Under the pieces are notes generated by a model that was not told where the DNA came from, ran no database searches, and was given only the letters and a program-made list of their open reading frames with translations. The position numbers and the translations under genes are program-made. Positions 1 to 31,518 of a DNA stretch of 31,518 nt are shown in pieces (position 1 is the stretch's first letter; each line of letters opens with the position of its first letter). Origin of the DNA: Anthoceros angustus (lineage: Eukaryota; Plantae; Anthocerotophyta). Where the stretch lies: the NCBI GenBank assembly GCA_010909165.1, contig VJWM01000370.1:1-31518 (forward strand), in the 5' to 3' direction.

Positions 1-2654
1 TCCCTCACGGGACTCCTCCGTGGCTCTCCTCGAAGTCCTCCTTCCCGATCGCCCGGTACTCCTTCGTTGGCCCCTCCTTCCATGGTGAGGTGCGGGGTGC
101 TTACCTCGATCGCATCCGCGCTCCTCGTTACGCTCCTCGGTTGCTCCTCTCGCTCCGTCATCTCCAAGCAGGGGCCACTAGGGTCCCTGTCTTTGTCCCG
201 TGGCCTTCATCTCCTTGAGCCTTCCGGTCCGTCCGTTTGCGGTGAGTCGAGGCTTCTGCCGGGAGCTCGGCGTGGTAATAGGCAAAGTCAGATCGACTTG
301 TTGGTGCCTCTTCCACGTGTGCCGATACTCCCTCGCCATAAGTGTTGGGATGGGCGTCTTTGCCGGCTTGTTGGGCCACCTCTCCTGCCCGGTTGGTGGG
401 CGGGCGTATCACGCGAGGCTGACCTCGGTCACCTCCTGCATTGCCTGTTGCTCACGCTCCACTCCGTCGTTTCTCTCCATTGCGGCTTACCGCCATGGCG
501 GCGTTCCCCGCCTTTCTTTGGTGGCGGCTTCTTTTACGCTTCCGGTGCTCGCTCCTCCGTTCATTACGGCCTTTAGCTCATGACTCCCTCTCGGCGGTCG
601 GATACCTCCGTCGCTCGGACTTCCTCCGGCTCATACAGCAGCAGCGTCCAACTCCTTGGATAGTCGCGATTTTCCTCCGTCTTGAAGGCTGACACTCTCG
701 TGCTCAGTCGTGGATTCTCTCGTTGAGAATCACTGCTGCTCAAGCGCATCTTGGGTTGTAGCTCGGCGTGTCCTTCTCCTCCATCTGCTGCCGCCTCTCC
801 TCTACTTCCTGCGGTGTACTCGGAGATCTCCTATCTCCCAGTCTTGGCCTTACGCTCCATAGCCCTTTGTCGCGGCCTTGAGAGCCTCGGTACTGCTGAC
901 TCTCTCCACGGTTCCGTCCTGCGGTGATCCGGTCGCTCTTTTGCGGAGCTCCTTCGCCGCCTTTACAGGCCTCGCCCACTTGGCTCTCGGGCCGCCTCCG
1001 CGGTCAGCTCTCTGCTTGTGCCGGGCCTCTTCCGCCTCTGCTGCGCTTCCCCCGCTGCAAGGTCCTCCGCGCTTGGGCCTCCCAGGCTTGCTTGATTTGT
1101 GCCTGGTGAAGAACCTTAACCAGTCTGCTTGCTTGGGCCTCGCGCTCCGCCACCGGCGTTTCCCTTCCTCGATCCGGCGAGGACTCCGCCTTTCCTTTGC
1201 CCCTCGGCCGCCTTCACTTGCTCTTGGGTTCCACCATCCTCCTCGGGTGGCCTCCACTTCACAGGTCTTCTCCATTTGTACCGAGACCCCAAAGCATTCC
1301 GTCCATGGCGGTGGGACTTCGCCGTGTTTCTTCCACGGCCTTGATGAGGCCCCACAAAGTCCGTAGTGGGGCCGGCATTTCTCGATCGCCAGGACCTCCA
1401 TACCCTTGATCCGGAGTAAGTCGGTGGGTTCTCGGACCTAATCGGGACCCTCGGGTCACAGTGGTGGTCAGGAGTCTCACCCTCTTGGCCCTCTTGGCCT
1501 CTAACTCCTTTGTGCCCTCTTTCTCACAGGGCTCGGAGGAGGTGAGGGGTCAGGGAGCAAGCTCTTTTGCCCCTTCACATCGGGGCAGGCCGGCTCGAGG
1601 TGGGGCTGCGCGGTGACCTCCTGCTCCTTGGGCCACGTCCCTTTGCCCCTCCTTAGCCTCTTGACCTCTTGCCACTCCGTAGGCGGGGTAAGAATCGGCA
1701 CCTTGAGGTCTTTGCGTTGGTAAGCGGCACCGTCTTCCGCCTCTTGGCTCCGTTGAGTTCGGGGCTCGGCCGTCTGGTGTTGTTGCATTGTCTGGGTGCG
1801 GGCCGCCAACGCCCTCGGCATCGGCTCCCTCACATGCGTGCTCGGAGGGCACCAAAAGGAGGAAGGGAATCGCCTCCCAAACTTCCACAGGTGGTGAGGG
1901 GTTCGCTCAGGGCGTATGGAGTCGGAATCCTCGATCGTCCTCCTCCAGTCGCTTGGTCTTGAAGGGCGACCCCCACCTCAGGCGCCACGCTCTACTTGGC
2001 GGGGCCTCCGGCCCCGGGCGCCCGCTCAAGCTCTCCCTCCTTGAGGGCTCGAAATGTCCCCATACATGAATCGGTATGGGGTCGGCCGATAAGCTTCGCT
2101 CCTTAGCTTGCGTGCCTCTGGCCCAGGCAGGCGAAGATAATCCTTCCCGGTCGCTCTCTTCCCAGGCGCATGCGAGAATACCAGCGAGTTATCACCAAGG
2201 TGATCCACCTTGGTGGCGAGTTCAATGGACAATGATCGGGCTACCGCCCTTACTCGGTATCGGCGGATCGGATATCAACCATCCGTTGGTTGTCATTGCG
2301 TTCGAGCCTCGGCATCGCGTGTGGCCCTATCTTCCCCGCCTTAAGGGGCTCGGCACCGCCCCTTCTTCCTCCTTGGGCGGTTGTAGGCCATCCTCGGGAC
2401 CTCAAGGTCCATCGCCTCGGAGTCCTCCGGAGGTTCTTGGATCGGACCTCCTTGTTGATCGCCCTTGACATCTTCGGGCAAACTCCGGACTAGGTAGCGT
2501 TGTCAAAGGTCGAGACCATTTGGAACACGTCCGGATGCCACTCCTGCACCAATTCCCACTTCCTCCGGCCGGGCCCGAAGTCCGGATAGCGCGGGTCACA
2601 ATGTTGCGCTCCACGGTCCATGGCTCCCAGTTTCCGTCGGCTTTTGGGTGCCAT
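1..2654 (-). pseudogene. Degenerate transposon-associated ORF of unknown family (copy 1): conserved N-terminal domain followed by a long charged low-complexity region
   Basis: Stitching minus-strand frames from the ATG at 2654 gives MAPK..WEPWTVERNIVTRAIR..VSTFDNAT(L)..KMSRAINKEVRSK..IIVH..TKVDHLGDNSLVF. This aligns at protein level with the plus-strand copy at 12990-13500. Downstream (2150 to 1) the frames are rich in E/R/K/G, with many frameshifts and stops. Confidence 0.5.
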
Positions 2655-4049
2655 TGCTTTCTCCTCCTCTTGTTCTGTAGGCTGGCGGTCGGCGCACGAT
2701 GTTCCTCCTTCGCGCGTTGTTGCTCCAACCTTGATGCGCCACGCTCTATGGCGCCCAAAAGATGCGAGCGGATTGCGGGCGCAAGGGGCTGAGAGGATTG
2801 CGGAGGCTGCGCGGAGGACCTCCCTCCTTGGCGCTTGTGGAAATGCTTTGGGCGGAAGGCGCCTCTTCGTTGTCCGTGCGCGAGTGCGCATGGCTTACTC
2901 GACGCTTCGCTTACTCGGCCTTCGCCGCGCGCGGCGTGAATACTGCCTATAACGGCCTCGGCAGGTTACGGTCTGGCCTCACATGCACCTCCACTCGGGG
3001 CCGTCCACGTGGCGCCGCCTCGTCATCCTCACGCCTCGCTCCTGGGTTACTTTCCTGGCGTACTTATCCTATTTTGACACAGGTGGGTTCCGGACTTATC
3101 CGTTACTCGTGGTCGGGGCTTGCCATAGTGATGGGGTCCGTTGTTCACTCCAGTCGGAGTATACTCAGCCTCGTCGGCGCTACCCCAATTTATTCCTCCT
3201 TTTCCTTATTTATCCTTCAATCCTAAAAAAAAGCAAACCCTACTTTTTCTTAACTCCCGAGGGAAGTACAGCCCACGGGCCATTGTTCCAAGCTGCGTGC
3301 ACTGCGCTCAGCGGCAAGCTTGTCTTGTGGTGGCGACCTCTTCACTTTCATGCGTTTAGTCCTTGGCGCCCGACCTTCCTGCTCACCACCGTTTTGTGCA
3401 CTTGCGAGCATCGGTGGAAAGTGTCTCGGCAATAATTTCTTGCGATAGCGGCAATAGGGATCCTTTTCGGCGGAGATGGAGAGCATCATCCGCCGGACAC
3501 TGGTCGGCTTCGTCGCCAGCCCGCCCTCGCGCCCGGCAATCGCGAAGAAGGAGCTCGCCAGGGTTGCTGCTGAGTCAGCGGATGCCTTGGATGCTCGGTA
3601 GCGTGCGAGGAGGTAGGAGGTGTTTACTTGAAATCACCACGGTGGATGGACTTGGTGCGGCTCTCGATGTTTGGGCTTGGTTCGTGGATGAGCGCCAAAC
3701 TTGGTGGGTCCTTCTTAAAGGCTGGAGAGGCAGCTGCGGACAAAGCCCGCCATAAATGACCGAGGTCGCCACCTTACGCATATTGGTGGATAGTTTTATG
3801 GAAAAGAAGGCGATGGCATAGAGCGAATTGTTGTTGACTTCGAACATCCGACATCTCGGGAATAGTGCGAACTATATCGCATCTCTTGTTATTAGCCTAA
3901 AGGAATTGAGCTTGTAAGCGGTCCATACATGCGGGGTAGTAGAGGTTTCGTTTAGTTAGGGTTTCAATGGATCGTTTCACTTCCTATCGGCCGTCCACGA
4001 TGTCCATCACGCTTCCTCCTTCGTCCTCCCTCCACCCCGTGCGGGAGTG

Positions 4050-7030
4050 GGCACGCGGCTAATGCCCACCCCTCTCTTACATCGCCATGTAGAATACAGG
4101 GTCACTTGATTTGGCCATATGAATGGGGTATCGACATCATCGCCCGTCGTACAATAGCGCCTAGTGAACGCGGTGGAAACGTGATCGTTTCTATCAGCGA
4201 AGGAGATCTGCCGTGCGGATTGCACTCGAACCACTTCACCTTCGGATGAGTGGTTCGTACCCCAGCGAGACCCGAGTTTCTTGGACATGGCCATAGTAAG
4301 TCTCCCCTTCGTCCCCATACGTGCGGGTGAACACACGTCACTGTCACTTTCGACTCTTCGTGCGGCGTCAGAAGGTGGCTTCCCTTGCATGCCATGTGCT
4401 GTCGTGGCCCAAAGGGACGGCCGTCCATAAGCAGACCACATCGTCGGTGAGATGGTGAATCTTCCCACCGGCTGAATCTCTGCGGCATGGATCCATATGC
4501 GAAAAGATGGCTCCGTCGTTACTCCTTGTTCCACTTCCTCCTTGCTGCAAGAATGGGTCTAAGATTTGGATGTGGACCAAGATGAAAGTGTGGACTGGTG
4601 CAACTCCGCGTCGTAAACTTGTATGGGCGTCCCATGCCTAATGCCTTTCTGTCGCATTCTTCATGAACTTATCGCTCCAAATATGGGAGAGGATAGTGTT
4701 CACTAAGATGCGACTTAGCATGAAAGATTCCTCCCTCACATATCCCTCCGCCATCGCCTCGGGTTTGCTCTGTTGTCTAATAGTGTCCTTCCTGCTCCCC
4801 AAATACCTCTCCACAGGATACATCCAGCACACTTACGGTGCCGCAACATCATCCACCAAGTGAATAATGAGATGCGTCGAAATATCAAACAAGTTGGGTG
4901 GAAATTCTCTTTCCAGCTGACACATGACCCTGATGCACTCTTGTTGCATTCTCCCAACCTCATGCCCCGGAATCCGACGTTGGCATATCCAGCGATATAG
5001 TTTGCTGAGGGCGGTCACTGCTTTGTATACTGAGGGCTTGATTCGTCCCCGTAAGACAATAGGGAAATAAATCTCCATGACAACATGCCAATCATGAGCT
5101 TTGAGGTTTCCCAGTTTGCGCCTTGATTTTGCGATGTTTGATGCGTATCCGGTAACAGTATGGCTGCATCTCAAAAAACCATATCCAAGTCCGGCTTGGA
5201 TAAGACATACTGAGCGAGCAAGAAGGTCTCCTATTCTAGCAATGGCCATAGCTCATGCTTGCCCCGTATTCTTCCATGTCTAAGCGGGATCGTAGATCAT
5301 CTTTCTCTCCTATGTCGCCACAAAGCCTGCATTGTTCTTCTCAATGTGCATAACATCCCTTTGTGTCCACCTCGGCATGTGTCTCGGCGGGTAATCAAAC
5401 CATAAGCTTTTGCGGCGGGTGCCAAACTTGCCTCTCTCCCTCAACTCCCCTGTTGCATTATCTCTCTTTTCCATGTCTCGCCATTAGCGCGTCAAGCGAG
5501 GGGATTGGGACGAGGCCGCCGCTCCACTTCATTGTTACCGGTCCATGTCTACCCGCGCATGGGATGATTGGCGGAAGCCACCGCCGAGCCAAGGTACTCC
5601 TCCTTCACGCGTGGTGGGCCCGGTGAGTCTAAGCCATCCCAACATTCCGCACATGCCCTTGAACCCTTCACGAAAGCCGTGGTGTGCCAATGCCGGATAA
5701 TCGCTATGGTGTGCAAAGCAATGCTCATAGCGTGAAGCGCCGTGTGGCTGTCCGGAAAGAGAAGTCGTCCATGGGTATCCCATGCCACAGTCTCTCAACT
5801 CCTCCAAAAGAGGTTCCATGTAAACATCAAAGTTCGGCACAATGTGAGGGCCACAATAAGCGGCATGATGGTATAAGCGGTTCGTGCTTAGCCATGGTGG
5901 AAGGTTGTGTAAGAATAGCATAACAGCCATATAGATGTAGTTGTGGACTTGTGTCCAAATGGGTTAAACCGTCCGTTGCAAGAGCGAGACGGATGTTTCG
6001 GGTTAGCCAAAGCCATCCAATCCATCTAAAACCTCCCATGCGTGTAGGCCATTATGCCCATGGACCCATCGTGCTCCATGTGAGATCCATGTCTGTTGTC
6101 ATTAGCCTTGCGGTGTTTTCTAAACATGCGGGCCGCCTATCCTTGGGAAAGTGCCACAGAACTTTCTGAGCTCTCTAGCGCTTGGCGGTCCACGCCCTCG
6201 ACATATCTCTGCGAGCATTTAATGCATTCGCGTGGTCCGCATAGGGGCCGCGACATGCGATCATTTACATGAATTTTCTTGAAGTGCGGCGAAGGAGTAC
6301 AATGTCTTTTAGCCTCCGTCATCGACTTGGAGAATTCCTCTCGGGCAACAAATGCAGCCCAACAACACGCGTCGACATCGCGTCGGTATGCCATAACGAG
6401 TTTGAATGGAAAGCAAGAGCGGGGTTGCGGTTAAGCGGGACTCTTTCGAGGTGCAAGGTTCGATGGTGAACAAGGGCATTTCCGCATCCGGGCATATGCT
6501 CTCTCCTTGCCAGTGCGTCGGGAACACCGGTGCCAGCAGTTCATCCAAGTCCACGTAATCTCCTCCGTCGGCATGAAGGTCGCAGCGCGTCATGGTCCGC
6601 GCGTCGCATCGATGTCCACAGCGTCGCATCAAGGTCGCGAGCATGTCCTCTCTTTCACAACCATACACCAACCGGCATTGGCTCGCTGTATCCGCCGTGT
6701 GGTCGTGAGTTCACACTCGCATTTCGATGGAGCGGCGGCAGCGTGGCGAACGCCGGAATATCGGCTGGCCCCATGCGATGAAGGCGGGTGGCCATTGCCA
6801 ACTTCATGAGAATGGGCATCGGCTGCGGGCGGAACTCAATGCGGGCATGAGGGGGTCAGCGGATCATCGTTCGCATCCACGAAGAGCTGTAAAAAACGCC
6901 AAGTACACACCTCGCGGAACCAAGACCGGATTGTTTCTTTGGCGCAAAGCGAAATGCGCGAATTTTAATGGTGCTTCTGCACAACGGGCATGGACATATG
7001 CGTTGTGAACTCCGGATCCAGCGTCGGACC
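4050..7030 (-). pseudogene. CACTA/En-Spm Tnp2 (TnpD-like) transposase pseudogene
   Basis: Domains in canonical order on the minus strand. Transposase-associated domain RICPCPLCR at ~6980. Transposase_21 motifs RNIRLALATDG (~5980) and HNLPPWL..FDVYMEPLLEEL (~5900-5800). DUF4218 motifs GYASNI..LKAHDWHV..LEREFPPNLFDISTHLIIHLVDDV (5150-4840) and WMYPVERYL..KPEAMAEGY (4830-4740). DUF4216 motifs YYGHVQE, VKWFEC, PFIWPNQV (4300-4100). Many frameshifts and stops. Confidence 0.92.
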
Positions 7031-9422
7031 ATTGTGCGAGGATTGACAAAAGGCGTGCTTCTTTCGCCGTGTCGCGAAGGCGAGGTGAGAATGAAGTGGC
7101 GATGGTGAGTATTTGTCGCCGATGGCGAAGCGAGGGCGCGTTGTGAACTCTCCAGCGGCAAGCAAGTGCTTTATGGCGAAAACTCATGCCCGTCGGAAAT
7201 GTGCGGTACTAAATGTGCTTACGCTGCCGATGGCGCAACCACCATCCTGCAGAGGCGATATCGAGTGCGACTCCGGTAAGTGTTCTCCACAATTCCGGCG
7301 TCGTTTCTTCCATCTTTGGGGAAGAGGCGGTGGTGATCGCGAATCCGGTGTTGCTTTTTCGGCCAGACTTGCGCTCCGCCATCGTGCGCTGCGCCATGGA
7401 AGAAACACCGAGAGGCTTACTTCGGCCGGACATGTCGGCCATTCTGAGACACCACAGCGAGCGGTGGTGTCCTGCAATGTCGCGAGACCAATAGAATACC
7501 GTTTAGCGGTGGGAGGCGGCATGGAGGCAGCGGGCGTCTGAAGCAGTATGACACTGACCGTCTGAGCAGCGGCTCCGCACCCAGAGCCGAAGGGGATGAA
7601 GTGCCCCTCCGATTTGGAGCGCGGACCTCGGGCCCGTGGAAGGTGAGGAGAAGGTGTATGCGGGCCTACCGATTTGGGGCGGTGAAGACACCGTTGGGAA
7701 GCGGGAGATGGCAAGTGGGTGGTCCAGTCATGGAGGCATCGGGGTTGCAAAATGCATCATCGTTTTTGCAGCAAGGGCAAGCTTGGAAGGCGATGGTCCG
7801 TTGCTGGTCGCCATCCGAGATGGTGGGGAAAGGCGGATGTGGGCGGCATGCTCGGAAAGGTTGGGTGTGGGCTTTACGGGGGCGAAGAGCTCGCTATATT
7901 CGTGTTTGGGGCGATTGAACGAGGCAAGCATGGCGGGACAATATCATTGTCCACGAGGTTTGAGACTCAAGGAGAGAATGTATTGCGATGCGATGGTAGG
8001 GACCAACAAGTTTGACGTTCTTGTAGTGCAGAAGGTGGCCCAATTTGGTGAAAATATGTCGACACCAAACAAGGCACAATGGATTTGTGGGAACTTGCGG
8101 ACATCTTTGCAAGAAGAGGCTCAATATCACAAGTGGATGTGGGGTCAGCATATCTATGTGCGGGAAAGGGGCCCTCAATGGGATGAGCGTCGGTACCTGC
8201 TCTGGACAGGGCCAGAGTATGCCTTGCGATCCATGCTCACATCCCCTTGACATGTGGTATAGTAGCTTATGAAGCAACAAGTGGGCAGTGCAAACTTCCA
8301 GGTTTTGAACCAGTTACATTCACTTAGCAATTGGGCGGTTTGCGTTATGATTTCATGTGCAATGGCGAAGGGCATTTCCGACTTCTAGAGGCGAAATGAT
8401 AGTCGAGCGTGCTACACCTTGGCTGGAGGGATCTTGTATGGGCTCATCATTTGGTCGATCGCATGCGTACTGTTAGAATAAAGTGTCTTTCCGATCCGTG
8501 AGCGTGGAGGTTTTGAAGGCGAGTTTCTTGGGCACGTTCATGTCACTTGGTGTCGATGTATGCCTGTACGCTAGGGAATGTCATGTTCCATGATCTTGAT
8601 TGTGCAGTGTTTTGCAAGAGGCACAATTCATTGGCGCTCCACTAGCTAGCAACCACTGCGGCGTTGTTTGTCGTGTGGAGATCCCAAGTGTTCATCGCCT
8701 GTTGTTGCGGTGTTTGTAGATCGACCCTCTCCATTTCGATTGCCATTTTGAGTCCCAAATTTCAAGGCCACGCCTGGAAATCCCTTGGGGACACGGGATG
8801 AAAACCATCCGACACGAGCTTGGCCTGACTTCACAAAGGTAATGCAAAAGCGGCATCCCAAGGCGCTGGTCGATCCACCGCAGCGGCGTCGCGTAATCAT
8901 TGAGTCACGCGTCCACGCCTCACACCGCCGTCAAATCGTTTGCCCATTTGGAAGTACCACAACTCACCTAGCATGGGCATTCATGACATCGACTTACATG
9001 GCGTGGCCGTGGGCGGCCGTCCGGACGATCGTGGCGCCTTTATAGCCATCGCTCCATTTCCTCCATGGCACGGCCATGCGTCGCCCTATCTGGGGCGTAT
9101 GGAATGGTAGAGGCGGACACGGCGACGCCATCGATGTGAGCCACGCAAAAAGCCAGCGGGGCGGAGGCGGAACTCCGGTTCCGACGCGGCGCATCGTGTG
9201 GAGCCCAGCGACGGCGCACTCTTTAAACCGAGGCGAACTGAATATTGTATTATAAAGGTGCGAAAAAGGCGGAGGCGGGTAATAGGAACACAATGCACCG
9301 GGAAGGGAATAGTGTTACAAGCGGGTGTAACAAATGCGCTTGTATGCAAAGCATGCGAAACAAGAAATGTAGCGTTCTAGAGGGCGTATCAGCATTTCAA
9401 AACCCGTAACATGGGCACCATG

Positions 9423-9434
9423 TTTCTAGTATTG
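9423..9434 (-). repeat. Candidate degraded CACTA terminal inverted repeat
   Basis: Minus strand reads CAATACTAGAAA(CATGGTGCCCATGTTACGGGTTTT), one mismatch from the common CACTACTAGAAA terminus. GTTACA/TGTAAC-type short motifs lie just inside (9313-9413). Sequence turns AT-rich just outside. Confidence 0.45.
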
Positions 9435-9877
9435 TTACATCGTACATTAGTGCATACATATTCATGCTATGATACTTTGTATTTACTATATGTGTAAATA
9501 TCGGCCCTTTATACCCCTACTTTATAGCATGCGGCTTGCGGTTTGTCCTTCCACGTCACCAATAGCCATCGACTACGCCATAAGCGCCCAAGAGATCTTG
9601 TCCCACCTAACACCTTATTGTGACGCATCAACTTTGTGAGGTAATTGTTGATCAGAGCTAGTTCGCAACAATGAAAAATTTGCGAAATCACGATGTCGCG
9701 GTCTTGGCCTGACCTTGCAATGCTCTGCAAGTACAAGATCTGCTTGCGGCTGTACACATGATCCTGCCCTGCCACAATCCCTTCACCAACATCATGTCAC
9801 ACTGGTTACGCATCAGCTGAAAAATTCAGAATCACGCATAAAACGGGTCTCTACTTAAAATCACAGCATGGAACGGG

Positions 9878-9949
9878 CCTCCTCCTCTTCCTTTCCCTCT
9901 CCCCCTCCTCCTTCTTCCCATCTCCCCCTCCTTCCTCCCCCTCCTCCTT
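9878..9949. repeat. Polypyrimidine (CT-rich) tract
   Basis: About 70 nt almost entirely C/T, ending in cctcctccttataa. Confidence 0.85.
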
Positions 9950-11631
9950 ATAAAGCTTCGACCCTCAAGCCGTGGCAAAAGAACATAGTTTTGAACATTT
10001 TCACCTCAGTTATAATAGTTGAGACATGCATATGCATCTCAAGCTCTGACTAGTTGCATTCCTTTCAGCTGCAACAACGACAAGCATGTCGTTGTAAGGT
10101 GGACGGGAAATTGCACAAGCTACATTGCAAACATGACACTTGGGGACATTAATCCCACCCATCTCTTCGATTTTCCATCACTTGCTCGAGAGCCTTTCCA
10201 TCAAAAGTCAAGCTACCACATTCTCGCCCACTTGCAAAACGCAATCTAATAATTTGAACAAGCGAGACCACGGCACTAGAGCAAACTAAGGACAAAACAA
10301 AGCGGTACATACACGAAATCAATAAAGTTCGGTTCACACCTTCCTCGGGGATTTGAGCAAGCGTATACCAAACATGATCAAATTCCTACATTGAACAGAA
10401 CAAACAAGTTTTCCATGAACCTTACAATGCATAAAATTGCGTCGTCATGCCGGTGGTGGTCCAACATGGTAAAGATGGACGGAAAAGCGTTAACTCAAGA
10501 AGCTAAGCATAAAACCATGGAAGCTGTCCTCCAATTGCCGCCGGCACTCCATTCACGTCTTTGCTCGTGCGCCAGCGAGCTTAGACTCGATTAGATGAGC
10601 GGACTGCGATTTGCGAGGCGGGCCGAGCTCGAAAGAGTGCAGTGCAGCTACGGTGAAATAACGGGGAAACAAAGTCAATTGGCCATGTGTCCGATGGCGA
10701 GCAAAAATGGAAAGCGAGCTGAAAAAGTATCCCAAGTAAGAGGCGCATTACCATCCACGCGGTGGTGGGTTACGAATTCGAGCTCGAAAGTCCTCATCCG
10801 CCTCACCCGCCTAAACACGTTGCTCAACCATGATCCGGATCTGACACGGTTCATGGATCTTCCTTGATGCCACTTTCCTCTCGGCGAGGTTGCTCCAAAA
10901 ATGCCCTCGGTGGGCGGTGGTTCTCCGCCCCTCCTTGTGCACGCAATTCACACGCACTCTTCCTGCGGTGATCCGGACTTGTTGGTGTTTATTTTTCCTT
11001 TGTTTCCTTCGCTTGAAGCACATCACACCAAGCGCAATCGCGGTGGTACGAGGATGTCGGGCACAATTGGAAAGACTATCCATCCTCTAACCCGATTCTT
11101 TGCGGATCGCGGATGGCGATTGAAACCCATTCCTCGTAGACCAGTACTAGCATCGCACCATCGTGAGAAAGGTGAGCACGGTGGGCCAATGTCCGGTGAC
11201 ATCAAATCGGCATTCGTACAAAACCAAGTTCTTTGGCGGATCTGGTGGCTGGACCCACAAATGAGGAGGAGCGGATCTGGTCCGGACCAAGAGTGAAAGC
11301 GTGATCCGGTCGGAAAAGATAGAAGAGGAGGATTTGTGCAAGCTGCTAGCAAAGGTGAGTGGCATCTTGCCGCTGCGGTTTGCTAAAGCGTCTAGGCGAG
11401 TTGAACACGCACGCCGCGCAACATTGGGCGATAAGCGCACATTCGTTTGCGAGCGTGGGCCACGACCATCGGCGTATCTGCGATCACGTGCCACCGCGCT
11501 GGTCGCCTGCGGCCTGTCACCACGCCGTCTCCTTTCAAATTCGCAATCAAAATTTGGGTGGTAAGAACCGTAGTCGAGTCAAAATGTCCGTCATATCCAT
11601 GTTGGAAAGTAAAGGAAAACTTACATATGAT

Positions 11632-11888
11632 GCCCCTCCTTCCTCCCCTCCCCCTCTCCCCTCCTCTTGCTCCTCTTATTTTCCATCTTCCTCCTCCTCC
11701 TTATAATCTCCCCTCCTCCTTTCTTTCCCCTCCTCGTCCTTCCTCCTCCTCCTCTCCTCCTCCTCCTCCTCCTCCTCCTCCTCCTACTCCTCCTCCTCCT
11801 CTACCTCATCCCTTTTCCCCTTTTCCTCCTTGCCTCTCCCTTCCTCCTCTCCTCCTCTTCCTCCTCCTCCTCTCCCCTCCTCCTCCTT
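11632..11888. repeat. Long CT-rich tract with (CCT)n microsatellite core
   Basis: About 255 nt of near-pure C/T with imperfect (CCT)n around 11741-11800. It explains the poly-P and poly-L ORFs in the ORF track. Confidence 0.92.
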
Positions 11889-11997
11889 GTCTCCGAGGCG
11901 AGTGAGCCTCGCACCATGAACTTAGACATAGGTAAATAATATTATGTTTAGGTTACAAATATATGTAAGTATATATATATACATACATAAATACGTG

Positions 11998-11998
<1 letters not shown>

Positions 11999-12046
<48 letters not shown>
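11999..12046. repeat. Compound microsatellite (TA)16(GA)8
   Basis: Read directly; flanked by degenerate TA-rich sequence at 11940-12100. Confidence 0.95.
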
Positions 12047-12047
<1 letters not shown>

Positions 12048-12409
12048 GAATATACACAACAAGTGGGCACAATATATATAGATAGACATATAAATAATCT
12101 AGAATCCTACTATACATAATCGGTAAAACAAGAGTTTTCAATGGTGTATGTGGAGCTTAAAAAACAAAACCAGATGTGGACACAAGGGTGCATTGAAGAG
12201 GGAAGGTAGATTATAAATGCATAGTTATGCAAAGGAGGCAAAATGGAAAGAGAATGACAACCACAGGGAGAGAGATAGAGTTCCTGGTTGCTATCATGTA
12301 GGAAAAGCAAGAGGGGAAGAATAAAATAGTAGCGTGAGAAGGAAACACATGTTGCAACACAAAGAGGGAAAAATTATAAAATGGGTGTCATACTAGAGCA
12401 TTAACTAGG

Positions 12410-12880
12410 AGTGTGAGGTGAAAGGAGAGACCAAAGGCAGGTTGTTAAGATGGTGAGAGAAGGTGGAGAAGAAAATCACAAACTTAACACCAATCCAATA
12501 AACTTAATGCTAAGCTCTTAATGGTGAGGTGTAAGGTCAACAGACCACTTGCATGTTGTTAAGATGGTGAGAGAAGGTGGAGAAGACTATCACAAACTTA
12601 ACACCAAGCCAACTAACTTAATGAGTGTTCCAAATGGAAAGTGTTACATGAAATTGTAACAAAGGAGTATAAGCGAGTTTGCATAGTATATGTTTGAAAT
12701 CATAAACAATGCTTGTGAGAGAGAGGGTGTACTTAGGAGGGTGAGGTGATGAGGAGAGTCGGGGTTCGTGTTAAGATGGTGACAAAATGAGAAGGGAATA
12801 GTGTCAAACTTAATACCAAGCCTACATAGCTTGTTGCAATTTGGAAGTGTAACATAAAATTGCAACAACGGTATATATAG
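12410..12880. repeat. Three diverged direct repeats
   Basis: Core gttaagatggtgagagaaggtggagaaga..tcacaaacttaacaccaa at ~12441 and ~12555 (114 bp apart, near identical), with a more diverged copy at ~12768. Copies 2 and 3 also share a downstream ggaa(a)gtgt(t/a)acat(g/a)aaattg block. Confidence 0.88.
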
Positions 12881-12989
12881 GCTGCCCTTTTCTAGTAAGT
12901 CTGGCCCTCTTCCATGAGCAGCGCGTTCGGCAGTCAAAGGAGAGTTGTCGATCATCTAGCCAAAACAGCAGACCAGGAGGCGCGCAATT

Positions 12990-13560
12990 ATGGGGCCCAA
13001 GAAGGCGGCGGAGGTCTAGGAACCATGGCGCTTGGTGGAGAGGAACATCGTCACCAAGCGCTACATCAGACCTTGGCTGGAGGAGGCGAAGTGGTGGAGG
13101 GGCCCTTTGGACATCTTCCACGGTTTGGACGTTCGATAGCGTCGCCTTGGTCCGGGAGTACGCTCGGAAGATGTTGGCGGTGGCCAACAAAGAGGTCTGC
13201 TCAAAGTCGGGGAGGACCCGGAGATGGGAGTAGAGGTCTGAGGCGGTCTACAACCGTCCGGCGAGAGGAGGTCGGGGATGTAGTTCCAGGCCCCTTAAGG
13301 TGAAGGGAAGGTGGGCGGCAAGGCGCTCTTGAGGCGAGGGGGCAGTCCTCAAATGGGTGGTTGATGTCGGACTGGACCAGGCGGGTGAGGCGGTGGCAAA
13401 GATCATCGTCCATTGGAACATGCTCACCAAGATGGACCACCTTGGTGACAATTTGCTGGTGTTCCTCCGCCTGAGAGAGGAGAAACCGGCGGGAAGAATC
13501 ATCTTGGGATCAACCGAGGAGGCAGGGGCCAGCGCCCATCGGCGCCTATATGCCGCTTAT
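12990..13560 (+). pseudogene. Second, truncated copy of the unknown TE-associated ORF
   Basis: MGPKKAAEV*EPWRLVERNIVTKRYIRP..VWTFDSVALVREYARKMLAVANKEVCSK..WVVDVGLD..IIVHWNMLTKMDHLGDNLLVFLRLREE. Homologous to 2150-2654 on the opposite strand. A TATATATA lies at ~12872. Confidence 0.55.
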
Positions 13561-14076
13561 CATTCACGTGTGGGGGCACCTTAACTAACAAAATACATAA
13601 TAGGTGCAGATCAATTAATGTATTAATTACATTGTGTATGTTGCATAAAAGAAGAAGAAGTAATAAAAAGTAAGTGACAATTAGACTTAAACTAATTATG
13701 AACAGGTATGACCTTTCACTAATAGACACAACCTTTACGAAGAGGTAAGTAAGCTAATATAATGATATGTACACACTATATATGTGGCTATAACCAAACC
13801 CTAATAATGACTCAACACTCTATCTCCATTACTCCCACTTGTTGATCATTCATGCAACGATCTTCTTCTTATGTGGCTTGGAGGAGGTTTTGTGAATTCC
13901 GCGTCCCGTGTGTGTACTAGTGTCACGCCCGGCAACCAGCCTTTTTAAGAGCGCGATGGAACGCCTCTGTGTGAGGACGGCTACCTGCAGGTGCGCTATT
14001 TTGATGATAGCTTACCTTTACGCCTTGAGCTTCGTCATTGGCAAAATTCTGGAGCGCAAAATCAAATTCCTAGCGA

Positions 14077-14657
14077 TGTCTTCTTCAGATTCTGATGATG
14101 GCCGTTCTCTGCTGAAGCCGTGATACACGGTAATGACTCCTAGGCGCTTACCTGTTAATTTCGCCACCCCTCACGGTGTGGACAGAGAGAATCCTATTGT
14201 ACCTTGGGACGAGGAGGTGCCTGGCGGGCGCCTAAGAGGGAGGCCAAGAGGCACGACAAGGGCTTTCCTGGAACATAGGCGGTGGCACTTGGCTGCCGAC
14301 CTCGCACACTCCCTGCATTTCTCACCACGAAAACCAGCATGGGGCCCGTCACGGCATCACCAAGAACTCCCCTTCTCCAATGCTTCAATAGATCGAAACA
14401 GGTATTCATATGGTGAATTTGAGTACGAAAATGCTGACTACCCCCCATCAGTGCCGCCCAAGTTTCCTACACCCGATCATGTAGACTTCGAAACCAAGAT
14501 TGTTAGCCTAGGCACCTTGAGAGTGCCCTGTAGTCCACTATGGTACAAGTGCGTGTACACCAGGCTGAGGATGGTGAGGGTGAAGGTTGAACACTGCTAC
14601 GAGTATGAGGGGCACGTCGTCAGTTATTACAGTAAGTACTTAAGCATCAGATTGTAG
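14077..14657 (+). other. Unidentified ORF (MSSSDSDD...) with one in-frame TGA at 14121, probably TE-derived
   Basis: ORFs 13908-14123 and 14133-14657 are in the same frame, separated only by the TGA and three codons. No recognisable domain. Confidence 0.3.
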
Positions 14658-14925
14658 CTTCTTGAAGCTCTGACTGTTTGTATCCCCCTGCTGATTGTCA
14701 TGTACTTTACACCTGCTAATCGCTCCCACTTGCTGCTCACAGGGTCTGAACAAAGAATCGAGGAGGAACGCAGCATAGAGACTAAGGAGCGCATATCCTA
14801 TGGAGAGAGGAAGAGGAGGGATTCCCCCAAGTCTGGAGAGACCTTCACATCTGAATCTGTTGGCCTTGCATCTTGGGAACGGATTTCTACCTCAAGTGGG
14901 TCTGCAAGCCGTAGGTCTTTGAAGA

Positions 14926-14937
14926 CTCCTCCCTCAA
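14926..14937 (-). promoter_or_regulatory. Copia polypurine tract (PPT)
   Basis: Minus strand TTGAGGGAGGAG about 55 nt after the RNase H stop, followed by TCTT (expected TGTT LTR start with one substitution). Confidence 0.6.
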
Positions 14938-14992
14938 GCGCTGAAGATACTGAAGATGACAGCAATGACTGGAGATGCACCTAGCTGCTAGG

Positions 14993-15583
14993 CTAGGGTT
15001 TAGGTGGGGCTAGTGGGGAAGTCAGGTGGCTCCCCATGCCCAGACTCTTGATGTGCCTTTCGTGAAGCTCTCTTCCAAGAGCCTTAGTGAAAATATCTGC
15101 TGGATTGTCTGTTGTTGGCACGTATTCGAGAGTAATCTGTCCAGCCTTTATCAAGTCCCTGATGTAATGATATTCCACCTCAACGTGTTTAGTCCTTGAG
15201 TGGAATACTGGATTTTTGGCTAGACTCATTGACCCCTGATTATCCGGTTTTGATCGTAGCGAGTTGGAGTGGCAACCTAGTTCCTTTGAAGAGAAGCTTG
15301 CACCGGAGCAACTTCTGGCAGTAGCAGAAGTACCTTGTACTCGCCTCGTGCTTGGGTTATGGGTTGCTTTGCTTGGACTAGCAGTCCACACTACCATCAC
15401 AACATAATCAGAAATTGGCTTTCTACTATCCACATCACCTGCGTAATCCAAATCTGTGTAAACGTCAAGGTCGAGTGGCACACCAGGTTGGTGTTTGTAG
15501 ATGAGTCCCATATGTGCCGTTCCTTTGAGGTATCGAAATATCCTTTTAATGCTTGTCCAGTGTTCTTGTCCTGGATTTTCAAG
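14993..15583 (-). pseudogene. Copia RT C-terminal end plus RNase H
   Basis: [80 protein letters not shown], typical of Ty1 RNase H; frameshifted in the middle. Confidence 0.93.
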
Positions 15584-15584
15584 T

Positions 15585-16261
15585 GACTATGACTATGGAA
15601 ATGTTTGATGTCAAGACAGCGTTCTTACATGGCAAACTAGATACAGAGATCTATATGCAACAACCACCAGGATATGAGGTTAAGGGTTTAAAGAGGATCA
15701 TGTCTTACGTTTAATCAAAACCTTATATGGACTGAAACAGTCCGCTCTTGAGTGGAATGCAGTCTTAGATGAGGAATTACGAGCACTAGGTTTCGTCAAG
15801 TGTACCTCTGATGGAAGCCTTTATGTCTACAGAACTGGTGACATAGTATGTTACTTGGCAGTATACGTAGACGATCTTATACTCGCCTGTAATAGTCCTT
15901 CCTTCATCACCAAAATAAACGGCCTGCTAGCCACCAAGTTTGAGATGTCAAACCTCGGACCTCTACAAAGCTGTCTGGGCATTCTCATTCAAAGGGATAG
16001 AAAGAAGAGAATTATTTCTCTTACCCAGCCTAGATATCTTCTTGAGAGTGCTGAGCAGCTGGGACTCAAAGATGCCAAGCCTGTATCGACCCCACTACCA
16101 TGTGGACTTAAGCTCAGCAAATCTATGAGCCCCCAAACACAGACAGAGAAGGACCAGATGTGTTCAGTCCCTTACCGTCAGGGTGTTGGAAAGCTGATAT
16201 ATGCAGCCAATACCACTCGACCAGAAGTCGCCTTTCCTACCAGTGTGCTTTCACAGTACTT
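15585..16261 (+). pseudogene. Copia RT core (RVT_2), inverted relative to the rest of the element
   Basis: [67 protein letters not shown] on the plus strand, with a frameshift near 15690. Confidence 0.93.
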
Positions 16262-16512
16262 CAGTCTGAATATGATTCTTTGATAAGAAATGGCACTTGG
16301 GAACTTGCAAAGTTACCTCCTGGACGAAAGATGGTATCTTGCAAGTGGGTGTTCAAACTGAAGGTTAAAGCTGATGGTACCTTCGACCGATACAAAGCTC
16401 GTCTTGTAGCTCGAGGTTTTTCCCAAGTACCAGGTTTGGACTATCTTGAAAGATACGCTCCTGTCGTGAAGCTTGCCACCATTCGTACTATCTGTGCAGT
16501 GGCAGCACTCAT
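16262..16512 (+). pseudogene. Copia RT N-terminal segment, separately inverted
   Basis: [75 protein letters not shown] on the plus strand, lying downstream of the RT core it should precede. Confidence 0.93.
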
Positions 16513-16888
16513 TTGCATGAGCCTGTGCTGCTGGATGCCTGAAGTCATGTAACTGATAATAATCAGGAGCCCATCTTTCCCTTGCAGGATAACGGCGTTC
16601 AGGTAAAGGAGGCTGGTCAGGCTGTAGGTCTGCTTCACCATCACTGTCCAGAGGGACTGCAAGATCACCATCATCATCAGCAATTGCATCATCATCTGGA
16701 TCAAGGTCAAGTGGATCGGGTAAGAGGTCTAGTTGTGCAATGTCGTGAGGAGGTTACAGCTGCACAACATCAAAATCGGCTACTGCGGCCTGCTCAACAT
16801 TTTGCTATTGTACTTCCCCAGCAAGCTCCTCAGGAATGGAGTCAGGAAAAACAGTGATGTTAGGGAGGGCAGAAAAGTCAATTTCCTC

Positions 16889-17830
16889 CTATGAGGTGGG
16901 AGGAGCTCCCACTGGCGTCAAAGTACGCCCTTCATCGAAGGTTACACTGCGTGCATAAATCACCTTATTCTGAGGAACGTCATATAGCTTATAGGCTTTG
17001 ATGCCCTCAGTATATCCTATCATGAGAAATCTTTTGGCCTTTGCAGCTAACTTCATCCGCTTCTCCTTTGGAATGAAGGCATAGGCGATACAACCAAAAG
17101 TTCGAAGATGGAGAATAGCGGGCTTTCTGCCAAAGAAGGCCTCATAGGGGGTTTGTCCGGCAACGGCAGTGGTAGGTAGCCTGTTTCTCAAGTAAACTGA
17201 TGTCATAAGGGCCTCAGCCCAATAAGGAAGTGGCAATGAAGCTTGAGAAAGCAAAGAAGATATCATCTCCTGTAATATGAGGTTCAAGCGTTCAGCGACA
17301 CCATTCTGCTGTGGTGTATAGATGACGGTAAGTTGTCGCCCAATGCCCTCATCTGCACAATAGGCCTGAAATTCGTTAAAGGTGAATTCACCACCATTGT
17401 CAGATCGTAGGGTCTTCAACTGTTTTCCAGTCCATCTCTCTGTGTATTTCATGTAGTCCTTGAACAGGCAGAAGCATTCACTCTTGGCTTTCAAGATGTA
17501 AGCCATAACAAATCGTGTCTTGTCATCGGTGAATGTAAGGAAGTATCTGCCACCGCCAAAGCTGTGACAGTGGACCACAGATGTCAGTGTGGACGAGCTC
17601 AAGAACATCGGAAGCTCGGTGAGGAGTCTTGTTCTTGAAGGCTGCTTGGTGGCGTTTGGACAACACACAGGCTTCACACAGTGGTAAGGGTGGCAAAGTG
17701 CCAATTTTTCCATCACTGTACAGGTCACTAGTTGCTAGCTTCTGTAGCTTAGAACTGTGAGGGTGACCTAAGCGTGCATGCCATAACTTAGCCTTCTCCA
17801 CTTGTTTTGTAGAGGCTACTGAAGACTGAG
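16889..17830 (-). pseudogene. Copia integrase (GAG-pre-integrase HHCC, rve core, C-terminal region)
   Basis: LWHARLGH..CEACV zinc-binding motif; DDE triad in VHTDICG, RSDNGGEF and QNGVAER; HLRTFGCIAY..IGY..KAYKLYD..RSVTFDE. Frameshift near 17570. Confidence 0.93.
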
Positions 17831-18039
17831 AAGCTAAGTGTGTTTGGGCAATGCCACTGTGTCTGTGCAAATGGAATAGATCAAGATCAGATGATCCATA
17901 AGCTAAGACCTTGCGGTGATCGAATGCATCTATAACCTGACATTCTGTTGGAGTGAATAGTATATGACTATTATTGTCCAAGTTAAGCTTTCCGACAGAA
18001 ATGAGATTTCTTGTCATCTCAGGGACGTAGTACACATCT

Positions 18040-18230
18040 GTGAGAGACAGTGTGATCCTGAAGGGACAGGAAGACTCACCGTGCCTATGCCAGGAGACAC
18101 GAGTGATCTATCGTCGCCCAGGTAAACAAACTGATCTTTTACTGGCTTATATCTGACGAATGCATTTCTATCAAAGCATATGTGCGCTGTTGCACCTGTG
18201 TCTAAGTACCATTCACGTAATGGCCTGACA
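18040..18230 (-). pseudogene. Copia aspartic protease
   Basis: EWYLDTGATAHIC motif followed by VYLGDD..GIGTV. Confidence 0.88.
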
Positions 18231-18329
18231 TCTGTCTTTGCTGATAGACAGGTGGGAAGGAAAGAAGGACGTGCAAACTCCCTGGTCCCTACCGTTAGGG
18301 CTGAAGGAGGAGATTGCTTTTTCACCACT

Positions 18330-19261
18330 AAGTGTGTCTCAGAAGTGGAATTGCCCTCCTTGCGAGGTATTCCGGCCTGCAGCTTCTTCCGAAATTTCCC
18401 AATGGCCTGGAATTTGGCACCAGTTGCATTTTCCATTCTTCTTGGGTTTCTTCTATGATGGAGCTCGCTGTGAGCTACCAGCACCTGAGGTATTAGGTTC
18501 CGCTTCCAAGAAGGTGAGAGTTGGTCGCCCTTCACTTGTTCTCCAGAAGGAAGAGTTGAACGAACTACCTCTGAAGTTAGGCTTTCCGCCTTTACCTTGC
18601 TGCTTGCCAGCACGCCTATTGGGTCCTCTTGTAGCTTCTTCCTGAAGAAGAGCTCCCACTAACTCAGCAAATGTTGTGCCAGGAAGATCAACTTTCGCTG
18701 CCTTTGCAAGTTTCTCAGCCTGAAGCTGAGAAGCATTATAAGAGGTCACAAAATGTGACCAGGAGTCTGGGAGAGAGATCATGAAATATAGTGTAAGCAT
18801 ATCATCCTTGACAGTTTCATTAGTGGCACTCTCCAGCTTGGAGACAAGTGTCCTGAAATGGCCAACGCGCTTTTCGACTGATTCACCATCTCTCATTTTG
18901 CAGTTCTGAATATTTCGGAGAGCGGCCATCTGGCTAATAGTATTACTGCCAGAGTAAAGATCCTGAAAACGAGACCAGATGTCGGCTGAAGTGGAGCAAC
19001 CACAGGTCTGCCTTAGCATATCGGAGGTCAAGCCACTCCAGATCAGGTACATGGCAGCTTGATCCTTGGTGTGCCATGCCTCCTGTAATATCTTTTCGGC
19101 AGTTGTGGGGTCTTTGGATGAATCGTGGGCAGGGAATTTATCCTCCCCTAGAGCTTTTTTCCAAACCTTCTTATTTTGTAATGCTCCCCACATGCGCATA
19201 ACCCAGATATCATAGTCACTTTAAAACCATCCCCACCCATATTAGATGAAGGGTCAGCCAT
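18330..19261 (-). pseudogene. Copia gag (Retrotran_gag_2/UBN2-like) with damaged CCHC zinc knuckle
   Basis: ATG at 19261, frameshift to DYDIWVMRMWGAL..W..D..A..LIW..IWSRFQDLY..MISLPDSW. In-frame TAG at 18453, then KCNWCQIPGHW with the final Cys lost. Confidence 0.88.
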
Positions 19262-19419
19262 TGTAGGAGGATTTTGTCAGTCCTGCCTAGTGTTTGAAGG
19301 CTAATATGCCTGTTTGACCTAACCTATGCAGGTAAGAAACAAGGCAATTGGTTTTAAGGACGGGGGCACCTAAGATGCTGCGAAAGTATCAAAGGTGGGC
19401 TGCACAGTGCAGCCGGTTG

Positions 19420-20157
19420 TCACAAGGGATAAGCAGGGTTAGCAAGTCTGTAAAAACCCTGAGGTATAGCAGTCTGCTGTGTTTCCTTTTGCGAGATTTT
19501 CTCCCTTCTCTGTTCCCATCTGTTATAAGCGTATGTAGCACAAGATGGACACGAGTTAGGAGTTTCAAATTTATTAGTACCCCTTGTCCTCTGCGCACCT
19601 TTTTGGGCTGTTGCTCGAAATTGTGGATTTCGCAGCACTTCAGGCTTTATCAAGGTGAGCAATTTGTAATCCACATGAGAGATCTTCTCTCTCAATTCCT
19701 GTATGTCTACGCCTATAGATGCTATGCTCCTATTCAGGTTTGTATAGCATCTATCCACATTCTGTGCAAGTGCCTCGATTCTGTTTACTAACGTGCTGAC
19801 TGAGATTTGTGGTGCAGCATGTGTGGTTAGAAAACCTCGAGGCTGGCCATTTCCGTCAAAAGCGCGCTGGACGCGAATCTCAGGAAGGTTGTGTGGATTT
19901 ATGGGTGGAGGCGCGAAGACTAGCTGTGGCGCCTCTTCACGAAAAAGGGCTTCAACAATCGAGTTGAAGGATTCTTGCAATTCTGAGAATTGTGCAGGAT
20001 GTGTTTGTTCTCTTACAGCCCATTCGTAAATGTGTCGATGAAGCTGTTCAGCGAACATTAGCCTGTTTTGTCCCCGTCGTGGAACCTGTCTTTGTACGAT
20101 GCGCTCTACACAGTTAGGCTCCCACTGCCTGGCATAATCTTCTGCCATTTGTGACAA
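19420..20157 (-). CDS. Orphan 245-aa ORF with a predicted coiled coil
   Basis: Uninterrupted reading frame with protein-like composition; heptad-like segment LVNRIEALAQNVDRCYTNLNRSIASIGVDIQELREKISHVDYKL; AT-rich leader upstream. No family recognised. Confidence 0.5.
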   Translation of the reverse strand: MSQMAEDYARQWEPNCVERIVQRQVPRRGQNRLMFAEQLHRHIYEWAVREQTHPAQFSELQESFNSIVEALFREEAPQLVFAPPPINPHNLPEIRVQRAFDGNGQPRGFLTTHAAPQISVSTLVNRIEALAQNVDRCYTNLNRSIASIGVDIQELREKISHVDYKLLTLIKPEVLRNPQFRATAQKGAQRTRGTNKFETPNSCPSCATYAYNRWEQRREKISQKETQQTAIPQGFYRLANPAYPL

Positions 20158-20950
20158 TTCTTGTAATTGCTTGTAGAATGCATCTCAGATGCATTCTGTA
20201 ATTTCTTATATGAATTTCTATATAAACAAATTGCCAATTCTGGTGTTTGGATTGGACTGCTGGTCGAGTGAACAGCGTAAGGCAGAGACAGCCGGTTTGG
20301 ATATGCTAACCCCGGTCGCACTGCCGGTTAAACCACCCTGGTCCAGTTAACACAAAAATTGTGAATGGACGAATGAACACAGCCTAATTGCGTCCAGGAC
20401 CCCAGGCCACAACTTGACTGCAAGTTGTTCCGTTTCTTGGTTGAGCTTAAGAATCAGCTGCCTGAAGTTGCAAACTCCGCGCCTTCTCTTCTCCACGAGG
20501 AGTACAGGAGGCGCAAATGTGGACCGGCAACCGGCTCCAGGGTGAGAGTGCGGACTAGGGTGTGATTTGTGCTTGCTGCGGTGTTGTGATGGGATCAGTC
20601 GACCGCGTTGGAGCTGAGCGCCAAGGTTTCAACAACATTACATGCTGTACCGTGCCTTCGATGAATGGTGAAGGATACATTTCAAATGAAGCTTACAGAT
20701 CGCCTAGCATTCTGTTTGAAATATCAAACTCGATCAAATTAGCTTCTCGCACGGGCTTCAATATGTATGTACATGCACTACTACCTACACAAGCTGTGGT
20801 TGGTAGCATACAAGAAATTAGCTGTGTGCACTTCTACATTACAGTCATGATCTTACCTTGTCAGGACCGAGCTACAGTTGCTACTGTTACACTTTATCGG
20901 GACAACGTTGCTTTCACCCTTCCTGGTGAGGGGATCCTGCTGCCACCTGC

Positions 20951-21612
20951 TTACAAGGACCTGTTGACGAGGTTGGAGGATCTGCTCATGAGGGCATAGG
21001 TCTGATGGGCACTCTCCTGGATGTCTTGGAAATTGTCCTCCAACTGAACATTAGACAGGCTGACCTTGTGTGCTCCACCACCAGCTTCGGCCATCCGTTT
21101 CAGAATCTCAGTATTTGATGTCCCAAAACTCACGGTGTAGAAGCTCATTGTAGGCACGTTCTCCTTCAGTCTTTTCACAGCTTCCACGGGATCTCCACCT
21201 TCTTCACTCTGACCATCACTGAGAAAGATGACTGTAGTGCTCTCCCTCGTCATCCTTGCATCAGTCTTATTGATCAGTCTCTGTACCCCATTCACCGCGT
21301 TCTCGAAGTTTGTCCCAGCTTCTGGATGTTGACTTAGCAATCGGCTCTTCAACTTCCGGTAGAATCCCAGGTTCAGGTGCTCATGGGCATCGAGAAGCTT
21401 GATCTTCAGCGAGAAGAGGATGACTGAGATGTAGTCCACTACAGTGTAGCTGGTGGTATCCTCGGCCTCCAGAGCACGGTTACTTAGAAACTTCAGCAGA
21501 GCTTCAAAGACACAGCCTAGCCGGTTGTTGTGATGCCGGGCAAAGGCATAAACTCTGGCCTGATATCTTGCTTTGCCATGGACCGGGACCTGTCTATGAC
21601 AAATATCATATG
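20951..21612 (-). other. von Willebrand factor A (VWA) domain
   Basis: MIDAS DxSxS in HMIFVIDRSRSM, T in GTNF, D in VIFLSDG, plus FYTVSFG and LKRMAE..GG. One frameshift near 21541. Confidence 0.9.
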
Positions 21613-22139
21613 GTTGTACACTAGCTCATGCTGACAGCTGAAGTAGTGGCCATCGGTGCTCACATATCCCGTGGGATCAGGCGACATGTCAACCCGCTCA
21701 TGCCACTGTCTGAGTTTGCAATAAGATCTGCGGCCGTTGGCATACGCATGGAAGAGCTGAGAATCAAACTCTCCAGAAAAGGAGTTGTCATTACCGTGGT
21801 CTTCTGATGACGGGCAATAGTGGTTACAGCCAGCAAAATATTGTTGCTCCCTTGCATTGTAAGGATCCTTGAATCCCATCTGCTCGAAAAAGGCGGCATG
21901 CGTAAGCTCGTCCTTGGGAACATCGAAATTTGGGCCATATCTCCTTGTTTCGTGCCTTGCTCCATCAAAGAGTTTAGCTGCACAGACACCACCAGTTTGC
22001 CCACATGGAATCAAGTGTATGTGACCACGGCCTTGTTTTCGGCAGTACATGCTGCACAATTCTGCCATGCCTGATTCGCCCCAAGAATACTTCCTATCCA
22101 TTACATCGATATCCTCCTCCTCCGCAACGAAGCTCATTT

Positions 22140-22980
22140 CTCGCATGTTGCCATGGGTGGTGTCATGAAGTCCTGGGTGCCCCATTGGCAATCTGCAGAA
22201 GTAGCCGCATGAGCCACATTTGGCGTCACATAAGTGCACAACCGAGAGATTTGAGGAGTGACAATGCGATCCCTCGTGAGATCTCTGGAATGCTGGAATC
22301 ATCACGGAACACTTCTTTCTGACCCCATATTGCTGGGCAACAGTTTCATACTGAAATTCTGATCGCAAGCCGTGAAAGGTATTGTCATCCCTCAATCTCG
22401 TCACCTCTGTCTCCACGTCACAGTTGCCTGCCACTTCACAAAGCTCTGGGCATGGATGCTCATTGCCACAAAGGTGATCAGCATCTGGTTGCATAGAATG
22501 GAAGTGATCCGACGAACACTTATAATTGCAGCCCGAAACAACACAGCTTTCCAAGCATCGTTTTTCATCACAAGCATGCTTATGCTCCCGAATTTCTTGG
22601 GGTGGGCAGCCTTCCATAGAAAAGGAACAGGAGTTCATACACGAAGTCAGTGAACATGGCTCCCGACAGAGGTGGCGCACAGAATTACACCTGTGCTCAC
22701 CTTTGTGCCCTGGTCTCGCAGCACATTTGCTGTTGCAGCCAAGTGTGCGGGCATCAAACACACAAGCATGCCTACACTCATGTTGCTTTGTGTTACAGTC
22801 ATGGAAGCCTGTATGCCCTGCCACATCACTACAACCCCGAATATCAGTGCCCGCAGCCCCATCTGCTCCACAATAGGTACATTTCTGTAGGCATTTGTGG
22901 TTTCCTTGACAAGAGTGACTGGCTGCATGCGATTTCCTCATTATGCACTTCAAGAAACAACGCTCACATTTTGCTCCACA
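22140..22980 (-). other. Cys/His-rich repeat array (about 7 units, NF-X1-zinc-finger-like)
   Basis: Recurrent C-x3-C..(G)H-x2-3-H-x-C..H-x-C-x3-C units, e.g. CNSKCAARPGHKGEHRCNSVRHLCREPC and CGYFCRLPMGHPGLHDTTH. Confidence 0.8.
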
Positions 22981-23549
22981 AAGTATTAGGCCATGTTCAA
23001 TGCTCACAAGCATGGCACCAGCTTCCATTTCTAGCTTCTGAACGTCACTGTCCCCAGTGAACTCCCTGGCATTGACTTCAAGCCACTTACGCACGCGCAC
23101 TCTCCTTCGAGCTACCAAACATGCCAAGAACCTCTCAAATGCTAAGAACCATGCGTCCACATCGAAGTCATCACGATCAACCTGGTTTCTAAATGCATCT
23201 CAAGCGGTGGAAGAACACCTGTGAAATCTTCCGAGGTTGAGACAAGCTTGAGCCTTGTATCCTCCAAAGTGAACACAAGTCTTGTGCCAGAGAAGTCCAT
23301 CTCTACAGAGACGTCTTCAATCTCTTCCATCGTGTCCAGATTTGTCAACACACCATTGTTTGCACAGCCCACATTAACAGCCTGCTTTAGATGCTTGCAG
23401 AATGCCCAAACGCAGCGCTTCCGCTTTGAGTCTATAGGGCCCCAGTCTTTGGTTGATACCTGTGCTATGAAGAGCTTCAAGTCTCTGAGAAAGTTGGCTC
23501 CATCCTTATAGCTTGGCTTCAACCTTCTCAAAACATCTGCAACATCACC

Positions 23550-24240
23550 AATGCTACCAAAAAAGGACGGCAGCAAAAGATCTTCCATCGGCAGGATTAC
23601 CAGTCCACTGCCGTACAGTTTGGACAAAAATGAACTGCCATTCCGCTTACAGCAATCGTCGATTTTGTCCTGGAAGTCATCACAGATGTCATCAGCATTA
23701 TTACCAGCGACATCCTTCAGCACTATGCAGAGCATTCCCTTGAAAAGCTGCTGGTCATCCTGAACCAAAGCCACTGCGTTCTGTAGCCTATGCAGGATCC
23801 GCTCCATCTCTTTATCGAAGCTGCGATCCTGCATTCCACAATGATGTTTAGATAAGGGGGAAATGCCAGCCAGACTTACACATGCACACTTCCCAATTTT
23901 TGGTTGATAATGGAAACAAGCACAAATGGACACCGTCATGACCAACTAAAGAACATTCAAAATTCAAAGACATGCCTTTTTATTGTAGATGGTGATGCTG
24001 CTAACAGCAGCACTCAGTAGTGACAGCAGAGTATCCTCCTGCGCAGTCCGTTCAGGGCTTTCAAGACCCTCAAAGTCCAATAAAATGTATAGGCACCCAT
24101 CGTCTCCTTGCCGAGAAGACAGCCAGATACCATCAGTACAACGAACAGCGGCCACATCAAAGAGCGAACCGAATAGATGGTTGAGTAGGTAGGACTTGCC
24201 GCTGCTCTGCTTCCCCATTGATGAAACTACCTTGACCCCA
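23550..24240 (-). other. P-loop GTPase domain (dynamin-superfamily GB1/RHD3/VLIG type)
   Basis: G1 GKQSSGKS (24215-24192), G2 RCTDGIW, G3 LLDFEG (~24077), G4-like IVLKDV (~23717), after VKVVSSM. Confidence 0.9.
23829..23975 (-). other. Predicted GC-AG intron (147 nt) inside the GTPase domain
   Basis: Donor AAG|GCATGT and acceptor TGCAG|GAT. Removal joins TIYNKK to DRSFDKEMER in frame and removes a stop. The interval is T-rich. Confidence 0.7.
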
Positions 24241-26253
24241 CCCTCCAGTTTCCGATTAAATCATCGACAAAAGCCAAACCTCATGGTCTTGACTAAAGCC
24301 AACACATTAGCACTCTCAGATTCCACGGAGACTTGTCTGAGCCCATCAGAGCATGAAGTCAACCCGCTGCGCTCAGCTCGAGCAATCTGAATGGGCACCA
24401 GACACACGAGATCCTGGATCCACTTACTCATACTAACGGCACAAGATTCATGTGTGTCCACTCCAGAGAGCAGAAACTGATCCACATCGCATGATGAGTA
24501 GGAAATAGTCCAGTCAGAAAAGTTCTACCCCTGGAGTTTTCCAGGTTTCCTATGAGTTGCTCAATATGCTCAATGGCCCTGTCTATGCCTTCAGCCAATC
24601 CCATATGCAGAACAGTAAACTTCACAAGCTTCTTACGATGAACAAGGGGGCTTGTTACTGCATATTTCTCAAAAGTGAGCGGCACATAAGCCAAGGGTGA
24701 GTATCTCCTCCCTCTCTCGTTGTCTCTTATCACCCCGGTGTCTTGCCTTCTCAGCCCGGATGTCTGTGGGACTGTTACAACAGCAGAAAAGACAGTTCCT
24801 GGATCACTGCTATCATGAAGAATCAGCTGCAGCTGTGACCCAAACAAAACTGTTCGCGCAAACACCTTCTAGCCTGTCTACCTTCATATCAGCCAGGACA
24901 ATGGACTTGATTGCAGACACTGTGTCAGCACCCAACAGATACACATGCACAACAATGCTGCTATTTCCATGTTCTGTCGTCTGGTCAGCAAGCACCAACA
25001 GGCATGACCCATCAGGTGTAAGACAGGTGGCATCAGGGTAGATTGGAAAGGCAGTTTAATGTGTTTACCATCCTTGCACTTGCCATCTTCCAGTACCCAA
25101 AGGTTATGTTCAGCATCAGCCACAACAATTTCATGGCCACTTGCAAGCTTTCTAGGAACAAACTCCATAAATCTTACATTAAGTGGCCTTGACCAAATAT
25201 TTTTACCCATAGCCTTGCCTACATCAATTTCTCTAGGGCTCATCTGCAGTCGACGGAATTGCTCATCAAAATAAGCCACCCGGATGATTCCATCAGCTTG
25301 GTCATAACAGGCCACAAACCGTTTCCCTTCACTGAAGCAAAGAAGATCACAACCTTTTCTTAAGATCATAAGGCACTTTGGTTCAGTGGCGAAGTGGCTG
25401 CCCAGATCTTTGTACATCCGAATTTCGACATACTTCCTGCTCTCCTTGTAACAAATGACGAAAGCCAACACCTGTTGATTTTCAAGGAGGAATGCCTTCG
25501 ACAATACTTCCACTTCCTTATCCAGCTCCATACAGGGTTGCTGATATGAGTAGAGCCGTGGAACAACCACATGATCAGCTTTACTTGACAGCTTTTCCAA
25601 AGATACCTTCCTTGGTCTCAGTTCCAAACTGCGCCAGGAAATGGTATCTGGATTCATCACAGGGTAGTTGTACTTAATACTGACTAGCCGCTGACTATCC
25701 CATGGCCTATCAAAGAGCCCAAAAATATCCTGCTGCGTCTCGTGACTTTGGAGAAAGCATCTCTGAGTTGCAAAGTTTGTCTCGAGCTGCCGCCAGAGAC
25801 ATTCTTACATGATGTGCCTTTGAGTTTGTCAAGTAGTTCTGTTTCCTTCAGCTTGCAAGACTGCTCAAATAGTTCGGTGGCCTGATTCATCTCAAACTCA
25901 ACATTGCCTCGTAAGGCATGTCCAATTTCTTTGTGAATTAAGTCCTGAATTCGTCCCAAGAAACCTTCTCGGCAGCCTTATATCTCTGAAAGAAAACCGC
26001 CACAACTGCTGGCTTGATCACTTTCACCCTCTGCAAGCTGGTTGGTGAACCGAAAAATCCATTGAACACATTGTTCACGAACACAGCAGGATCTTCAATA
26101 TTGCACCCAAAGCTGCCTGGAGAATCTAGCATAATACTTGCAAATTCTGCCTTCTTCTGTAGCTTAAGGAGTGATATATCCAGACATGGCTGCAGCCACA
26201 ACTTCATGCGAGATATGTGGAGGTTGCATTCTCGTCTATAGTGAAGCGACGAC

Positions 26254-26469
26254 CTGGGAACTGATTAATACCCACTGGGAGCCCTGCGTGGACAAGCCCT
26301 CCTCTGATATTCTTGTCAGTCGGGAAAAATCTAACTGAATACACCTGCCACAGGCCGATGCGTTTTCAGTTAACATGCCATCGTGTAAAGGACATCCATC
26401 ACGTACAATCTCTCTTGCTCACTAGCCTACTTTCCAAGGGCTGCATGCTATGATCCCTGAGTTTCCTAC
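26254..26469 (-). other. Predicted GT-AG intron (~216 nt)
   Basis: Donor AG|GTAGGA and acceptor TTCCCAG|G join ORF 26466-26843 in frame to ORF 25938-26207. Alternative nearby splice sites exist (donor at 26510, acceptor ~26236). Confidence 0.5.
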
Positions 26470-28779
26470 CTTGTTCCACTGAATGAGCAAGGTTGCAAGC
26501 TGGAGGATACCTGATTGGAGCCACCCTGTGAAGTAATTGGACGGAGAGTAACCCTCTCGGTGTACTGCACAGGCCCTAATCCTTTATTAGCACCTTCGAG
26601 GACGAACAGAGTCGACACTTCTGGGTCAGATTGGAAAGCAGCATGTGACTCAAGATCGAGCCCCTTTCTGCGTAGGCACAGTATCTCATTTCTATCCTTG
26701 CAGACCAGGGATATACGTGACCCAAAGAAAAGCAGCTTGTTTGGACCACTACCACTAACGCTGGTCCCCGTGTTAAAATATTTACAAACTTCACCCTCCA
26801 GAATTTCAAACACTTCGTCTTCTGAAGTAGGATGGACTGCCACAGCCTGCTGACAGGCTCATGATTTCTGAAGAGGTTTTCCTCCCACGGACACATGAGC
26901 AACAGGTAGTCTTCAAGACTCCTAGTAAAAATCTTAAGCAGCAGCTTGCTTCTTCCTCAGTTGTAGCTCTGAGTCTGCGGAGCTGAACTGTTGCCTCGGC
27001 CTCATGTCTTTTTGAGACTCCTCAACTGCTTCCATGCATCCATCCACTCCTCCTGGAGTCGTGGTTGCACCCAGAAACAACACAAACTCAACATCTTCCA
27101 AGCTACTGAAGTCAAGGCTGTACTTACTCATGCTAGTTCTAATAAATTCCTGAAGCTTGTCCGACGCCATATTCCTCTGCTCATCCTGCCTCCTAGAAAC
27201 TGTGTTTGAAGCGTTCACGTTGCCGATAAGCAAAGCAACTGAGTGAAGACCTCACAATAGGAAACTGGACGATGGCTCGTGCTCAAAGGATTCTCTAAAG
27301 CCCTTACGCAGACTAACATCATCCTCAGCTGGTTGGGGAAAATTCCAAGCCCGCGGACGACACCGCAGTGACCTGACACTGATGGAGAGGCCAGAAAGTG
27401 CGTCACATCAGTGTTTGCAACGCAAATATAGACAATGTTGCAGAGTTCCACCAGATAGCGGACAAAGTTGCAGCAGATGCTTTTCGCTGAAGCCTCTGCT
27501 TCGGCTTCTTCATGATGCCAATAGAACAAGTACAGCTTGCTTCCTGCGTGCAAGCATAGATGCCCGGTCCCTCCTCCATTTTGGATTCCGTTTCACTATC
27601 TATATTGATCTGAAGATAGTGGATGACTCTCTGCAACAGAGTCTTGTTTCCGAAGAAGCCTACACAGCAGAATTCAGAACCCTCAAGAAGAGAGGGATCC
27701 AGCTTGATCATCTTTGTCGATGTTGTAGATGGAATCAAGTCTTGGAAGAAGAGAAGAACCTCTTCACGACAAAGGACCACTTTCTCCACAAAACTCCAGT
27801 CCTGCTTGTCACTTTCCATGTGAAGGAGAGTACAGCCTACTGTTGTGGTGGAAAGCCACACCATTTGAGGGCGACGTCGCAATGAGCTCATGATGTCTTT
27901 CCCACTCTAAAATTGCAAGACCAAGGGGCCTACTGCTCATGAACGAAACGATGAGAGTCAGAAATACAGAGGCAAGCACATTACTCCTCAAGAATGTGTC
28001 TAATCAGTCGTGCACAGCCTCGCCCAAGAAACCCAGCCTCAAAACTCCCACCCACCGAGAGACCTGTATCACACACGCATGAATGGCATCAGACTCATTG
28101 CAGCAAGGACTTACAGGAGTTTCGCTCAGCCTGCCCAGCAGGGATCACAAGGGGAGAGAGATACCCCATGCCGCAGGCAGCAGGGATCGAGCAGACACGA
28201 CCAGCATAGACAGGCATTGGCCCTGATATTGAAGAATCCGGCTCACAGGAAGGGTCGAGGCAGGAGACGAGCTGCCATAAAGTACTGTTTACACCGTTCT
28301 GTGGAGCCTGCCGAGGTGGGGCCCCAGCGTGGATCAGATTCACAGTCACAAAGCAAGGGGCCTTTTCTGTCATGTTGTTACCTGTCTCGTCTGTGTGTCC
28401 TCCCAGGCTCGCACCTCCCCTCTCCAACAACCACTTTTGACAGAAGGAGAAATAGTGGGCTCCATCAGATGGGATTCCACTCGGAATCCTGGAGAGAGGG
28501 CTGAAAAAGCAGAGCACGTGCCAGGAGGCTCGCCCAATACCGAAAGGTCAGATCAGATTCCTGTATGTCGGTAGCAAGGCCGAACACGCCACGCAGCCTG
28601 AAAGCCTCTCGCACGCTGCATCCTCAAAACTTGCGTGCTGGTCTGGGTCTGCAGAGATTTGCGAGACCAGAACATGAGGTTTCTATGTTTCCTGCGATAA
28701 AATCACTGCTTCACGACAGCAGAATCTCTCAGGCACTTCATGCCTCACCGAAGTCCGGACATGCTACAACGAGGATGAG

Positions 28780-29170
28780 CTCAGAATTCAAGGCATCGGC
28801 AGTCGCTTTTTTTTCAGTGGACTATTCTCAATGATCACAAACATATATACAAGAGGAGGCCCCTCCATCCATCAAAAGGCTTCCCCCTCTATATAATCAT
28901 ACAAAGACTCCCTCCTCTTCCTTCGCAGAGTCCTCCACCAGGCCAACGTATGATGTGCATAGCTCTGGCCACACAATCGTTTCAAAACTACAGTTCCCAT
29001 ATAATCCCAATGCAGCGGTGGTGCAGCCCCATACGCGTGACTATACCGCTGCTGGGCATGACCTCGAAGCAATCTAGGAAAATTTCGGAGACAATCCGAG
29101 GCTGAGGCTTCCAAATTCGCATGAGACACAGGTTCAAAAGTTTGCACAAAAGCCTCAGCATCTCCACCTT
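28780..29170 (-). pseudogene. Ty3/gypsy gag (Retrotrans_gag-like capsid)
   Basis: GGDAEAFVQTFEPVSHAN..NFPRLLRGHAQQRY..LHWDYMGTVVLKRL..LRRKRRESLYDYIE..WMEGLL matches the typical gag pattern F..FE...AN..FP..L.G.A..W....W..L...FL.RF..L.Q...ES..DY..RF..F..GL. Confidence 0.75.
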
Positions 29171-30168
29171 GTTGCTTCTCCCCAAAATCTCACATACTGG
29201 TGGCTGGGGTGACTGACTCCCACCGCCTCTACTTCCTCCACTCATGGTTGAGAGCGTCCACAAAATTGTGGGCACACCTCCCAAGAAACTCCCTGCAATA
29301 CTGGCAGTAATTAGATGCTGCCTACAAGCGGGATGTACTGTACACAGACTTGGGCACACAAGCGCCTCCGTCCTCTTAACAAGCAAGGTTGAAAGGGCAG
29401 CAAGCTGGGCAATAATTCGATCAAGACCTTGCGAAAGCTCAGCCATTAGATCTCGTACCCCAACTTCTCCACTGCCAAATCTCACCCTTTTGCCTTCCTC
29501 CTCTTACGACGACCAACTCGAACTAGAAGAGCTCAACAATCCACGCCGAAAAAAAAAATCCTCCTCTTGCAGGAATGGAAGATGTACCTTGGAAATTATT
29601 AACCGCTGGCTCGGATTCTTGACCCTCACCCTTCATCAGCAACTCCTCGGCAACAACCTCCTTCCTCTCGCTGTCCATGAGCATAACCTCCTCCTGCTCT
29701 TAGACAACTACCTCTTCTTCCTCAACGGAACCCTTGAAGATGTTAGCACATGTAGCTTCCTCCGCAAGAGCTCTCTCCTCCGCTTCTTCCTTTGCACATT
29801 GTGCAGCAGCAACTATGCTTTCTTCACACACATGATCTCTCCACCAGCTCACATCCTTTGCATAAAGGGGGGCGATCTCCTCTCAACTCTTGCACGTAAA
29901 TTACTTCCTTCCTCCCCAACTAGACATGCAAGCACGCTCATGGCCCCTTCAACACACGGTTGTCCAAAAAGAAGCGGCTTCCTGCATGTACCGTCCTTAT
30001 AATGGAAACCATACAAATCTCACAACTCGGAGTGTGGCCCTCTTCTATAACGCTGCGGCTATCGGGACCTTTGAGGTTTCATCATAAACACCGCCCACCC
30101 CTATGCAAGGTTTCCTCGACACTGCAATCCGTAATGAAATCTCCCGAATCACAACCATTTCAAGCAAG

Positions 30169-30186
30169 TCCCCGCAACGGGCGCCA
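30169..30186 (-). promoter_or_regulatory. Primer binding site complementary to tRNA-Asp 3' end
   Basis: Minus strand ...CCCACA-TTTT-TGGCGCCCGTTGCGGGGA, versus the known Athila-type PBS TGGCGCCGTTGCCGGGGA (one insertion, one deletion). Confidence 0.75.
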
Positions 30187-30190
30187 AAAA

Positions 30191-30931
30191 TGTGGGAGGA
30201 AAACCCGGGGCTTTGTGGCGCGACTTTCGGCTGACGGCTACCGGCTGACAATCCCGTGGTCGTTGTAGCAAGGGGTCCCCCGAGAGAATGATAAACTCGC
30301 TTCGCTTCAACCGATTCTCACCTCAACGTAGTGACCGATTCGGTCTCAAGCGCGGCGCGTCTGCAGCTTTTACGACTAACTACTTCCTCATGCCAGACAG
30401 ACCGTGTGGCTAAACTTTAAGGAATCGTCGTCCCAGATCCTACCTCCGCCCTCATGGTCTTAGTCCGTTCTCCTCACCACTCTCACTACACTCATCATTC
30501 TTGGAAAGAGTGGGTGTGGTCCGGACCTCCTCACTGGGCCTCTTCTGTCTCTTCCGGCTGGCCTCTCCTCCGGGCTCTACACGCCTCCGGGTTCCTCCGG
30601 CTCACCAGGGGTGTAAACTCGTGTCACGAGACACGGTGAGGCCCACATTCACCCTCAATGTCGTTGTAGGCTTAGGATTCGCTCCCAAGGGAATGGTTTG
30701 TGCCAAGAGACGCTATCTTCTATCACACCGACCTTTTGCCTAAGTCGTGGCTTACCTGCTACCACTCTCACCCATCTACTCAACTACTACTACCCGCCTT
30801 GTCCAACTACCACGGATCTAACTCCCGACCGCTCTGCTCACAATGCTTAGTCCGCCACTACCGGTAGTGGAACCACCACCGAGGTGGGTCCCACACCAAA
30901 CCCTAGCGACTTATTCCACGGCGCCGTCACA
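30191..30931 (-). repeat. Putative 5' LTR (~740 bp) of the gypsy element
   Basis: The inner end CCCACA is fixed by the PBS. The outer end is taken as TGTGACGG at 30931, giving TGTG...CACA termini. No second LTR is in the window to confirm the outer boundary. Confidence 0.55.
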
Positions 30932-31518
30932 AAAACCAAAGGGTGAATCGTGCGGGCACGGTATGAGGAGCACAAAGCATGAACAATAACACCACAATCT
31001 CAAAGCAGCTTTGAAACTTGGCGACATCATCATCTCGTGCGGATACTTTTGCTGTACTTCATAAGCGTTGCAACTTAGGTGCTTAGCCATGGTCAATTAC
31101 GATGGAGATGCTTCTTCCTTGCACCTCGATACATGCCTTTCAAGTCCAAGTGCCCTGGATGACTTTCTCCGTTAACCAATAACATTTTCTCCCTACTTCC
31201 CCATCCGGAACTCCACAGAGCACCTAAACATCTTGCCACATATGTCTTTTTGTCCCGCTTGCACGCAGCTTCTGATTGCTCTTCCTATCGAGGTTTTGCT
31301 GGGGCTTTTGCGTTTAGACACCCAGCCACACTTGGTGCTTTTGCTCAAAAATTCCAACTTCTCCCATCTTGTGAATATCTCATTCACATTTGACCAAACC
31401 AGACCAGCACTTTGCAATGCGGAGTATCAATGTCTTCGTCAACCTTTTTGCTTCACACTCCGCAGCGCGCCGGTACTAGCATGCTCCACAAGCCCCAAAG
31501 AACTGTCAGATCCCACTT

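What the first reader, a model, noticed from the sequence alone, without database searches (positions are those of the whole stretch)
20951..27900. Giant uncharacterised GTPase-zinc repeat-VWA protein: candidate immune or membrane-remodelling system
The reconstructed ~2200-aa product combines an N-terminal domain, a possible beta-repeat region, a dynamin-superfamily GTPase with features of GBP (LLDxEGL..SS..IYN), RHD3/Sey1 (QSSGKS.LLNHLFG..GIW) and VLIG (RCT.G), a helical region, about 7 Cys/His units and a MIDAS-intact VWA domain. GBP and VLIG GTPases are established cell-autonomous immunity proteins, and VWA domains often bind targets via a metal ion. A sensor-plus-GTPase effector role is therefore a reasonable inference. 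I recall similar architectures only as unannotated hypothetical proteins and know of no functional description. The TE-rich setting and signs of decay would fit a fast-turnover defence gene family.
Basis: partly seen in the sequence, partly recalled or inferred. Interest (0 to 1): 0.8.

Follow-up and report, generated by a model that had tools for sequence, protein, structure and literature searches.

The report
Giant GTPase-zinc-VWA gene, frame-broken copy
This stretch holds one copy of a 7-kb plant gene for a giant, unstudied switch protein related to animal defence GTPases. The gene is real and a near-identical RNA reads it intact, so the roughly 13 single-base breaks in this copy are either sequencing errors or a recently dead duplicate.

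Summary
Minus strand 27891..20951 is one gene, collinear with 2100-2400 aa proteins of Selaginella, mosses, liverworts, ferns, conifers, red algae, amoebae, fungi and an acoel.

- **Architecture:** N-terminal alpha/beta domain, long helices, NHL/WD40-like beta-propeller, GBP/RHD3/VLIG-type G domain with G1-G4 kept, helical part, about 480 aa Cys/His module (42 invariant Cys/His, no Pfam or PDB relative), and a VWA with a full MIDAS.
- **Transcript:** Spliced RNA contigs confirm two introns (166 nt GT-AG, 147 nt GC-AG). One contig runs from the G domain to the start of the VWA.
- **Frame breaks:** The window copy carries about 13 single-base frame breaks. Applying the 12 length differences reported for near-identical RNA from the closest species opens a single 1573-aa frame.
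- **Errors or decay:** I put consensus errors in an expressed gene at about 60% and a real young pseudogene at about 40%. Other genes of this assembly have reported error frameshifts, but DNA-like contigs share six of these breaks.
- **Function:** An immune role is plausible (lineage-specific expansions, variable accessory domains, GVIN1/GBP analogy) but untested.

The scan found this family before at eight or more other loci of the same genome, so this locus adds RNA and structure evidence, not a new discovery.

The parts
20951..27891 (-). Whole gene: first ATG at 27891 to stop codon at 20951-20953. About 2200 codons after removal of two introns.
   Evidence: Collinear tblastn with P0001/P0151/P0003. 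Family-profile map.
27395..27831 (-). Conserved N-terminal alpha/beta domain (family-profile positions 51-198). It holds the degenerate P-loop-like motif VGFFGNKT at 27663-27640. One frame break lies near 27550-27530.
   Evidence: In the model of homologue P0151 this part aligns to GBP1/Sey1p/atlastin G domains at Z 13-14 over about 210 aa. That is a lead, not proof.
25690..27394 (-). Weakly conserved, mostly helical linker (long helices in the homologue model). It contains intron 1 and frame breaks near 26851, 26230, 25960 and 25790, plus one between 27395 and 27218.
26343..26508 (-). Intron 1, 166 nt, GT-AG.
   Evidence: Skipped in RNA contigs of X2 (organism A) and X10 (organism B). Retained in X1 (table 5).
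24524..25684 (-). Beta-propeller region (family-profile positions 641-1048). Frame breaks at 25044 and 24854.
   Evidence: Homologue model: Foldseek WD40 E 3e-8; VIA Brat NHL Z 16.2, 259 aligned residues.
23976..24512 (-). Pre-G segment and first part of the G domain. G1 GKQSSGKS at 24215-24192, switch-I RCTDGIW at 24143-24123, G3 LDFEG at 24080-24063. The exon ends ...IYNKK.
   Evidence: Pfam GBP/RHD3/URGCP hits. Motif coordinates. Alignment A3.
24261..24263 (-). In-frame TGA, 14 codons upstream of the P-loop. It is created by a local frame shift between 24267 and 24240.
   Evidence: The RNA-type indels read GFCDDLIGNW here, matching the family consensus G[LF]Y[DE]....W.
23829..23975 (-). Intron 2, 147 nt, GC-AG, phase 0, between ...NKK and DRSFDKE.
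   Evidence: Skipped in X2 record 11. The contigs of X10 end at its borders. Family-profile positions 1229 and 1230 are adjacent across it. Sequence read.
23187..23828 (-). Second part of the G domain (G4-like IVLKDV at 23726-23709) and helical region. A local shift lies at 23417/23396 and a frame break at 23201.
21520..23199 (-). 560-aa open frame. It comprises a helical hairpin, then five tandem Cys/His units of about 37 aa (from 22983), then a second Cys/His-rich beta part, then the first VWA strand.
   Evidence: 840 relatives at E<=1e-3. 42 invariant Cys/His. AF2 pLDDT 86. No Pfam hit in 48 members. No PDB relative.
20954..21600 (-). VWA domain. MIDAS DxSxS at 21594-21580, T at 21313-21311, D at 21217-21215. 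A frame break at 21541 lies between the DxSxS motif and helix 1.
   Evidence: Pfam VWA 31.2 bits. Conservation. Indel.

Best explanation
**What it is (shown).** The locus is one copy of a multi-copy land-plant gene for a roughly 2200-aa soluble protein of an old eukaryotic family. From N to C terminus the protein has:
- an alpha/beta domain that may be a dead G domain;
- long helices;
- an NHL/WD40-like beta-propeller;
- a GBP/RHD3/VLIG-type large G domain with all nucleotide-binding motifs;
- a helical part;
- a family-specific zinc-type Cys/His module;
- a VWA domain with a complete metal site (MIDAS).

It is one transcription unit with two introns. A near-identical mRNA in the closest species is spliced and open for at least 1573 codons.

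**State of this copy (inferred).** The roughly 13 single-base frame breaks are more likely consensus errors of the assembly (about 60%) than real lesions of a young pseudogene (about 40%).

**How it most likely works (inferred by analogy).** Like GBPs and GVIN1, the G domain would dimerise on GTP binding and drive assembly of the protein into oligomers or coats. The propeller and the VWA metal site would hold a target or partner. The zinc module would act as a rigid scaffold. A role in cell-autonomous defence or conflict is the most likely biological setting, at about 35-40%.
For: **One gene with this architecture.**
- Collinear with full-length homologues.
- Pfam domains in the window and in homologues.
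- G motifs conserved.
- MIDAS conserved.
- Propeller fold in the homologue model.
- Cys/His module modelled at pLDDT 86 with 42 invariant Cys/His.
- No transmembrane segment.

**Expression and splicing.** Contigs of X2 and X10 skip both introns, and X2 record 11 spans 21417-24295.

**Intact RNA.**
- Applying the 12 length differences reported for X2 and removing the introns opens one 1573-aa frame from 25804 to 20954.
- That reading restores family-consensus residues.

**For consensus errors.**
- Eight of the ten frame-changing differences are bases missing from the window.
- In 25826-26900 the RNA differs from the window by 1 substitution but 3 indels (table 8).
- Window-identical variants are present in the RNA at 21289-21446 (tables 3 and 8).
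- Same-genome follow-ups report proven error frameshifts (I did not verify these).

**For a defence-type role.**
- Lineage-specific expansions in Cryptomeria, Ceratopteris and Convolutriloba, and in this genome according to earlier notes.
- Variable accessory domains: SAM, RING, B-box, AAA, C2, kinase.
- No angiosperm among 103 named hits.
- GVIN1 forms an antibacterial coat (bioRxiv 10.1101/2025.03.24.645074).
Against: **Against consensus errors.**
- Contigs of X1, labelled DNA by guess and from the same sample as X2, lack the bases at 21541, 23201, 23417, 24240/24267, 24525 and 24854, just like the window.
- X1's own private substitutions are mostly synonymous, 8 of 12. X1 therefore looks like a real, accurate copy.
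- The breaks are not in long homopolymers and are not enriched near CG/CHG.
- Window-private substitutions are 10 nonsynonymous to 3 synonymous. That fits neutral decay as well as it fits error.
- The setting is rich in transposon remnants.

**Against the functional inference.**
- No experiment exists on any family member.
- Expansions and patchy distribution are circumstantial.
- The propeller and N-terminal folds were modelled on a 50%-identical homologue, not on this copy.
Confidence: 0.6

Rival explanations
1. The window copy is a real, recently inactivated pseudogene. It would be a young duplicate sitting among transposon remnants, while a 98-99% identical paralogue supplies the intact RNA.
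For: - X1 contigs share six of the frame-breaking states with the window.
- Window, X1 and X2 are three different sequences, so at least two close copies exist in organism A.
- Window-private substitutions are 10 nonsynonymous to 3 synonymous, against 4 to 7 on the X1+X2 lineage.
- The breaks are not homopolymer-type.
- Copia remnants lie directly downstream.
Against: - There are about as many indels as private substitutions, and they are almost all deletions. That is unusual for natural decay.
- In 25826-26900 the RNA is identical to the window except for 1 base and 3 indels.
- No private substitution makes a stop codon in 1573 codons.
- All 42 invariant Cys/His, the G motifs and the MIDAS are kept.
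- The assembly is reported to have error frameshifts elsewhere.
- X1 contigs may be bubble-popped mosaics, and the library type of X1 is only a guess.
Confidence: 0.4
2. The protein is a housekeeping membrane-fusion or membrane-remodelling GTPase of the RHD3/Sey1/atlastin type, not a defence protein.
For: - The P-loop GKQSSGKSYLLNHLFG is closest to RHD3/Sey1, and Pfam RHD3_GTPase scores 40.3 bits.
- Sey1p and atlastin appear among the fold matches.
Against: - No transmembrane segment in eight homologues or in the window's in-frame pieces.
- The C terminus is a VWA domain, not a membrane hairpin.
- The gene is multi-copy with lineage-specific expansions and is patchily distributed.
- The RHD3 Pfam score is below its cut-off of 42.4.
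Confidence: 0.08
3. The protein acts on RNA or on protein quality control in a TRIM-NHL or NFX1-like way. The propeller would bind RNA, and the zinc array and VWA would recruit ubiquitin machinery, with the GTPase as regulator.
For: - The best propeller matches are the RNA-binding NHL domains of Brat, Mei-P26 and NHL-2 (Z 15.6-16.2).
- Some family members carry RING or B-box domains.
- The top, weak Foldseek row for the Cys/His module is 7zw0 chain sh of the 'FAP-80S complex' (E 0.34). From memory I take that chain to be the NFX1-type protein Fap1.
Against: - Six- and seven-bladed propellers match many unrelated families at similar Z.
- Pfam found no NHL, NF-X1, RING or B-box domain in this copy or in its closest relatives.
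- A profile of the Cys/His module finds no solved NFX1-type chain.
Confidence: 0.12

Closest known systems
VLIG/GVIN giant GTPases (mouse VLIG-1, human GVIN1) and URGCP
   Same: - Giant soluble proteins with a VLIG-type large G domain. Pfam URGCP_GTPase hits the window piece at 38.4 bits and homologue P0023 at 62.6 bits, above the cut-off of 55.
- UniProt names a Riccia relative 'VLIG-type G domain-containing protein'.
- GVIN1 is predicted to have two large G domains. This family may have a dead N-terminal one plus a live central one.
- GVIN1 was also long filed as a pseudogene because of in-frame stops.
   Different: - The window's pieces and four full-length homologues gave no GVIN1_C (PF26772) row in the Pfam scans.
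- VLIG/GVIN proteins are not known to have a beta-propeller, a Cys/His array or a VWA.
- The family is found in plants, algae, fungi and protists rather than vertebrates.
- No interferon context.
Guanylate-binding proteins (GBP1-7; plant GBPLs)
   Same: - Pfam GBP is above its cut-off (30.8 against 21.1 bits).
- The best solved sequence relatives of the homologue's G domain are GBP1, GBP2 and GBP5 (E 3e-5).
- Shared G1, switch-I Thr and DxEG motifs.
   Different: - The P-loop lacks the GBP catalytic arginine (GKQSSGKS against GLYRTGKS).
- No GBP helical C-terminal domain or CaaX box was detected.
- The protein is about four times larger, with other domains.
RHD3/Sey1p/atlastin ER-fusion GTPases
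   Same: - The P-loop and the following LLNHLFG are RHD3-like, and Pfam RHD3_GTPase scores 40.3 bits.
- Fold matches to Sey1p and atlastin.
   Different: - No membrane anchor.
- The score is below the cut-off of 42.4.
- Different architecture and copy number.
TRIM-NHL proteins and NFX1-type zinc-finger proteins
   Same: - A coiled-coil-like helical part followed by an NHL-like propeller.
- Some relatives have RING or B-box domains.
- The repeated H-x-C-x3-C pattern recalls NF-X1 fingers. That resemblance is from my own knowledge and is only a lead.
   Different: - No Pfam NHL, NF-X1, RING or B-box domain in this copy.
- No profile match to solved NFX1-type chains.
- Those proteins have no GTPase and no VWA.

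Membership tests
Dynamin-superfamily large G domain (GBP/RHD3/VLIG branch) | G1 P-loop GxxxxGK[ST] | tested here: met
   GKQSSGKS at 24215-24192. G21, Q23 and G26 are nearly invariant in the family.
Dynamin-superfamily large G domain (GBP/RHD3/VLIG branch) | Switch-I threonine and G3 DxxG | tested here: met
   RCTDGIW at 24143-24123 and LDFEG at 24080-24063. They align to T75 and DTEG of GBP1 through homologue P0151.
Dynamin-superfamily large G domain (GBP/RHD3/VLIG branch) | G4 of the [TI][LV][RK]D type | tested here: met
   IVLKDV at 23726-23709. The family consensus is IKDV, with D138 and V139 nearly invariant.
Dynamin-superfamily large G domain (GBP/RHD3/VLIG branch) | Curated Pfam threshold reached | tested here: inconclusive
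   On the 84-aa exon piece GBP scores 30.8, above its cut-off of 21.1. RHD3_GTPase scores 40.3 (cut-off 42.4) and URGCP_GTPase 38.4 (cut-off 55), both below. Family member P0023 reaches 62.6 bits for URGCP_GTPase.
Dynamin-superfamily large G domain (GBP/RHD3/VLIG branch) | GTP hydrolysis stimulated by G-domain dimerisation | not testable with these tools
   Needs purified protein.
VLIG/GVIN family proper | GVIN-type C-terminal domain (PF26772) and the vertebrate GVIN architecture | tested here: not met
   No such Pfam row for the window pieces or for four full-length homologues. The C terminus is Cys/His module plus VWA instead.
RHD3/Sey1/atlastin | C-terminal transmembrane hairpin | tested here: not met
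   The highest Kyte-Doolittle 19-residue means are 1.2-1.9, inside propeller strands, with no C-terminal hydrophobic pair. This is a crude hydropathy scan, not a dedicated predictor.
VWA domain with MIDAS | Pfam VWA above cut-off, plus DxSxS, T and D metal ligands | tested here: met
   VWA scores 31.2 against 23.8. DRSRS at 21594-21580, T at 21313-21311, D at 21217-21215. All three positions are conserved in at least 80-90% of relatives. In the window a frame break at 21541 separates DxSxS from the rest.
NF-X1-type zinc finger | Match to PF01422 or to a solved NFX1-type protein | tested here: not met
   0 of 48 members hit it at E<=1. The profile search of PDB sequences finds none. There is only one weak Foldseek row, 7zw0_sh at E 0.34.
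NHL/WD40 beta-propeller | Closed six- or seven-bladed propeller fold | tested here: met
   Tested on the model of homologue P0151 residues about 665-1000 (pLDDT about 85-90). Foldseek probability 1.00, E 3e-8. VIA Z 16.2 with 259 residues aligned to Brat NHL. The window aligns to this part at 25684-24524, but its own sequence was not folded.

The most novel reading that the evidence does not exclude
The family is a pan-eukaryotic system of giant self-assembling GTPases that has been lost in angiosperms. In seed-free plants and conifers it would work as a non-NLR, cell-autonomous defence or symbiosis-control machine. The propeller and the VWA metal site would capture a microbial or damaged-self target. 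A GBP/GVIN-like GTP-driven coat, stiffened by a previously undescribed zinc module, would then form around it.
Probability: 0.2. Interest if true: 0.8.

Novelty: new variant of a known kind. Interest (0 to 1): 0.45.

Why it matters
**If the defence reading is right.** Plants outside the flowering plants would possess a second, GTPase-based arm of cell-autonomous immunity, related to animal GBP/GVIN coats. The family also carries a conserved Cys/His module of about 480 aa with no Pfam model and no solved relative. It is testable because transformable hornworts, mosses and liverworts carry it.

**For this locus.** The practical lesson is narrower. Frame breaks in this assembly cannot be read as pseudogenisation without read-level checks, because the RNA reads the gene intact.

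Tried and rejected
- **Cys/His module as a known zinc-finger family.** Pfam gave nothing in 48 members. The PDB profile search gave nothing. Foldseek gave E>=0.34. VIA matched only the leading helical hairpin. The Atlas feature and shape searches gave only family members or noise.
- **Breaks as errors at methylated cytosines**, as suggested for other loci of this genome. 3 of 10 indels lie within 2 nt of a CG, against a background of 16% (P=0.20). The CG-or-CHG test gave P=0.45. This is neither supported nor excluded.
- **Breaks as long-homopolymer errors.** The contexts are runs of 1-3 bases.
- **Fetching near-identical copies from other assemblies.** The best protein in the 5.8-billion collection is 51% identical, so no independent DNA of this locus could be fetched.
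- **Transmembrane anchor.** None found.
- **Intact LTR pair around the neighbouring copia element.** None found.
- **Rfam families in the window.** None found.
- **N-terminal domain by language-model search.** No usable hit.
- **Joined or repaired protein.** I gave none to any search or folding tool. All searches used window pieces by reference or stored homologues. The RNA-type indels and intron removal were applied only inside scripts, to count open frames and classify substitutions.


Full report
**1. What is in the sequence**

On the minus strand, between the ATG at 27891 and the stop at 20951-20953, the open stretches follow one another in changing frames.

Pfam places a GBP/RHD3/URGCP-type G domain on 23967-24218 and a VWA on 20954-21439. 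The 560-aa open frame 21520-23199 has no Pfam family.

A full HMMER search with that 560-aa piece found 840 cluster representatives at E<=1e-3, and 215 at E<=1e-30. Many are 2000-2600 aa long and match at their C-terminal quarter.

The best named ones are Selaginella 'VWFA domain-containing protein' (50% identity) and Cryptomeria 'uncharacterized protein'. They show the same Pfam order, G domain then VWA.

tblastn of these proteins on the window is collinear from 27831 to 20993, covering residues 53-2171 of 2174. A 16-sequence profile maps in order along the locus.

**2. Gene structure and RNA**

Two public runs of the closest species (organism A: X1, guessed DNA; X2, guessed RNA; same sample) hold about 60% of the locus's words. 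Runs of a second species (organism B) are 90-95% alike. All runs were laid as assembled contigs, not raw reads.

- X2 and X10 (organism B, guessed RNA) skip 166 nt at 26343-26508 (GT-AG).
- X2 skips 147 nt at 23829-23975. The cut can slide by up to 3 nt, and the GC-AG, phase-0 placement is the one that fits the sequence. X10's contigs end at this intron's borders.
- X1 and X9 (organism B, guessed DNA) retain both stretches.
- The second intron lies exactly between family-profile positions 1229 and 1230, between ...IYNKK and DRSFDKE. Land-plant homologues read NKKDFHLDKE at this point.
- X2 record 11 is one contig from 21417 to 24295. The G domain, helical part, Cys/His module and the start of the VWA therefore sit on one spliced RNA.

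**3. The frame breaks**

Compared with X2, and mostly also with organism B, the window lacks single bases at 21541, 23201, 23417, 24240, 24525, 25044 and 26851. It lacks two bases at 23396 and two at 24854, and has one extra base at 24267. In-frame 3-nt differences lie at 21006 and 21615.

Applying these 12 reported differences and removing the introns turns the best open stretch from 560 aa into one frame of 1573 aa, from 25804 to 20954. It also opens a 176-aa stretch across intron 1.

The corrected reading restores family-consensus residues. For example, GFCDDLIGNW stands where the window has the in-frame TGA, and DSKRKALRLGILRKHLKQAV replaces the window's reading.

Further breaks exist near 26230, 25960 and 25790. 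More lie near 27540 and between 27395 and 27218.

**4. Errors or a pseudogene?**

For consensus error:
- The differences are nearly all missing bases.
- In 25826-26900 the RNA differs from the window by one substitution but three indels. No natural divergence looks like that (table 8).
- RNA variants identical to the window exist at 21289-21446 and around 25296-25340, at depths like the other variant.
- No window-private substitution creates a stop codon in 1573 codons.
- All conserved motifs are intact.
- Earlier follow-ups on this same genome report proven or probable error frameshifts in ordinary genes. I did not verify those.

For a real pseudogene:
- X1 shares six of the states with the window.
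- X1's private differences are mostly synonymous, 8 of 12, so X1 looks like a genuine accurate copy.
- Window-private substitutions are 10 nonsynonymous to 3 synonymous, against 4 to 7 on the X1+X2 lineage.
- The contexts are not long homopolymers and are not enriched near CG/CHG.

Caveats:
- The library type of X1 is a guess.
- Logan contigs pop bubbles and can be mosaics.
- Window, X1 and X2 are three different sequences, so at least two close copies exist.
- Only 40 of 514 substitution differences were listed, chosen by support.

I put errors at about 60% and a real young pseudogene at about 40%.

**5. Domains**

*G domain.* G1 is GKQSSGKS, switch I is RCTDGIW, G3 is LDFEG and G4 is the IVLKD type. 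All sit at nearly invariant family positions. The closest solved sequences are GBP1, GBP2 and GBP5 (E 3e-5). The P-loop lacks the GBP arginine and reads like RHD3/Sey1. UniProt calls a Riccia relative 'VLIG-type G domain-containing'.

*Cys/His module.*
- The AF2 model of the window's own 560 aa has pLDDT 86.
- 42 Cys/His are invariant and about 23 more are nearly so in 48 sequences.
- Residues 74-260 form five tandem units of about 37 aa, each with eight ligands (H-x3-H-x-C-x3/4-H-x-C-x3-C-xn-C-x3-C). A second Cys/His-rich beta part follows, up to the VWA.
- No Pfam model hits any of the 48 members.
- No solved chain matches by profile. Foldseek finds nothing at E below 0.34. VIA matches only the leading helical hairpin.

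*VWA.* The DxSxS, T and D ligands of the MIDAS are present and conserved.

*N-terminal half*, modelled on Selaginella P0151 residues 1-1170 (pLDDT 68).
- Residues 665-1000 form a beta-propeller (Foldseek E 3e-8; VIA Z 16.2 to Brat NHL with 259 aligned residues).
- Residues 300-660 are long helices of low confidence.
- About 210 residues, within a range spanning 44-1169, align to GBP1, Sey1p, atlastin-1 and GBP2 G domains at Z 13-14. I take the 50-300 alpha/beta domain to be the main contributor.
- The motif at the P-loop position, VGFFGNKT in the window (27663-27640), lacks GK[ST] in all relatives.
- This suggests a dead second G domain, as predicted for GVIN1. The range reported by the aligner is wide and the domain was not folded alone, so this is a lead only.

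No transmembrane segment is present.

**6. Family**

Named relatives come from these groups:
- Land plants: lycophytes, mosses, liverworts, ferns, Ginkgo, Taxus and Cryptomeria. Cryptomeria has many copies, with neighbouring locus tags on one chromosome.
- Algae and protists: Galdieria, dinoflagellates, Phytophthora, amoebae, a malawimonad.
- Fungi: Rhizoctonia, Diversispora, a chytrid.
- Animals: the acoel Convolutriloba, with several copies.

No angiosperm is among the 103 named hits. This is suggestive, not proof.

Accessory domains vary:
- an N-terminal SAM domain;
- RING and B-box domains;
- C2 and kinase domains;
- a C-terminal RING;
- three C-terminal AAA modules.

In a tree of the Cys/His region the window sits inside a land-plant clade (support 90/99) on a long branch. 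Copies of Ceratopteris, conifers, Galdieria and Convolutriloba cluster by lineage. This shows vertical descent with repeated local expansion.

Earlier notes of this scan list eight or more other loci of the family in this genome. They include a six-copy tandem array and an intact head-to-head pair.

**7. Function**

Nothing is known experimentally. Four full-text searches found no paper on this architecture.

The nearest characterised systems are GBPs and the giant GTPase GVIN1, which forms a coat on cytosolic Burkholderia.

By analogy I propose GTP-driven self-assembly on a target held by the propeller and/or the VWA metal site. The zinc module would serve as a rigid scaffold.

The defence setting is the most likely (35-40%). 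It rests on copy-number dynamics, accessory-domain shuffling and patchy distribution. Rivals are an RNA or ubiquitin-linked role (about 12%) and an RHD3-like membrane role (about 8%, disfavoured by the lack of an anchor).

**8. Verdict**

This is a real, expressed member of an unstudied giant-GTPase family. The architecture claim is confirmed and refined. The 'decay' is unresolved and probably partly artefact. The immune reading is reasonable but untested.

The family is already present, unnamed, in public protein sets, and was found repeatedly by this scan. The locus itself is therefore of moderate interest.

Noticed in passing
window 15000-19200 (minus strand): Remnant of a copia-type LTR retrotransposon. 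It carries gag (18456-19199), Pol beta-barrel (18017-18613), gag-pre-integrase (17526-18035) and integrase plus SH3-like domain (16892-17728). The polyprotein is split over at least four frames, and no LTR pair was found in the window. Its frame breaks could serve as a local control for the assembly-error question.
   Followed up: partly
window 23829-23975: The second intron uses a GC-AG splice site (AAG|GCATGT...GCAG|G), and the spliced form is present in RNA contigs.
   Followed up: yes
window 21289-21446 and 25296-25340: The RNA run X2 holds two variants at similar depth, one identical to the window and one not. At least two nearly identical copies or alleles of this gene are therefore transcribed in organism A (tables 3 and 8).
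   Followed up: partly
window 11635-12030: A long (TCC)n/(CCTCCT)n tract at 11635-11887 is followed by (AT)36 at 11959-12030. Composition changes sharply there, with GC 0.39 and GC skew +0.32 in 12001-13000.
   Followed up: no
window 1-3000: A GC-rich stretch (0.61-0.63) with strong negative AT skew (-0.47 to -0.23). Its ORFs of 150-183 aa have no Pfam family.
   Followed up: no
window 19420-20157 (minus strand): A 245-aa ORF lies directly downstream of the gene's stop codon and has no Pfam family. It may belong to the neighbouring transposon.
   Followed up: no
homologues P0022, P0023: Some family members extend beyond the VWA. P0022 adds three AAA plus AAA_lid_6 ATPase modules, and P0023 adds a RING finger. 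A giant GTPase fused to AAA ATPases is an unusual two-engine architecture.
   Followed up: no
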